This document shows positions 1 through 64,000 of a stretch of 64,000 nt of DNA, piece after piece. The DNA is from Dehalococcoidia bacterium (GTDB lineage Bacteria; Chloroflexota; Dehalococcoidia; Lucifugimonadales; JADFKI01). How positions within the stretch are numbered: position 1 is the stretch's first letter; each line of letters begins with the position of its first letter. The translations under genes were made by a program, and so were the position numbers. The stretch covers positions 2,471,961-2,535,960 of the forward strand of contig OZ241333.1 of NCBI GenBank assembly GCA_965200085.1, written 5' to 3'. Below the pieces are notes generated by a model. It was not told the origin of the DNA, did no database searches, and saw only the letters and a list, made by a program, of their open reading frames with translations.

Positions 1-2
1 TA

Positions 3-1544
3 ACTGAACTGGGTACTGGACCGAGTTATAAAACTCGGTTAGGTGCCTCTACCTTAGGTGAAAGCTATCTCGAATATAGAGACACGCGCTGGGACGATAG
101 AGAGGCAATTGTATTTCTGAGAAACAACTCCCTAATACCAAGCACACTTCAGCCGGGAAGGTATCAGCTGGGAATATTCGACTTTAGTGATTCTGATGAA
201 CCCACAGTGGCTAGCCGCATAAGCAAGCGATGGCTTCCGGCTGTATCAAATACGGCAGGAGCAATGGGAAACGCTGATAAGCAGTTCTTCACTGACGATC
301 CAGAGAAAGAGAAATACATCGGTAGTCAAGGAGAGACTGCATCAGAGATGGTACCGTCCATTACAGTGGCATCACTGAAGGCTTTAATTGATGAGCTCGA
401 AGCAGAAGTTAGTGCGTCTGTTAGCCCGGAAGAGTATCGAGAATGTCGTATTCAGGGATACAAGTGGGAAAGGGGCAGAGGGGATAAAGGTGGTCTTAGG
501 GATATTCCAGATTACTATCGACGCTTTCATTATGGCATACCTTCCGGAGCGGCTGCAGGCAGTCAATTTTACGCAGATGCACGTGCTTCTGGTAGGTTGC
601 ATTACGATCCACCGGGTGCGCCACGTGCACAATACTGGCTTGAGGGCAGAGATAAGAACTTGTTCGGTGCGAAGCATCCCGGCATAGTTTTCTTAGCACG
701 TCCACTTCCTGAAGGTAAGTATAGGTTTTACTACAATGATCGGGAGCGCAAATATGTGATCTGCGACGCAATTCCTGACTTTGAACGGAACAGGCGAGAA
801 CTCTTCGTGCAGGTAACCGCCCCCGCCGGCACACTGCACGAAGCGTTCTTCGACCCTGTGGATATTGTCGATGCGGTCGGCGCTGACGGCTCGAACGGCG
901 TGCTGAAACCAGTGTCGTTCTCGGCGAACAGTGCAATAGAGCGCATAGACTGGCAGTCCAATGCCGTTTCCATAGCCGTCAGCAATCCACCCTCGCTTGC
1001 AGACCACCACATAGACTTCATCGCCCTGGACGGCTCTGTTGCGCTGCGTCTGGACTTCGACGACGCATCCGTGAGTGATGAGGGCAGTACTCGCACACTG
1101 CGATGGAAGGTGTGCGAGCAGCCGTGGCAGTCTGGCGACCTGCTGATGCTGCGGATAAGCATCAGCGAACCCAATCTTACTGGAGTGACCAACGATACTG
1201 CGTGTGATGGCGATCCGACTGCAACGCCGACGGCAGCGCCGGAGCCCACGGCTACACCGACGGCAGAGCCAAATGGGTTTTCCAGCGTTTTTACTTCTAC
1301 ATCAATAACCGCCAACAAGCGCTACTCACTTCGCAGCCGCCTGAGTTCAGCCTCCAATTCCGCAGCACGCGCTTCTGATGTCAGTCTCGCTTCTCGTTCC
1401 GCTAATTTTGCTGCACGCTCTTGTTCTGCACGCTCTTCTGCCGCTAGTCTAGCTTCTCGTTCTACCAGCCGAGCCTGTTCTGCATCAGCCAGCGTGTTCA
1501 GCCATTCGCCGCTGACAGCATCCTTCAGGCGAAACTCAGTGTAG
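3..1544 (+). CDS. 3' part of a large secreted/surface protein whose 5' end lies outside the window. Unknown-function domains end in a Pro/Thr linker. The last ~220 nt are antisense to the Uma2 gene and are probably not native coding sequence.
   Basis: The frame is open from nt 3, with no stop upstream of the GTG at 207 used by the ORF track. PT linker DPTATPTAAPEPTATPTAEP at about 1210-1270 resembles the linkers of the 2580-7283 protein. The tail after 1322 is a Ser/Ala/Arg-rich mirror image of the Uma2 coiled coil. Confidence 0.5.
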   Translation, partial: TELGTGPSYKTRLGASTLGESYLEYRDTRWDDREAIVFLRNNSLIPSTLQPGRYQLGIFDFSDSDEPTVASRISKRWLPAVSNTAGAMGNADKQFFTDDPEKEKYIGSQGETASEMVPSITVASLKALIDELEAEVSASVSPEEYRECRIQGYKWERGRGDKGGLRDIPDYYRRFHYGIPSGAAAGSQFYADARASGRLHYDPPGAPRAQYWLEGRDKNLFGAKHPGIVFLARPLPEGKYRFYYNDRERKYVICDAIPDFERNRRELFVQVTAPAGTLHEAFFDPVDIVDAVGADGSNGVLKPVSFSANSAIERIDWQSNAVSIAVSNPPSLADHHIDFIALDGSVALRLDFDDASVSDEGSTRTLRWKVCEQPWQSGDLLMLRISISEPNLTGVTNDTACDGDPTATPTAAPEPTATPTAEPNGFSSVFTSTSITANKRYSLRSRLSSASNSAARASDVSLASRSANFAARSCSARSSAASLASRSTSRACSASASVFSHSPLTASFRRNSV

Positions 1545-2110
1545 CCGTCCGAATCCGGAATACACCAGAAGTCCACTCCCAGCGCCTCACTGCGCGACCA
1601 TACACTCCCATCCGGCTCATCGTGCTGCTCAATGCGCCGATACTCGCCGTCAACAAGATGCTCACCCACTAACGGCTCTCCGTAATACTCACCTCCGGTT
1701 ATATCAAAGCGCCAGTATTCCTGAACGCCCATCTGCGCGTATATATCACGCTTCTGGTTTAGGTCCCTGCTTGCGGTGCTGGGGGATGCCACCTCCGCCA
1801 CAAATGCAGGAACAGCATCCCACTCGTCAACTCGGTAGCTGCGACGATCTCTCTTTATCATCCTCTCGTCAGGCACGCCGAATACTACATAGCAGTCCGG
1901 CACTATAACAGAACCGGGCACCTCTGAGTCATATATGACATTCGTTGCAGGACCTGCAATTAGCACACTTGGGTCGTTTGCATAGCGCGCCATTAGAATA
2001 GATTTTATCACCGTAATAGTATCGTCTTGCTGCATGCCGTCCTCAGGTGGTTCGGGAACATCCGGTATCAGGTCGTACCACGGGACAGTGGTTGTCGTTG
2101 TTGTTGCCAT
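1322..2110 (-). CDS. Uma2 family (DUF820) PD-(D/E)XK endonuclease-like protein with C-terminal coiled coil, copy 1
   Basis: ATG at 2110 is preceded by GGAGG. Motifs PDCYVVFG ... FVAEVASPS ... EYWRF are typical of Uma2/DUF820. The C-terminus is an Ala/Glu/Arg-rich helix ending ELEAELRRLRSE. Paralogous to 57169-57879, 57930-58712 and 63532-end. Confidence 0.85.
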   Translation of the reverse strand: MATTTTTTVPWYDLIPDVPEPPEDGMQQDDTITVIKSILMARYANDPSVLIAGPATNVIYDSEVPGSVIVPDCYVVFGVPDERMIKRDRRSYRVDEWDAVPAFVAEVASPSTASRDLNQKRDIYAQMGVQEYWRFDITGGEYYGEPLVGEHLVDGEYRRIEQHDEPDGSVWSRSEALGVDFWCIPDSDGYTEFRLKDAVSGEWLNTLADAEQARLVEREARLAAEERAEQERAAKLAEREARLTSEARAAELEAELRRLRSE

Positions 2111-2407
2111 CGTATAGCCTCCAAGCTCGTGATGGGATGTACGGTATTTTAGCACAGCAGAACAAACGACTGAATGTGGTAAGCAATGCACATTGACATA
2201 AAACGGGGATATTAGGATTTCAACAATCTATTTTGGGCAGGGCGCCGCGCGGCATGAAGTCATACGATAGATGCTTTGCCTGCGACGGCAGACTGCGCCG
2301 TGCAGCCTGAGCCGGCGGACGAAATCAAGCGAAAGGGAGACCTCTATAAGGATCTCTCTTTTTGCCGAAATGAGCAAAAAATCTATGCTATAAATTGACA
2401 TAATCTA

Positions 2408-2439
2408 TTGACAAAGGGGGGGGGGGGTAGAAGTAAAAT
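2408..2439 (+). promoter_or_regulatory. Candidate sigma70-like promoter TTGACA-N20-TAAAAT whose spacer contains a G12 tract
   Basis: TTGACA at 2408-2413 and TAAAAT at 2434-2439, about 140 nt upstream of the ATG of the giant gene. The 20-nt spacer is longer than the canonical 17 +/- 1. Confidence 0.3.
2416..2427 (+). repeat. G12 homopolymer
   Basis: Twelve consecutive G read directly from the sequence. Confidence 0.9.
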
Positions 2440-2579
2440 TCTTCCACCTAATTTGCGGTAGTCTGCCCGGCAGGCATGAGCCGCGGGCAATTGCTTTGCC
2501 CGCGATGTCAGACGGCTCTCCGGCTCAGAGTGCAGAATAGGACATCCGGCCAGTGAACCCTACATGAGGAGACGACATC

Positions 2580-5500
2580 ATGTTGCTGAGAAAGTTAGCG
2601 TCCAATCGGTTCTTTATCACAAAACGTATTAGTATTTTTGCTGCCGTGATGACGCTGGCGCTGCTGCCGATGCTTCTGCTTGGCGTAACGTCCTATAGCA
2701 AATCGCTCGAAGCCCAGACGCCACCCGCAGACGACCTTCCCTTCGCCGCCACCCTGACCGTCGGCGGAACCCCAGTCCCAGAAGATCCCCCGCCAACCCC
2801 AACCCCGGACCCCATCGAAGGTCCCGCTGACATTTATATATATTATTACGACTTCGGCTACAAGACTGGATCCGGTTCTCTGGACGATACGGACTTCGTG
2901 TTTGAGGGCACGACGTACACTATCGATAGGGTGTTCGAAAGACAGACTTGGGCTCACGATGTTACTGATGTCAATGATGGATTAGAACCAGTAGGCTTCT
3001 GGCATTACTGGCCTCGGACGAGACTGTATTTCAACACCACCCCCAACCTGTCGGCCGATGATCTCGCCAAACTCGAGGTGCGAGTCAATGGCAAGCTCTA
3101 CATGGGGGATTCTTTCGAGAGCGCGTCTTGGGAGTCTGAGGACTGGAGACTGAACCGTAACGAGCAGGATAAACGTTTCGGGATCGGGGACACGGTCTCG
3201 ATCGAGGTGCGGGAAAAACCCGCCGATGACAAGGCGGTCCTGAAACTCTTCTACGACGCTGCCGGCGGGGACAACTGGGAAGACAGTACCAACTGGAACA
3301 CCGACAAGCCGCTGGGGGAATGGAAAGGCGTATGGACCAACAACGACGGCCGGGTAGTCAAGATACAGTTCAAGAGAAATGATATAGAGGGTACGCTGGC
3401 GCCGGAGCTAGCTTACCTGTCGGAATTGAAAATCCTGTACCTTGCCGAAAACAGTATATCCGGGACAATACCATCTTCGCTGGGCTACTTGTCCAATCTG
3501 GAAGAGTTGATCCTAGGGAATATGTATCTGACCGGTGGCATACCGGAGGAAATAGGACATTTAACTAAGCTGAAGGAGATAATAGTACGGTGGAACAACT
3601 TGTCGGGTCAGCTCCCTTACAGCCTCTCCAGCTATAACAGTTTGCGCGAATTTTACTTTGACCAAAACGATGGTCTGTGTGCTGATAAGCATGTATTCGA
3701 ACGAAGGAAAATCAATCAATACCATCATTATTACAAGTGGAGAGGCCAGATCTGCGGTCAGTCGCCGCCGCCGGTGATACCCCGGCCAAGGCAGCCCGCA
3801 CCCACGCCGACGCCAACGCCGACGCCAACCCCGGATCCTGTTGAGAAGGCGGCTCTGGATGCCTTCTACGACGCCACCGATGGGGATAACTGGACGAGAT
3901 CCAATGCAAACTGGAAATCCGACAAGCCCCTGGGAGACTGGTTTGGCGTAGATACCCGCGTGAACGGATCCGTAAAATGGCTGAAGATCAAGAAGAATGG
4001 ACTGAACGGCACGATTCCGGCGGATCTGAAGGATATAAGCCGGCTGGAAATCCTGGAGCTGCTCGGCGAGCCAAACTTGACCGGTCCAATACCGCCGGAA
4101 CTGGGCCAGTTGTCCGATTTGAAACAGCTTAGCCTGTATCGCAATAATTTGTCCGGCGACATACCAGCAGAACTGGGCAACTTGTCCAACTTGGAACGCC
4201 TGTATCTGTTCGATAACAATTTGTCCGGCGGCGTGCCGAAAGAACTGGGCAACTTGTCCAACTTGGAACGCCTGTATCTGTCGAAGAACCGGCTGACCGG
4301 CGAACTCCCGGCGGAAATAAGGAACTTAACCAAGCTGACTCATCTGGATATCGGGGCGGGTGTCTCGGACAACGAGGGCTTGTGTGTGCCGGATACCGAG
4401 ACCTTCCGTGAATTCGTGAACGGCCTGTCGTCTTTCAAGGGCTGGTATTGCGGGTCGCCGCCGGCCATACCCACGCCGAAGCCAACGGTAGTGCCCAGTC
4501 CCACCGCTACGCCTGTGCCCACGCCAGGCCCCAATGAGCGTGACGCGCTGGTAGCTTTTTACAACGCTACCGATGGGGCAAATTGGAACCACAACAGAGA
4601 TTGGTTGAGTACGAAGCCTTTCGGTCATTGGCAAGGCTTATATACCAACAGTGCCGGATCAGTAACTTCTCTTCTGACAATGAAAAATGTCGGATTGAAC
4701 GGCACGATCCCGACGGAGATAAAGGATCTGCCCAATCTGGAATCTCTGTATCTGGTCAAAAACAGCAATTTGACCGGTGAAATACCTGCTGAAGTGGGTC
4801 AGTTGTCCAGCTTGACAAGCATAAGCTTGTTGTATAACGGTTTGAGCGGCGAAGTGCCGGAGGAACTGGCGAACCTGTCCAATCTGGAAAAGCTGTGGCT
4901 GGCAGAGAACCAGTTGACCGGCAAACTCCCGGCGGGAATAGCCGATTTGCCCTTCCTGAATTCGCTGCAGTTCGCAAACAATGCGGGGCTGTGCGCGCCG
5001 GATATCAAAAGTTTCCGGGACCTGAAGAAACGCCTGACCGACTTCAAAGGCCCATGGTGTCCGATTGACCAACCTGATGAGCTGATGGTCTCGACCACCG
5101 CGAGCACTGCATCGAAGACCCTGGACTTGTCCTTCACCGCCCCGCCGGACGGCTCGGACTACGTGGCTGCCAACAGCCAGTACCGCGTGATGGGCAAGGT
5201 AACCGGCGCCACCTGGAGCGCCTGGGCCACGCTGGCCAACGCCACCGAGTCCGATGGGCGGGTCAGCGGCGCCACTGCCGCTAATCTGGTCGACGGCCAG
5301 GTCTATGACGTGGAGGCGCGCTGGTGCGGCGCGACGCCCAGCGACGCGACCTGCAGCGACGTCTCGGAGCCGGCGGTGGGGGCCACGATGGCCTCGGCGC
5401 CGATGACTGCCATGGTGGTACCCTCCTCGTCAACCGAGCTGTGGCTGTCGTGGGATATTACTGTAGATACCGGCTCCAATCCGCACGCCGCCTACGAGAT

Positions 5501-7283
5501 TGGCTACAGCGCCGACACCAGCGCCGACGAACCGGCCATGATGGTGGACGCGGCCGTCGTGCCGGCATTCGGCACGACCAGCTTCAAAGTGGACAACCTG
5601 GCGCCCAGCACGGAGTATCGGGTCTATGTGCGCAGCGTGATCGACCATGACGGCGAACGGCTCTACGCCTCGTCTTGGACGTCGGACTCGGACACGACCA
5701 ATGAGCCGGAGGCGGGTACTGTGGTGGAGTTCCCGTCGGATCAGAGCCGTCGGATCCAAGGGGCCTGGAGCGATGACGAAACTGCCAGCATCATCCTCAA
5801 TGGATCCTCCGGCCTGCCCTCATACGACACGACCAGCGAGATCAAGCACCCGTCGGGCGGAACATACACCATATCGTCCTTTGGTCATAACCCGCGGACG
5901 ATTACCTTCACACGCCCGGGGTTTGCCGACGGTGTAATCAGCTGGGCGTATGTCGCTGCCGCCAACTGCGAGGAGAGCGGCGCCGACTGCATCCAGGCGA
6001 ACATCTACGCCAGCGGCAACGGCTTCACAGAAATCGAGGACCTGAACGCGCCGGATGAGGGTCAGGAAGCGACTCCAACGCCAACACCCGAGCCGACGCC
6101 GCTGCCGATAACGGCGACGCCTACCCCAACACCGACGACTCAGCCGGGCCCAACCGCTACTAGCACGCCGCCCCCGTCGGCTACAGCAACTGTTACAGCG
6201 ACCGCCACTGCAACCGCGACCGCCACTGCAACCGCGACCGCCACGGCTACTGCTACGGCCACAGCGACCGCCACAGCTACGGCATCACCCACACCCACAG
6301 CCACGGCGTCGCCGACACCAACGCCAACACCGGATACTGAGGTAGAGTTCCTGTGGAGTTTGCAGCATCGGATTCAGGGGGCTTGGAACGATGACGTAAA
6401 GGCCAGTATCATCCTCCGGCAGTACGCCAACCTGCCCTCCCACGGCGGCACGAGTAGCATCCAGGCACCGTCGGGCGTAACCTACACCATATCGTCCTGG
6501 GGCGATAACCCGCGAACGATTACCTTCGAGCGCTCGGGGTTCGATGACGGCGTAATAAGCTGGGCGTATGTCAGCGCCGCCGACTGCGAAGAGAGCAGCG
6601 CCGACTGTATTCAGGCGGACATCAATTCCAGCGGCAACGGCTTCGTGGAGATCAAAAACCTGAACGCGCCGGACGAGGGTCAGGAAGAGGATCCAACGCA
6701 AACACCCACGCAGACGCCACTGCCGATAACGGCAACGCCCGCGCCGACGCAAACGGCTACGGCTACAGCAACGGCGTCACCAACAGCTACCGCAACACCG
6801 TCGCCGACTGCCACGGCAACGCCATCGCCGACAGCCACGCCAGTACCTACTGCCACCGCTACTCCGGTACCTACGCAGACAGCGACGCCAGTGCCCACTG
6901 CTACGGCTACACCTGAGCCTACTGCCACGGCAACACCCACACCGACCACAACACCGCAGAACCCGGCGGAATTGATCGACGAGTTCGACGACATCACATT
7001 GTCGAATAACCAAACCATTGACCTGGACATGTCGGATCACTTCAGCGGCGACGGCTTGACCTACGAGGTGATGGTAACCACGACGCACCAGCCCACGGGC
7101 GTAGTGAAGACGGCTCCGCTCAACGAGGTGGCGCGCAACAAGGTAACCGGCGCTTGGAACGGCGATGTGCTGACGCTGACCGGCGGCAATGCGGCATCAC
7201 AGAGTCTGACCATCGAGATTAAAGCCACCGACCAGTACGGCGGCACGGCAAATGATGAGTTCGCATACTCGCTCAACAACTAA
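2580..7283 (+). CDS. Giant secreted/surface protein (1567 aa). Order: signal/TM anchor, three plant-type LRR cassettes, two FN3-like domains, a duplicated ~120-aa Cys-containing domain, PT and (TA)n linkers, and a C-terminal cadherin/Ig-like domain.
   Basis: GAGGAG lies upstream of the ATG and the N-terminus is hydrophobic (IFAAVMTLALLPMLLLGV). Three cassettes (nt ~3231-3760, 3841-4455, 4533-5065) each start E/K-x-AL-x-AFY-x-A-T/G-G-x-NW and carry 24-residue repeats of the type LxxLxxLxLxxNxLSGxIPxELGNL. Each cassette ends GLC(A/V)PD...FKGxxC. An FN3-like signature LAPSTEYRVYVRSV is present. Confidence 0.9.
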   Translation: MLLRKLASNRFFITKRISIFAAVMTLALLPMLLLGVTSYSKSLEAQTPPADDLPFAATLTVGGTPVPEDPPPTPTPDPIEGPADIYIYYYDFGYKTGSGSLDDTDFVFEGTTYTIDRVFERQTWAHDVTDVNDGLEPVGFWHYWPRTRLYFNTTPNLSADDLAKLEVRVNGKLYMGDSFESASWESEDWRLNRNEQDKRFGIGDTVSIEVREKPADDKAVLKLFYDAAGGDNWEDSTNWNTDKPLGEWKGVWTNNDGRVVKIQFKRNDIEGTLAPELAYLSELKILYLAENSISGTIPSSLGYLSNLEELILGNMYLTGGIPEEIGHLTKLKEIIVRWNNLSGQLPYSLSSYNSLREFYFDQNDGLCADKHVFERRKINQYHHYYKWRGQICGQSPPPVIPRPRQPAPTPTPTPTPTPDPVEKAALDAFYDATDGDNWTRSNANWKSDKPLGDWFGVDTRVNGSVKWLKIKKNGLNGTIPADLKDISRLEILELLGEPNLTGPIPPELGQLSDLKQLSLYRNNLSGDIPAELGNLSNLERLYLFDNNLSGGVPKELGNLSNLERLYLSKNRLTGELPAEIRNLTKLTHLDIGAGVSDNEGLCVPDTETFREFVNGLSSFKGWYCGSPPAIPTPKPTVVPSPTATPVPTPGPNERDALVAFYNATDGANWNHNRDWLSTKPFGHWQGLYTNSAGSVTSLLTMKNVGLNGTIPTEIKDLPNLESLYLVKNSNLTGEIPAEVGQLSSLTSISLLYNGLSGEVPEELANLSNLEKLWLAENQLTGKLPAGIADLPFLNSLQFANNAGLCAPDIKSFRDLKKRLTDFKGPWCPIDQPDELMVSTTASTASKTLDLSFTAPPDGSDYVAANSQYRVMGKVTGATWSAWATLANATESDGRVSGATAANLVDGQVYDVEARWCGATPSDATCSDVSEPAVGATMASAPMTAMVVPSSSTELWLSWDITVDTGSNPHAAYEIGYSADTSADEPAMMVDAAVVPAFGTTSFKVDNLAPSTEYRVYVRSVIDHDGERLYASSWTSDSDTTNEPEAGTVVEFPSDQSRRIQGAWSDDETASIILNGSSGLPSYDTTSEIKHPSGGTYTISSFGHNPRTITFTRPGFADGVISWAYVAAANCEESGADCIQANIYASGNGFTEIEDLNAPDEGQEATPTPTPEPTPLPITATPTPTPTTQPGPTATSTPPPSATATVTATATATATATATATATATATATATATATASPTPTATASPTPTPTPDTEVEFLWSLQHRIQGAWNDDVKASIILRQYANLPSHGGTSSIQAPSGVTYTISSWGDNPRTITFERSGFDDGVISWAYVSAADCEESSADCIQADINSSGNGFVEIKNLNAPDEGQEEDPTQTPTQTPLPITATPAPTQTATATATASPTATATPSPTATATPSPTATPVPTATATPVPTQTATPVPTATATPEPTATATPTPTTTPQNPAELIDEFDDITLSNNQTIDLDMSDHFSGDGLTYEVMVTTTHQPTGVVKTAPLNEVARNKVTGAWNGDVLTLTGGNAASQSLTIEIKATDQYGGTANDEFAYSLNN
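6180..6285 (+). repeat. In-frame ACN-GCN microsatellite encoding (Thr-Ala)n, including two perfect 18-bp units gcgaccgccactgcaacc
   Basis: Read directly. The translation is TATVTATATATATATATATATATATATATATATA. Confidence 0.85.
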
Positions 7284-7315
7284 CGCTAGGGTTGCTATGT
7301 AACAACCCTGAGTAG

Positions 7316-7356
7316 AAAAGAGTTCCCCTTCAACCCAACGGGGAACTCTTTTCTAT
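7316..7356 (+). terminator. Intrinsic terminator-like hairpin after the giant gene
   Basis: aaaagagttcccc (7316-7328) pairs with ggggaactctttt (7340-7352) around an 11-nt loop, followed by a T-rich tail. It starts 33 nt after the TAA stop. Confidence 0.6.
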
Positions 7357-7538
7357 TAGTTGGCGCGCTAGTTTAGCGGTGAGCTGAAAGTTGTAGCTAA
7401 AATACTTTATGACTCCAGGTTAATAATACCTGCTGATAGATGGACTAAGCACTGCTGCTGTGCTATTCTCCAATCTGATTTTTACAAATATGACGCCTGA
7501 TGGCGAATAAGCCCTTGCAATTGATATAGGAGTTCTGA

Positions 7539-8648
7539 ATGGAACGCCCAATACTTAAGCCAGTTGGCACACCGGTTGAACAGCTGGATACACCCGCACT
7601 GGTTGTCGATATGGATGTGCTCGAAGCAAATATAGAGGAAGTTCACGCTACTTTACGCCGTTCGGATGCCAAACTGCGCCCTTATACAGAAACGCACCGC
7701 TGCCCTGCTATTGTGCATAGGCAGCTTGCTGTCGAAGGCGCTGCTGGCGGCATAGGTGTGGCAAGCGTGGGCGAGGCGGAAATCTTCGCTCAGAATGGTA
7801 TATCAGACATTTTTGTGGTCAACGAGGTCGTAACCGCTCCGAAAATCACGCGTCTGTGCGCCCTAGCTCGACGGACGAGCATAACCGTCGCGGCGGATAA
7901 TAATATAAATGTGCGCAGCCTGTCGGAGGCGGCTCAGAGCAGCGGCGTTACTTTACAAGTTCTTGTTAATATCAACACTGGGCAGGATCGCAGCGGCGTT
8001 GCGCCCGGTCAGCCTGCCCTAGAACTTGCGAGCGCAATCGTTCAGAGTGACGGATTGGAGCTCGCTGGGTTGCTCTGCGGCGGAGAAGCCGACCTTACAC
8101 AGGATGCTGATGCTGTTGTATCCGAGTCAGTCAAGCGCATACAGCAAACTCTGAACACGCGCGAAATGCTGGAGCAAGCCGATTTAGATGTGCGCACTGT
8201 TGCAGTCAGTGGCACGCACTGCTATCGACAGGCGTCCGAAATGGAAGGCGTTACCGATGTGATAGCCGGCGCTTATGCACTTATGGATCAGCGACACAGC
8301 AGGTTTCTTCCGGAACTTAAACCCGCCGCAAAAGTCCTCGCTGCCGTTACGAGCCTGCCCGAACCGGGAGCAGCAATCCTAGATACAGGCCGCAAGGCTA
8401 TGGGTGATGATTACGGACTGCCGATAGTTGCAGGCCGTGATGACCTTGAAGTTGCTTCAATGAGCGCCGAGCACGGCAAGCTGCAATGGCAGGATGATGT
8501 CGATGTCTCTCTGAACTTAGGCGATAAGATTTGGTTCACGCCAATAGATATAGGCGCTTGCGTTAATGTGTACGACTACATTCAGGCGGTGCGCGGCGGC
8601 AAATTGGAAACCGTCTTTGGTGTTACTGCTAGAGGGGTATATCGCTAG
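7539..8648 (+). CDS. DSD1 / D-threonine aldolase / D-serine dehydratase-like fold-III PLP enzyme homolog, paralog 1. The PLP lysine position appears to be Glu.
   Basis: ~370 aa with N-terminal TPALVVDMDVLEANI and the C-terminal pattern typical of alanine-racemase-N plus D-serine-dehydratase-like domains. The motif LRPYTETHR aligns with RAHIKNLK of the neighbouring paralog. Confidence 0.7.
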   Translation: MERPILKPVGTPVEQLDTPALVVDMDVLEANIEEVHATLRRSDAKLRPYTETHRCPAIVHRQLAVEGAAGGIGVASVGEAEIFAQNGISDIFVVNEVVTAPKITRLCALARRTSITVAADNNINVRSLSEAAQSSGVTLQVLVNINTGQDRSGVAPGQPALELASAIVQSDGLELAGLLCGGEADLTQDADAVVSESVKRIQQTLNTREMLEQADLDVRTVAVSGTHCYRQASEMEGVTDVIAGAYALMDQRHSRFLPELKPAAKVLAAVTSLPEPGAAILDTGRKAMGDDYGLPIVAGRDDLEVASMSAEHGKLQWQDDVDVSLNLGDKIWFTPIDIGACVNVYDYIQAVRGGKLETVFGVTARGVYR

Positions 8649-8690
8649 AGCGCCGTTCAAGACATTTGAAACTTATTATGAGGTACACAG

Positions 8691-9791
8691 ATGGAGAACT
8701 ACCGTCCACTTATAGGCACTGACATTGCAGACTTGGATACACCGTGCCTGCTCGTTGACATAGATTTGCTTGACCGCAACTACCAGCTCATTGCCGATAC
8801 ATACCGCGATACCGAATGTAAGATGCGCGCGCATATCAAGAACCTGAAGTCGCCGATGCTGGCGCACATGCAGATCAGTGCGGGCGGTACAGTTGGTGGG
8901 GTTTGTGCCGCCAAGGTATCGGAAGCAGAGGCGATGGTCGAAGGCGGCATCGACGATATTCTGATACCTAATCAGGTAGTTACGCCTGAGAAGATTACGC
9001 GCCTGTGCACACTCGCAAAGCAGGCTAAGATAATGGTCGCCGCCGACAATACCGAAAACCTGCAGGCAATATCTGATGCAGCCGGCGAGATGGGCGTGTC
9101 CATCGGAGTTGTAATTGAGGTAGATACGCAGATGCAGCGCGCCGGCATACGTGCTACGGAGCAAGGCGTCGTGCTTGCTAAAGCTGCAGATTCACTGCCC
9201 GGTATAGCGTTCAAAGGCGTGATGAGCCACCAGACGCTGCCCGGACATCCGGACCGCGAGACGCGCTTCATCGAGGGACCGCGCTTCATTCAGAAGACGC
9301 TGGATGTGAAGGAAGCAATCGAAGCCGAAGGCATTCCGGTGGAAGTCGTATCGGCAGGCGAGAGCTGGACTTATGACATCTGCCCCACTATTCCGGGGGT
9401 TACCGAGGTTGAGGGCGGCACTTATGCTTTGATGTCGCACGCATACGCCTATATGGAGGAGTTCGAGTTCGCTGCTAAGATTCTTGGCACGGTTACGAGT
9501 ACGCCGCGTTCAGGTGTTGCCATTGGGGATACGGGTTCGCGCTGTCTCGCGTCTCCCAGCGGAGTTCTTCCGGAGCTGCATGGGATGGAAGGCGTGCGGG
9601 TGGACTCTCTGGGCCCAACACACATCGTACTTAAGTCAGACGGCGACATGCCGCTGAAACTTGGCGATAAATACCAGCTTATATCAGGTCAGCAGGACAT
9701 CATGGTAAATCGCTGGGACCAGTTCATAGGAGTACGTGATGGCAAGGTTGAAGCCGTTTGGGACATCACCGCTCGGGGCTGTCATAATTAG
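8691..9791 (+). CDS. DSD1 / D-threonine aldolase / D-serine dehydratase-like fold-III PLP enzyme, paralog 2
   Basis: Colinear with 7539-8648 (TPCLLVDIDLLDRNY ... KITRLCTLAK ... VAADN). It retains the HIK lysine motif. Confidence 0.75.
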   Translation: MENYRPLIGTDIADLDTPCLLVDIDLLDRNYQLIADTYRDTECKMRAHIKNLKSPMLAHMQISAGGTVGGVCAAKVSEAEAMVEGGIDDILIPNQVVTPEKITRLCTLAKQAKIMVAADNTENLQAISDAAGEMGVSIGVVIEVDTQMQRAGIRATEQGVVLAKAADSLPGIAFKGVMSHQTLPGHPDRETRFIEGPRFIQKTLDVKEAIEAEGIPVEVVSAGESWTYDICPTIPGVTEVEGGTYALMSHAYAYMEEFEFAAKILGTVTSTPRSGVAIGDTGSRCLASPSGVLPELHGMEGVRVDSLGPTHIVLKSDGDMPLKLGDKYQLISGQQDIMVNRWDQFIGVRDGKVEAVWDITARGCHN

Positions 9792-9824
9792 GGCGACTGA
9801 CTGGGTATAACTGACTGAGCATAG

Positions 9825-10439
9825 ATGAGTATTAGCAAGCGGCTGTTTGCGGCAGGGTACGATCTACTTAACTCGGGCGTAGAAGGACGTGTCGTCCCGT
9901 ATCGGATACGCACGGCGGGTATAGCGTGGGGCGATGTGCTGGAGATTGGCGGCGGTACGGGCGCAAACCTCGCGTACTATCCACCGGACGCAAACATCAC
10001 CTTTATCGAGCCGGATATACACATGATTCGACGTCTGCGCCGCAGAACCGCTGAACAGGATCGAAACATCCACATTGTGCAGCAGTTTGGCGAAAACCTT
10101 CCGTTCGCAGACGGCAGCTTCGATACTGTTGTTACGACTTTGGTTTTGTGCATGGTGCGTGACGCAGATGCCGTTGTGCGTGATGCGCGGCGCGTGCTCA
10201 AACCCGGCGGCGCGTTCTTATTCTACGAGCATGTCGTATCTCCTCGACGGCGCGGACGCTGGTGGCAGCACACGCTCAATCCTATATGGAAGTGCCTTAC
10301 TACCGGATGCAACCTCAACCGCGACCTTATCACATCTATACGGAACGCGGGATTTACCAGCGTTGATTTGGAAGCCTTTGACCTTTCTGTCGGTCTGCCT
10401 GTTACAATACCTAACATCGTAGGCATTGCGAGAGTCTGA
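9825..10439 (+). CDS. Class I SAM-dependent methyltransferase
   Basis: Motif I VLEIGGGTGANL, post-I FIEPD and LKPGGAFLFYEH are typical of the Methyltransf_11/25 type. Confidence 0.8.
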   Translation: MSISKRLFAAGYDLLNSGVEGRVVPYRIRTAGIAWGDVLEIGGGTGANLAYYPPDANITFIEPDIHMIRRLRRRTAEQDRNIHIVQQFGENLPFADGSFDTVVTTLVLCMVRDADAVVRDARRVLKPGGAFLFYEHVVSPRRRGRWWQHTLNPIWKCLTTGCNLNRDLITSIRNAGFTSVDLEAFDLSVGLPVTIPNIVGIARV

Positions 10440-10470
10440 AGACTGACGATCATCTAAATGGAGGCTACAC

Positions 10471-10896
10471 ATGGATTTCGAGCAAGTTATACCTTTTCTG
10501 GAGAGAAATCACAGAGGCGTCATCTCGACACAACGTCCTAACGGAGCGGCACATTCCAGCATCGTTGTCTGCGGCGCCTATGAGGGCAAAGCTGCATTCG
10601 TATCCGTTTACCCTCGCTCTCAGAAGATACGCAACTTGCGTCGCGATTCCCACTGCACTGTGCTTGCCGTTACCGAAGATTGGCGCGAATGGGTATCCGT
10701 AGAGGGTGATGCGGCGCTGTATGACTACGGAAATATGGATGGGGAGGAGATGCGGGTGATGCTGCGCAAGGTGTATATGGCATGCAGCAACACTGAGCAT
10801 CCGGACTGGGAAGAGTATGATCAGGCTATGATTGACCAGGAAGCGGTGATAGTACTGGTTACCCCTGAGCGCGTGTACGGCTTGCTGCGTAGTTAG
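10471..10896 (+). CDS. PPOX-class (pyridoxamine 5'-phosphate oxidase-like) probable F420/FMN-binding protein
   Basis: 141 aa. The pattern FLERNHRGVISTQRPNGAAHSSIV ... KIRNLRRDSHCTVL ... WVSVEG is typical of the split-barrel PPOX family. Confidence 0.7.
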   Translation: MDFEQVIPFLERNHRGVISTQRPNGAAHSSIVVCGAYEGKAAFVSVYPRSQKIRNLRRDSHCTVLAVTEDWREWVSVEGDAALYDYGNMDGEEMRVMLRKVYMACSNTEHPDWEEYDQAMIDQEAVIVLVTPERVYGLLRS

Positions 10897-10961
10897 GAAG
10901 GTTGCGGAATCTAGCGCATTTGCGCAGGGTGGATATGATATAATTACCCATATCTCGCTAC

Positions 10962-11051
10962 GGAGAGATGGCCGAGCGGACGAAGGCGCCGGTCTCGAAA
11001 ACCGGTATGGGCGCAAGTTCATCGTGGGTTCGAATCCCACTCTCTCCGCCA
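10962..11051 (+). tRNA. tRNA-Ser (anticodon CGA), class II with long variable arm, CCA encoded
   Basis: Acceptor stem GGAGAGA/TCTCTCC. Anticodon stem CCGGT/ACCGG with loop CTCGAAA. T-arm GGGTTCGAATCCC. 3' end GCCA. Confidence 0.92.
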
Positions 11052-11158
11052 TATATGTTTTTCAATTCAAAAAATCTAGCAGTGTTCATTCTGATTTTTG
11101 CTGGTTTTCCTAATTCTTACGAATCTGAAATTGATGAGTTTTTGAGGTTGGGCAGGTA

Positions 11159-11608
11159 ATGGCAAGGAGCGCAGCTTCCACAGTTGAAGAATACCTAAAT
11201 GAACTCACTCCCGATAGGCGTGAACAGATCGGTGTCGTGCGCGATGTAGTGTTAGACAACTTGCCGGACGGGTATGTGGAGTCTATGAACTGGGGGATGA
11301 TTTCGTGGGAGATTCCGCTGGAACGTTATCCAAATACTTACAATAAGCAGCCACTTATGTATGCCGCACTGGCGTCTCAGAAGAACTACATGTCGCTGTA
11401 TTTGATGTGCGTGTATGCGCATGACGGAGTGCAAACCGAGTTCGAGAGGCGCTTCAGAGCGAGCGGCAAGAAACTGAACATGGGCAAGTCCTGTGTGCGC
11501 TTCAAGAAGGTCGAAGACCTGCCAATCGACCTTATAGCCGAAACGATAGCATCGACTCCGGTTGAGGACTACATCCGAAGCTATGAGCTGGCGCGCAAAA
11601 AGAAGTAG
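11159..11608 (+). CDS. DUF1801 (YdhG-like) domain protein
   Basis: 149 aa. VEEYLNELTPDRREQIGVVRDVV ... KNYMSLYL ... MGKSCVRFKK is the typical DUF1801 pattern. Confidence 0.7.
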   Translation: MARSAASTVEEYLNELTPDRREQIGVVRDVVLDNLPDGYVESMNWGMISWEIPLERYPNTYNKQPLMYAALASQKNYMSLYLMCVYAHDGVQTEFERRFRASGKKLNMGKSCVRFKKVEDLPIDLIAETIASTPVEDYIRSYELARKKK

Positions 11609-11702
11609 AGCAGGACGGCGTCAATCTTATTCCTATCAATGTACTATCATTTTCTGTAAGATAGAGTGCGCCGTTAACGGCAATTTATCATACCTGTTTC
11701 GC

Positions 11703-11792
11703 GGAGAGGTGCTGGAGTGGACGAACAGGCACGACTGGAAATCGTGTGTGCCTTAAAGGGCACCAAGGGTTCGAATCCCTTCCTCTCCGCCA
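11703..11792 (+). tRNA. tRNA-Ser (anticodon GGA), class II, CCA encoded
   Basis: Acceptor stem GGAGAGG/CCTCTCC. Anticodon stem CACGA/TCGTG with loop CTGGAAA. Long variable arm. T-arm AGGGTTCGAATCCCT. 3' end GCCA. Confidence 0.92.
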
Positions 11793-11867
11793 TATACCCT
11801 GCCACGCATACACCATCCCTCACATTCATTAGCGAATTGACAATCTGAACGGGATTCGTGCGGGGAA

Positions 11868-12264
11868 TGCCAAGGAGGCCTGTAAGCCGAGTTCTGTATC
11901 GGATCCGCCCGTGGCAATGCCGCGAGGGAATCCGCCGGCGGCCATCTATCTAGCCTCGACGTTGCCGCCGAAGTCATGCAGCTAACCCGGAGAAGGGCCG
12001 GGCGCCCATTTTCTCCCTATTATGCCTTGCTCCGGATGGGGTTTGCCTGGACCTTTGATGTTACCACCAAAGCGGTGCGCCCTTACCGCACCTTTTCACC
12101 CTTGCCCCGAATGAATATATCGTGGCGGTATGTTTCTGTGGCACTTTCCGTCGGGTTACCCCGCCCCGCTGTTAGCGGGCATCCTGCCCGGTGGAGCTCG
12201 GACTTTCCTCTCTTCCGTTATACGGTTATACAACGTAAGAGCGGCCGCCCAGCCTCCTTGGCAA
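11868..12264 (-). ncRNA. rnpB: RNase P RNA, bacterial type A
   Basis: Minus strand reads GAGAGGAAAGTCCGAGCTCCACC (plus strand 12193-12212), AAGGGTGAAAAGGTGCGGTAAGGGCGCACCG and ACAGAACTCGGCTTACAGG. P1 pairs 5' CCAAGGAGGCTG with 3' CAGGCCTCCTTGG. The ends are approximate to within a few nt. Confidence 0.93.
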
Positions 12265-12443
12265 GTTATATTTTAACACTACCAGCGGAGGCGTATGAAG
12301 TTCGGAAAGACTTTAATACGAAATCGCGAGTGAAATCAGAAGCCGTAAAGCAGCATCTGCGACGGCAGTTTCAGGCATAGTTGACTCAATCTCATATCAG
12401 CCCTATGGACAGAATGTGTGATGATGGGTTATTCAGTACAAAT

Positions 12444-13826
12444 CTAATTTAATACTTCGATGGAGTCATCAGACACTATTATCTTGGAAATGTGTATGAG
12501 AAGGAAAGATTGTTGTTCTTCAAAAGACAGTGTGTCCCATTTCTGAATTGTCTCATCCACATCCCAGTCATGCTCCCAAGTTGCTGCACTGGTTCGTGCT
12601 TTGTCCAGCTGCTTAAGGTGGTCTTGTACCGCGCCAAGTCCGAATTCGCCGCGCGCCGCTCGCTTCAGATTCTGCAGGAAGCGCCGTTCCGCGTTTTTGA
12701 CTCGTTTGTCCCACATCGCCTGGACTTCTTGGTTGCGCTGTTTCGTGGCAACTCGGTTCTTAGACCTTGCTTTAGTTGTTGAACTTTCCTGGATGTGAGA
12801 CAGTACGGCAGCTTCAAGCGCCGGCGCCCTCCAAGTGTGATACCCGCACAGACTCTGATTGTTGCGACTTTGACACTGATAATATCGATAGACACCCTGC
12901 GCGCTGGCGCCGTCCTTGCGCTTCCAGGATTGTCTCCGCGTAACGCCCATCATCTTGTTCTCGCAGTATCCGCAGAAAGCCAAACCTGAGAGCAAAAACG
13001 GCTCGGTATTGACAGACCTGGAAGAAGGACGGCGAGCTTTTGTCTGATCTTGCGCCTTTCGGAACATCTGTGGGTTGATTATTGCTTCGTGCACTTTGGG
13101 CAAACGAAGTCCAAAGCGGTAATATGTGCCCGTGTAGGTGGGATTTCTGAGTATATCGCGGATGGTTACCATGTTCCATCGACCGCCGCGCCGCGTCTTT
13201 ATGTCTTGTTCGTTCAAATACTGCGCAATTAGGCGTAAACCAAGCCCTTCATTGATGTATTTGTCGTATATCAGATTTACCGTTTCGGCTTCCTGTTCTA
13301 CGATCTCAAGCGTACCGTCACTGCCGTTTTGATAGCCGAAAGGCGGCTTGCCTAACCCTTTACCGAGCATAGCCCGCCTGCGCATAGAATCTTTTATTCG
13401 TTCGCTGCGCGTTTTAGACACTCCGGCAGGTCCTAAGGAATCGAGGGCGTTTTGCAGTGGGTCGGGGATTTCATCATCTTCACAAATGACTTTGCACCCG
13501 GTTGCCTCAATCTCGATTATCGTCCGCACAACTTCTTCGAGGTCTTTGCCAAGGTGAGTGGTGTCCGGCACCACAACCAAAAAATTGCTTTCCGAACTTT
13601 CAATAAATTCCAGCATACGCCTATATTCAGGAAATCGACGAGTTGAACTGCCGGTGCCATTCCCATTTTCAGACGGGTTCTCATGTTCGCTGATTTCGTC
13701 CACAAAGACGGCGACTGGCTGATGGAGGTAGCGCTCGCAATAGACCTCAAATCGTTCGTGCAACTCATCAGCGTCTTCGTTGTGGTCGCTGTCAGTAATT
13801 CTTCTAATATATCTAATTGCACGCAT
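12444..13826 (-). CDS. Large serine recombinase homolog (resolvase-like N-domain, recombinase domain, zinc ribbon, coiled coil). The catalytic Ser/Arg residues are apparently substituted.
   Basis: Recombinase-domain motifs GKPPFGYQ, RWNMVTIRDILRNPTYTG and zinc ribbon CGYC...YYQC...C. The likely start is MRAIRYIRR at 13826, 8 nt after the upstream stop. The ORF-track start at 13988 would overlap the upstream gene. Confidence 0.8.
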   Translation of the reverse strand: MRAIRYIRRITDSDHNEDADELHERFEVYCERYLHQPVAVFVDEISEHENPSENGNGTGSSTRRFPEYRRMLEFIESSESNFLVVVPDTTHLGKDLEEVVRTIIEIEATGCKVICEDDEIPDPLQNALDSLGPAGVSKTRSERIKDSMRRRAMLGKGLGKPPFGYQNGSDGTLEIVEQEAETVNLIYDKYINEGLGLRLIAQYLNEQDIKTRRGGRWNMVTIRDILRNPTYTGTYYRFGLRLPKVHEAIINPQMFRKAQDQTKARRPSSRSVNTEPFLLSGLAFCGYCENKMMGVTRRQSWKRKDGASAQGVYRYYQCQSRNNQSLCGYHTWRAPALEAAVLSHIQESSTTKARSKNRVATKQRNQEVQAMWDKRVKNAERRFLQNLKRAARGEFGLGAVQDHLKQLDKARTSAATWEHDWDVDETIQKWDTLSFEEQQSFLLIHISKIIVSDDSIEVLN

Positions 13827-13833
13827 CGTATTC

Positions 13834-14544
13834 TTATTCCAAGTAAAGTATGCGCCGACAGTTATTACACTGCACGAGAACATCGCCGCTTCTGAGGCGT
13901 TGAGTGTCCGATCTCGGCAAAGCAACCCTACAAGCGCTGCAAATATCCCTTCCCCTGCCGAGTTCAACCTTGCTGACCGCTTGGCCACCCCGGCTCACTA
14001 ATAGAGCCTCATACGTAGAGAGCATCTGTGCCGGAAGATTTGACAGCATTTCGGCTCGGCTGTTGTGCAGCGTCTCAAGTTCGGCGCTTATATTCTGCTC
14101 TTGCAGTTGAAGCTGCGGCAAACGTTGTCTCCTTCGTTCTTCAAGCGCAGCCAAAGTTTGCCGCGCTCTATTTAGAACTTCTTGCGTTTGCTCGGCGTCA
14201 ACCATGCGCTCTAGCAGAACATCTTCAGCCTCTGTTATCTGACGGCGCAGCATAACCTGTTCTTCTTGAAGCGCGCCAAGTTCACGAGGGTTCGTTACTG
14301 AACCGCTGTAAAGCCGATTTTGGGTTGCCTGCTCGCGCTGCTCGAGCTGATCCACAATAAGTTGAGCATCCCGCCGTAAAGCAATCCGACTAATATATTC
14401 TGCTTCAATCTGTGCAAGCTGCTGCCGCGCTCGTATCAGGCTCGACTCGTCGGAAATCTCAGCACGTATTTCGTCCAATGCCTGCTGCTTTTCGGCGCGA
14501 TCCCAATCCAGTTCCTGCAGAATGTAAAGTTCTAATAACGACAC
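13834..14544 (-). CDS. C4-type zinc-ribbon coiled-coil protein (DUF164 / COG1579 type)
   Basis: Long coiled coil followed by CSACRVALP...QCNNCRRILY at the C-terminus. Confidence 0.8.
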   Translation of the reverse strand: MSLLELYILQELDWDRAEKQQALDEIRAEISDESSLIRARQQLAQIEAEYISRIALRRDAQLIVDQLEQREQATQNRLYSGSVTNPRELGALQEEQVMLRRQITEAEDVLLERMVDAEQTQEVLNRARQTLAALEERRRQRLPQLQLQEQNISAELETLHNSRAEMLSNLPAQMLSTYEALLVSRGGQAVSKVELGRGRDICSACRVALPRSDTQRLRSGDVLVQCNNCRRILYLE

Positions 14545-15009
14545 TTGTCCGCCTTTGGCGAGGACACATAAAGCATTTCGTTATATCCACTTTAATCACA
14601 TGTATATTCTTGTGTATAGTACAACTCGGTTCTCATTTGGCGTTTTTATGAGCATTCAGTTATATCAATATCAACAAATACAGAATAGGTTGTGCAGAAT
14701 GATTGACTTGCCGAAACGCTGTATGAAGTACGGACGGTATTGCTGCGACAAGGTTCACCGATATATAGTTTCTTCACTGCCTGACCATCTCCAATCCCTG
14801 CTTTATGCGAGCAATAATAATTCCGCGATCTGCCTGGGAAAGCCTGTTACGGAAAGCCTGTTGCGCAATCATCTCCTCAAATCGCTGCAATGGATGTATG
14901 CTCTTGTCATAAACTGGTATGATAGCTTTATTGATTCTTCACCACTGTGTTGTAATATGAAAGCTGAACCGGAAGATGCGGTTATGTATATTTGGAGGTC
15001 GTGTTTCGT

Positions 15010-16458
15010 ATGCTCTCTCCCAACTTCAGCAAGTTATTCCCGAAGACGAAAATCGTCTGTACACTCGGTCCTTCGACCGAATATGAGGAGATGATTGAAT
15101 CGCTGGTCAGGGAAGGAATGAGCATCGCCCGCCTCAACATGTCGCATGGCGATATGGAGACGCACACTACCACGTTTAAGCGAGTGCGGCGCGTGTCAGA
15201 ACGTTTCGGCATGCCGGTCGGCATTATGGTTGATGTACCGGGTCCTAAGTATCGGACAGGACCAACTGTGCCGGGTATACTGGAAATTAAAGAGGGCGAT
15301 CCGCTCACACTCACAAGTCGAGACATCACCGGGAATCAGTCGATAATATCGGTTGCTCCTCCCGGGATTCATCGAGACGCTATCGTGAATGGGACTATCC
15401 TGCTCGACGACGGATTACTCAGGCTTACCGTCGTAAGCGTAGATGGCGATGATGTGCGATGCAGCGTTCAGGTGGGCGGACGGGTTACGGAGCGCCGAGG
15501 CGTAGTAACACCGGGCAAATCGCCTTCACAACCCTCACTTGATGCCAATGCTAAGAAAGCGCTTGAGTTTGCTGCTCATCAAGGTGCGGACTTCGTTGCT
15601 CTTTCTATGGTCAACTCTGACACAGATGTGCAGACAGCGCGCGATATTTTGAATGGCTACAATGCGGATCCTCTGATAATCTCTAAAATTGAATCTGTGG
15701 AAGCGCTTGATAATTTCGACAGCATTCTTGATGCCAGTGACGGCATCATGGTAGCGCGGGGCGATATGGGCGTGCATGTGTCTCTGTATCGCATTCCCGT
15801 GATACAGAAGGATTTGATAGCCAAGTGCAACGCCGCCGGAAAGCCGGTCATCACTGCCACACAGATGTTGGAGTCCATGGTGCGCTCCCCGTCTCCCACG
15901 CGTGCAGAGGTAACGGATGTCGCCAACGCTATCTACGACGGAACGGACGCCGTGATGCTTTCCGGTGAAACTTCGGTAGGCTCTTATCCTGTCGAGGCTG
16001 TGTATGCTATGGTGCAGACGGCCATTGAAACCGAAAAGGTCCTTTCGTATGAGGATATTTTGCTGGCTAAATCGCAGCAGACTGAATACCAGCGCACTGA
16101 CGATGCCATTAGTTTTGCGGCGGTTCGCACTGCTCATCAGCTGGACGCGAGTCTTATTATCGCGTTTACGGAGAGCGGAAGCACTGCGGGCAGGGTATCC
16201 AAGTATCGTCCCAAGTCTCCTGTGCTTGCGCTTACTCCATACGAACACATACGCCGCCGCCTTACTATTCGCTGGGGCACGATACCTGTCATCGTAGCGC
16301 CACTGCTTTCGGGTGAAGATTTCGTCGAAATCGGAGAGGAACAGGCACGCAGGGTCTCCGGAGTTCGTTCGGGAGACTCTATAGTCTTAGTGGCGGGTCT
16401 TCCTATGGGTGTGCAGGGAAGTACCAACTTGATCCGAGCGATGACGATAGATTCATAG
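15010..16458 (+). CDS. pyk: Pyruvate kinase
   Basis: TKIVCTLGPS, ARLNMSHG, MVARGDMGV and ATQMLESM motifs. GGAGG lies 11 nt upstream of the ATG at 15010; the ORF-track TTG at 14992 overlaps that SD. Confidence 0.93.
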   Translation: MLSPNFSKLFPKTKIVCTLGPSTEYEEMIESLVREGMSIARLNMSHGDMETHTTTFKRVRRVSERFGMPVGIMVDVPGPKYRTGPTVPGILEIKEGDPLTLTSRDITGNQSIISVAPPGIHRDAIVNGTILLDDGLLRLTVVSVDGDDVRCSVQVGGRVTERRGVVTPGKSPSQPSLDANAKKALEFAAHQGADFVALSMVNSDTDVQTARDILNGYNADPLIISKIESVEALDNFDSILDASDGIMVARGDMGVHVSLYRIPVIQKDLIAKCNAAGKPVITATQMLESMVRSPSPTRAEVTDVANAIYDGTDAVMLSGETSVGSYPVEAVYAMVQTAIETEKVLSYEDILLAKSQQTEYQRTDDAISFAAVRTAHQLDASLIIAFTESGSTAGRVSKYRPKSPVLALTPYEHIRRRLTIRWGTIPVIVAPLLSGEDFVEIGEEQARRVSGVRSGDSIVLVAGLPMGVQGSTNLIRAMTIDS

Positions 16459-16554
16459 AAAAACGAGTATCTGCAGGCACGGCTCGGGGTATTCTCATCA
16501 GGGAATGTGTTAGACAACTGACGAGCGTCAATGTACAATCGTTGCGTATAAGCG

Positions 16555-18807
16555 TTGCATATAGGTATTGCATACAGCTACTACACGGCAGACGGTAAAA
16601 ATGACAGGGGGTATAGGGAATTGCTCAGGTTATACAATACTCTGTCCAAACAGGTTGATGAAGTACGCCCGATAGAGCCGGGTGTGGTCAAGATGTACAC
16701 TTGCGGTCCTACGGTGTACCGCGACGCCCATATCGGCAATCTCAGGTCGTATCTGATGGCAGACTGGATACGCAGAACGCTGGAACTGAACGACCTGGAA
16801 GTCGTCCACATCAAGAATATCACCGATGTAGGCCACATGCGCCAGGAAGTTCTGGAGCAGGGCGGAGACAAGGTTATCGCTGCAGCCAGGGCTGAGGGTA
16901 AGACGCCTGCCCAGATCGCCCAGTTTTATACCGATAGATTTCTCAACGATGAGCAGAAGCTGAACATCATCCCCGCGCAAAGGTTTCCCAAGGCGACCGA
17001 TCATGTGCCTGAAATGCTGGAAATTACTGAGCGCCTCGTCCGGAACGGCTTTGCGTATGAGGTCGGCGGGAATGTCTATTATGAGGTGGGAAAGTTCGGA
17101 GATTACGGCAACCTGTCCGGCAACATCGCCGACGATCAGCTGCTTGAAGCAGTACGTGTCGAGGCTGACCCGCTTAAGCGCGACCCGCGTGACTTCACAC
17201 TTTGGAAAGCAGCCGAAGAGGGCAGAGAACTTAAATGGCCCAGTATATGGGGCGATGGCTTTCCGGGGTGGCACATAGAATGCTCCGCTATGTCGATCAA
17301 GTATCTCGGCTCGCATTTTGACATTCATACAGGTGGAGTGGATAACATTTTTCCACACCATGAAGGTGAAATCGCGCAGAGCGAAGGCTATGTGGGCGAT
17401 AGAGTGGTGAACATCTGGACGCACGGTCAGCATCTGCTTGCAGACGGCGTAAAGATGGCTAAGTCAATGGGCAATTCGTTCATACTTTCTGACATTGAGG
17501 CGCAGGGCATTCACCCCCTCGCGTTCCGTTACCTCTGCCTCACGGCGCAGTACGACACACGTCTGAACTTCACCTTTACCTCGCTTAAGGCTGCACAGCG
17601 CGCACTTCTGCGCCTGCGCAACATGGTTTGGCGGTGGAACATTATGGCAAACGGCAGTTCCGCCGATGGTGATGAGGGTGTGGTAACACAGTGGAAAGAG
17701 CGTTTCAAGTCGCTCGTCAATGACAATCTGAACATGCCTGGCGCGCTCGCTCTGACTTGGGAGCTTTCGCACTCAGACCTTTACCCTGCGGATAAGCTTG
17801 CGATTCTATCGTACTTCGACAGAGTATTCGGTTTGAGCCTCAATAGCGTAATTCACGAATATGTCGTGCCGGCAGAAATATCGAGCGAAGTTTTGCATCG
17901 TTCACAGCATCGCGGACGCCAAGATTATGCGCGCGCAGATTCTATCCGTTCCAGTTTGGCAGAATCCGGTTTCGTGGTTCAGGATAGTGGCGTATCCACT
18001 TTAGTACGTCCAAAAACGAATTGGGAAATGCGGCAAGAGCGATGGCACACCTACTCATCCGGAGTCGAAGTACCATCGCTTATCGATGAATCGGATGTTT
18101 GCGATATATCTGTGGGCATAGTGGCTTGCAACTATCTTCACGATGTGCAGCGCTGCGTCAACAGCGCATTTCGATGGCTTGGTGATCGCGACGCCGAAGT
18201 GGTCGTTGTCGATAACGGCTCTACCGACGGCACCGACGAATGGCTTGAGGAGGTTGCTTCGACCGATAGTCGTCTGCGTGTAATCCATACGGATCACCCT
18301 CTTGGAGAAGGCGCCGCCAAGAGCATACTGCTGAAGCAGTGTCTCGGCAGCACGATTGTTATGCTGGACACAAGCGTTGAGGTGAACGGCGACATTTTCG
18401 GACCTATCCGAAAAGCTCTTGAAGACGAAACCGTCGGGGTGACGGGTCCATTCGGGCTGCGTACTACCGACCTGCATCACTTCCACGATGGCGAGGGGGA
18501 GAGCGGCGATATGGATGCAATGCAGGCGTACTGCTTTGCATTCAAGCGCGCACGGCTGAGGGAAGTGGGCTTACCCCGCCCTACTTTCCGATTCTACCGT
18601 AATCTCGATTTGGATTTTAGTTTCCAATTCAAGGCGCAAGGGTATAGAATAGTTGCATACCCAGAACTTCCTGTGTCGCAGCATGAGCATCGTGTCTGGT
18701 CTGAGTTAGCGGAAGCTGAACGAGATGAGTTGAGCCGCAAAAACTACGGACGTTTTCTGGATAAGTGGGGTGATCGTCCGGATCTGCTAACCTGCAATAG
18801 AGTTTAG
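16555..18807 (+). CDS. cysS: Cysteine--tRNA ligase fused to a C-terminal family-2 (GT-A) glycosyltransferase-like domain
   Basis: CysRS motifs CGPTVY...HIGN, WHIECS, HHEGEIAQSE and KMAKSMGN (KMSKS), plus the anticodon-binding/C-terminal region. From about aa 500: ISVGIVACN...VVVVDNGSTDGT...VMLDTS. The true start may be the in-frame TTG at 16621 (LRLYNTL), preceded by AGGGGG. Confidence 0.88.
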   Translation: MHIGIAYSYYTADGKNDRGYRELLRLYNTLSKQVDEVRPIEPGVVKMYTCGPTVYRDAHIGNLRSYLMADWIRRTLELNDLEVVHIKNITDVGHMRQEVLEQGGDKVIAAARAEGKTPAQIAQFYTDRFLNDEQKLNIIPAQRFPKATDHVPEMLEITERLVRNGFAYEVGGNVYYEVGKFGDYGNLSGNIADDQLLEAVRVEADPLKRDPRDFTLWKAAEEGRELKWPSIWGDGFPGWHIECSAMSIKYLGSHFDIHTGGVDNIFPHHEGEIAQSEGYVGDRVVNIWTHGQHLLADGVKMAKSMGNSFILSDIEAQGIHPLAFRYLCLTAQYDTRLNFTFTSLKAAQRALLRLRNMVWRWNIMANGSSADGDEGVVTQWKERFKSLVNDNLNMPGALALTWELSHSDLYPADKLAILSYFDRVFGLSLNSVIHEYVVPAEISSEVLHRSQHRGRQDYARADSIRSSLAESGFVVQDSGVSTLVRPKTNWEMRQERWHTYSSGVEVPSLIDESDVCDISVGIVACNYLHDVQRCVNSAFRWLGDRDAEVVVVDNGSTDGTDEWLEEVASTDSRLRVIHTDHPLGEGAAKSILLKQCLGSTIVMLDTSVEVNGDIFGPIRKALEDETVGVTGPFGLRTTDLHHFHDGEGESGDMDAMQAYCFAFKRARLREVGLPRPTFRFYRNLDLDFSFQFKAQGYRIVAYPELPVSQHEHRVWSELAEAERDELSRKNYGRFLDKWGDRPDLLTCNRV

Positions 18808-18920
18808 GGTTTCATCGCAGAGCCATCGTCGGACATCGACAGATAAGCGGCATCCCCCGCAGCGCTTGAAGTAGATTTCTTGCGGAAAGCCAGACACAAG
18901 GAGGGAACTAAGGAGAGCAA

Positions 18921-19955
18921 TTGATTTCTATCGTCCAATCGACCACTGGGCTTTGGATACAACTTCTGGCATCCGCCGCAATTATACTTTTTGCCTCCAA
19001 CTTCCTCGCTAAGTCTGCTGATATCATCGCTCTGAAGACCGGCTTGGGCCGCTCGTTTATCGGAGTGGTGCTTCTTGCGACTGCGACCTCTCTTCCAGAG
19101 CTGGGCACCGGCGTAAGCGCGATTACCATAGTAGGCGCTCCTGACCTTGCGGTGGGCGACGCGTTCGGAAGTAACATATTTAACCTGCTCATTATTGGTC
19201 TGGCAGATCTGTTCTGGAGAAATACTAACTCGCCAATTCTGAACAGCGTGAGCACAACTTCGGTTTTCGTGTGCATTCTGGGGATCATAGCTATCTCCAT
19301 AACTGTATTAGCCGTCTATTTTCATGCACATCCGCAACTCGGCTCCGTAGGGAGTTGGGTTATTAGCCCCATTACTATCATCTTGCTGATTTGCTTTATA
19401 GCATCGATGTATCTGATTTATCGGGTAACACAAGCTGAGCAGCCTGCCGAATCTGCCGACGACTACGCATCTGAAAATCTCTTACGAGCCGGTTCAATCT
19501 ATGTTATGGCAGCGGCTGTAATTATCGGTTCGGCCATCTGGCTTGCAAACACGGGGGAGGGTATTGCGCATGCCATGAATTGGGAGGCGAGCTTCGTTGG
19601 AACTCAGTTCCTCGCGTTCAGCACATCGCTTCCTGAATTTGCTGCAACTCTGGCTGCTCTACGCATCAACGCGCCTGAACTTGCGATAACGAATGTGCTC
19701 GGCAGCAATCTGTTCAACATGGGCTTCATACTCACTATCGATGATGCTGTGCTGTTCAGCGGTCCATTATGGTCATCTGTTTCATCGATACATGTAGCGA
19801 CGGCTTTGTTTGCTATAATTATGACAAGCATCGTTATGATAGGATTAATGTTCCGCAACCGAAGCCGTCCTTTCAGACTATTTACTTATGAATCGATTGC
19901 TCTGATTGCCTTTTATATCATCGCCAGTGTTTATGTTTACACATTCGCCACATAA
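18921..19955 (+). CDS. Ca2+/cation antiporter (CaCA, YrbG-like) membrane protein
   Basis: Two alpha-repeat signatures, GDAFGSNIFNLL and TNVLGSNLFNMG, in a polytopic hydrophobic protein. AAGGAG lies upstream of the TTG start. Confidence 0.85.
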   Translation: MISIVQSTTGLWIQLLASAAIILFASNFLAKSADIIALKTGLGRSFIGVVLLATATSLPELGTGVSAITIVGAPDLAVGDAFGSNIFNLLIIGLADLFWRNTNSPILNSVSTTSVFVCILGIIAISITVLAVYFHAHPQLGSVGSWVISPITIILLICFIASMYLIYRVTQAEQPAESADDYASENLLRAGSIYVMAAAVIIGSAIWLANTGEGIAHAMNWEASFVGTQFLAFSTSLPEFAATLAALRINAPELAITNVLGSNLFNMGFILTIDDAVLFSGPLWSSVSSIHVATALFAIIMTSIVMIGLMFRNRSRPFRLFTYESIALIAFYIIASVYVYTFAT

Positions 19956-20049
19956 GGTTTAATCTTATTAGAGCATATTCTCTGACACAGTCTTGACACA
20001 TTGCATACACGCTAATACATTACTTGCTAAGAAATTGAAGGAGATCGTA

Positions 20050-20370
20050 ATGTTCTTTGAATTGAGAGAATACCGTACAAAGCCCGGGCAGCGAGAAAAC
20101 TGGGTCAATTTTATGGAAGAAACGATCATACCCTTTCAGACAGGCAAGGGCATGGTTATAGTTGGGAGTTTCGTGGGAGAGGAAGAGGACGATCTGTACA
20201 TCTGGGTACGCCGTTTTTCCAGCGAGGAGGAGCGTGAGCGCCTTTACGAAGCGGTGTACGACAGCGATACTTGGAAGAACGAAATTGCCCCTGCTATCCC
20301 TGACATGATGGATCGCGACAAGATTGTCGTCAGGCGAATAGAAGCCACACCGCTTTCCGTCATTCAGTAG
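20050..20370 (+). CDS. NIPSNAP family protein
   Basis: MFFELREYRTKPG...YIWVRRFSSEEERERLYEAVY pattern. AAGGAG lies upstream of the ATG at 20050. Confidence 0.7.
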   Translation: MFFELREYRTKPGQRENWVNFMEETIIPFQTGKGMVIVGSFVGEEEDDLYIWVRRFSSEEERERLYEAVYDSDTWKNEIAPAIPDMMDRDKIVVRRIEATPLSVIQ

Positions 20371-20407
20371 CCGCCGCGTTCAAGATCGGTTTCTGCGCGT
20401 CTATCTA

Positions 20408-21955
20408 ATGTACAGGTCGGCTCGGAGCAAGTTGCCCCATCTCGTTCTGCTCAATGCAAATGTCCTGACACTCGATGCCGCGCAGCCAATAGCCGATACA
20501 ATAGTAGTTGCCAATGGCAATGTCGCCTGGGTAGGTGAACTCGCTCGCCTTTCACCCGGAACCACAGCGACCGCCAATGTTATTGACTGCGGCGGTCAGA
20601 CTATTGTGCCCGGCTTCATAGACGCCCATTGCCACATACTCGCATTCGCAGCAAGTCTAGTCGCAGCAGATTGCTCGCCCGGCGCCGTTTCCAGCATTGC
20701 GGACATCCTGGAAGTGATCAGTCAGCAGGCTGCTCGATCCCATGTCGGCGAATGGATTCGTGCGGCCGGATACAGCGAGTTTGATCTGCGCGAGAAGCGC
20801 CATCCGACTCGCTGGGAACTTGACAGAGCAGCGCCAAACAACCCCGTGCGGCTAAACCATCGTTCAGGGCATGCTTGTGTTCTGAATACCAATGCACTCA
20901 CACAGGTCGGCATTAGCGCCTCCACGGAAGAGCCTATAGGCAGTACGATAGCGCGTGAACTGCACACTGCGGAACCAAACGGTTTACTTCTGGATATGGA
21001 CTCTTGGCTTGGGGAACGCATCCCGCCTCTGAGAGAAGATGAGCTGACGAAAGCCGTAGCTGATGCAAGCTGCCGATTCATTTCGCAAGGCGTAACTTCC
21101 GTGGTGGACGCGACTCCGTCTAACTCGCTGGATCGCTGGGAGACGCTCAGACGCATGAAGGCTCAGGAAGTATTCGCCCCATCACTCATCGTGATGCCCT
21201 CAGTGAGTAATCTGGATGAGTTCTGTGAGGCAGGGTTGAACTTCGGCTGGAGCGATAAGCTTGCCACACTTGAGCACGCCAAGATAATGCTCACACGCAC
21301 GAGCGGAAGGCTTTATCCTTCGGCTGAAAGGCTGTGGCAGTTTGTTCGTGCGGCTCATATTCGCGGTTTTCCGGTTGCGATACATGCAGTCGAAGCAGAT
21401 ACCGTTACGGCTGCGGCGAAAGTTCTGACAGCGCAGCGGTGCGCCAGTTTACGGGATCGGATCGAACATGCATCCGAGTGTCCGCCTTCTTCGCTTCGTG
21501 CAATTCTCAACGCTCGTCCTGTGATTGTGTCTCAGCCCAGCTTCATACACGATAGCGGTACGCGTTATATCGCCGATTTTGGAGCTGACTCCAAATATCT
21601 GTACCGTTTCAGAACGCTTTCCGACGCAGGTATTGTGCTCGCCGCATCCTCAGATGCGCCTGTGAGCGCGCCTAATCCACTTCTAGCGATGTTTTCTGCC
21701 GTCATGCGTCGTACAGCATCAGGCGAGAGTATCGGATTCGATGAACGGCTGTCGGCAATGCAGGCGCTTGAGATGCACACAAAGAACGCTGCGTATTCGG
21801 TGTGCGGCGAGAGTCAGTTCGGTTCGATTACACCGGGAAAGCGCGCTGACTTCGTAGTGCTGAGTGAAGATCCGATCAGCACCCCGCACGAGAGATTACC
21901 GGATATAAGAGTAACTATGACTATGATAAACGGGAATGTTGCCTGGGAGAGGTGA
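20408..21955 (+). CDS. Amidohydrolase family (YtcJ-like, amidohydrolase_3) metal-dependent hydrolase
   Basis: GFIDAHCHIL metal-binding motif, ~515 aa, internal AIHAVE, C-terminal DAP...GKRADFVVL. Confidence 0.8.
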   Translation: MYRSARSKLPHLVLLNANVLTLDAAQPIADTIVVANGNVAWVGELARLSPGTTATANVIDCGGQTIVPGFIDAHCHILAFAASLVAADCSPGAVSSIADILEVISQQAARSHVGEWIRAAGYSEFDLREKRHPTRWELDRAAPNNPVRLNHRSGHACVLNTNALTQVGISASTEEPIGSTIARELHTAEPNGLLLDMDSWLGERIPPLREDELTKAVADASCRFISQGVTSVVDATPSNSLDRWETLRRMKAQEVFAPSLIVMPSVSNLDEFCEAGLNFGWSDKLATLEHAKIMLTRTSGRLYPSAERLWQFVRAAHIRGFPVAIHAVEADTVTAAAKVLTAQRCASLRDRIEHASECPPSSLRAILNARPVIVSQPSFIHDSGTRYIADFGADSKYLYRFRTLSDAGIVLAASSDAPVSAPNPLLAMFSAVMRRTASGESIGFDERLSAMQALEMHTKNAAYSVCGESQFGSITPGKRADFVVLSEDPISTPHERLPDIRVTMTMINGNVAWER

Positions 21956-22115
21956 TGAAGGGGACTGCGAAACTTCTGAAATGATTTTGCAGTATCGGAA
22001 TATATGGGATGTATGGACTATATGCCGCTCAAGCCTGTTCCTACGGCAAAACCAATAATCAGGCTGCTCCAACGGCGCTGCTGGGATAACCGGGGTTAGT
22101 AATCTCGAATTGAGG

Positions 22116-23081
22116 TCAGTTGCGCCGCACCTTGACATGGCTGACCAGTTCTTCTAATGAGTCTCGCGAAGGGTTAGAGGGCAAGCCATTGAGATTTGAC
22201 AAGGCTTTTTCGCAGTAGCGACCTGCAAATTCGTAAGATTCCTCAAGAACATTGTCGTCTTGGATGATGCTAACGACTTCCTGCATCAGAGCTTCATCTT
22301 CCGGATGCGCCAGCACGCGCTTTACGGCGTCGCAGCAATTTTTCTGTTTCATTGCAATTAATGTAGGCAATGTAACGACCCCGTTCGCCAGGTCGCTGCC
22401 TATCGGTTTGCCGGTCTCTTCTTCTGTGCCGTCAAAGTCCAGAATGTCATCCACGACTTGGAACGCCATACCCAGATTATGACCGTAGCCGCGCATCGCG
22501 TGAGCGCGTGTTTCCGGCGCACCGCTCAGTATTGCGCCGGATTCGGCGGCAGTCGTGAACAGAGAAGCAGTCTTGTTATAGATGCGCTCTAAATAGCTTT
22601 GCATAGACTGATCAGGACTGTAGGTCTCGGTCATCTCTTGCAGTTCGCCGCTGGAGAGTTCCATTATTGTCTCGGCGAATCGTCTTATTACTCGTATATT
22701 TCCAGTGTCGCATACAAGGGTTGCAGAGGCGGCGAATATGTAGTCGCCCACCAGTACAGCCGCTTTGGGTCCCCACAAGTTGCTGATTGTCAGTTTTCCA
22801 CGTCGCAGAGCCGCGCCGTCCACCGTGTCGTCGTGAATTAGAGAGGCGATGTGCAGCAGTTCCACACCTGCAGCCATTTTTTCGGTAACACACTCATCGT
22901 GTGGGTAGAAGTTGGAAGCTAGCAGTGTTATGGCAGGTCTTATGTTCTTGCCCGGATTTGAAAATGTGTGGTCTAGCAGTTGTGCGAGAAACGGGTGTTT
23001 CTTTTCTGCCATCTCCGTCAAGGAAGCGTTCACTTTGGCAAGGCGATCCTTGACGGGTTCATAAAACGATACGGACTGCAC
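22116..23081 (-). CDS. Polyprenyl diphosphate synthase (long-chain trans-IPPS)
   Basis: First and second Asp-rich motifs LIHDDTVDG and FQVVDDILDF. GTG start. Confidence 0.88.
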   Translation of the reverse strand: MQSVSFYEPVKDRLAKVNASLTEMAEKKHPFLAQLLDHTFSNPGKNIRPAITLLASNFYPHDECVTEKMAAGVELLHIASLIHDDTVDGAALRRGKLTISNLWGPKAAVLVGDYIFAASATLVCDTGNIRVIRRFAETIMELSSGELQEMTETYSPDQSMQSYLERIYNKTASLFTTAAESGAILSGAPETRAHAMRGYGHNLGMAFQVVDDILDFDGTEEETGKPIGSDLANGVVTLPTLIAMKQKNCCDAVKRVLAHPEDEALMQEVVSIIQDDNVLEESYEFAGRYCEKALSNLNGLPSNPSRDSLEELVSHVKVRRN

Positions 23082-23107
23082 TCGATATTCTTCCTTAAAT
23101 GTAAAGT

Positions 23108-24775
23108 CTATTGGCTGATGCGCTGCTCTTCGGATGCTATGACTTTTTCATCCAGCTTCTCGAAAAGAGGAGTGGGCCGTTTAAGTATCTGTCCGGGTTG
23201 CAGTGCATCTGAATCCCAAGCCCATCCCGCATCTTCGACGCTGCCTTCAAGCCCGAGCATTTCGTGGAGTTTCTGAGAACTGAACGGCATAAATGGATAA
23301 AGAGTTGTTTTGAGGCAGTTTATCACCGATATTGCCGTCCACAATGTTTGGGCGGCGTCCTCTTTGTCTCGCCGTACCGCGCGCCATGGCTCTTTCTGGT
23401 CAAGGTAGCGGTTTGTTGCTTGGGCGAGCGCCATTGATGCTTGGAGCGCCTGCCGCAGCCTGACCGATTCAATACTTCTTTCGGCTTCTTCGAACTTTCG
23501 CTGCGCTTCCGTCAGCAGCGCTTTGCTCACATCGTCCAGCTCCCCCGGCGCAGGAAGCACGCCGTCGAAGTTTCGGTTCAGCATCGACAGCACCCGGTGA
23601 ACGAGATTACCGTAAGTCGCTACCAGCTCATCGTTGTTGCGCCGAACATACTCGCGCCAAGAGAAGTCCGAATCGGATGTTTCGGGTAAGTTGGCGGCTA
23701 TGACATATCGCAGCGGGTCGGGCTCGTAGCGGTCTAAGTAGTCCGGCAGCCAGACTGCCCAGTTGCGGCTGGTAGATAACTTTAAGCCTTCTAGGTTCAA
23801 ATACTCATTGGCGGGAACATCGTAAGGCAGCTTTAGCCCGCCGTATCCGAGGAGCATAGCGGGCCAGATAACAGTGTGGAAAGGGATGTTGTCCTTGCCC
23901 ATAAAGTAGTACGCGCGGCTGCCGTCTTCCCAGAAGGGCTTCCATGCTTCCGGACTGCCGCTGTTGTGCGCCCATTCGATAGATGCAGAGAGGTATCCGA
24001 TAACCGCTTCGAACCATACATAGAGCCGCTTGTTTTCGTATCCATCGAAGGGCAGAGGAACGCCCCATTCGATGTCCCGCGTTATGGCGCGGTCGTGCAA
24101 CCCTGCTTCTAAGTAGCCAATGGTAAAGTTGCGTACATTTGGACGCCAATGATCCTGCTCACGAACCCATTCTAGGAGCTGATCTTGGAACGCGCTGAGC
24201 TTTAAGAAGAAGTGCTCGGTTTCTCTGAATATGGGTTCGCTCCCGCAAATGCGGCAGGTCATTTCGCGCAAGTCTTTCGGATCTAGCGTGCGTCCACAGC
24301 TGTCGCACTGGTCGCCTCGCGCGCCGTCAAAATCGCAGTGCGGACATGTGCCTTCTACATAGCGGTCAGCAAGAAATCGCAGTTCATTTTCACAGAACGG
24401 CTGTATCATCGTATCCTTGTAGATGTACCCCCGCTCATACAGCCTGCTGAAGATGCGTTGTGATACTTGGGCGTGGTTGTCTGTGTGGGTTGTGGTAAAC
24501 AGATCGAAGCTGATGCCCAGCCGTTCCCAGCTGTCAAGGAATTCCGCCTGATACTTGCTGAATATGTCCTCTGGGCTTACACCTTGCTCTTCTGCGGTAA
24601 GTGTAACCGGTGTGCCATGGGCATCGCTGCCGGACACCATAAGAACTTCGTTGCCTTTCATACGGTGGTAGCGTGCGAAAATATCGGCTGGCAGGTAAGT
24701 TCCTGCCACATGTCCTATGTGAATTGAGCCGTTTGCATAAGGCCAGGCAACGGCTGCTAGTATTCGATCAGGCAT
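23108..24775 (-). CDS. metG: Methionine--tRNA ligase
   Basis: PYANGSIHIGH (HIGH motif), zinc knuckle CPHCD...CDSCG, and KLSTSRN (KMSKS). Confidence 0.93.
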   Translation of the reverse strand: MPDRILAAVAWPYANGSIHIGHVAGTYLPADIFARYHRMKGNEVLMVSGSDAHGTPVTLTAEEQGVSPEDIFSKYQAEFLDSWERLGISFDLFTTTHTDNHAQVSQRIFSRLYERGYIYKDTMIQPFCENELRFLADRYVEGTCPHCDFDGARGDQCDSCGRTLDPKDLREMTCRICGSEPIFRETEHFFLKLSAFQDQLLEWVREQDHWRPNVRNFTIGYLEAGLHDRAITRDIEWGVPLPFDGYENKRLYVWFEAVIGYLSASIEWAHNSGSPEAWKPFWEDGSRAYYFMGKDNIPFHTVIWPAMLLGYGGLKLPYDVPANEYLNLEGLKLSTSRNWAVWLPDYLDRYEPDPLRYVIAANLPETSDSDFSWREYVRRNNDELVATYGNLVHRVLSMLNRNFDGVLPAPGELDDVSKALLTEAQRKFEEAERSIESVRLRQALQASMALAQATNRYLDQKEPWRAVRRDKEDAAQTLWTAISVINCLKTTLYPFMPFSSQKLHEMLGLEGSVEDAGWAWDSDALQPGQILKRPTPLFEKLDEKVIASEEQRISQ

Positions 24776-24844
24776 TTTTGTTCACGCTCGAATCACATTA
24801 ATTACCTTCCGCTATGATAACACAAGGCAATAAGACAAGATAAC

Positions 24845-25693
24845 CTATTCCGTATCGGGATGATGAGCCGAAACGCCGCCATCCAGCCACATTTGATACA
24901 CTTGCCGTCTAGGCAGACCCGTTACTGCGCTAACATGTGAGACTGCATCCTTTGCCCCCGAGCCTTGTGTCCTCAGCTCGTACAGCAATGCCGAAGCCAT
25001 ATCTTTCATGGCAGAGTTGTTCTGTTTCTGTTGTTTGCTGCCATCTATCACCAAGGTAAACTCGCCTATAGGCCGTTCGAAGTACGTCAGCGCTTCCGAA
25101 ACAGTGCCGTGAAAGACTTCTTCATGCAGCTTCGTCATCTCACGACACACTGCAATACGCCTATCGCCCAGCACTCGTAGAATGTCCTGAAGCGACTGTC
25201 GCAGTCGGTATGGAGACTCCAATGCTATAGCAGGCTTTATCTCGTGCGCCAGTGATGTGAGCAATATCGTGCGCTCGCCTTTCTTGCGGGGCATAAACCC
25301 TAGATACACGAAAGATTCCTTTACAAGCCCGGACACGGCGACTGCAGATGTTACGGCGGACGCGCCCGGTACCGGTAAGACCGCAATACCTTCATCCGAT
25401 GCGGCTTGTACCAGATATTGTCCGGGATCGTTCACACCGGGCGTCCCCGCGTCTGATACTAGAGCGACATCCTTACTATGGAGCGCTCTCAGCAATTCCG
25501 GAAGTTTCTTTGACTGGTTATGCTCGTTGAAACTGGTCAGCCGTGTGTGAATATCGTAATGGCTGAGAAGCTTGCGTGTAACGCGGGTGTCTTCTGCGGC
25601 TATGAGGTCTGCCTCACGCAGGACGCGGAGCGCTCGCAGTGTGATGTCCTCTAAGTTCCCTATCGGCGTTGAAACGATATAGAGGGCAGGCAT
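24845..25693 (-). CDS. rsmI: 16S rRNA (cytidine1402-2'-O)-methyltransferase
   Basis: LYIVSTPIGNLEDITLRALRVL...AEDTR...SDAGTPGVNDPG, typical of RsmI. Confidence 0.9.
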   Translation of the reverse strand: MPALYIVSTPIGNLEDITLRALRVLREADLIAAEDTRVTRKLLSHYDIHTRLTSFNEHNQSKKLPELLRALHSKDVALVSDAGTPGVNDPGQYLVQAASDEGIAVLPVPGASAVTSAVAVSGLVKESFVYLGFMPRKKGERTILLTSLAHEIKPAIALESPYRLRQSLQDILRVLGDRRIAVCREMTKLHEEVFHGTVSEALTYFERPIGEFTLVIDGSKQQKQNNSAMKDMASALLYELRTQGSGAKDAVSHVSAVTGLPRRQVYQMWLDGGVSAHHPDTE

Positions 25694-25802
25694 AGCCTAT
25701 ATCACTCTCCATAAGTTGGGGGTTGGACAACGACAAATGCGTAAAAGAGGCAGCCCAAGAGCTGCCCCTGAAAATCTGGATTTCTATTTTAATTACTCGC
25801 GC

Positions 25803-26675
25803 TTACTCTAACGCGCTCGCTGTGCCCACTATGCACACCGTACCGTCCGGTTTCTCCATCCACACGGCTACATTGCTGCGTGTGCCTCCGTCTTCTTCCA
25901 CTCGGTCGGTGATGACGCCTCTCGCGATGATTTGGTCGTCGGGCCAGACGATGTTTGTGAACTTAATGTCTAGCCTGCCGCCTTCGTACCACCCTTTGCC
26001 GAAGCGGCGATCCATCATATCGCCGATGTATGACATCGTCATTCTGCCGCCGACAACTACTTCCTCGAATCCAAGCTCTTCTGCAGCGCGCTTATCGGTG
26101 TGGTAGTTCTTGTTTCCGTGGAAGAACGAACCGCACATCTCCAGGGTTATGTTGCTTTCGATCGGCTCAATCACTTCCCCGTCCGGAACCTGAAACTTAC
26201 GAATTCCTTCCTTCTTTTTGGGGTCGCGCAGATTTACTTTCCCCAGATGGCTTTTGCCAAGCAGATAGCTCTGGTGGTGTGTGCCGCGCGCCATCAGCTC
26301 ATCGTCGTCAGACCACAGATCGACGACCTGTTTTACAACTGTGCGATCGCGCCATTCATATATGTCCACCACGCTAGATGTACGTCTGTAAGTTTCAGCA
26401 GGGTACATCGGCTTGTTCAGTTCCCATTCCTGCCTAATCCAGAGATTGCCGAAGTTGTCGTTGAATCCGGCGCCGCTGAATCCGCCATCTACATTCGTGA
26501 GGATCATAGACGGCACGACAGGTCTGCCGTAGGGCGAACGTTCGTTGTAGATGGTTGATTCTACCCCCAACCCTTCGAAGTAAAATCGCAGTATGTCGTC
26601 CGTTGCGGTGAAATCGATACTTCCCAAATCCTTGCCTACATAGGCTTCGTCAGGATTGCGTACTCCTTGAGTCAT
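25803..26675 (-). CDS. Double hot-dog MaoC/FAS1-like (R)-specific enoyl-CoA hydratase/dehydratase
   Basis: 290 aa. The C-terminal half (RLDIKFTNIVWPDDQIIARGVI...VAVWMEKPDGTV) looks like a MaoC hot-dog. The N-terminal half is a second degenerate hot-dog. Confidence 0.6.
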   Translation of the reverse strand: MTQGVRNPDEAYVGKDLGSIDFTATDDILRFYFEGLGVESTIYNERSPYGRPVVPSMILTNVDGGFSGAGFNDNFGNLWIRQEWELNKPMYPAETYRRTSSVVDIYEWRDRTVVKQVVDLWSDDDELMARGTHHQSYLLGKSHLGKVNLRDPKKKEGIRKFQVPDGEVIEPIESNITLEMCGSFFHGNKNYHTDKRAAEELGFEEVVVGGRMTMSYIGDMMDRRFGKGWYEGGRLDIKFTNIVWPDDQIIARGVITDRVEEDGGTRSNVAVWMEKPDGTVCIVGTASALE

Positions 26676-26768
26676 TGCGTACTCCTTGCCGTGCTAATGC
26701 TGAGTATTGTGTTCTGTCGATATTTTATGCATTTGGTCGCGGTTGGCAACTTGGGAACTTTCTTGAAC

Positions 26769-28013
26769 TTACAGGATTACACCTTCTTCTTTCAGCGCCT
26801 CTATCTCATCCCAAGTATAACCCAGCACATCAATCAGCACTAATTCGGTATGCTCTCCATGCGCCGGAGCGAGTCGCTGTGTTGATATGGGCGTTTCGCT
26901 GAATGCAATCGGGGTCTGGTGCCACTTCGTCATCCCAAGCGTAGAATGTTCGAAGTCAATTAGGTAATCGTTCTGGATTACCTGCGAGTCGTTGGGCAGG
27001 TCTAAGGTGGACTGCACACGCTCCCATATAAGATCCCCTGCGGCGTCCAACCGCTCTTCCCAGTCCGCGCGGGTGTGCTTGATGAATATTTCATCCAAAA
27101 TTCCGATAAGCTCTTCTCGATTCTCGCGCCGCGCATCCATGGTGCTAAAACGCACATCTGAAACCAAGTCAGGCCGTTTCAGCGCTTTGCAGAAGGTAGG
27201 CCAGTATCGATCTCCTTGGCTCATAGAGAATGCAATCCACATATCATCTTTGCAGCGGTAATAGTTCCAGAGTATATTCCCGGCTCGAGTTCTGGGCTGT
27301 CTCTCGAACTCTCTGTCGGACAACAAGGCAATGCCGTCTCGCATGCCTCCAAGCCACATCAGGCTGCCCAAATGCGAGACATCCACACGCTGCGACACTC
27401 CGAAGCGCTCGCGCGCAACTACGGCGCCCAAGATGCCGTATGACAGCATTATGCCTGCAATCTGATCTGCCATGCCATGTATGTTATAGGGGATGCCGTC
27501 GTCCGGGCCGCTCCACCAGAGTGAACCTGCGCGGGCTTCGCCAGTCAGAGCGAATGCCGGTTTACCGGAGTCTTCGCCCTTGGGACCATATCCCGTCGCA
27601 GAGGCGTATATCAGGTTCGGATTGAGTTGTGTTAGATCTTCGTAACCCAAGCCTAGCCGTTCGGCGACGCCCTGTCGGAAGTTCTCCACGAAGATGTCGG
27701 ACTTCTTGACGAGTTCCAGCATCGCCGCAACGCCTTTGGGGTGTTTCAGGTCAAGTGCAATACCACGTTTGTTGCGATTCAGGCTTTCGAAATATGCGCT
27801 GCTGCCTTCAAGCGCTGCCGCCACGCCGGCTACTGTGGCGAACTGCCTGCCATGGTCGCCGTCGAGCGATTCTACCTTAATTACATCCGCACCCAAATCA
27901 GCAAGCATCATCGTGGAAACGGGACCGAACTGCCACATCGTCCAGTCAATTACACGCATTCCCGCAAGAGGCCCATTATGTTTAGGTTCGTTCGTGCTCA
28001 TATCCGTGCTCAT
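26769..28013 (-). CDS. Family III (CaiB/BaiF/Frc-type) CoA-transferase, copy 2
   Basis: GPLAGMRVIDWTMWQFGPVSTMMLADLGADVIKVE...NRNKRGIALDLK. The start is uncertain (28013, 28001 or 28079). Confidence 0.85.
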   Translation of the reverse strand: MSTDMSTNEPKHNGPLAGMRVIDWTMWQFGPVSTMMLADLGADVIKVESLDGDHGRQFATVAGVAAALEGSSAYFESLNRNKRGIALDLKHPKGVAAMLELVKKSDIFVENFRQGVAERLGLGYEDLTQLNPNLIYASATGYGPKGEDSGKPAFALTGEARAGSLWWSGPDDGIPYNIHGMADQIAGIMLSYGILGAVVARERFGVSQRVDVSHLGSLMWLGGMRDGIALLSDREFERQPRTRAGNILWNYYRCKDDMWIAFSMSQGDRYWPTFCKALKRPDLVSDVRFSTMDARRENREELIGILDEIFIKHTRADWEERLDAAGDLIWERVQSTLDLPNDSQVIQNDYLIDFEHSTLGMTKWHQTPIAFSETPISTQRLAPAHGEHTELVLIDVLGYTWDEIEALKEEGVIL

Positions 28014-28118
28014 TTTGCAAATATTGTCTATCGCAGTTATAAGTTGGGCGGCCCGTAATGACCACCCAACTATGTACAACTGATCTAAATATACTTAAAA
28101 CGGCAAACGCAAACCGGG

Positions 28119-29783
28119 CTAATACTGCCGCTGCTGGCGTGAGCGTCCGCCCATCGCGGCGTAAGCAGCTTCTGGGTCGGTTACGACATCCAGAAGCGCG
28201 GGTTTGCCGGAGTTGAACGCGCGTTCAAGCGCCGGGCGGATCTCATTCGGGTCAGTTACGCGCTCACCGTATCCACCCATTCCGTCCATAATCTTGGCGT
28301 AATCGGTCTCTTGAGATAGATATGTGCCGATTCCGCGCATCCCACGCCGCACGACGCCTTGTGTGGTCTGGTTCCAGGCGCCATTGTTGCCTACGATGGA
28401 TACGATTGGCAGGTTGAAGCGCACATAGCTCTCCACATCGAAGCCGGTCAGACCGAATCCGCCGTCGCCGTACACAATACACACTTGCTTGCCGGGGCGA
28501 GCAAGCTGCGCCGCAGCCGCAAAACCGCTGCCGGCGCCTAGACAGCCAAACTGCCCCGGATCCAGCCAGTGCCCGGGCTCGTTGATGTTCAGCACACGCG
28601 CGGCGAAGGTAACGATGTCGCCGCCGTCCCCAATGACGGTAGCGTCTCTATCCAGCACATCGCGCAGTTCCTTCATCAGACGCATCGGATGTATGGGCGA
28701 CTGTTCACTGTTCAGCATGCCTTCGTCTGCGGCTTTCAGTGTTTGGTCTTCTGTGATGACCTCTTCTACCCAGCCCTTGCCGGGGGACCTGTAGCCGGAT
28801 GCGCGCAGTTCATCCATAATCTGCTGTAGAATAGCCTTGGAATTGCCGGTAACACCTACGCTGACGTCGCGGTTTTGTCCAATTTTGCTGCCGTCCATCA
28901 TTATCTCGATGAGGCGCGGGTTCTGCGGGAACATGCTGTCCGCGCCGTAGCCGAGCCTGAAGTCGATGGGCGTTCCTATGAGGATAACCGTGTCGGACTT
29001 TACTAGGCCGTAGCGCCTGCCGAGGCTGCCAAGATTGGGATGGTCAGACGGAATGCTGCCGCGCCCCATGGCGTTCAGGAATACGGGCGCGTCTATCATC
29101 TCGATGAACTCCCGCAGTTCTTCAGCCGCGTCGTTCCACCAGATGTCAGAGCCTGCAAGCACCATTGGGCGTTCGGTGCTGTGCAGGATGTCAGCAACTT
29201 GCTTGATGTAATCAGGATCTCCGTATGCCTTCGACTCTGTGCGGTAGGCGCCCGGATATTTCACATTTTCTTCGTCGGTTCTGCCGTTGACGACATCAAT
29301 GGGAATCTCCAGATATGCAGGACCGGGAACACCGGAAGTCGCATGTCGGAACGCAATCGAGACATACTCGGGTATGCGCTCTACTCGCTTCACCTGCTCC
29401 GAAAATTTCGTAACGGGCTTTAGGAATGTCGCACTGTCGAAATCCTGCAAGCCTCCGCGCAGATGGTCGGTTATGCCCGCATTGCCGCCTATCAGAATCA
29501 TCGGGCTTGGAGCTTGAAATGCGTTCGCTATACCGGTTACCGCGTCGGTAACGCCGGGACCTGCCGTAACGATTGCCACGCCCGGCTTGCCGGTAACTTT
29601 AGCCCAGCCTTCTGCTGCATGGGCTGCGACCTGCTCATGCCGGAAGTCTATCACCTGGATGCCCTCGTCAACGCATCCCTCGTATAGGTTGTAGATGTGC
29701 CCGCCATTCAGTGTGAACACATACTCTACGCCCTCTTTCTTCAAGGCTTTGGCGAATAATCGCCCGCCGTCTATCTCTGCCAT
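28119..29783 (-). CDS. Thiamine-diphosphate enzyme of the acetolactate synthase / oxalyl-CoA decarboxylase / 2-hydroxyacyl-CoA lyase family
   Basis: N-terminal Pyr domain [34 protein letters not shown]. ThDP motif GDGGFG...NNGAWN. GGAGG lies upstream of the ATG. Confidence 0.85.
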
Positions 29784-29932
29784 TATTCCTCTATTCCTCC
29801 TAATTTTAGATGGTTCTACACTATATATGCTACAAAGGAGCAGATGGATGCAACCGTATTGGGGCTTCCACCCTATGTCCTATGTTTATACTATATCTTC
29901 TTCATATAATTGGCGTATCACTAGGCATATCA

Positions 29933-31183
29933 CTAAAGGATTGCGCCTGCCTTCTGCAATTCACTGATGTCATCCCAGCCGTAGCCAAGCTCCTCGATGA
30001 GAATCTCTTCCGTGTGCTGTCCAAGCTCAGGCGCTTCCCGCCAGATTCCAGCTGGGGTTTCGCTGTATAAGTTCGGGTGGTTGCACATCTTCACTTTGCC
30101 CAAAACAGGGTGGTCGAAATCAGAGATGTAGTCGTTTGCGACCACCTGTACATCGTTCTCCAATTCTTCGATCGCCTGCACTTTGGCGTATATGAAGTCA
30201 ATCTCGAACTCGCGAAATATAGCGTCCCATTCATCTGCCGTCTTGGACGCGAACTTTTTGTCCATAATTTGCACAAGTTCAACGCAGTGCTCGGCTCGTG
30301 CGCGCATGTCGGTGAAACGCGGATCGTCGATTATATCGTCCATTCCCATAACCCGAGCGAGCGGTCGCCAGTATGGATCCGGCTGCAAGTGCATTAGCTG
30401 AATGCAGCGTCCGTCCTTACACTTGTATAGATTGGACAGGGGATTTGTCGGCGCTTCACGGTCGTAGGAAGCGAAGCTGCGCCCTTGGTTCAGCAGGCTC
30501 ATGCTGATGCCAAGCCCTTGCAGCCACATGTTAGCGCTAAGATGCGATGCTTCTACCTTTTGTCCAACACCCTGCTGGCTGCGGCATACGAGTGCGGATA
30601 GTACGCCTAAGCACAGCATTATTCCGCCCATCTGGTCTGATACCCCCTGTGAAATGCGCGTAGGGTACTCTGCTCCCGGCGGCGTTGCGGACATCATAAG
30701 CCCGGCGCGCGCTTGACCGCAGCCGTCAAAAGAGGGCAGATGCGAGTCCGGACCTTCGGGCCCATAGCCGTTGCCGGAACCGTACACTAGCATCGGGTTA
30801 ATCTCGCGCAGTTTCTCGTATCCCACACCCAGCCGTTCGGCGACTCCTTGCCGGTAGTTCTGTATGAAAACATCCGCATTCTCGACAAGTTTGTAGATTA
30901 TTTGCCGTCCTTCTTCGGTCTTCAAATTAACCGCAATACCTCTCTTGTTGCGGTTGCAAGACTCAAAATATGCGTTGCGTCCCTCACCCAAATCCATGTT
31001 GAGATTGGACGCTCGCCACAACCCGCGCCCGGCGTCACCGTCGAGCGCCTCTACTTTGATGACATCGGCACCCATATCGCCCATCATTGCGGCGCTCATA
31101 GGACCAAACTGCCAAACTGTCATGTCCAGCACCCGGATGCCCTTCAGGGGACCGTTACCGGAGTTATGACCATTAGAAATCAT
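29933..31183 (-). CDS. Family III (CaiB/BaiF/Frc-type) CoA-transferase, copy 1
   Basis: GPLKGIRVLDMTVWQFGPMSAAMMGDMGADVIKVE...NRNKRGIAVNLK. GGAGG lies upstream of the ATG. Confidence 0.88.
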   Translation of the reverse strand: MISNGHNSGNGPLKGIRVLDMTVWQFGPMSAAMMGDMGADVIKVEALDGDAGRGLWRASNLNMDLGEGRNAYFESCNRNKRGIAVNLKTEEGRQIIYKLVENADVFIQNYRQGVAERLGVGYEKLREINPMLVYGSGNGYGPEGPDSHLPSFDGCGQARAGLMMSATPPGAEYPTRISQGVSDQMGGIMLCLGVLSALVCRSQQGVGQKVEASHLSANMWLQGLGISMSLLNQGRSFASYDREAPTNPLSNLYKCKDGRCIQLMHLQPDPYWRPLARVMGMDDIIDDPRFTDMRARAEHCVELVQIMDKKFASKTADEWDAIFREFEIDFIYAKVQAIEELENDVQVVANDYISDFDHPVLGKVKMCNHPNLYSETPAGIWREAPELGQHTEEILIEELGYGWDDISELQKAGAIL

Positions 31184-31325
31184 AGTCTCTGCCTCCAGTC
31201 TTTATCTTATCGCGGCATTGATGTGCCTGCGAGATTGTACCGCTAGCCAATTAACAACGCAGCGATTGTAACACAAAAAGCAGGTTCATCCTAATGACAC
31301 CATACCATTCGCGTTCTGTGGTAAG

Positions 31326-31841
31326 ATGCAACGCGCTATGAGTACACAAATTGTCGTCTTTTCCGACACTCACTGTTATACGTGGGATGATGTGCATCCT
31401 GATATCCGCGCTGCTGCTGCTGAGGCAGACATTGTCATACATTGCGGCGACTTAGTGCGCATGGATGTTGTCGAAGGTCTGCGCCGCGCCGCGAAACAAG
31501 CAGTTGTCGTACATGGAAACTCCGACCCTCCCGATGTGCGGCGCGCGATCCCCTATGTTGAGATGCTTGAAGTTGAAGGCACGCGCATCGGCGTAACTCA
31601 TCCTGCCTGGGGCGGCCCGGAGTTTCCGCCCGAAGATTTGCTGGACGACTTTCCGGATGTGCCCGATGTAATACTTTTTGGACACACACATGAACCCATG
31701 AATGAGATAATCAATGGTGTCTTGTTCTTGAATCCTGGGCAGGGCTATCCATCTTTTATGGTCGCCGCGACTATCGCTGTGCTGACTGTTGACGGCGGCG
31801 CCTTTGAAGCCGAAATCAAAACAATAGTGCCTGCGCGCTGA
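31326..31841 (+). CDS. Metallophosphoesterase (YfcE/MJ0936-like)
   Basis: VVFSDTH, HCGDL, HGNSD and GHTHEP motifs in the canonical order. Confidence 0.85.
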   Translation: MQRAMSTQIVVFSDTHCYTWDDVHPDIRAAAAEADIVIHCGDLVRMDVVEGLRRAAKQAVVVHGNSDPPDVRRAIPYVEMLEVEGTRIGVTHPAWGGPEFPPEDLLDDFPDVPDVILFGHTHEPMNEIINGVLFLNPGQGYPSFMVAATIAVLTVDGGAFEAEIKTIVPAR

Positions 31842-31957
31842 GTTGGCAAACGGACATTGACTAACCGGTCGTTATGATAACGGGGCTGACAGCTGCGTAT
31901 CATGTGCGATAAACTCCCCACTGACTAATCACAGTTTCTCACGGATTGAGGTGAAAT

Positions 31958-32851
31958 ATGCCCAAGAGAATTAACAGAGTTATTGAGCTTCTTGAACAAG
32001 GACAGCCCATATACAACGCAGGCACGCACGACTTGTCGTATGAAAACGGGAAGGCTATGGCTTCCACTTGGGCAGACTATATCGGCGTAGAGATGGAGCA
32101 TGGCTCTTTCGATATGTCAGCGCTGGACGAGTTTATGCGCGGATTGGTGGACGGAGGACCTACTCCGAGCGGTCATCGCACACCGCCCGTTATTATGACC
32201 ATTCCCACGGACGGAACGAGCGAGGAAGTCGTTCGCGCCAATGCATGGATGATGAAGCAGGCACTCGCGCGGGGCATACATGGCATACTGCTGTGTCACG
32301 CTGAGACATCCGGAGCAGTTCAGGCATTCGTTGAGTCTTGCCGATACCCGTTCCAAACTATTGGTGTGGGAGAATCTCTCGGAGTTGGACGCAGAGGCGG
32401 AGGCGGTCAGCGAGGCGCCGCCGATATTTGGGGTGTATCTCCTGAAGATTATATGAAGATTGCCGACCCCTGGCCGCTTAATCCGGACGGCGAGCTTTTC
32501 CTTGGATTGAAGCTTGAGAACAAGCGCGCACTTGCCAACTGCGAAGCAAGCGCGGCTGTGCCCGGCATAGCCTTCGCTGAGTGGGGACCTGGGGATATGG
32601 GTTTGTCCTTTGGCTACGCAGACGCACACGACCCGCCGTATCCTGACGACATGGACGCCGCCAGACTGCGCGTAAAGGCTGCGTGTGATGCCGCCGGGCT
32701 CGCTTTCCTATGCGGCTGGAATGACTTCACGATTAGCGTAGATGACAGAGTGAAGAAGCTCATGGATGACGGAGTTAAGATACTCTCGGGCGTTGGCGAG
32801 GAAGGCGCAGGCATCGGACGTAAAATCACAGGAAGGACTATGCCTGTTTGA
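31958..32851 (+). CDS. HpcH/HpaI family class II aldolase/lyase, paralog A
   Basis: IGVEMEHG, ILLCHAET...ESCRYPF, LKLENKRAL and FAEWGPGDM match the HpcH_HpaI TIM-barrel pattern. Confidence 0.75.
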   Translation: MPKRINRVIELLEQGQPIYNAGTHDLSYENGKAMASTWADYIGVEMEHGSFDMSALDEFMRGLVDGGPTPSGHRTPPVIMTIPTDGTSEEVVRANAWMMKQALARGIHGILLCHAETSGAVQAFVESCRYPFQTIGVGESLGVGRRGGGGQRGAADIWGVSPEDYMKIADPWPLNPDGELFLGLKLENKRALANCEASAAVPGIAFAEWGPGDMGLSFGYADAHDPPYPDDMDAARLRVKAACDAAGLAFLCGWNDFTISVDDRVKKLMDDGVKILSGVGEEGAGIGRKITGRTMPV

Positions 32852-32917
32852 GTCGAACGCCGTCTTATCCGGCAACGTCCGTCTTAAACCGAAACTTGTA
32901 GAAGGGAAACACGAAGA

Positions 32918-33808
32918 ATGCCAAAGCGGATCAATCGCGCAATTGAGTTATTGGAGCAGGGACAGCCTATCTATTATACAGGCGGACACACCGGCGCAGA
33001 CCTGTCTTATGATGCCGGAAAGTCGATGGCGCAGACCTGGGCGGATTATATTAATATCGGCATGGAGCATGGAGCGTTCGACATGGCAGGGCTGGACAGG
33101 TTCATGCGAGGCCTGGTTGACGGCGGTCCTACGAATAGCGGACATCGAACTCCGGCAGTTATCGTAGAAGTGCCTGTTGACGGAGGCAGCGAAGAGATTA
33201 TTCGTTACAATGCGTGGCAGTTTCGCCAGATTTTGGCGCGTGGTGTACACGGCATACTGCTGTGCAACGCTGAGACGCCGGGCGCTGTGAGGGCATTCGT
33301 GGAGTCCTGCCGTTACACTTTCCAGAACCTTGGTGTGGGAGATCTCATTGGCAGAGGAACACGCGGAGCGGGCGGTCAGGCTTCTGCATCGGCAATATGG
33401 GGCATATCTCCCGACGAGTATCTGGATAAGGCGGATCCTTGGCCGCTTAATCCAGACGGCGAACTGTTGCTCGGTCTGAAGATCGAGAACAGGCGCGCGC
33501 TGCATAACTGCGAGCTAAGCACAAGGGTTACAGGCATCGGATTCGCCGAATGGGGACCTTCCGATATGAGTATGTCTCACGGCTATAAATCCTTGCCCAG
33601 CCCGATGCCGCCTGAGATTGCCGCAGCCCGTGAGCGCGTGTTCCAAGCCTGCCGTGACGCCGGACTGCACTTTCTGAACGGCGTAAGCCCGGAAAATGTA
33701 ACCGAGATGCTGGATGAAGGCGTAATGGTTTGCGCTTCCGGCGGACGAGATGGTGAGGAGGCGGCGCGAATCGGTAGAGCGCACACCGGACGAACTATGC
33801 CTGTATAG
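32918..33808 (+). CDS. HpcH/HpaI family class II aldolase/lyase, paralog B
   Basis: Colinear with paralog A over its full length, from MPKRINRAIELLEQGQPIYY to RTMPV. Confidence 0.75.
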   Translation: MPKRINRAIELLEQGQPIYYTGGHTGADLSYDAGKSMAQTWADYINIGMEHGAFDMAGLDRFMRGLVDGGPTNSGHRTPAVIVEVPVDGGSEEIIRYNAWQFRQILARGVHGILLCNAETPGAVRAFVESCRYTFQNLGVGDLIGRGTRGAGGQASASAIWGISPDEYLDKADPWPLNPDGELLLGLKIENRRALHNCELSTRVTGIGFAEWGPSDMSMSHGYKSLPSPMPPEIAAARERVFQACRDAGLHFLNGVSPENVTEMLDEGVMVCASGGRDGEEAARIGRAHTGRTMPV

Positions 33809-33815
33809 GCTTATC

Positions 33816-34178
33816 TCAAGCCAAACCACGCAGAGGCTTACCACCCAGGAGGTGCATGTGCAAGTGCATCACCTCCTGTCCCCCGTCTCTGCCCTGATTG
33901 ATGACTAGGCGGTATCCGCTTTCCGCGACGCCTTCGCTCTCCGCCATTGCTCTCGCCGCGCTGAACATGCTGGCGAAAGCGGGATTCGGTTCGGGACCAA
34001 GCTCCGCCAGCTCAGCAAAATGCTGAGTGGGTATGACCAGCAAGTGCGTTGGAGCGAGCGGATTAATATCGCGTATTACGAAACAGTCGTCATCGTTGTG
34101 CAGCTTTTCGCTTGGGATTTCGCCGTCTCGTATCTTGCAGAATATACATTCTTCGGACATATCGATTCCACCACTCAC
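33816..34178 (-). CDS. HIT (histidine triad) family protein
   Basis: CIFCKI at the N-terminus and HLHMHLLGG histidine triad. The start is either 34178 (GTG) or 34160 (ATG). Confidence 0.9.
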   Translation of the reverse strand: MSGGIDMSEECIFCKIRDGEIPSEKLHNDDDCFVIRDINPLAPTHLLVIPTQHFAELAELGPEPNPAFASMFSAARAMAESEGVAESGYRLVINQGRDGGQEVMHLHMHLLGGKPLRGLA

Positions 34179-34558
34179 TCGATAACCGCATACGCTTCAA
34201 TTTCTACGAGCATTTCCGGGCGCACCAATGCCCTTACGATGACTGTGCTGCTTGCGGGTCCGTTCTCCGGGAATATCTCGTTGCGCACTGCGGCATAAGC
34301 AGGGTAGTCGTCGGCGTTCACCAAAAAGCAGGTTATCTTAGTAACATTGTCCCAGTTTGCGCCTCCTGCCGTTAGCGCTGCTTCCACATTTTTGAAGCAC
34401 TGCTCCGACTGAGCCCGGGCGTCGCCTATACCGACTAGCTCGCCGTTCTCATTGGTTGCTACTTGCCCTGAGACGAACACCTGATTCCCGACACGCGTCG
34501 CCGGAGAAAACCCCACAGGCTTGTTGTTCGGGTATGGAAAGAAGACTTCTCTTGTCAA
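34175..34558 (-). CDS. RidA/YjgF family reactive-intermediate deaminase
   Basis: 127 aa with the ...VFVSGQVA...KITCFL...PASSTVIVRALV...EIEAYA pattern. Confidence 0.85.
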   Translation of the reverse strand: MTREVFFPYPNNKPVGFSPATRVGNQVFVSGQVATNENGELVGIGDARAQSEQCFKNVEAALTAGGANWDNVTKITCFLVNADDYPAYAAVRNEIFPENGPASSTVIVRALVRPEMLVEIEAYAVIE

Positions 34559-34575
34559 AATAGTTCACTCCGTAC

Positions 34576-34971
34576 CTAATTTGGAAGCTGAAGAAGTTCA
34601 ATTCGGACGTCATCGGGTACTTTGATGAACGCGATAGTAGGCCCGTTTGGGTTGGAAATTGGACCTTCGGCGAGTTCCGCGCCAAGCGCTAGAAGTCGTT
34701 CAAGTTCCGCATCCATATCGTCAACCGTTATGCCGAAGTGCTCCAGACCATAGTGGGCATCAGCATCGCCCGTACCCATCTCTTCGTCTGTGCGGGCGCC
34801 GGATATGCGTACTATCGTGCCGTCTTCCATCTTGCACTCTATGAATCTGTCTCCGGTTGGGCGCACGCCGCGGTCGTTGAAGATTTCGAAATTGAACGCC
34901 TTTACATACCAATTAGCGGTCTTCTCAGGATCAGGCGCCTTTAGATGAATGTGTTCGAAGTGATAAGCCAA
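34576..34971 (-). CDS. VOC (glyoxalase/bleomycin-resistance/dioxygenase) family protein
   Basis: FEHIHLKAPD...LEHFGITVDD...VRIELLQ is the paired beta-alpha-beta-beta-beta pattern. Confidence 0.8.
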   Translation of the reverse strand: MAYHFEHIHLKAPDPEKTANWYVKAFNFEIFNDRGVRPTGDRFIECKMEDGTIVRISGARTDEEMGTGDADAHYGLEHFGITVDDMDAELERLLALGAELAEGPISNPNGPTIAFIKVPDDVRIELLQLPN

Positions 34972-35140
34972 TGCAACCCTCCTATTACATAAGTTTATCC
35001 GATGCGATAAAGCCTAAGTTAAGGTGAACCAGCATGTCAAGTTCAACTTGCGGCAGCGGTCGAACCGATGACAAACTGATATACTGGCGAACTGAATTAA
35101 TGAAATAACTTCTCTAATTTTGACACAAGGGGAGGCATAT

Positions 35141-36208
35141 ATGGCTACGGAGACTACAGGTCTGAATATAGAGTGGGATGACCCGATAGAGACGATGGAG
35201 CAGCTTTACCGACTGGGATGGACTGACGGACTGCCAGTTGTGCCGCCCACGGAGCAGAGGGTATCTCAGTTTATCGAAAAGGGCGGCAGACCTGCACACG
35301 AAATAGTTGGCGAGCTTCCTGAGCGCCGCAGGGAGATAAGCGTCGAAAAAATTGCGGCGAACGCAGTCATGGCGGGCTGTCTGCCGGAGTATATGCCTGT
35401 GGTGCTTGCGACTGCCGAAGCGATGCTCGATCCAAAGTTTAACCTCGTCGGTCCTTCATCCAGTCTAGGCGGATCGGGGATTATGGTGATAGTTAATGGT
35501 CCCGTGACGCGAGAATTGAACATTAATGCGCGCAACAATCTGTTTGGCCCGGGCAACCGCGCCAACGCGACCATCGGACGCGCAGTGCGGCTCATTCTGA
35601 TGAACGCCTGTGCTGCGATTCCGGGGCTGTTCGACCGCAGTATTCTTGGTCATCCGGGCAAGTACAGTTATTGCATTGCTGAGGCAGAGACTGAAACACA
35701 CTGGAATCCTTTGCATGTGGAGCGCGGCTTCGAGCGCGCTGAGAGCGCGGTTACGGTATTTGCCTGCGAATCGCCTCGGCAGGTGCGAGCCAGCGGCAGT
35801 CCAAACACCATACTCAGCACGGCTGCGGATGTGGCGTCCGCGCTAGGTACATCGCTCTCGACCGTAGGTTCCACTAACGACAAGTCGGCGGTCGTGCGTC
35901 AGGGCGAACTCGCTATTGTCATATCGGGCGAAAGCAGCGTGTGGGACGGATGGAGCAAGCAGGAAATTCGCGAGGCTTTGCATCCGAAGATTGGGCGCAC
36001 GCTCGCCGATATAAAGCGCGCAGGTGAAGTGAGCGGAGAGGTAACGGCTGAAGACGAAAAGCATTGGCTGCCGTTTATTGCCGTTCCTGATGACATACTG
36101 GTCATATTCGCCGGCGGCGATGAGCGCACTATGTGCGCCGTTATACCAAGCTGGGGACCTAAAGTGTCTTCTACATCGGTTACGAAGCGGGTAAGAGCAG
36201 ATTTATAG
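35141..36208 (+). CDS. Conserved hypothetical protein, function unknown
   Basis: GGGGAGG lies upstream of the ATG at 35141. Long clean ORF with the distinctive segment LYRLGWTDGLPVVPPT. I cannot assign a family by eye. Confidence 0.6.
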   Translation: MATETTGLNIEWDDPIETMEQLYRLGWTDGLPVVPPTEQRVSQFIEKGGRPAHEIVGELPERRREISVEKIAANAVMAGCLPEYMPVVLATAEAMLDPKFNLVGPSSSLGGSGIMVIVNGPVTRELNINARNNLFGPGNRANATIGRAVRLILMNACAAIPGLFDRSILGHPGKYSYCIAEAETETHWNPLHVERGFERAESAVTVFACESPRQVRASGSPNTILSTAADVASALGTSLSTVGSTNDKSAVVRQGELAIVISGESSVWDGWSKQEIREALHPKIGRTLADIKRAGEVSGEVTAEDEKHWLPFIAVPDDILVIFAGGDERTMCAVIPSWGPKVSSTSVTKRVRADL

Positions 36209-36229
36209 TAGATTTGCTTGGATGAGCGA

Positions 36230-36910
36230 CTACGACTCGACCACAGGATAATACGGCTTGCCCCAGTCCTTGTGCGGATTATCCATCATCAGCTCGATGA
36301 ACAGGGGCACAAGAAAAGCCATTATCCGTGCGCCATCTCGTACCTGACCACGGTTGACACTACTATTCCAAGTCGCGCCTCCGTGAATGAGCTGGTTTCG
36401 CAGCACATACAACCGCTGGAAAAGCGTAACCAGTATGGTCTCTGTGTCTGAGCGAGCAAGGGCGTCATTCACCTGTAATCTATCCGTGTTGAACCTCCGT
36501 TCCCAGTTCGCAAACCCAGGGACGCCGTTATGATGCTTCCAAAACGGGTTGAACACGTACCGGTTATCCAACAGCAGCCTCACAGGTCCAGAAAACCTCT
36601 CCCAAAGCGCGTTGTATATCTTGTTATCCGTATCAAGTCTCAGCGCTTTTACGAAGTAGGCTTGGAAGTTTGCAGACTCTGTAGATTCTATAGCGTCAGA
36701 GTTATCTTCTGAGTATGCAGCATTGAACGCTATCCAGTAAAATATGAATGCTGCGTCAAAGTCTTCTGATTCCTGCTCGGCGCGATCGAGCCAACTCAGT
36801 GCGCGATGCAGCCGCAGCGACAGATTTTGCGGCTGGCAGCTCCGTTCACTGCGGTGCCTCGCCTTGAGACGCTCGAACTGGGGATTATCTACACGCACTG
36901 ACGCAGTCAT
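36230..36910 (-). CDS. Stand-alone HEPN-like protein (candidate Rx4H RNase fold)
   Basis: All-alpha-looking 226 aa. The N-terminal helix is LHRALSWLDRAE and the candidate HEPN motif is LRNQLIHGG (R-x4-H). AAGGAG lies upstream of the ATG. Confidence 0.5.
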   Translation of the reverse strand: MTASVRVDNPQFERLKARHRSERSCQPQNLSLRLHRALSWLDRAEQESEDFDAAFIFYWIAFNAAYSEDNSDAIESTESANFQAYFVKALRLDTDNKIYNALWERFSGPVRLLLDNRYVFNPFWKHHNGVPGFANWERRFNTDRLQVNDALARSDTETILVTLFQRLYVLRNQLIHGGATWNSSVNRGQVRDGARIMAFLVPLFIELMMDNPHKDWGKPYYPVVES

Positions 36911-36968
36911 GTCGTCAACTCCTTTGCTTAAGCAGTAAGCAACATCGTGTACAGAGATACGCTACGGG

Positions 36969-37652
36969 CTACGGGTTAGTCTGCTTGACGCAAGTATTCG
37001 CCATACTTCTGACTACATCTCCAAACGATGCTATTTTCGCTTTGTCTTTATCGCCTTTGGTTTCTACGCCGCTTGAGACATCCACACCCCAAGGGCGCAC
37101 AGTTTCGATTGCCTCTTGTACGTTGTCAGGGGCAAGACCGCCGGCGAGGAAAACAGGATGCCGTCGCGCAATCTCATACGCTATGCCCCAGTCGAAGGTA
37201 TGCCCTGTGCCGCCAAGCGCACCGTCGATACGCTTGTCCAGAAGCGTGATATGAAGTCTGTTGGAAACTTCCTCCACCTGTCTCAGCGCGTCCGATATTG
37301 CAGTCTCTCGCGGCAGGCTGTCATCGACTTTAACTTGGCGCAATACCCAGGCGTTCACATTGTCCCAATAGTCCGGCGATTCAGAGCCGCACAGCTGCGC
37401 GAAGTCAAGCTCACACTCTTGCACCGTTCTGTTCACTTCGCGCAAAGGCTGGTTTGCGAACAGACCCACAATGCGCGGGCAGCTTGCGCCGCGTATCTCG
37501 CGTATTCGGAATATAACGCTCTGCGCGTGTTCCACTGATACCTGTCGGCGCACTCCGGGTACAAACACAAAGCCCAGCATGGAAGCCCCCGCGTCCGCCG
37601 CCGCAAGCGCATGCTCCAGTGTCCGCAGTCCGCATATTTTGAACTCTGTCAC
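36969..37652 (-). CDS. trpF: Phosphoribosylanthranilate isomerase
   Basis: KICGL..., GFVF and LAGGL motifs. The start overlaps the trpC stop (ATGA type). Confidence 0.88.
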   Translation of the reverse strand: MTEFKICGLRTLEHALAAADAGASMLGFVFVPGVRRQVSVEHAQSVIFRIREIRGASCPRIVGLFANQPLREVNRTVQECELDFAQLCGSESPDYWDNVNAWVLRQVKVDDSLPRETAISDALRQVEEVSNRLHITLLDKRIDGALGGTGHTFDWGIAYEIARRHPVFLAGGLAPDNVQEAIETVRPWGVDVSSGVETKGDKDKAKIASFGDVVRSMANTCVKQTNP

Positions 37653-38431
37653 ACTAACTCTCCTAGCTTTGCTCCTACATCGGGCGCAGTTACCAGCGCC
37701 TCACCGATAAGCGCCGCATGCGCTCCTGCTGATCTAATGCGCCGCAAATGTTCGCGGTCGCTTATTCCGCTCTCGCTCACGATTACCTTGCCGAAAGGGA
37801 TTTTTGATGCCAGCCGTTCGGTAACCGAGAGGTCGGTGATGAATGTGCGCAGGTCGCGGTTGTTGATACCGATAATTTCGGCTCCGGCACTAAGCGCGAC
37901 CCTCAGCTCGTCTTCGTCGTGTACTTCTACAAGACACTGCATCCAGAATTTTTGGCTCAGTTCCATGAGCGCCTTCAAACGCTCCTTTGTCAGCATCGCG
38001 ACGATGAGCAAAATGGCGTCGGCTCCGTAAGCGCGTGCCTCATATATCTGATACTCGTCGAATATGAACTCCTTGCGCAGCACCGGAATCTTCCGCGCAT
38101 TGGCGACCGCGTGTACGGCGCTCAGGTGCTCTATGCTCCCCTGGAAGTGGTCGGTATTGGTCAGCACAGAAATGGCTGCCGCTCCATTATCCGCGTAAGT
38201 CTTGGCAAGCGAATGTGGATCGAAGTCTTCTCTAAGCAGACCTTTAGAAGGAGAAGCCTTCTTTACTTCCGCGATAATACGCACAGATTCACCGAACAGT
38301 GCACCCGCGAGATTTAACGGGGGCTGCTGCGCTTCTATGCGCTTCTCAAGTTCAGTAATCGGTACTTCCGCCTTCAGACGCTCGACTTCGCGCCTCTTCA
38401 CATCGACTATCCTTTGCAGTATGTCAGACAT
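37649..38431 (-). CDS. trpC: Indole-3-glycerol phosphate synthase
   Basis: IAEVKKASPSKG, LRKEFI, IGINNRDL and SESGI motifs. Confidence 0.92.
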   Translation of the reverse strand: MSDILQRIVDVKRREVERLKAEVPITELEKRIEAQQPPLNLAGALFGESVRIIAEVKKASPSKGLLREDFDPHSLAKTYADNGAAAISVLTNTDHFQGSIEHLSAVHAVANARKIPVLRKEFIFDEYQIYEARAYGADAILLIVAMLTKERLKALMELSQKFWMQCLVEVHDEDELRVALSAGAEIIGINNRDLRTFITDLSVTERLASKIPFGKVIVSESGISDREHLRRIRSAGAHAALIGEALVTAPDVGAKLGELV

Positions 38432-38498
38432 AATTTCCTTTTCATAAGGTATTCAGCCATTTATTGTCGTGTTACTTGCGAACTGTAGTGAATTGTAT

Positions 38499-39512
38499 TC
38501 ACTCCAATTCCCGGCTCAGCGCAATAAACGAATCCATCCTGTTCTTGGCATTTCCACTGGCAATCGAATTGGCTGCTGCCTCGACGCCTTCTTGCAGTGT
38601 ATTCACAATTTCGGCGGCAAGCAGCGAGGCAGCGGCGTTCATCAGCACGATATTGAGCGCAGGTCCCTTCTTGCAGTCCAGAACATCACGCAGTATCTGT
38701 GCGCTCTGTTCAGCGTCTGATGCCTGTATATCGCTGAGAAGCGCCCTGTCGATGCTTAATTCTTCCGGCGATATGGCATACTCGCTGACCGACCCGTCTC
38801 TCAGCTCCCATATACGAGTTGAATTCGATATGGTGATTTCGTCCAAACCGTCATTGCCATGCACCACCAAAGCGCGCTTGCTCCCAAGTTTGCCCAGCGC
38901 ATCCGCCATCTTGGCAGCCGTTAGAGGGTCGGCAACTCCTATTATTTGAGCGCTGGCTCCGGCCGGATTGGTCAGTGGTCCTAATATGTTGAAGACCGTG
39001 CGTATGCCAATTTCGCGGCGGGGACCTGCGGCGAAGCGCATCGAAGGATGGAAACGCTGTGCGAACATGAAACCGAAGCCTGTTTCGTCGATGCACTGAG
39101 CAACGGATTCCGGGCTCAGGTCAATTTTAGCTCCTAAGGCTTCCAGCACATCCGCACTGCCAGATGAGCCAGACATCGCGCGATTGCCGTGCTTGGCGAC
39201 TTTCGCGCCTGCGCCTGCCGCCACAAATGCCGCCGCTGTGGATACATTAAAGGTGCCTGCGCCGTCCCCGCCGGTGCCGCATGTATCAACCAGCGCGCCG
39301 CTAACCTTGACATGCAGCGAATGGGCGCGCATAACCTGCGCCATGCCCGCAATTTCGTCCACCGTTTCACCTTTCAGCCGAAGCGCCGTAACGAACGCCC
39401 CGAACTGTGCCGGTGTTGCTTCCCCGCTCATAATCTCGTTCATCACGTCTGCCGCGTCTTCCATAGACAGGGACTCACCACTCACGACGGCCTCTATTGA
39501 TTCCCTAATCAT
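38499..39512 (-). CDS. trpD: Anthranilate phosphoribosyltransferase
   Basis: DTCGTGGDG, KHGNRA and NILGPLTNP motifs. Confidence 0.93.
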   Translation of the reverse strand: MIRESIEAVVSGESLSMEDAADVMNEIMSGEATPAQFGAFVTALRLKGETVDEIAGMAQVMRAHSLHVKVSGALVDTCGTGGDGAGTFNVSTAAAFVAAGAGAKVAKHGNRAMSGSSGSADVLEALGAKIDLSPESVAQCIDETGFGFMFAQRFHPSMRFAAGPRREIGIRTVFNILGPLTNPAGASAQIIGVADPLTAAKMADALGKLGSKRALVVHGNDGLDEITISNSTRIWELRDGSVSEYAISPEELSIDRALLSDIQASDAEQSAQILRDVLDCKKGPALNIVLMNAAASLLAAEIVNTLQEGVEAAANSIASGNAKNRMDSFIALSRELE

Positions 39513-39523
39513 GAACTCCTCCC

Positions 39524-40087
39524 TTACATTTCAAGGAAATTTCGCAGCAAGTCGTGTCCGACTTTTGTCATTATGGACTCAGGGTGGAACTGGATGCCCT
39601 CCACGGGGTCTCGCTTGTGCCGCACGCCCATCACTATACCTTGGTCCGTCCAAGCAGTAACTTCTAAATCTGCGGGCAGGTCTTCTTTATACACGGCAAG
39701 CGAATGGTAGCGTATCGCCTCGAATGGGTTGGGCAGCCCCTTGAATACGCCCAGCCCGTCGTGGTGTATGAGGGACATCTTACCGTGCATTATCTCGCCG
39801 GCGCTTCCGACCGTGCCGCCGTACGCGTCTCCGATACACTGGTGTCCGAGGCACACGCCCAGCGTAGGGGTGCGCTCTCCGAAGTGCAAAATCACATCGT
39901 TGGAAATCCCCGCTTCCTTGGGAGTGCAAGGCCCCGGTGATATGACTATCTTCTCCGGCGCCATCTCTTCAATGTCGGCAATCGTAGTCTTGTTGTTGCG
40001 CACAACTTCGACCTCTGCGCCCAGTTCGCAAAGGTATTGATAGAGGTTATATGTGAAGCTGTCGTAGTTGTCTATCAGAAGTATCAA
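39524..40087 (-). CDS. trpG: Anthranilate synthase component II (glutamine amidotransferase)
   Basis: ILLIDNYDSFTYNL, GVCLGHQ and IQFHPES (triad GATase). Confidence 0.92.
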   Translation of the reverse strand: MILLIDNYDSFTYNLYQYLCELGAEVEVVRNNKTTIADIEEMAPEKIVISPGPCTPKEAGISNDVILHFGERTPTLGVCLGHQCIGDAYGGTVGSAGEIMHGKMSLIHHDGLGVFKGLPNPFEAIRYHSLAVYKEDLPADLEVTAWTDQGIVMGVRHKRDPVEGIQFHPESIMTKVGHDLLRNFLEM

Positions 40088-40160
40088 TGTATTGTCCTTG
40101 TGCTGTCCCTTCTTGCCCTATGCGCCTAATTCATTCGCCTAGTCCGGAGCGTATCAGGGT

Positions 40161-41615
40161 TTACTCATGTGTAAGACCGACCTCTTCTGCGGCGTCAATT
40201 GCCCTCATCAGCGCGGAAGCCTTGTGCAAAGTCTCCCTGTATTCGAAGTCCGGTGTGCTGTCGTACACAATCCCACCGCCTGCTTGGGCGTGCGCTATGC
40301 CGTCTTTGATCACAAGAGTGCGTATGTCTATCGCCGTATCCATATTCCCGGACAGATCGAAATATCCAACCGCGCCGGCGTATGGACCTCGCTTGTCCGG
40401 CTCCAGTTCGGCGATAATTTCCATGGCGCGTATTTTGGGAGCGCCGGAAACCGTCCCTGCTGGGAAACAGGCACGCAGCGCATCGAAGTTCGTATATCCT
40501 TCGCGCAGCTTGCCGGTAACATGTGATACGAGGTGCATCACATGAGAGTAACGCTCCACGTCCATCAGCTGTGTAACTTCCACTGTACCCGGTTCACTGA
40601 CGCGCCCAATGTCGTTGCGTCCCAGATCAACTAGCATGATGTGCTCTGCGCGTTCTTTTTCGTCAGTGCGAAGCTCGTGCTCGTTGGCGTTGTCTTCGGC
40701 TTCGGTTGCTCCTCTGGGGCGAGTTCCCGCGATGGGATGGGTTGCGACAGTGCCGTTCTCTACCTGCACCAACATCTCCGGCGATGCGCCTACTATATGG
40801 AAGCCGTCCAGTTCGAGGAAATACATGTATGGGGACGGGTTGATGGCGCGAAGAGAACGGTATATCTGGAACGGGTCTGCGGTGGTCGGTCGAGAGAGGC
40901 GCTGGGAAATGACAGTCTGTATTACATCACCTGCGATGATGTATTCCTTTACGTGATTCACCATGTCGCCGAACTCTTGTGGAGTAACGTTTGAAGTGGT
41001 TGCCAGCTTCTGGCTTGCGGTTCTGTGGCTGGGCGCTGGCATTGACAGGGGAGCAGCAAGCCGATTCACTATCTCGTCAATGCGGCTGACTGCGTCTGAG
41101 TAAGCCTGTTCGATATTTCCATTCAGGTGAGCATGGCTTATGACGCTGATTTTATGCTGCAAGTGATCGAAGACGAGAAAAGTCTTGGTTATCATAAAGA
41201 CTGCTTCAGGCAGACCCAGCACATCGCTTTCCGGAGAAGGCAGCGTCTCAAAATAGTTGACCGATTCATAAGAAAGGTAGCCGACTGCACCGCCATTGAA
41301 GCGCTGCAAGTTGGGTACATCAATTAGCTTGAATTGACCGAGTTCCCGCTCTATCGGTTTAAGTGGGTCAACCTTACCGTACTGTTGTGAGGGACCTGTC
41401 TTGATGACCGAGTCGGGTTCTGTGCCTATGAAGCTGTAGCGCGCTATTCGTTCACCTCCTTCTATGCTTTCTAATAAGAACGAGTAAGGCGGGCGCGCCA
41501 CCTTCAGATATGCAGACACAGGAGTGTCTAGGTCTGCATTCACTTCGCGGCAGATGGGAATCAAATTGCCCTTATGGGCAAGCTCCTTCACCTGCTCTAA
41601 ATCCGGATAGTACAT
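40161..41615 (-). CDS. trpE: Anthranilate synthase component I
   Basis: LLESIEGGE..., GAPKIRAMEII...RGPYAGAVGY and AGGGIVYDS motifs. Confidence 0.93.
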   Translation of the reverse strand: MYYPDLEQVKELAHKGNLIPICREVNADLDTPVSAYLKVARPPYSFLLESIEGGERIARYSFIGTEPDSVIKTGPSQQYGKVDPLKPIERELGQFKLIDVPNLQRFNGGAVGYLSYESVNYFETLPSPESDVLGLPEAVFMITKTFLVFDHLQHKISVISHAHLNGNIEQAYSDAVSRIDEIVNRLAAPLSMPAPSHRTASQKLATTSNVTPQEFGDMVNHVKEYIIAGDVIQTVISQRLSRPTTADPFQIYRSLRAINPSPYMYFLELDGFHIVGASPEMLVQVENGTVATHPIAGTRPRGATEAEDNANEHELRTDEKERAEHIMLVDLGRNDIGRVSEPGTVEVTQLMDVERYSHVMHLVSHVTGKLREGYTNFDALRACFPAGTVSGAPKIRAMEIIAELEPDKRGPYAGAVGYFDLSGNMDTAIDIRTLVIKDGIAHAQAGGGIVYDSTPDFEYRETLHKASALMRAIDAAEEVGLTHE

Positions 41616-41683
41616 CGTTTATATTCCTCCGAATTCGGGCTGCGTAAGCGTGTGTGCTTGAGCGCAGCCCGGAAGATGTCTAG

Positions 41684-42736
41684 TTAGTTATACTGCGGCA
41701 GAGTAAAGCCTACGCGCCGCTTTATTTCATCCATTTTGGGCGTTGCGACAGCGGCAGCGTCTTCGGCGCCCTTGGCGAGCATGCGGTCTAGCTCCGCAGG
41801 GTCATTCATGAACTCATAGTAGCGCTTCTGGATTGGCGTCAGCGCGTCTATGACCACTTCTGATACACGCGACTTCAGATCGCCGTAGCCGCGCGCGTCT
41901 GCAAAGTCGGCAATCACTTCGCGCTGAGACTTGTTTGTGATTACCTTGTAGATGCCGAGCAGATTGTTGACTCCCGCCTTTTCAGGATCATCGGAGAATG
42001 CAATCTCGTTTCTGGAGTCTGTTACTGCGCGCTTGATTGTGCGCTCGATCTCTTTAGGGTCGTCGAGCATACGGACTGCGTGTCCGCGTATGTGAGCGTA
42101 GCTCTTGGACATCTTGACGGTGGGGTCATTCATTCCCATAACTCGCGCGCCAATATCCGGTATCATTGGCTCCGGCACGACGAAAGTTTCGCCATAGATG
42201 TGGTTGAAGCGTATGGCGATGTCGCGCGCCAGCTCGACATGCTGACGCTGGTCGTCGCCGACCGGCACTTCATGGGAGTCGTACAGCAGGATGTCCCCTG
42301 CCATCAAGACAGGATAGTCGAACAAGCCTGCGGACACGCTTTCCTGTCGCGAGGACTTGTCCTTGAATTGCGTCATGCGCTCCAGCCATCCCATTGGAGT
42401 TACGCAGTTTAGTACCCAGCAGGACTCGGCGTGCGCCGCCACATGGCTCTGAACGAACACGGTACTTTTGTCAGGGTGAAGACCGGCAGCGAAGAGCACA
42501 GCCGCCAAGGAGCGCGTTTGGCTGCGCAGCTCATCCGGATCCTGATATACCGTGATAGCGTGTAGGTCAACCAGGCAGAAGAAGTTCACCTTTTCTTCTT
42601 GTCGCTCGACCCATCCTTTTATAGCTCCTAAGTAATTGCCGAGCTGCACCTCACCGGACGGCTGAATACCGCTAAACACTCGTCTCTTTTCAATGGTGTG
42701 CGGCTGGGCAATATCTTTATATATTTGTGCTGTCAT
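41684..42736 (-). CDS. trpS: Tryptophan--tRNA ligase
   Basis: FSGIQPSGEVQLGNYLG (HIGH-like) and KMSKS, read directly. Confidence 0.92.
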   Translation of the reverse strand: MTAQIYKDIAQPHTIEKRRVFSGIQPSGEVQLGNYLGAIKGWVERQEEKVNFFCLVDLHAITVYQDPDELRSQTRSLAAVLFAAGLHPDKSTVFVQSHVAAHAESCWVLNCVTPMGWLERMTQFKDKSSRQESVSAGLFDYPVLMAGDILLYDSHEVPVGDDQRQHVELARDIAIRFNHIYGETFVVPEPMIPDIGARVMGMNDPTVKMSKSYAHIRGHAVRMLDDPKEIERTIKRAVTDSRNEIAFSDDPEKAGVNNLLGIYKVITNKSQREVIADFADARGYGDLKSRVSEVVIDALTPIQKRYYEFMNDPAELDRMLAKGAEDAAAVATPKMDEIKRRVGFTLPQYN

Positions 42737-42850
42737 ATTAAAGCAAACCTCATTGAAGTTCTTGAAAATCAGTGTTCAACTATAATTTCGCCAGAATGGT
42801 GCGCCGATGAGTTTCATCGTGCAATTACCTCCTGTTATGAAAGATGGCAA

Positions 42851-42880
42851 CAAAAAAACCCGTCCTCAAAAGGGACGGGT
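42851..42880 (-). terminator. Intrinsic terminator of the T-box expression platform
   Basis: Minus strand reads CCCGUCCC-UUUUGAG-GGACGGG followed by U7. Confidence 0.85.
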
Positions 42881-43195
42881 TAATAAACCGTGGTGCCACC
42901 CTAATTTGCCGCCGCGCTCCGTAGGGGCATTAGCGCATGCGACCTCGTTATTAAGTACGGAAAACGCTATGGTGCGTGATCGATACCCTGGGCTATGGTA
43001 ACGGTGCCCGCTCCGGCCACGCCTACTCGTCTGTGTAAGCAGTTCTTGCTTGCTCTCAGTCCTGCGAAAACAGAAGTAAGCCACAAAGCAAGTAATAACA
43101 AAGCCTGCACGAAAACTTTCGGATGGCGGCTCATAGGTCCATTCGGTTCCCTGCGCTAGCGCCGGCTCTCACCTAACCCGGTTCTCTGGAACTTC
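42851..43195 (-). promoter_or_regulatory. T-box riboswitch leader with Trp (UGG) specifier, upstream of trpS and the trp operon
   Basis: Minus strand shows AGAGA plus distal GGUGAGAG (Stem I). The specifier loop is GAA-UGG-A (UGG at 43141-43139). The F-box is CACCGUUACC. The T-box is AAAUUAGGGUGGCACCACGG (plus strand 42888-42907), directly followed by a terminator. Confidence 0.8.
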
Positions 43196-43305
43196 GCTGA
43201 AGAACTTACTACTCCTATTCAATGCCTGTGATGTATCACTGCTGTAGATGATATTAGCGCGATGGAATAATGATTGTCAACAATTATGGTGCGTGGGTAT
43301 TGCCA

Positions 43306-43734
43306 CTATATGGTGTTATTGGATTTGAGATACTTCCGATAGCACACTAACGCTATCGAATCCCTCAACATTTCCTCACTCTTGGAGTATCTCTTTGTTC
43401 TTCTGTACAGCCTGTTTAACTTCCCCCTCCATACTGAATGCAATCCCTCATTCCAGTTTACCTCCCCTCCCTTCTTGGCTACATGCTTGTTCCTAGGCAG
43501 CCATCCTACATATACTCCATACTTGTCTGTCCGGTATCTCTCAGCTTCCGGCAGCCTCTCGTACAACCGCAAGAAGGTCTCTTCCGCCCTGTTTCCTACC
43601 TCAAAGTCCACCCACCTGCTTCCGTAAGTCTCCTCATATACCGCTGTCCAGATCCACACATCTATAGCGAGAACCCCATAGAATTGGAAGTACACAATCC
43701 AATGAGGTCCTCGTTTTTTTTCAACACGTTGCAC
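43306..43734 (-). mobile_element. IS1-family transposase remnant (C-terminal InsB-like part only)
   Basis: EVGNRAEETFLRLYERLPEAERYRTDKYGVYVGWLP...HVAKKGGEVNWNEGLHSVWRGKLNRLYRRTKRYSKSEEML matches the IS1 InsB C-terminus. There is no N-terminal HTH/DDE part and no terminal repeats were seen. Confidence 0.65.
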
Positions 43735-43804
43735 TATTCAACAAAAATAAGAACAGTCCCCGTGAAACGTGATAGACGTCGATACCGACGGTCAATTGCT
43801 TTAT

Positions 43805-43996
43805 TTATGCTTCAAACCCGACCTGACGGTGCGTCCCATCGCAGAAAGGCTTATTCGACGACTCTCCGCAACGACATAGGAACACCATGTCCTCATCAGT
43901 CGAAATCTCGTTGCCGTCTGCATCAACCAGTTTTATCCCGCCCTGTACAAGGTAAGGACCGTTCTTGCGCGCCGTAACCGTAGTAGTGTCTGCCAT
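43805..43996 (-). CDS. CDGSH-type iron-sulfur domain protein
   Basis: KNGPYLV...LCRCGESSNKPFCDGTH is the CDGSH signature. The likely start is MADTTT at 43996. Confidence 0.85.
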   Translation of the reverse strand: MADTTTVTARKNGPYLVQGGIKLVDADGNEISTDEDMVFLCRCGESSNKPFCDGTHRQVGFEA

Positions 43997-44069
43997 AGTT
44001 CTCCCCTTTCTCGTAATATATACCATCAATTTTATCCATTTTCGGATAGTTCGGCAGAATTAACCGATA

Positions 44070-44135
44070 CTGCCTCAGATTGAAATTTTCACTGCATCAT
44101 TGACGGCTGCGTATTTTCATATTTCAATCTGAGGC
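44070..44135. repeat. Perfect 16-bp inverted repeat (tgcctcagattgaaat / atttcaatctgaggca) with a 34-nt spacer, between the etf gene and the CDGSH gene
   Basis: Read directly: arms at 44070-44085 and 44120-44135. Confidence 0.9.
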
Positions 44136-44242
44136 ACTGCCAATTAACCCTATCCCCTCGCTAAACAGGAGACTAGAAGCCAATGTATCATACTTCGTCA
44201 ATCCTGTATGTTATGCCTGTGTCATGTATATTCATGTAAATA

Positions 44243-46081
44243 TTAAGGGCGTCCTTCCAGCGCCTTAATGAACTCCGGCACAATCTTGGCATAATCTCCC
44301 ACTATTCCAAAGTCCGCCGCTTGGAATATCGGCGCACGCGCGCTGCTGTTGATTGCAACGACTGTCCCCGCCTTCCCAATTCCTACCGTGTGATTAAACA
44401 CACCGCTCAGCGCCACTGCAATATACAAGTTAGGCGACACCGACTTACCCGACAGTCCAATTTGATATTGGCGCGGCAGCCAGCCCAGCTCGGTAACATC
44501 CCGAGTTGCTCCCAGTGGCGCGCCCAGAGCATCAGCAAGGTTCCTCAGTATTGCAAGGTTCTGAGGGCCTCCGATACCTTTGCCCACCCCCACTATTGTA
44601 TCCGCGCTGTCAAGTTCTGCGCCTTCTGCCGCTTCGTCCACCACGTGCTCAAGCATCTGCACGCGGGGGGCGCTCAGAACATCCATCGGTATATGACGCA
44701 CCACAGTCTCTATGCGATCGTCAGGCGCAACCGGCGTCAGAAGTCCCGGACGCACCGTCGCCATATATGGCAGTGTATTCGAGAGTATCGGCGCAACAAT
44801 GTTTCCGCCAAATGCGGGCTTCAGCTGCACTAACCGCCCCTCTTCGTCCACTTCCAGCCCTATACAGTCTCCCGTTAATCCCAGCGACAGCCTGCCCGCA
44901 AGTCGCGCAGCAATCTCTCTGCCCATCACTGTCGAGCCAATGAGTATCGCATAAGGCTGATGTTCACGCGCCTCCGTCGCCAGCACATCGGTGTACATAG
45001 ACACATCATAACTCGCGAGCCGCTCGCCCTGCGCCATCAGCACGCTGTCGGCTCCGTATGCCGTCAGCGTGTCGGCATGGTGCTCGACATCATCTCCAAG
45101 CAGCACAGCCTCTACGCAAGTGTTCAGCGTATCGGCAATCCCGCAAGCACGCCCAAGCAGCTCCAGTGTAATCGGACGCAGCCTGCCGCCCATGGGTTCA
45201 GCCACCACCCATACAGCCCCAACGGATCCACGCTCGCGCCGCGCGCCGCGCTCAGAGACGGCATCAGTTCTGTCCGTGCTGCCGTCAAACACACCGCGCT
45301 CACCAAGATACGCCATCAACTCCGTAACCGCTTCGTCCGCCGGTTTATCCCGCACTACGATGCGTTCGCGCTGCGGTTCGATGGAGTATATTTCACTCAC
45401 CCATGTCGGCGAACCCTCTATGCCAAATATGGATGCATCATCAGTGAGGTCGGCCGCAGTGAGAGCAGCAATGGGCTTTTCCAACGCCGCCTGCCGCTCT
45501 GCGCGTCTTGGATATATCTCCGGCGCAACATCTTCCGTAACCATGATGAGCGCGGGCAGTGCACAGCGCACCACATCATGGCCTTCGTCAGTAATGCGTT
45601 CTGCCTTCAATGCCACGCCATCGTCGGCCGATACATCCAGTTCGAGATGGCGCACACCGCTCACCTGAGGCAAGTCAAGCATCTCTGCTATCTCTGCCCC
45701 CACTTGCCCGGTCTCCGCATCAACGCTGTTGCGTCCGCAGATAATCAGGTCATATTCGTCCAATGCAAGCGCCATCGAAAGCGCCCTGGCAGTTGCCAGA
45801 GTGTCGCTGCCCGCAAACGCCCTGTCATTGAGATGCACTGCGCGGTCTGCGCCCATAGCGAGGCATTGCACGAGCGCATCTCGCGCCTGTGGAGGCCCCA
45901 TCGTATAGACTGCGACTTCCGCGCCATGCGCCTGCTTCAGATTGACGGCAAGAGACATGCCCAGCACATCAAACGGATTCACTTCGCTCGGCACTCCATC
46001 GCGCACCACACGCCGAGTTTCATTGTCGAACTTCAGCAGTGAAACGACCGGTACCTGTTTAATACAAACGGCTATCTTCAT
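44243..46081 (-). CDS. Fused electron-transfer flavoprotein, beta subunit (N-terminal) joined to alpha subunit (C-terminal)
   Basis: The N-terminus MKIAVCIKQVP...NPFD is EtfB-like. The C-terminus GVGKGIG...YIAVALSGVFNH...VVAINSSARAPIFQAADFGIVGD is EtfA-like. It is one uninterrupted 612-aa frame. Confidence 0.88.
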   Translation of the reverse strand: MKIAVCIKQVPVVSLLKFDNETRRVVRDGVPSEVNPFDVLGMSLAVNLKQAHGAEVAVYTMGPPQARDALVQCLAMGADRAVHLNDRAFAGSDTLATARALSMALALDEYDLIICGRNSVDAETGQVGAEIAEMLDLPQVSGVRHLELDVSADDGVALKAERITDEGHDVVRCALPALIMVTEDVAPEIYPRRAERQAALEKPIAALTAADLTDDASIFGIEGSPTWVSEIYSIEPQRERIVVRDKPADEAVTELMAYLGERGVFDGSTDRTDAVSERGARRERGSVGAVWVVAEPMGGRLRPITLELLGRACGIADTLNTCVEAVLLGDDVEHHADTLTAYGADSVLMAQGERLASYDVSMYTDVLATEAREHQPYAILIGSTVMGREIAARLAGRLSLGLTGDCIGLEVDEEGRLVQLKPAFGGNIVAPILSNTLPYMATVRPGLLTPVAPDDRIETVVRHIPMDVLSAPRVQMLEHVVDEAAEGAELDSADTIVGVGKGIGGPQNLAILRNLADALGAPLGATRDVTELGWLPRQYQIGLSGKSVSPNLYIAVALSGVFNHTVGIGKAGTVVAINSSARAPIFQAADFGIVGDYAKIVPEFIKALEGRP

Positions 46082-46155
46082 AGGGGTTTAAGTCTATTCT
46101 CCCTTATGTTGGACAAGATACATTGAGGCAAGGATATGGCGGAAACAACTGCGGA

Positions 46156-46440
46156 TTACTCACTGCGAAGGTTATTCTTCACCCGATCAGCGAAACCCGC
46201 TGGCACGGTCTGCGTAGGCATGGCGCGCAATGCGGCTATCGTCTCGCGCAGGGTACGGAAAAATGCCTCGCACAGCGGGCAGATGCTTATATGAGCGCGA
46301 ACCTTCTGCTCCAGCACGGGATCAAGTTCGCCGTCGATGTAATCTGACGAATGATTGCGTGCTTCTTCGCAGGGTTGGGGCAACTTAACACGCCCAAGCA
46401 GACGCCCAAGCAGACCAAATATGCGGGATCTCAAAGACAT
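46156..46440 (-). CDS. Small soluble zinc-binding (ZAS, zf-HC2) anti-sigma factor
   Basis: C-x25-HISICPLC (H-x3-C-x2-C) with no TM segment. The likely start is MSLRSR at 46440. Confidence 0.7.
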   Translation of the reverse strand: MSLRSRIFGLLGRLLGRVKLPQPCEEARNHSSDYIDGELDPVLEQKVRAHISICPLCEAFFRTLRETIAALRAMPTQTVPAGFADRVKNNLRSE

Positions 46441-46573
46441 ATCTATTTTCTTTGTCCAGCGCTTAATATCAGATATTGAATACAAGTATATCAGCAATCC
46501 TGTATCATACAAGCCAGTAGGCTTTTACTTATCTGATGCTCTGGCTTACAATTGGATGCATGAGCAGTAAGCC

Positions 46574-47122
46574 ATGACCCACCGAGACGAATCAGAAGCG
46601 AACGAAGCGGCGCGAATGGAGTTTGACGACATCGTTGAGATGTACGCAAGCTTCGTGTATAACGTCGCCTACAAGATGATGGGCAACCCGCACGACGCTG
46701 AAGAAGTCGCGCAGGATGCCTTTCTATCAGCATACCGCGCGTTCGAGCGGTTTCGCGGCGAATCCCGCGTTACGACATGGCTGTATCGCATCACCGTGAA
46801 CGCCGCACTGATGCGCCTTCGCCGCGAAAAGCGCGCACGAAACCTGAGATGGGTCGGTATAGAGAACCTCGATGTGCCGAGCTGGGACAACTCGCCCGAG
46901 CCCTCCGCAATGATTTCTGAGATGGGCGAGAAGATACAGGAAGGCATCGCGCTACTCCAGCCCGAACTGCGCGCCGCCGTTGTGCTTCGAGACGTCTTCG
47001 GGCTGTCCGGCTCCGAAGCTGCCGAAGTGCTGAACATCACCGTTTCTTCGCTGAAATCCCGTTTGCACCGCGCCCGTGTTCTCCTGCGACAGCATCTTGC
47101 CGAGTATTCCCCTAGTCGATAG
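46574..47122 (+). CDS. ECF (group 4) sigma-70 family RNA polymerase sigma factor
   Basis: Region 2 is DAEEVAQDAFLSAYRAFERFRGES...TWLYRITVNAALMRLRR. Region 4 is LQPELRAAVVLRDVFGLSGSEAAEVLNITVSSLKSRLHRAR. Confidence 0.9.
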   Translation: MTHRDESEANEAARMEFDDIVEMYASFVYNVAYKMMGNPHDAEEVAQDAFLSAYRAFERFRGESRVTTWLYRITVNAALMRLRREKRARNLRWVGIENLDVPSWDNSPEPSAMISEMGEKIQEGIALLQPELRAAVVLRDVFGLSGSEAAEVLNITVSSLKSRLHRARVLLRQHLAEYSPSR

Positions 47123-48470
47123 GCGGCATGCCTAAATCCACTTGCAGAACGTTTTCACACCATGCAGCAGCCGCAAGCAGTCCTCCTTCGTCGAAATGCC
47201 CTGCGACTAGCTGTATGCCCAGCGGCAATCCATTCGCGCTCATCCCGGAAGGAATCGTAATTTCCGGGAAACCTCCGAAAGTCCACGGCGCCTGAAACTT
47301 CGGATCACCTGTGGTTTCTAGGCTTGCGGGCGCTTGCGAGGGAGTGGACGGCATCAGCAGCGCATCGTAACCTTGAAGCGCCGCAAGCACATCATTCTTG
47401 AATTGGCGCTGATACTGCTTTGCTTTCAAGTATGTCAGCGCAGATGTGGCAATTCCTTGCTCAATCACACCACGCACATTCGGCGAATAATCGTGCGGTC
47501 TGACGGCGAAGTCGCGTTCATGCACCTGCGCTCCCTCCACCGCCATCAGCGTGCGATGCTCTAACAGCAGCGCATCGAAGTCAGACGGCAGCTCCACCTC
47601 GTCAACGACTGCGCCGGTGCTGCGCAGCAACTCTATGATACTAACGGTATGCTCACGCACCTCATCTTCGCACTGCTCCATGAAGAACTGGGACACCACA
47701 CCAATGCGCGGTGGATTTGAGGTTCGCAGTGATGATGGTGAATAGTCCGAAGTTGCGTACCGTGAGGAATCCGGGTCTTTGATGTCATGCCCCGCAAGCG
47801 CATTCAGCATCAGAGCGGCGTCCCGAACGCTGTGCGTGAAGGTGCCCACCGTATCCAGCGACTCTGCTACCGGATATACGCCATGTCTGCTGATGCGTCC
47901 GAATGTGGGCTTGAAACCGACCACACCGTTATACGCCGCCGGACGCAGCACGGAGCCTCCGGTTTGCGTCCCAAGCGACGCCGGAAACATTCGCGCGGCT
48001 GCCCCGACTGCCGAACCGCTGCTAGATCCTCCCGGGGTGTGCGCCGCGTTCCACGGATTCACGGTAGGCGATGGATCGCCGCATGCGAACTCGGTCGTAA
48101 CCGTCTTGCCCATTATGATCGCCCCTGCCCGTTTCAGCAGCGCCACACTGGTCGCATCGTAGTCAGGCACGAAGTCCGCAAATATGGGAGAGCAGCAGGT
48201 CGTCAGCATCCCGCGCGTATAATATATGTCCTTGATACCCACAGGCACGCCGTGCAGTGCACCCCGCGGTCCTTCGGCTGCAAGCTCCCTATCACGATCT
48301 CGGGCTGCCTTAAGCGCCGCATCCCCATCCAGAGTAACCCATACCTTCAAATCATTGTCCAACGCATCGCACCGTTCTAATAACGCCTCCATCAGTTCTG
48401 CCGCAGAAATCGCTCCACTTCGTATCGACTCAGCTGCCTCAAACACGCTCAATTCATACATTTCACTCAT
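47112..48470 (-). CDS. Amidase-signature family enzyme (GatA-like amidase)
   Basis: GGSSSGSAVGAAA signature and upstream KD...G motifs. 452 aa. Confidence 0.88.
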   Translation of the reverse strand: MSEMYELSVFEAAESIRSGAISAAELMEALLERCDALDNDLKVWVTLDGDAALKAARDRDRELAAEGPRGALHGVPVGIKDIYYTRGMLTTCCSPIFADFVPDYDATSVALLKRAGAIIMGKTVTTEFACGDPSPTVNPWNAAHTPGGSSSGSAVGAAARMFPASLGTQTGGSVLRPAAYNGVVGFKPTFGRISRHGVYPVAESLDTVGTFTHSVRDAALMLNALAGHDIKDPDSSRYATSDYSPSSLRTSNPPRIGVVSQFFMEQCEDEVREHTVSIIELLRSTGAVVDEVELPSDFDALLLEHRTLMAVEGAQVHERDFAVRPHDYSPNVRGVIEQGIATSALTYLKAKQYQRQFKNDVLAALQGYDALLMPSTPSQAPASLETTGDPKFQAPWTFGGFPEITIPSGMSANGLPLGIQLVAGHFDEGGLLAAAAWCENVLQVDLGMPPID

Positions 48471-48601
48471 CGTACTACCCCTTTCTCATACAAGTTGCCT
48501 TTCATGCGCCATACGCCATACCGTTGATATCAGCCAGTTCGCAGCACAACAACGCAGTGATATACTGAAGTTTGACCGCTCAATTATTCAAGGAGTATAT
48601 T

Positions 48602-49039
48602 ATGCCTCAACTGAACAAGCGACAAATGCACGATTTCCTGACTACCGGGGCCAATCTGATGAAGCTCGGAACACTGACATCAGAAGGCTGGCCCTATGTT
48701 ACCCCCATTTGGTACGACTACGATGGTGAGGCGTTCTATGTGGCGGGCAGGCGCACGGCGGCGTGGGTAGCGCACATTCGCAACGACGAGCGCGTATCTT
48801 TCTGCATAGATACCTGTGATGCGCCATACATTCGCGTCGTTGTCGAAGGAACGGCAGAAATTGTTGACGCCGCGTGGATGGGAGACTGGAAGCACTGGGC
48901 TGTGCGTTACCGGGGCGAAGAAGAGGGGACGCAATACTACGAAGAGACCAAACACATGCCGCGTGCATACATTCGCATCTCCCCGCGCAAAATAACCACA
49001 TGGGCAGGTCCCGGCTGGCATCCACGCTACCAAGAATAG
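48602..49039 (+). CDS. Pyridoxamine 5'-phosphate oxidase family (split-barrel) protein
   Basis: LGTLTSEGWPYVTPIWYDYDGEAFYV...RNDERVSFCID...VVVEG. AAGGAG lies upstream of the ATG at 48602. Confidence 0.75.
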   Translation: MPQLNKRQMHDFLTTGANLMKLGTLTSEGWPYVTPIWYDYDGEAFYVAGRRTAAWVAHIRNDERVSFCIDTCDAPYIRVVVEGTAEIVDAAWMGDWKHWAVRYRGEEEGTQYYEETKHMPRAYIRISPRKITTWAGPGWHPRYQE

Positions 49040-49212
49040 CGATCAAGATATGTAGATGTAGAAGTTACTGAACGACAGGTGCGCGATGAGCAGCGTAAGC
49101 GTAATTTAAGGGCTATTTACTTTTACTGCAAATTGCTTCAAAAACGCACTTCAACGATAGCTTGCATCTGCTCGCAATCACATTGCAAAAGATCGACTGA
49201 AAGGATAGCAGC

Positions 49213-49638
49213 ATGGATATGAAGCGCACAGTTGGGGCAATTTTGATTGCTATGGCAGGATTTGTCGGTTTCTACTTTGTAGCTTCTGAAATAGGAATTG
49301 CTCTGTTCCCGGGCGAATACTGGCGGTGGATTAACTACATAATGGTAGTGGGCATAGTGCTTGGTTTGGTGTTTGCCATTACCCGCAAGCGAGACCTTGA
49401 GCGAAGGGGACTGGACAATTCGGTTACACGCGAGTATTTGGAAGCCAATGTGCTCTTTTACGCCTTCATGGGAGTAACGCTTCTGTTCTTATGGAACTGG
49501 TTCAACAGACTAGCCGGCGGCGATGTGTACCAAGACGACATTAAGCGCGGGCTAGTATGGATTGTGCTGGACACAGTGTTCCCTCTGATTGCGGGCGCAC
49601 AGGGTATATACCTGTGGCGCGGCGAAAACAATGACTAG
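49213..49638 (+). CDS. Four-TM membrane protein, unknown function, paralog 1
   Basis: Four hydrophobic segments. Shares the ...LFYAF...LFLWNWFNRL... pattern with the next gene. Confidence 0.6.
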   Translation: MDMKRTVGAILIAMAGFVGFYFVASEIGIALFPGEYWRWINYIMVVGIVLGLVFAITRKRDLERRGLDNSVTREYLEANVLFYAFMGVTLLFLWNWFNRLAGGDVYQDDIKRGLVWIVLDTVFPLIAGAQGIYLWRGENND

Positions 49639-49698
49639 CGCGTCTTATCGAGACTGCAAAAGCAGAGCGAAGATGTTAGATGAAAGGAAACGCCTCGT

Positions 49699-50133
49699 AT
49701 GGATAGCATCACCCGAATCATCGGTATAGCATTAGTCGTAATTGCTGCAATCGTCGCAATTCACACTATCATAGAGCCGTTGTACTTCAACAGCGCACAG
49801 ACCGGCAGTGGGTACAACGAGGGGGTCTGGGCGCTCATCAATCCCCTCACAGCACTTGGCATCATAGTGGGAATAATCCTGAGTTTCCTGCGGAAGCGCG
49901 CCGTTGATGCAGAAGGCGGCGTCACATGGGATAGGCTCGCCGCCAGTACGCTCTTCTACGGCTTCGCGTCCTTAGGCATCCTCTTCTTCTGGAGCTGGTT
50001 CAACCTGCTGAATCCCAACTTCACCGCCATAGGACAGGATGCCGTTAACCTCGCCTGGATTATCATAGATGTGGCGTTCCCCGTACTAGCCGCATCCATG
50101 GGCATCAGGATATTCAAAGGCACTGGCGGGTAA
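49699..50133 (+). CDS. Four-TM membrane protein, unknown function, paralog 2
   Basis: Colinear with 49213-49638 (LFYGF...LFFWSWFNLL...DVAFPVLAASMGI). Confidence 0.6.
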   Translation: MDSITRIIGIALVVIAAIVAIHTIIEPLYFNSAQTGSGYNEGVWALINPLTALGIIVGIILSFLRKRAVDAEGGVTWDRLAASTLFYGFASLGILFFWSWFNLLNPNFTAIGQDAVNLAWIIIDVAFPVLAASMGIRIFKGTGG

Positions 50134-50162
50134 TTATAATTACCCTTGCGAACGCCGGTTTG

Positions 50163-51140
50163 CTAGAAGGTCAGCGACACTTTCAGCGCGCCGTCCTCGC
50201 GCGACTCAGCAAGATCAAACGCCTCTTGCACACGATGCACCGGGTACTGATGCGTTACGAAAGGCTCCATGTCTATCTCGCCTTTCGTAATGAAATCGAC
50301 CGCTAGCTGGAACGCCGGCAGCCCGGGCTCGTCCTGCGCGCCAAATGTGGAATGCATGTCTATTCGCTTGCGGAAAAAAGTATCCCAGTCGAAAGGTATC
50401 CTTTCCATAGTGGGCGGCAGTCCGAACACGGCAATTCTGCCCAACGGCTTCACCATTTTCAAAGACTGATTCAGTGTTTCCACGCTGCCGCACGCCTCGA
50501 TTATCACATCGGCGCCTTCACCGTCAGTCAAGTCTAGCACAGCGTCGATGGCGCGATTACCGGTAACATCGATGGCGTGATCAACGCCCATGCGCCTGCC
50601 ATGCTCACGCCGAGCCTCCACAGGCTCTACGGCGATGATACGATGCGCACCAAGCCGACGCAGCATGAAGTCATGGAACAGCCCCACCGAACCTTGTCCC
50701 AGCACTGCGACCGTCTTACCCAGAAGCGGCGGAAGCTTGCGTGCCCCGAAAACCACCGTACCCAGTTGCTGCGCCATCAGAAGATGCGCCGGTGGCACGC
50801 CGTCCGGCAGTTTCAACAAAAACTGCTCCTCTATCATCTGGTAGCCTGCGAATACCTTGGACTTCCAAATGTTAGGCGCAGTCAAAACGAGATCGCCCTC
50901 AGCGAACGAAGTATCCCCAGGATCAACAACCTCGCCCACGCCTTCATGCCCAGGATAGCCGGGCGGCAGCGGAAACTCGTATGCGTTCCAGCCCATGTAC
51001 ACAATGTGCAGATCGCTGCCGCATATAGAACCCAGCATCGTTCGCACCAACGCATGCCCCGGCTCCATCACGGGTATCGGCACTTCTTCACACCGCAGCT
51101 CCCTCAGGTCCGTAGCCACCGCCGCCGGCATCATAGTCAT
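50163..51140 (-). CDS. Zinc-dependent medium-chain alcohol/threonine/sorbitol dehydrogenase family
   Basis: GSICGSDLH, GHEGVGEV and VLGQGSVG (Rossmann) motifs. The likely start is MTMMP at 51140, after AAAGGAA. Confidence 0.85.
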   Translation of the reverse strand: MTMMPAAVATDLRELRCEEVPIPVMEPGHALVRTMLGSICGSDLHIVYMGWNAYEFPLPPGYPGHEGVGEVVDPGDTSFAEGDLVLTAPNIWKSKVFAGYQMIEEQFLLKLPDGVPPAHLLMAQQLGTVVFGARKLPPLLGKTVAVLGQGSVGLFHDFMLRRLGAHRIIAVEPVEARREHGRRMGVDHAIDVTGNRAIDAVLDLTDGEGADVIIEACGSVETLNQSLKMVKPLGRIAVFGLPPTMERIPFDWDTFFRKRIDMHSTFGAQDEPGLPAFQLAVDFITKGEIDMEPFVTHQYPVHRVQEAFDLAESREDGALKVSLTF

Positions 51141-51398
51141 ATCTTCATTCCTTTCAGCGCCGTCAATTTCTGTGTTTGATACAATTACTTGTAAATCAAT
51201 CAAATACTGCTAATATCCTGTCAGAGATTTTGAACGCAAGGCGTGGTCGTGTCAAGTTCGTGCCGCACTAATCGTTAACATGGAAGAGACGGATTTATGT
51301 TGCGCGCAATGATATTTCTTCGGCGTGCTAGTAGCAGCAGCGTTCATTCTGCGAGCGCGTTCACGCAGATTGCCGTAACAGAATAACAGTGAGATGAC

Positions 51399-51770
51399 AT
51401 GACCAAACTTATAATCGCCGTCGCTGCCGTCTTTGGCTTGCTGTCAGTTGTCGCAGGCGCAGCAGGCACACACGCACTCCGCGATATTCTGGATACAGAC
51501 GCACTCCGCACCTTCGAGACTGCTGCCCGTTTCCAGATGTACCACGCGCTCTCACTTCTGGCGACGGGCTTGCTCTCAATGCGCTGGCACACGCGCATGA
51601 TCGCGTTAGCCGCCGCACTCTTTGTGCTGGGCACGCTGCTATTCAGCGGCAGCCTATACATCCTAGCGCTGAGCGGAATAGGCGTCTTCGGAGCAATCGC
51701 CCCAATCGGCGGCATCAGCCTTATGGCAGGCTGGGCGTCCCTAGTGTTCGCAGCCCTCCGCGAGAAATAA
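51399..51770 (+). CDS. DUF423 (YgdD/TMEM256-like) membrane protein
   Basis: 123 aa, four TM segments, AGAAGTHAL...RFQMYHAL pattern. Confidence 0.8.
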   Translation: MTKLIIAVAAVFGLLSVVAGAAGTHALRDILDTDALRTFETAARFQMYHALSLLATGLLSMRWHTRMIALAAALFVLGTLLFSGSLYILALSGIGVFGAIAPIGGISLMAGWASLVFAALREK

Positions 51771-51896
51771 TCCCCTTCGCCCTCGTTTCCGTACTTCGAA
51801 ATACCCAAGCGCTGATTAATCCTGTGAGCCGCCGTCCATATCGACAGTTCGTCTGATATGATATGCAAATCACAAATCAACGACGGAGGGCAAAAC

Positions 51897-52622
51897 ATGC
51901 CAAACAGCGAAGACATGAAGCAGCGAATACGCGATGGTGAGATACTCATCGGTGTCTCGGCGCCGCTTACTGCCACCAAGAGTGAGATGGAGGACACTCT
52001 CGGCAAGGACGATTATGCATTCATCCACACCGACAGCCAGCACTCGGCGTTCAATGAAGAGACTTTGGTGCAGTTCTGTGGATATGCAGCCGAACTCGAC
52101 ATCCCGGTGCAGTTCCGTATAAAGCACACGCGCCAGGCATACCTCATCGGCAACCTGCTCGACTTAGGTCCGGCAGGCATCGAAGTGCCGCAGGTGGAAG
52201 AATTAAGCGTCGCACAAGAAGCTGTGGACTATTTTTACTACCCGCAGTTCGGCAAGCGAAGCTGGGGAGGAGCGGCACGCTGGAAAGTGCAAGGGCGCGA
52301 AGACAGGCTTGAGTACGCCGAATGGTGGAACAGCCATGGCTGGCTATGTCTGCAAATGGAGTCCATTCAGGCGACGAGCAACGCGCGCTTACTCGCTATG
52401 GAAGGCGTGGACTGCCTCACCTGGGGACCCAATGACCTTCTCGGCGATATAGAAAAGCACCCGAAGCACCCATTCCAAACTGTCGATGACTGCGTAAAGC
52501 ATGTACTCAAGCAGCTTGAAGGCAGCACTACCCGAGTATCTTTCCGCAGCTACGACCCCGCCCTACGCAGCAAGTACATCGATATGGGCGTAACCATATT
52601 AATGGAAAACCCCAAGCCATAG
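51897..52622 (+). CDS. HpcH/HpaI family aldolase/lyase, third paralog in the window
   Basis: IHTDSQHS, GPAGIEVPQVE, YYPQFGKRSWGG, LQMESIQA and LTWGPNDL motifs. GGAGGG lies upstream of the ATG at 51897. Confidence 0.7.
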   Translation: MPNSEDMKQRIRDGEILIGVSAPLTATKSEMEDTLGKDDYAFIHTDSQHSAFNEETLVQFCGYAAELDIPVQFRIKHTRQAYLIGNLLDLGPAGIEVPQVEELSVAQEAVDYFYYPQFGKRSWGGAARWKVQGREDRLEYAEWWNSHGWLCLQMESIQATSNARLLAMEGVDCLTWGPNDLLGDIEKHPKHPFQTVDDCVKHVLKQLEGSTTRVSFRSYDPALRSKYIDMGVTILMENPKP

Positions 52623-52634
52623 ACAAATATGTCA

Positions 52635-52680
52635 GTCAGTCGGTCAGTGTATTGATAGGCACCACTGACCGACTGACTTA
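52635..52680 (+). terminator. Perfect 15-bp stem hairpin after the aldolase gene (terminator-like, weak U tract)
   Basis: gtcagtcggtcagtg (52635-52649) pairs with cactgaccgactgac (52663-52677) around a 13-nt loop, followed by ttaatt. Confidence 0.5.
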
Positions 52681-52701
52681 ATTAGTGAAGGAACGATAAC
52701 T

Positions 52702-53538
52702 ATGACAGACAGAATCAGAGTAGGTAACGCTGAGATTGTGTTTGCTCTGGACATGGTACCGCCTCCGCGACCGCCGGATGCGTTCTTTGAGGGTATAACT
52801 TCCGCCGACTGGGAGCCATACCAAGACATACTGGAAGACGGGCAGATACAACTCTACTATGGCCACTTCTTCGTACGTTCTATGGGCAAAACCGTGATGG
52901 TGGACACTGGCATGGGTCCAGGCCCCCATCTTGACCGTGGAAATCGTACAGGTAATCTGCTAAATGCTATCCGTGCGCAGGGCGCGAATCCGGAAGACAT
53001 CGACATCGTAACCCACACCCATTTGCACGCCGACCATGTGGGATGGAACATCGACCACAGCGGCGACACTCCGAAGCCGTACTTCCCCAACGCGCGCTAT
53101 CTCGTGCCACGCCTTGATTGGGAACATTTCACACAGCCTCAGCATCTATCTGAAGCACCGCAAGTGCGCGACAGCGTGCTTCCCCTTGAGCAGCTCGGTC
53201 TCATGGAACTGGTGGATGAGGGCTACCAAATCACGGATGAGATGACCACGCTGGACACTCCCGGACACACACCGGGACATCAAGTGATCCTGATAAGCTC
53301 GCAGGGCGAACGCGCGATGATAGTCGGCGATGCCATACACAGCAGTGTGCAGATACAAGAACCAGACTGGTGCGCCGGCGTTGACACCAGCAAGCCCGAC
53401 AGCCGCCGCAGTCGCCACGCCCTTCTGCAGCGCGCCGAAAACGAAGAATATATTATCGCCGCAGGACACTTCCACCCGCAGCAGCACATAGGCAAAGTCA
53501 TCCGCTCCAACGGATGCCGCTACTGGCAGGCGCTGTAA
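52702..53538 (+). CDS. MBL-fold metallo-hydrolase (lactonase-like)
   Basis: THTHLHADHVGWN (HxHxDH), later TPGHTPGH and a distal H. Confidence 0.88.
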   Translation: MTDRIRVGNAEIVFALDMVPPPRPPDAFFEGITSADWEPYQDILEDGQIQLYYGHFFVRSMGKTVMVDTGMGPGPHLDRGNRTGNLLNAIRAQGANPEDIDIVTHTHLHADHVGWNIDHSGDTPKPYFPNARYLVPRLDWEHFTQPQHLSEAPQVRDSVLPLEQLGLMELVDEGYQITDEMTTLDTPGHTPGHQVILISSQGERAMIVGDAIHSSVQIQEPDWCAGVDTSKPDSRRSRHALLQRAENEEYIIAAGHFHPQQHIGKVIRSNGCRYWQAL

Positions 53539-53560
53539 CACGCCCGTATTGCGACAGAAA

Positions 53561-53850
53561 CGGAAAGGTATGGAAGCCAAAATACGGCATCTCGAAATGA
53601 TCCGGAGCGCCATCACCGAAGCAGCCAATAACTCCCTTCGCATTGAGAGGCATTGCTATGATGGTAGTTAGTGGTGTCCTGGTCCTAGTATCCCTGTTCA
53701 GAAAAAACCGGAAAGATACGGAAGCCAAGATACGACATCTTGAAATGATTCAGAGGGCTAAAGAGCAAGCGGTGAACAACTCTCTTCGTATGAGGGGCAT
53801 TGCTATGTTAGTAGTTAGTGGTGTCTTAGTGCTGCTGTTCAGAGAAAATC
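53561..53850 (+). repeat. Tandem duplication (~148 nt plus ~142 nt). Each unit encodes an amphipathic helix plus a TM segment.
   Basis: Unit 1 is 53561-53708 and unit 2 is 53709-53850. The shared strings are GGAAGCCAA(A/G)ATACG(G/A)CATCT(C/T)GAAATGAT ... GGCATTGCTATG ... GTAGTTAGTGGTGTC. Confidence 0.85.
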
Positions 53851-54134
53851 AGTATTCAATTGAAGTACGCTTCCTTTTTGTTGATTTCGCTCTGCTCGTA
53901 ATTGGGTTTCTTGGACTTTTGGATTATTACTTTATGCGACAGTCTAATCTGTTCAACATCTTATACAATCGGGTACGTACACAATCTGAAAGCGATATTG
54001 ATTTCTCTATGGAAGTAGCGCAGTACAGCGATGAACTAGATAGACAACTTACATCGTTTCCTGTTATAGCAATCGCTATCATATACCTGTGCATAGGATT
54101 TGGACTATTTCTCAGTGTTTTTCTTCCCGCATAG
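53643..54134 (+). CDS. Hypothetical membrane protein. It may originally have started at the ATG at 53569 before a 1-nt frameshift.
   Basis: TTG-initiated ORF with several hydrophobic segments. An upstream 33-codon ORF (53569 onward, MEAKIRHLEMI...) repeats its internal segment EAKIRHLEMI. Confidence 0.45.
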   Translation: MRGIAMMVVSGVLVLVSLFRKNRKDTEAKIRHLEMIQRAKEQAVNNSLRMRGIAMLVVSGVLVLLFRENQYSIEVRFLFVDFALLVIGFLGLLDYYFMRQSNLFNILYNRVRTQSESDIDFSMEVAQYSDELDRQLTSFPVIAIAIIYLCIGFGLFLSVFLPA

Positions 54135-54164
54135 ATATCTGTTTGTATATGTGGAGAGTGCGTT

Positions 54165-54356
54165 ATGACGCTTTCTTTTTTTTCCGCAATTCTACTTCTT
54201 GGCACTTTCTTTAGTCTGCTTGGTGGAGTTTTGACTTTTTGGGCAACTCACAATTTGAAAGGCGCTGCCATAACAATTCTTGGAGTGCTTATGTTCGTGC
54301 TCATTTATGTGATGTTTCTCCTGATTCACAGGTCAGTATCAATAACTTTTGGCTGA
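54165..54356 (+). CDS. Small two-TM membrane protein, hypothetical
   Basis: 63 aa, two hydrophobic helices, GGAGAG upstream of the ATG. Confidence 0.35.
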   Translation: MTLSFFSAILLLGTFFSLLGGVLTFWATHNLKGAAITILGVLMFVLIYVMFLLIHRSVSITFG

Positions 54357-54382
54357 TTTTATTCAGAAAAGGACAAAACCTT

Positions 54383-55309
54383 ATGACAGTAATGGTTACC
54401 GGCGGCACAGGTTTCATCGGAAGGCGTATCGTGCGCGAACTCGCCCAGCGCGGCGAAAATGTCGTCTGCTTCGATCTAGCGCCGCCGCCCGAACAGCAAG
54501 ACGGCGTGGCATACTACCGCGGCGATGTTACGCAGCTGCCCCAGATACTGGAAGCATGCAACGCTCACAGTGTAAGCAGAATTATCCACATGGCAGCCCT
54601 GCTCCCGCCGGATACTGAAGATCGTCCTCACTTTGGCATGCAGGTAAACATCTTCGGCACGAACAATGTGTTCGAAGCCGCGCGCTGGTGCGGAATCAAG
54701 CGTGTCGTATATGCAAGTTCCATCGCAGTATATGGCGTACAAGAAACATTCGGAGACAAACCGGTCAACGAAGACGATCTACCCGCGCCTGCCAATGTGT
54801 ACGGCATGACCAAAGCGGCAAACGACTTCGCCGCAGCCCGCTATCGCGACTTGTACGGACTCGACCTGCGCGGAATACGCATCTGCACCGTATTCGGGCA
54901 TGGGCGTGTTACAGGCATGACGGGCATGATTGGCGGTCTGATGGTGTCCTTACCGGCGGTTGGTAAGCCGATAGAGCTCCCCTTCCATCGCGATGAGCTT
55001 TCTCCGATGATCCATGCTGAGGATGCCGCGCAAATTTTCGTTCGTACCGCGCTTGCCGAGAAACTGAACCATCCTGTCTATATCAGTGGCGGGCACTTGT
55101 GCAGCGTGGGCGACATGGCAGACATCGTTCAGCGTATTATTCCAAACGCGCGGATAACCACCGGGGAGCGACGCGTGCCGCACATCTATCTCGTTGACAA
55201 CAGCCGTATGCTCGCCGACATAGGCCACGAGATTGCGCCGCTGGAGATGCGTCTGCGAGAACACATAAACGACGCTCGCCGTGAGGCGGGACTTGAGCCC
55301 GTCCCATAG
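54383..55309 (+). CDS. NAD-dependent epimerase/dehydratase (extended SDR)
   Basis: MVTGGTGFIGRRIV (GxxGxxG) and YGMTKAA (YxxxK). The ORF-track start at 54239 overlaps the preceding small gene. Confidence 0.85.
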   Translation: MTVMVTGGTGFIGRRIVRELAQRGENVVCFDLAPPPEQQDGVAYYRGDVTQLPQILEACNAHSVSRIIHMAALLPPDTEDRPHFGMQVNIFGTNNVFEAARWCGIKRVVYASSIAVYGVQETFGDKPVNEDDLPAPANVYGMTKAANDFAAARYRDLYGLDLRGIRICTVFGHGRVTGMTGMIGGLMVSLPAVGKPIELPFHRDELSPMIHAEDAAQIFVRTALAEKLNHPVYISGGHLCSVGDMADIVQRIIPNARITTGERRVPHIYLVDNSRMLADIGHEIAPLEMRLREHINDARREAGLEPVP

Positions 55310-55329
55310 TATTCACAGGAGTTGACTCT

Positions 55330-56511
55330 TTGCTGCCGTCATTGCTAATTTCAGTACCGGAAGGTGTCATCGATCTAGGTTGGGGACACCCATCTGAGCG
55401 ACTGCACCCTGTCGATACTCTGCGCCGCGCAGCTGAAAGCGTATTATTCTCTGACGGCGTCCCTATCCCTCTTCAATATGGCGCGACACAGGGATATGGA
55501 CCACTGCTGCGCTCGCTCTCTGAATTCCTGTCCAATCAGGAAGGATACGCATCGGAAGTTACGCCCAGCGAACTCTTCCTCACAGCCGGAGCATCACAAG
55601 CAATTGATTTGGCCACTACTTTGTTCACACAAACCGGCGACTACGTATTCGTCGAAGAACCTACCTACTATCTCATACAGAACATATTCGAAGACCATGG
55701 GTTAAATGTCGTAGGTGTTCCCACCGACAGCGATGGGCTGCGAACTGACGCGCTCGAAGCGATGCTGAATACTCCGGATGTTCCGCATCCCAAGTTGTTA
55801 TATGTCATCCCGACGTATCAGAACCCAAGCGGCAGCGTGCTTCCAGCCGATCGACGGCGAAAGTTAGTTGAGCTTGCTCAGCGACACGGATTCCTCATAC
55901 TGGCAGATGAGGTGTATCAACTTCTTCATTATGGTGAACCGCCTCCGCCTCCGATAGCAAATTTTGATAATTCCGAAGAAGGATATGTAGTGTCGTTAGG
56001 CTCTTTTTCGAAAATACTCGCGCCTGGGCTGCGTGTAGGTTGGGCACATACGCGACCTTCGATAATACGACTCTTCAGCAATGCAGGGCTGACGGTTAGT
56101 GGCGGCGGACTGAATCACTTCACATCCACGCTGGTTCACGCCATCTTAGAACAAGGTATGCTTCAAGACAACATCGCACACCTGCGTCGCACTTACAGCG
56201 AGCGCGTGAGCACAATGAGCGCCGCACTGCGGGAATACCTTGGCGACTCGGTTAACTTCACATCGCCCGGCGGCGGATACTTCTTCTGGCTCACATTCAA
56301 CGACGGTACGAACACGGACATGCTGTTGCCCCTGGCACAGGAGCGCGGCGTATCATACCGTCCGGGAACGGCGTTCTCCGCAAACGGCGCATTCGAAAAC
56401 GCCATACGCCTGAGCTTCGCTCTATACGAGCCGGATCTGTTGACGGAGGGAGTGCGGCGTCTGGCGGCGGCGCATGATGATATGATGAACGGGTACACCG
56501 GAGTATGCTAG
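55330..56511 (+). CDS. PLP-dependent aminotransferase, class I/II (PLP fold type I)
   Basis: YVIPTYQNPSG, ILADEVY, SLGSFSKILAPGLRVGW (PLP Lys) and IRLSF motifs. AGGAG lies upstream of the TTG start. Confidence 0.85.
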   Translation: MLPSLLISVPEGVIDLGWGHPSERLHPVDTLRRAAESVLFSDGVPIPLQYGATQGYGPLLRSLSEFLSNQEGYASEVTPSELFLTAGASQAIDLATTLFTQTGDYVFVEEPTYYLIQNIFEDHGLNVVGVPTDSDGLRTDALEAMLNTPDVPHPKLLYVIPTYQNPSGSVLPADRRRKLVELAQRHGFLILADEVYQLLHYGEPPPPPIANFDNSEEGYVVSLGSFSKILAPGLRVGWAHTRPSIIRLFSNAGLTVSGGGLNHFTSTLVHAILEQGMLQDNIAHLRRTYSERVSTMSAALREYLGDSVNFTSPGGGYFFWLTFNDGTNTDMLLPLAQERGVSYRPGTAFSANGAFENAIRLSFALYEPDLLTEGVRRLAAAHDDMMNGYTGVC

Positions 56512-56581
56512 GCGGCAGACAAATCTTGACCGCATGTGCATTAGTATCATTATAGCAGTGGATATCGGATTCCCGTTATCG

Positions 56582-56612
56582 GCGCTCACCTTCCTCTAAC
56601 GTGAGCGCTTTT
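56582..56612 (+). terminator. Intrinsic terminator after the aminotransferase
   Basis: gcgctcac-cttcctctaac-gtgagcgc followed by tttt. Confidence 0.75.
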
Positions 56613-56673
56613 AGTTTGCGCTACTCCCGGCGATTGGGAGAATACATCGCATAACATTCGTCAGGCAGCTAAC

Positions 56674-57132
56674 TTGTGCGCTGTGAAGGAGATGATATGG
56701 CAGCACCTGCCTGAGCAGGCGATGCCTGACCCCTCGCTGAAACTGGTGGACACTCTTCCCGCTTCCTGTCTATCAGTTCGCGCGCATACAGATGTCGGCG
56801 CTTCAGAGGTGAGGGCGACTTCGGGTACAATACACTGCTGCGTCAGACCTTCTATGGCTTTCGTGTGCGCGCTCATTAGCCCGGTGTCATCGACAGCTTC
56901 GCCGTCGCTCCTGCTTGCGTTCACCAAACGGCAGTCGTGCCTGAGTTGGTCTTCGGACGGCAAGGAACCATACTCGGCGATCGAAACTACTGGAGTCCGA
57001 AACTCAAAACCGAGCTGGCCGAACGCGGTATTAATCTGCAAGCTCCATATTGGAACATATACTCCGGTCGCCGGGATTCACTATGCTGTGCGCCTGCTGC
57101 CTTATTCGTATATTGCGCACCGCAAAGAATAA
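56674..57132 (+). pseudogene. IS982-like (IS4/IS5-superfamily DDE) transposase pseudogene, N-terminally truncated, with frameshifts and a stop
   Basis: Pieces in three frames: LKLVDTLP; DFGYNTLLRQTFYGFRVRAH followed by a stop; GVIDSFAVAPACVHQTAVVPELVFGRQGTILGDRNYWSPKLKTELAERGINLQAPY. This is the DSxP...FYGFK...GDKGY...GI.L.TP pattern. Confidence 0.65.
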
Positions 57133-57168
57133 GAATTATATCTCAGAGTGAGCGCTGCCGAGCTTGCA

Positions 57169-57879
57169 TTACTCACCGCGCAGCCGCCTGATTTTCGCTT
57201 CCAGTTCCGCGACACGCGCTTCTGCCGCCTGACGTGCGTCGCGCTCTGCTTCGATTCTGCGCTCTGCTTCAGCCAGCGTGTTCAGCCATCTGCCTGTAGC
57301 GGTGTCTCGCATCTGAAAGCCGGTATGTCCCTGCTCATCCAATCCCCAGCAGAAGTCCACTCCCAATGCCTCACTGCGCTGCCACACCACTCCAGTCTCA
57401 TCCTCATAACGCTCGCACGGCTGATATTCGCCGTCTATGAGCCGCTCACCTGCTAAAGGTTCGCCGTAGTGTTCACCTGCCTTATCGAAACGCCAGTATT
57501 CCTGTGCGCCCATCCGTGCATAGATCCTGCGTTTATCACCCAAATCCCTGCCGGCCGTACTTGCAGAGGCAACCTCTGCTACAAAGGCTGGGGCAACGCC
57601 CCACTCATCAATGCGGTAACTGCGGCGTTCCCGTCGTATAAGATCCACATCCACTCCGAAGACTACATAGCAGTCAGGCGAGACGAAAGAGCCGGGCACA
57701 GCAGAGTTGTAGATGACGTTAGTCTGTCCGGAGACCAGCACATAGGCGTTATCAGAGTATCGAGCAGTGAGAACGCTGAACAGATGCATTATAGTATCGT
57801 CTTGCTGCAAAGCGTCCTCCGGCAGTTCTGGCACTTCCGGTATCAGGTCATACCACGCGACAGTGGTTGTCGTTGCCAT
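57169..57879 (-). CDS. Uma2 family (DUF820) endonuclease-like protein with C-terminal coiled coil, copy 2
   Basis: MATTTTVAWYDLIPEVPE..., PDCYVVFG, FVAEVASAS, EYWRF, and a C-terminus ending AELEAKIRRLRGE. Confidence 0.88.
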   Translation of the reverse strand: MATTTTVAWYDLIPEVPELPEDALQQDDTIMHLFSVLTARYSDNAYVLVSGQTNVIYNSAVPGSFVSPDCYVVFGVDVDLIRRERRSYRIDEWGVAPAFVAEVASASTAGRDLGDKRRIYARMGAQEYWRFDKAGEHYGEPLAGERLIDGEYQPCERYEDETGVVWQRSEALGVDFCWGLDEQGHTGFQMRDTATGRWLNTLAEAERRIEAERDARQAAEARVAELEAKIRRLRGE

Positions 57880-57929
57880 CTTCTATCCTCCACAAATCTA
57901 TGCGCCTCGGTTGCAGCAATAAGCCTGCA

Positions 57930-58712
57930 TTACTCACCGCGCAGCCGCCTAAGTTCGGCTTCAAGTTCCGCAGCTCGCGCTTCTGCCGCTAATCGTGCGT
58001 CCTCTGCCGCTTCCCGCGCATCTTCTGCCACTTCCCGCGCCTTCTCGGCCGATAGTCGCGCTTCCCTTTCCTCATCGAGAAAGTTCAGCCATTCGCCGGT
58101 ATCAGCATCTTGCACACGAAGGCGGCCATAGCCATCTGCGGCTTCCTGCCAGCAGAAGTCTAAGCCTAATAGCTCACTGTGATGCCATACATTACCGTCT
58201 TCGGAAGTATGTACACTGCAGGGTTGATACTTGCCATCCAGAAGACGTTCACCAATTATCGGACTCCCATAGAACTCGCCCCCCAGACCGTCAAAGCGCC
58301 AGTATTCCGGTATTCCTATCTGTTCATACAGTCTGCGCTTGCCATCTAAGTCGTTTTTCGCTGTGCTTTCAGAAGCTACCTCTATCACCACATCAGGCGG
58401 CTTGCCCCACTCAGATATGCGATAACTCCGCTTGGTTCTCTCAAGAAGTCTGGCATCTACTCCGAACGCGATGTAACAGTCAGGAGCTACAATGGAGCCT
58501 GGCGAAGCATCGTTATAGACGATGAAACTTCCACCTGTAACGAGTACATCTTCGCGGTCGTCAAAAATCTGTCCCAGTACCGAGCTTATGTCGCGGATAG
58601 TTCGATATTGTTGCATGCCGTCCTCGGGCGGTTCCGGTTCACCTATAAGGTCATACCAAGGTTTTTCTGTAGCCACGTCGAGCGGAGACACATCCGTTTT
58701 GATTGTGAACAT
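57930..58712 (-). CDS. Uma2 family (DUF820) endonuclease-like protein with C-terminal coiled coil, copy 3
   Basis: PDCYIAFG, VVIEVASES, EYWRF, and a C-terminus ending AELEAELRRLRGE. Confidence 0.88.
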   Translation of the reverse strand: MFTIKTDVSPLDVATEKPWYDLIGEPEPPEDGMQQYRTIRDISSVLGQIFDDREDVLVTGGSFIVYNDASPGSIVAPDCYIAFGVDARLLERTKRSYRISEWGKPPDVVIEVASESTAKNDLDGKRRLYEQIGIPEYWRFDGLGGEFYGSPIIGERLLDGKYQPCSVHTSEDGNVWHHSELLGLDFCWQEAADGYGRLRVQDADTGEWLNFLDEEREARLSAEKAREVAEDAREAAEDARLAAEARAAELEAELRRLRGE

Positions 58713-58763
58713 ATCGAAGCCTCCAATTCAGGTATATAATTCCCTGATTTACATTCAGAACGT

Positions 58764-59498
58764 TCACCCCAGCATTACCTTGATATTCCTCTCAGACGCG
58801 GATTCGCGCACTGCATCGCTGATGCTCTCGCAGAACAGGAACGGAAACACAGCTGCGTCCGGAAACACTTTCTGCACCACTTCTGCGCTCTGCAGTATCC
58901 TGTCTATGTCGTCTTCATCAGCAGTATAAGACGCCTCGGCAACAGCAAACACAGTCGTAGCCGGGTTGTCTTTTAGAATCCCCTGAACAATCAGATCTGT
59001 CACGATCAGACGATCATATTCCCGATCAGATATTATCCCCGCATCATGAGCGTCCCAGGCCGACTCATTAAACACTTCGGACGCGCGATTGTACTCCGCC
59101 AATCTAACGACGCGGGTTCGGCGCATCCTAAGTTCTCTCACAATCAGAGGCAGTAAAGTCCTGTCTATCTCCATTCCGAAAACCCGCCCCTTCAGCCCCG
59201 ATACATCCACCTTCAGCCCTGCAACATCTGTCTTCAGCTCCGCAACATCTGTCTTCAGCTCCGCAACATCCACCTTCAGTTCCGCAACATCTGTCTTCAG
59301 CTCCGCGACATCTGCCTTCAGTTCCGAAATATCGCTTTCAGTTTTGCTTCTGAACTCATCAAATTCAGCTTTGAAAGCAGCAACCACAGCCGGGAGCTCA
59401 AGCAATTCTGCGCTTAGCAGCTCGCGTCTGGCAGCATCCCTGAAATCAGGATTCTCCCGCAAAGCTCTAATGAATTCGTCCGTTGTGTTAATAATCAT
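58764..59498 (-). CDS. Heptad-repeat coiled-coil protein with a C-terminal nuclease-like (possible PD-(D/E)XK) domain, function unknown
   Basis: Seven consecutive heptads (DISELK ADVAELK TDVAELK VDVAELK TDVAELK TDVAGLK VDVSGLK). The C-terminal segment IVTDLIV...FAVAEASYT resembles the D...E-x-S core of the adjacent Uma2 proteins. Confidence 0.6.
   Translation of the reverse strand: MIINTTDEFIRALRENPDFRDAARRELLSAELLELPAVVAAFKAEFDEFRSKTESDISELKADVAELKTDVAELKVDVAELKTDVAELKTDVAGLKVDVSGLKGRVFGMEIDRTLLPLIVRELRMRRTRVVRLAEYNRASEVFNESAWDAHDAGIISDREYDRLIVTDLIVQGILKDNPATTVFAVAEASYTADEDDIDRILQSAEVVQKVFPDAAVFPFLFCESISDAVRESASERNIKVMLG
59190..59336 (-). repeat. Seven tandem 21-bp units (consensus cttcagctccgcaacatctgt on the plus strand) encoding the heptads
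   Basis: Units read directly at 59190, 59211, 59232, 59253, 59274, 59295 and 59316. Confidence 0.9.
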
Positions 59499-59560
59499 GA
59501 ATCCCTACTCTTCCGAAATGTATTTCCACTTAGAATAGTTATTTTCGCCATAAGAAGCCC

Positions 59561-60190
59561 TCACTGCAACACCATTATAGTCTGCCCAGACATCGCTTGG
59601 AATGTAAACGCCGCAAGTATCGAAGTCGAGCATCTGCTGTGCGATACAATTCGACTCCGAATGACACAGAAGCATTTCGTAGTACGCAACCTTTTTTCAG
59701 ACTTATTTACCTTGTTGGCCGGAGTACGCCAGCTGAGTTTGTACCCATCATCAGGTAACGCTCTAAAACTCAAAGAAGATACACCGGCATAGGGAGAATA
59801 TGTAGATAAAATTGCAACCAGAAGCGCCACCATAAACGCCGCTATACAAAAAAATGCTACACACATTACGAACCCTATAGATCGGTCAGATAGTATAAAT
59901 CGGTCAGATAGTTTGTTGTCAGATAGTTTGTTATCAGAAACATCAGCCCTGACCCACTTAGCGCCGAAAAAAATCAAAAGCAAAACAAATAACGGAAGAA
60001 GTCCAAAGAATACTAGAGCTCCGTATGCTGTGAACCAATTCTGTGTAATCTCAACGGACAAGGCAGGGACTTCTTGGAGATGAAGCTCCTCGTCAAAATA
60101 AAGACACTCTTCAACATACGCCGGTGAGTCGCAGGAAATAAGCAGGATTGCCATCAGCGCACAGACTGGTACCGCAAAGAATTTTCTCAT
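59561..60190 (-). CDS. Hypothetical lipoprotein/membrane protein, visibly AT-richer than its neighbours
   Basis: GAGAGGAAA lies upstream of the ATG at 60190. Lipobox-like signal MRKFFAVPVCALMAILLISC, two further TM segments, and an internal SDNKLSDNKLSDRFILSDRS repeat. The C-terminal ~45 aa look non-native, possibly from a frameshift. Confidence 0.45.
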   Translation of the reverse strand: MRKFFAVPVCALMAILLISCDSPAYVEECLYFDEELHLQEVPALSVEITQNWFTAYGALVFFGLLPLFVLLLIFFGAKWVRADVSDNKLSDNKLSDRFILSDRSIGFVMCVAFFCIAAFMVALLVAILSTYSPYAGVSSLSFRALPDDGYKLSWRTPANKVNKSEKRLRTTKCFCVIRSRIVSHSRCSTSILAAFTFQAMSGQTIMVLQ

Positions 60191-60201
60191 GTCATTTCCT
60201 C

Positions 60202-60956
60202 TCACGAGTTCAAAATAGGCATTTGACTCCAAATTCTGTCGTCTAATAAGGCTTCCTGTCCACCGCGTTTACTGCGTACGCCGCCAAGCTGTTTTAGGAA
60301 GAACGGAACACCAGCCTTAATACTCTGATCGCGCAGGCTGCGCGCCCAGTCCAGATGCATAGGGCGTGCGCCGTGCCCACTCTCACCGCCAGCGATAACC
60401 CATTGCAGTGCCCCGTCTTCCAGCCATTGCCTCAAGTCCAATGCACCCAGAAGAGGTTCAGCCGAGACAAAGTGCACGGACGCCGGCAATCTTTCCAGTA
60501 CAGAAATACGCGGCGCGTATTTCTGGTTCTCAACCGATGTGCCAATCCAGATGTTCGGATGCCACTCTTCTGCAAAATGATGACCATTCTCTTCCCACCA
60601 CGCGATAGCTCTCCCAGGTCTTTTTGTTAGAACTTGAAAAACATGTCCACGGGCAGATGCAGCATCGTGCATGGTGCGGAATATCTCAAGAATGAAGTCG
60701 AAAGGCACTCTCGGATGGAATAGATCCGACATACTGTTCACGAAAACATGCCGTGGTTTTTCCACGATATCGGAGTTGTTAGGCGTTCAGGAAGAATACG
60801 TACTTGGCTCGGCGCATCCTCATAGCCCGCAACTCCCATCGCCTTTAGGCGCGGATACATCGAATACATATAGCAATGATCACATCCGGGTGACACACGT
60901 GTGCAGCCAGTTACCGGATTCCAAGTCTCGCCTGCTCACTCTATCGCAGAAGGCAT
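60202..60956 (-). pseudogene. Phage Gp37/Gp68 (DUF5131) family gene inactivated by a TGA at a conserved Trp codon and a 1-nt frameshift
   Basis: From the ATG at 60956 the reading is MPSAIE-stop(TGA 60938-60936)-AGETWNPVTGCTRVSPGCDHCYM...PISW. Then a frame change occurs in the A5 run (plus strand T57-T61 of 607xx) into KPRHVFVNSMSDLFH...VSAEPLLG...WVIAGGESG...FFLKQLGG. Confidence 0.75.
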
Positions 60957-61488
60957 GCTGCTGCTCCCCAGAAAAGTGATTGTAATAAATCGCACAACAG
61001 TTCAAAATAAAAGTATTACACAAATGTTCTGTATAATTTCTAGTGTATCATAATTTTATCAAATAGGAGGATCTGAAATTGCTGAGATAGAGTTTCCATC
61101 TAGGTGGTTGAGGGTAAGATACCTCGTATCTGCAGCAGCGCCAACAGATTGTGTTCACTCCATCCAGCCCCCACTTCCTCCTTTTAGGATTACCAGCGCA
61201 CTGTACCGCTCGCCAGCGCCAGCACATCAAACAGCCATAGGGGGCATTGCCGCGGCATTGTTAATCTCCCTGTTCTTGTTATCTTCCGGATTCGTTCTTT
61301 CTCTTGTGCCAAATCCGCCAGCGACTCATCTAGCACATACAGAGATGTCAATGAGAGATGGGCTTCGGAATGAGGGTGTGGACGGGATTTGGCAACAATA
61401 TAGAACGTGTGAACCAAGATGTCGAAATCTCCGTGATATAATATATCCAATTGCCCAAGTCGTTTGCATTACTCCCCAGGAGTGAACT

Positions 61489-63462
61489 ATGCCTGAGTTT
61501 CAAATTGTGTCCGATTTCAAGCCGACGGGAGATCAGCCGGAGGCGATTACGAAAGCAGTCGCGGGAATCGACGAAGGATTGAAGCACCTGACGCTGATGG
61601 GAGTTACGGGCAGCGGCAAGACGTTCACGATGGCGAATATCATCGAGAAGGTGCAGCGCCCGACACTTGTCATCGCGCACAACAAGACGCTCGCGGCGCA
61701 GCTTGCAACTGAGTTCAAAGAGTTTTTCCCCCACAACGCCGTGGAGTACTTCGTCAGCTACTACGATTATTACCAACCGGAAGCCTATGTGCCGCGTAAC
61801 GACGTTTACATAGAGAAGGACGCAGACATCAACGAAGAGCTGGACAAGCTGCGCCATGCCGCTACACGCGCACTGCTGACACGGAGAGACACGCTCATCG
61901 TCGCTTCCGTCTCATGCATATTCGGCTTGGGCTCGCCTGAAGAGTACCAAAGCTTCGTAGCGTACATACGAAAAGGCGAATTGAGGAGTAGGCGCACGCT
62001 CATACGTCAGCTCGTAGATATGCAGTATGAGCGTAACGACATGGATTTCGCTCGGGGAAACTTCCGAGTTCGCGGCGACACAATGGAGATTTTACCCGCT
62101 TACGAAGAACTTGGGGTTCGCATAGAGTTTTGGGGCGATGAAGTGGAGCGCATAGTTACCGTGGACCCCCTGACCGGCGAGCTGTTGGGAGAGCGCGAAG
62201 ACATAGAGATATATCCTGCAAAGCACTTCGTTACATCCCAGGATAAGATGATTCTTGCAATACAAGACATCGAAGCGGAACTAGAACAGTGCGTAACCGA
62301 TTTGAAGGTACATGGGAAGCTGTTGGAGGCGGAGCGGCTGGAATCGCGCACACGCTACGACATTGAAATGATGCAGGAAACGGGTTACTGCTCCGGCGTG
62401 GAAAACTACTCGCGACACATTGCGCGCCGTGCGCCCGGAAGCACACCCTACACGCTGATGGACTACTTCCCGGAGGATTATCTGCTGTTTGTGGATGAGT
62501 CGCACATGACGTTGCCGCAGGTGCGCGGGATGTTTAGAGGCGACCGTTCGCGCAAGGAGACGCTGGTAGAGTTCGGGTTCAGGTTGCCTTCTGCTCTGGA
62601 CAACAGACCGCTGAACTTCGAGGAGTTCGAGGAGCATGTGAACCAGGCAGTCTATGTGTCCGCTACACCGGGTCCTTACGAGCACGAGCACACCCAGAGC
62701 TTGATAGAGCAGGTAATTCGCCCCACAGGACTTCTAGATCCTGTGGTAGAGGTGAAGCCGACCGAGGGACAGATAGACGACTTGCTCTTTCAGATACGCC
62801 AGCGCGTAGCAAAAGGACAGCGCTGTCTGATTACCACGCTGACAAAGAGAATGGCTGAGGAACTTTCCGACTACCTGCGCGAGATGGGGGTGAAGGTCCA
62901 CTACTTGCACTCGGAAATAGACACGCTGGAACGCAGCGAGATACTGCGAGATTTACGGCTGGGTGTCTATGATGTAGTGGTGGGTATCAACCTGCTGCGA
63001 GAAGGGATAGACCTGCCGGAAGTAAGTTTCGTCGCCATACTAGACGCAGACAAGGAAGGCTACCTGCGCTCACTAACGGCGCTGGTGCAGACGATAGGCA
63101 GAGCGGCGCGTCATGTGGAAGGAAGCGTCATCATGTACGCTGATGTCGTTACAGACTCCATGAAGCGGGCAATCGAAGAGACGGAACGGCGGCGCACGAT
63201 ACAGGAGGCATACAACCGCGAGCACGGCATTACGCCCCGAGGAATACGCAAAGATGTGCGAGACATTACCGAGCGCGTGAAAGCGGTAGCGGAGACCGCA
63301 ACCCCATACATAACACACAGCGATATACCCAAAGACGACCTGACACGGCTAATCAAAGATTTGGAAACCCAGATGAAGGCAGCATCTCGTGCGTTGGAGT
63401 TCGAGAAGGCTGCGCTGCTGCGCGACCAGATTATAGACCTGCGGAAAGTAATGGCAGGGTAG
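61489..63462 (+). CDS. uvrB: Excinuclease ABC subunit B
   Basis: GVTGSGKT (Walker A), [16 protein letters not shown], helicase motifs, and the C-terminal UVR domain [11 protein letters not shown]. Confidence 0.95.
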
Positions 63463-63531
63463 ATGATACCAACGCTCAGCTATTTCCCCTGACTTATCAT
63501 CTAGGTATTTCCATATTCGGAGCAATCCACC

Positions 63532-64000
63532 ATGACCACAAAACCAACCACCATCACACAGAAACCGCGCACTCGTGAGCGCTTCCCGGACTTCCCTCCT
63601 CGCGACGATATGCAAAACTACCTTCACCTTTACAGACGATCCATCATCTCTTCACTCATAATCCACTTCGGCAACTCGGACACAACACTAATCGCCAGCG
63701 AAATACCCGTAGCCCCCAGCTTGAGCAACAGAAGCGATCTGCGCATCCCGGATATGATTGTCGTCTTCGACTGCGATGTGGAGGACATCATAGACTGTAA
63801 TGGCTATGCGATAGACGAAAATGGCAAGCCGCCGGACTTAGCGCTGGAAGTAGCGTCTCGCACGACAGGGAAGATAGACTACACAGACAAGCGCAAGGAC
63901 TATGAGCGTTATGGGATATCGGAGTACTGGAGATTTGACGACACAGGAGGACGTCATCACGATACTTCTTTGGCAGGAGACAGGTTAGTGGATGGGGAGT
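63532..64000 (+). CDS. Uma2 family (DUF820) endonuclease-like protein, copy 4 (3' end outside the window)
   Basis: The ATG at 63532 opens a frame that stays open to the window edge. Motifs IPDMIVVFD, LALEVASRTT and SEYWRFD. It is absent from the ORF track because no stop is reached. Confidence 0.8.
   Translation, partial: MTTKPTTITQKPRTRERFPDFPPRDDMQNYLHLYRRSIISSLIIHFGNSDTTLIASEIPVAPSLSNRSDLRIPDMIVVFDCDVEDIIDCNGYAIDENGKPPDLALEVASRTTGKIDYTDKRKDYERYGISEYWRFDDTGGRHHDTSLAGDRLVDGE

What the first reader, a model, noticed from the sequence alone, without database searches (positions are those of the whole stretch)
12444..14544. Large serine recombinase homolog with substituted catalytic residues, coupled to a DUF164 zinc-ribbon gene and abutting rnpB
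The 460-aa protein keeps the recombinase domain, zinc ribbon and C-terminal coiled coil of large serine integrases. Its N-terminal catalytic domain reads MRAIRYIRRITDSD where integrases have a motif such as MRALVVIRLSRVTD. The nucleophilic Ser aligns with Ile, with Thr next to it. The downstream catalytic D-R-x-x-R block aligns with PDTTHLGK. By hand alignment, the nucleophilic Ser and both Arg of that block are not conserved. The gene starts 8 nt after the stop of the DUF164/COG1579 zinc-ribbon coiled-coil gene, consistent with the same transcription unit. It ends ~180 nt from the 5' end of RNase P RNA, next to two tRNA-Ser genes. No flanking cargo or att-like repeats are visible. I infer a domesticated, DNA-binding but non-catalytic recombinase rather than an active integrase.
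Basis: partly seen in the sequence, partly recalled or inferred. Interest (0 to 1): 0.6.

Follow-up and report, generated by a model that had tools for sequence, protein, structure and literature searches.

The report
Domesticated dead serine integrase in Chloroflexota
This gene encodes a protein that keeps the DNA-binding parts of a phage-type "large serine integrase" but has lost its cutting residues. It is an ordinary, vertically inherited chromosomal gene in many Dehalococcoidia/SAR202 bacteria, almost always paired with a zinc-ribbon protein linked to RNA polymerase, so an integrase appears to have been turned into a host factor of unknown role.

Summary
ORF 12444-13826(-) encodes a 460-aa protein with the full large-serine-recombinase (LSR) architecture. 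This rests on Pfam Recombinase and Zn_ribbon_recom hits and an AF2 model (pLDDT 89.5) whose best PDB matches are the SPbeta, phiC31, A118 and Bxb1 integrases.

The catalytic residues are gone:
- Ser10 maps to a variable column.
- Asp67 is Thr/Ser/Arg/Gly.
- Arg68 is His.
- Arg71 is variable.
- Only Tyr6 and Arg8 are largely kept.

It is neither a decaying integrase nor a mobile element:
- About 149 of the 150 best-scoring 50%-identity clusters in a 1.8-billion-protein library lack the motifs.
- Every homologue that carries an organism name is from Chloroflexota/Dehalococcoidia.
- dN/dS for close pairs is 0.03-0.25.
- The DNA-binding domains are the best conserved parts.
- There are no att-like repeats.

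A DUF164/CT398-type gene lies directly upstream in 80/80 related genomes, usually 6-10 nt away, and in 6 more distant relatives. rnpB follows on the same strand in 59/80, and in 7 of the 8 longer distant loci. It has its own extended -10 promoter.

Most likely this is a non-catalytic, site-specific DNA-binding protein that works with the RNA-polymerase-associated DUF164 factor. Its target and role are unknown, and the library searched held no description of such a family.

The parts
13834..14544 (-). DUF164/COG1579 gene (236 aa): CT398-like coiled-coil hairpin plus C4 zinc ribbon (CSAC...CNNC). It is the first gene of the two-gene operon.
   Evidence: Pfam PF24481 (6e-13) and PF02591 (9e-10). 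PDB sequence match to CT398 4ilo. A homologue lies directly upstream of the pseudo-recombinase in 80/80 loci and in 6 distant relatives.
13827..13833 (-). 7-nt spacer between the DUF164 stop codon and the pseudo-recombinase ATG, suggesting translational coupling.
   Evidence: The spacer is exactly 7 nt in 38/80 loci and 6-10 nt in 62/80. It is 3-6 nt in five of the six distant relatives that keep DUF164 and 120 nt in the sixth.
12444..13826 (-). Pseudo-recombinase gene (460 aa plus stop): full LSR architecture without the catalytic residues.
   Evidence: Exact protein P0001 lies on a 2.83-Mb contig.
13422..13826 (-). Degenerate resolvase-fold N-terminal domain (res 1-135): beta1 2-8, alphaA 19-32, beta2 36-43, beta3 83-86, beta4 112-115.
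   Evidence: AF2 secondary structure. Foldseek matches to TP901-1, Sin and gamma-delta catalytic domains. Partial PF00239 hit. dN/dS 0.06-0.4.
13794..13805 (-). Former nucleophile site, res 8-11 (R-R-I-T). The R8 equivalent is kept. R9 is an insertion private to this genome. No Ser is present.
13542..13568 (-). Former D67-R68-x-G70-R71 block, res 87-95 (PDTTHLGKD): D67 is Thr90, R68 is His91, G70 is Gly93, R71 is Lys94.
   Evidence: hhalign. Column counts over 81 sequences.
13017..13421 (-). Helix E remnant, GxGLGKPPxGY linker and recombinase domain (res 136-270).
   Evidence: PF07508. 36 of 117 columns (res 154-270) are at least 95% conserved. Alignment to A118 and SPbeta integrases.
12792..13016 (-). 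Zinc beta-ribbon domain (res 271-345) with Cys285, Cys288, Cys318 and Cys327, all four invariant in the close family.
   Evidence: PF13408. Invariant columns. It is the most conserved segment, with 33 of 75 columns at least 95% conserved.
12447..12791 (-). Coiled-coil hairpin (helices 358-391 and 397-416) and C-terminal return strands (res 346-460).
   Evidence: AF2 model. Full-length Foldseek alignments to SPbeta and phiC31 integrases.
12270..12299 (-). Promoter-like site for rnpB (TTCATA - 18 nt - TG-TAAAAT), ending 10 nt before the rnpB 5' end.
   Evidence: A TGnTAnAAT extended -10 lies at the same distance in nearly all 59 rnpB-containing loci.
11867..12260 (-). rnpB, bacterial class A RNase P RNA. 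It is a syntenic neighbour and is not shown to be part of the same functional unit.
   Evidence: RF00010, 310.6 bits. rnpB lies downstream on the same strand in 59/80 loci and in 7 of the 8 longer distant loci.
14992..16458 (+). Divergently transcribed pyruvate kinase, a conserved housekeeping neighbour.
   Evidence: PF00224 and PF02887. Present in most loci and in L082, L083 and L094.

Best explanation
The gene encodes a domesticated, catalytically inactive descendant of a large serine recombinase.

Shown:
- The whole LSR body plan is retained: resolvase-fold N-terminal domain, helix E and linker, recombinase domain, zinc ribbon and coiled coil.
- The Ser nucleophile and the Asp67/Arg68/Arg71 block are missing across a large family whose named members are all Chloroflexota.
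- The gene is chromosomal, syntenic, under purifying selection and not flanked by att-like repeats.
- It forms a tight two-gene operon behind a DUF164/CT398-type coiled-coil zinc-ribbon gene.

Inferred:
- The protein still dimerises through the N-terminal domain and helix E.
- It binds a specific, probably pseudo-palindromic, DNA site through the recombinase and zinc-ribbon domains, and it cannot cleave that site.
- It acts as a stoichiometric partner of the DUF164 protein. DUF164 homologues elsewhere associate with RNA polymerase and sigma factors.
- The pair would therefore tether or position RNA polymerase, or bridge DNA, at defined sites. The LSR coiled coil normally mediates protein-protein contacts and binds directionality factors, so it is the likely interface.

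The nearby rnpB, and in some lineages RNase H, is a deeply conserved neighbour with its own promoter. That fits a role near RNA-processing or transcription housekeeping, but the link is unproven.
For: Architecture:
- Pfam, NCBIfam and PDB sequence hits.
- AF2 model with pLDDT 89.5, and Foldseek E 6e-23 to SPbeta integrase, 3e-15 to phiC31, 1e-14 to A118 and 2e-14 to Bxb1.

Loss of catalytic residues:
- hhalign to small serine recombinases.
- Column counts over 81 sequences.
- 149 of the top 150 50%-identity representatives lack the motifs. The one canonical LSR among them (P0267, 168 bits) lies next to an XRE-type HTH gene and small ORFs, not next to DUF164.

Domestication:
- At least 153 species genomes, all those listed being Dehalococcoidia, SAR202 or Chloroflexota.
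- Neighbours are housekeeping genes: pyk, pyrD-like, ruvB, yceD-rpmF, rpsP-rimM.
- No att-like repeats.
- dN/dS of 0.03-0.25 at dS below 0.5, including the N-terminal domain.
- The protein is more conserved than its DUF164 partner in 80/80 loci (median identity 51% against 38%).

DNA-binding parts under the strongest constraint: the recombinase domain and zinc ribbon have majority fractions of 0.76 and 0.80, against 0.52 for the N-terminal domain.

Coupling to DUF164: 80/80 adjacency with a modal 7-nt spacer. It persists at 30-38% identity.

DUF164 as an RNA-polymerase-associated factor:
- MSMEG_4306 co-purifies with the RNAP beta subunit and with DNA (PMC7092591).
- AF3 predictions place ML1638 and CT398 on RNAP beta' (bioRxiv 10.64898/2026.07.15.738315).
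- HP0958 and CT398 are linked to RpoN (PMC3372290).
Against: - No DNA target was found. A palindrome and k-mer search in 40 dereplicated loci gave only -10-like elements, and sequence conservation upstream of rnpB stops at about -20.
- No test of a physical interaction with DUF164 was possible.
- One clade (P0198, P0213, P0221, P0249) keeps the pseudo-recombinase without an adjacent DUF164 gene, so the partnership is not obligatory in cis.
- Within the SAR202-like clade the former active-site pocket is itself well conserved (D88, H91, C115, R140, S141). This leaves room for a residual or new chemistry.
- The RNA-polymerase association of DUF164 comes from distant phyla and partly from predictions.
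Confidence: 0.7

Rival explanations
1. It is still an enzyme. The resolvase-fold domain has acquired a non-canonical active site, for example His91, Cys115 and Asp88, or Ser141 as nucleophile. It would carry out DNA or RNA cleavage or transfer chemistry different from canonical serine recombination.
For: Within the 81-sequence clade the former pocket is strongly conserved: D88 74/81, H91 77/81, G93 78/81, R140 81/81 and S141 79/81. C115 is invariant in the 85-sequence alignment. The N-terminal domain is under purifying selection.
Against: In the broader family (25-47% identity, same synteny) H91, D88, C115, R140 and S141 are not conserved. Only M1 and C30 reach 90% in the N-terminal domain, and C30 lies at the far end of helix A, away from the pocket. 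No Ser, Thr or Tyr is conserved at the end of beta1.
Confidence: 0.08
2. It is an RNA-linked factor. The protein, with DUF164, acts on or with RNase P RNA or RNA-DNA hybrids, for example rnpB expression or maturation, or R-loop handling with RNase H. It would not be a general DNA-site binder.
For: rnpB lies downstream on the same strand in 59/80 close loci. It is also there in 7 of the 8 longer distant loci, including clades that have lost DUF164 and have three genes inserted in between. RNase H lies directly downstream in L090 and L091. DUF164 genes neighbour rnhA in other phyla and rnpB in B. burgdorferi (PMC3372290). No terminator-like site separates the gene from rnpB.
Against: rnpB has its own conserved extended -10 promoter. 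21 of 80 loci have no rnpB within 6 kb. No conserved operator lies upstream of the rnpB promoter. LSR recombinase and zinc-ribbon domains are known only as double-stranded DNA binders (established knowledge; 4kis).
Confidence: 0.15
3. It is an ordinary integrase remnant of a prophage or integrative element that inserted next to rnpB or tRNA-Ser and is now decaying.
For: It has LSR architecture and lies next to RNA genes, which are frequent integration targets. NCBIfam best hits are to CcrA, XisF and CcrB/C, but far below their cut-offs.
Against: The ORF is intact in 80/80 loci with dN/dS well below 1. The same housekeeping synteny holds across proteins only 27-77% identical. There are no att-like repeats and no phage or cargo genes. 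The only canonical LSR near the family boundary sits in a different context, beside an XRE-type regulator.
Confidence: 0.02

Closest known systems
Large serine recombinases / serine integrases (SPbeta SprA/YokA, phiC31 Int, Bxb1 gp35, Listeria A118/LI Int)
   Same: The domain order and fold match: resolvase-fold N-terminal domain, helix E, recombinase domain (PF07508), zinc beta-ribbon (PF13408) with four Cys, and an embedded coiled coil. Foldseek E values run from 6e-23 to 1e-14 over the full length, with sequence matches to 4kis and 9dxd.
   Different: The Ser nucleophile is absent. D67 is Thr/Ser, R68 is His and R71 is variable. There are no att sites, mobile element or directionality factor. 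The gene is vertically inherited in a housekeeping operon with DUF164.
Host-recruited but active LSRs (SpoIVCA, Anabaena XisF, SCCmec CcrA/B/C)
   Same: These are LSRs co-opted for host programmes. They are the best NCBIfam matches.
   Different: They remain catalytic and excise DNA elements. Scores here are 50-70 bits against equivalog cut-offs of 375-900, so this protein is not a member. A 2022 review of mobile-element exaptation mentions serine recombinases only as active invertases, integrases or resolvases (PMC8987985).
DUF164/COG1579 proteins (H. pylori HP0958/FlgZ, C. trachomatis CT398/CdsZ, M. smegmatis MSMEG_4306)
   Same: The upstream gene has the same coiled-coil hairpin plus C4 zinc ribbon. 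The recurrent neighbours of this family, rnhA and rnpB, are seen here too.
   Different: In other phyla the partner genes are NIF3, rpoD/dnaG and rnhA. A recombinase-derived partner was not reported in either paper on DUF164 gene neighbourhoods that I read. Sigma-54 dependence was not examined here.
Catalytically dead mobile-element enzymes reused as DNA-binding regulators (for example TnpB-derived TldR repressors; from my own knowledge, not tested here)
   Same: The evolutionary logic matches: nucleic-acid recognition kept, chemistry lost, fixed in the host under purifying selection.
   Different: The protein superfamily is unrelated, and no guide RNA is involved. The regulatory role here is only hypothesised.

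Membership tests
Large serine recombinase (active enzyme family) | Resolvase catalytic domain with the Ser10 nucleophile at the end of beta1 | tested here: not met
   The S10-equivalent column is D/K/T/N/S/E..., with Ser in 6/81. The window protein has R-R-I-T there. The PF00239 hit covers only profile positions 41-104.
Large serine recombinase (active enzyme family) | Catalytic Arg8, Asp67, Arg68 and Arg71 | tested here: not met
   R8 is kept in 69/81. D67 is T/S/R/G with no Asp. R68 is His in 77/81. R71 is Arg in only 5/81.
Large serine recombinase (active enzyme family) | Recombinase domain (PF07508) following helix E and the G..P.GY linker | tested here: met
   PF07508 E 2e-21. G164 and Y165 are invariant. 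Structural match to 4kis and 9dxd.
Large serine recombinase (active enzyme family) | Zinc beta-ribbon domain with four Cys ligands | tested here: met
   PF13408 E 1.5e-14. C285, C288, C318 and C327 are invariant in the close family.
Large serine recombinase (active enzyme family) | Coiled-coil motif emerging from the zinc ribbon | tested here: met
   The AF2 model has helices 358-391 and 397-416 and then returns to beta strands 448-459, with pLDDT about 90. This is a prediction only.
Large serine recombinase (active enzyme family) | Association with a mobile element and att sites | tested here: not met
   No att-like repeats. Housekeeping synteny in 80 close and 10 distant loci.
Large serine recombinase (active enzyme family) | Site-specific recombination activity with a covalent 5'-phosphoserine intermediate | not testable with these tools
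   This needs biochemistry.
DUF164 / COG1579 (upstream gene) | CT398-like coiled-coil hairpin plus C-terminal CxxC...CxxC zinc ribbon | tested here: met
   PF24481 at 49.4 bits (cut-off 27) and PF02591 at 38.9 bits (cut-off 29.1). Motifs CSAC and CNNC are present in the translation. Aligns to CT398 4ilo.
DUF164 / COG1579 (upstream gene) | Binding to RNA polymerase or a sigma factor | not testable with these tools
   Known or predicted only for homologues in other phyla.
Bacterial RNase P RNA class A (downstream neighbour) | Match to covariance model RF00010 above the gathering score | tested here: met
   310.6 bits against a gathering score of 100, model positions 1-367.

The most novel reading that the evidence does not exclude
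A whole bacterial lineage (Dehalococcoidia/SAR202 and related Chloroflexota) has fixed a catalytically dead large serine integrase as a core housekeeping protein. Together with the DUF164 zinc-ribbon factor, it would form an RNA-polymerase-associated, sequence-specific DNA-binding or DNA-bridging complex. That complex would be functionally tied to the ancient DUF164-rnhA-rnpB neighbourhood, for example controlling RNase P RNA transcription or handling R-loops. This would be the first serine recombinase converted into a non-catalytic transcription or nucleoid factor, and it would also give a handle on the long-unknown function of DUF164.
Probability: 0.3. Interest if true: 0.8.

Novelty: new variant of a known kind. 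Interest (0 to 1): 0.66.

Why it matters
Serine integrases are known as mobile-element enzymes and genome-engineering tools. Host recruitment has so far been described only for active ones (invertases, SpoIVCA and XisF). A large, ancient, vertically inherited family that keeps the att-site-reading domains and the coiled coil but has lost the chemistry would be a natural "binding-only" integrase. That has three uses:
- It shows what else the LSR DNA-recognition and synapsis machinery can be used for.
- It gives a genetic partner, and hence a testable hypothesis, for the widespread but enigmatic DUF164/COG1579 proteins and their recurrent linkage to rnhA and rnpB.
- It marks a lineage-specific core gene of SAR202/Dehalococcoidia, an abundant ocean and subsurface group with no genetic system.

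It also warns annotation pipelines and integrase-mining efforts that "recombinase family protein" is misleading for this family.

Tried and rejected
- Att-like direct or inverted repeats around the locus: only short, chance-level matches.
- A shared operator or palindrome upstream of the DUF164 operon or downstream of the gene, searched in 40 dereplicated loci with 5-mer half-sites, spacers of 0-24 nt and 8-mers. Only -10-like TTTACAAT (9/40) and rnpB's own helices appeared, and shuffles reached the same counts upstream.
- A conserved site upstream of the rnpB promoter: comparing lineages where rnpB is adjacent with those where it is displaced, conservation stops at about -20.
- rnpB as an obligatory partner: rejected. 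21 of 80 loci have none within 6 kb (profile nhmmer; Rfam on 11 of them). A pyrD-like gene or ruvB follows there instead.
- A possible intermediate with a DRxGR motif (P0157): a false positive, because the motif lies in helix A (YDRFCR). The protein is a normal family member behind DUF164.
- Pseudogene: rejected by the intact ORFs and by dN/dS.
- Literature searches for inactive, exapted or pseudo serine recombinases and for DUF164-rnpB links: no description of this family. There is only an incidental figure note of rnpB downstream of the Borrelia DUF164 gene.
- Co-folding the two proteins was not possible with the tools.
Full report
**What is in the window.** Three features lie head to tail on the minus strand.
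- A 236-aa gene at 13834-14544.
- A 460-aa gene at 12444-13826. It starts at the ATG at 13826. The mechanically longest ORF reaches a GTG at 13988, but that overlaps the upstream gene, and every homologue begins MRA[IV]GY.
- rnpB at 11867-12260 (RF00010, 310.6 bits).

tRNA-Ser(GGA) at 11703-11792 and tRNA-Ser(CGA) at 10962-11051 follow on the plus strand. The spacer between the first two genes is 7 nt. The distance from the stop codon to the rnpB 5' end is 183 nt. Pyruvate kinase is transcribed divergently at 14992-16458.

**The observation.**
- Pfam finds Recombinase (PF07508, res 177-264, 2e-21) and Zn_ribbon_recom (PF13408, res 278-346, 1.5e-14).
- It finds only a marginal, partial Resolvase hit: 24.7 bits against a cut-off of 23.3. 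The hit covers profile positions 41-104 of 145, which misses the part of the profile holding the nucleophile.
- NCBIfam's best matches are CcrA, XisF and CcrC/B at 50-70 bits, far below their 375-900-bit cut-offs.
- The PDB sequence search aligns residues 142-353 to the A118 and SPbeta integrases.
- An AF2 model built on 85 family members is confident (mean pLDDT 89.5, pTM 0.76).
- Its best PDB matches by Foldseek are full-length LSR structures: SPbeta integrase 9y66/9dxd (E 6e-23), phiC31 9rah, A118/LI 4kis and Bxb1 9iu2. The N-terminal domain also matches the TP901-1, Sin and gamma-delta catalytic domains.

So the LSR body plan is really there, including a coiled-coil hairpin (helices 358-391 and 397-416).

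**The catalytic residues.** I aligned a profile of the family's first 175 residues to gamma-delta resolvase, Tn3 resolvase and Hin. The alignment puts MRAIGYfR on MRLFGYAR and ...VVVPdatHLGxD on ...LVKKLDRLGRD. Counts over the window protein plus 80 orthologues are:

| Resolvase residue | What the family has |
|---|---|
| Tyr6 | Y 78/81 |
| Arg8 | R 69/81 |
| Ser10 | D24, K13, T8, N7, S6, E6, I5 and others |
| Asp67 | T43, S18, R10, G8; never D |
| Arg68 | His 77/81 |
| Gly70 | G 78/81 |
| Arg71 | 13 different residues; R 5/81 |

The window protein carries a private one-residue insertion (R9).

**Not a remnant, not mobile.**
- The word-index search found 995 relatives. The top 120 are all full length, 440-508 aa and 50-81% identical.
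- A scan of one genome per GTDB species found 153 genomes with a relative. The 80 fetched are all Dehalococcoidia, SAR202 or Chloroflexota MAGs, many on megabase contigs or closed chromosomes.
- An exhaustive profile search of 1.84 billion 50%-identity representatives gave 266 proteins at E of 1e-30 or better, against 13,532 at 1e-10, which are generic LSRs.
- Of the best 150, all but one lack a Y-x-R-x-S N-terminus and a DRxGR block.
- The exception is P0267 (168 bits). It is a canonical LSR (MRAVAYYRVST..., IDRFGRD) and lies next to an XRE-type HTH gene and small ORFs, a different setting, as far as the 3-kb contig shows.
- One apparent DRxGR hit (P0157) was a false positive in helix A.
- All members that carry a name are annotated only as [quoted passage not shown].
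- Around the window gene there are no att-like repeats.
- Nei-Gojobori dN/dS for pairs with dS of 0.07-0.5 is 0.03-0.25 overall, 0.06-0.43 for residues 1-135 and 0.0-0.24 for the rest. The degenerate domain is therefore also under selection.
- By domain, the recombinase domain and zinc ribbon are the most conserved, with majority-residue fractions of 0.76 and 0.80. Helix D/E scores 0.74, the N-terminal domain 0.52 and the coiled coil 0.49.
- The four zinc-ribbon cysteines are invariant within the close family and conserved in at least 90% of the broader alignment.

**Coupling to DUF164.**
- The upstream gene is a CT398_CC plus Zn_ribbon_9 protein. It aligns to CT398, PDB 4ilo.
- In all 80 loci a homologue lies immediately upstream on the same strand.
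- The spacer is exactly 7 nt in 38 loci and 6-10 nt in 62.
- The pairing persists in relatives only 30-38% identical: P0165, P0159, P0150, P0176, P0178 and P0157. The spacer there is 3-6 nt in five of them and 120 nt in one.
- One clade (P0198, P0213, P0221, P0249) has the pseudo-recombinase without DUF164. It sits in the same yceD-rpmF-divergent position that P0159 and P0176 occupy with DUF164, which suggests secondary loss or relocation.
- The pseudo-recombinase is more conserved than DUF164 in 80/80 loci, with median identity to the window proteins of 51% against 38%.

**rnpB and RNase H.**
- rnpB follows on the same strand in 59 of 80 loci. In most it is within about 20-200 nt, and in a few it is displaced by inserted DNA.
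- The other 21 loci have none within 6 kb (profile nhmmer; Rfam on 11 of them). A pyrD-like gene or a convergent ruvB follows there instead.
- rnpB also appears downstream in 7 of the 8 longer distant loci. This includes the DUF164-less clade, where a three-gene ABC transporter is intercalated.
- rnpB has its own promoter. In the window it is TTCATA-18-TGTTAAAAT, ending 10 nt before the 5' end. A TGnTAnAAT element sits 7-10 nt upstream in nearly all loci. In four loci the stop codon is only 7-25 nt from rnpB, so the promoter must lie within the coding sequence.
- In two lineages RNase H (PF00075) lies directly downstream of the pseudo-recombinase.
- DUF164 genes neighbour NIF3, rpoD/dnaG and rnhA in other phyla. 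In Borrelia the DUF164 gene also neighbours rnpB (PMC3372290; PMC8469502).
- So the recombinase-derived gene sits inside an old DUF164-(rnhA)-rnpB neighbourhood.

**How it most likely works.**

Shown: the fold and domain set, the loss of catalytic residues, purifying selection, vertical inheritance, and operonic coupling to DUF164.

Inferred:
- The protein binds a specific DNA site through the recombinase domain and zinc ribbon, probably as a dimer through the retained N-terminal domain and helix E.
- It cannot cleave that site.
- It works stoichiometrically with the DUF164 protein.

For DUF164, evidence from other phyla points to RNA polymerase:
- MSMEG_4306 was recovered in an RNAP beta-subunit pull-down, and DNA co-purified with the tagged protein after crosslinking (PMC7092591).
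- AF3 models place ML1638 and CT398 on beta' with the coiled coil reaching the sigma site (bioRxiv 10.64898/2026.07.15.738315).
- HP0958 and CT398 bind or stabilise RpoN.

The pair would therefore link a sequence-reading module to RNA polymerase, or bridge DNA sites. I could not find the DNA target and could not test the interaction.

**Rivals.**
- A new active site in the old pocket. D88, H91, C115, R140 and S141 are well conserved in the SAR202-like clade but are lost in the broader family, where only C30 persists. About 0.08.
- An RNA-linked role, through rnpB or RNase H. The deep synteny is striking, but rnpB is independently promoted and not universal. About 0.15.
- A decaying integrase. 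Refuted; about 0.02.

**Novelty.** Searches of the held literature found no description of an inactive or exapted LSR or of this gene pair. A 2022 review of mobile-element exaptation mentions serine recombinases only as active enzymes. I rate it a new variant of a known kind: an LSR-derived pseudo-enzyme fixed as a host gene. It is robustly established as a family, but its function is still hypothetical.

Noticed in passing
window 12270-12299 (-); L001-L080 upstream of rnpB: rnpB carries a conserved extended -10 promoter (TGnTAnAAT) 7-10 nt before its 5' end in nearly all loci. In L011, L032, L061 and L039 the pseudo-recombinase stop codon is only 7-25 nt from rnpB, so the promoter must overlap the coding sequence.
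   Followed up: partly
L086 8147-8555, L088 8179-8563, L093 8324-8695, L085 3982-4337, L094 5562-5999, L082 7057-7479, L092 6737-7119: rnpB stays downstream on the same strand in relatives only 27-33% identical, even where DUF164 is absent and a three-gene ABC transporter is inserted. This linkage is unusually deep, and I have no explanation for it.
   Followed up: partly
L090 1518-1907; L091 5622-6017: An RNase H gene (PF00075) lies directly downstream of the pseudo-recombinase in two lineages. L091 reads DUF164 - pseudo-recombinase - RNase H - rpsP - KH - rimM. This mirrors the DUF164-rnhA synteny reported in other phyla.
   Followed up: partly
window 13737-13739 (Cys30); also res 88, 91, 115, 140, 141: Cys30, at the end of helix A, is the only N-terminal-domain residue besides Met1 kept in at least 90% of the broad family. 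D88, H91, C115, R140 and S141 are near-invariant only in the SAR202-like clade.
   Followed up: no
window ~13641-13688 (res ~47-62, ENPSENGNGTGSS): A low-complexity, low-pLDDT insert after beta2 varies greatly in length between orthologues. It is about 40 residues longer in P0026 and P0027.
   Followed up: no
window 13800-13802 (Arg9): The window protein alone, among 81 orthologues, has a one-residue insertion (R9) right at the former nucleophile position.
   Followed up: yes
window 10465-11159 and 11562-11977: Several listed ORFs (10465..11052-, 10968..11159+, 11753..11977-, 11976..12380+) merely overlap the tRNA-Ser genes and rnpB and are almost certainly not genes. Real neighbours are a PNPOx-like gene (10471-10896) and a DUF1801 gene (11159-11608) between the two tRNA-Ser genes.
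   Followed up: partly
L082, L083, L094 versus L085, L086, L088, L092, L093: Two alternative conserved divergent neighbours of the operon exist: pyruvate kinase, as in the window, or the yceD-rpmF-fabD-fabG-nusB-acpP cluster. This suggests one ancient rearrangement within the lineage.
   Followed up: no
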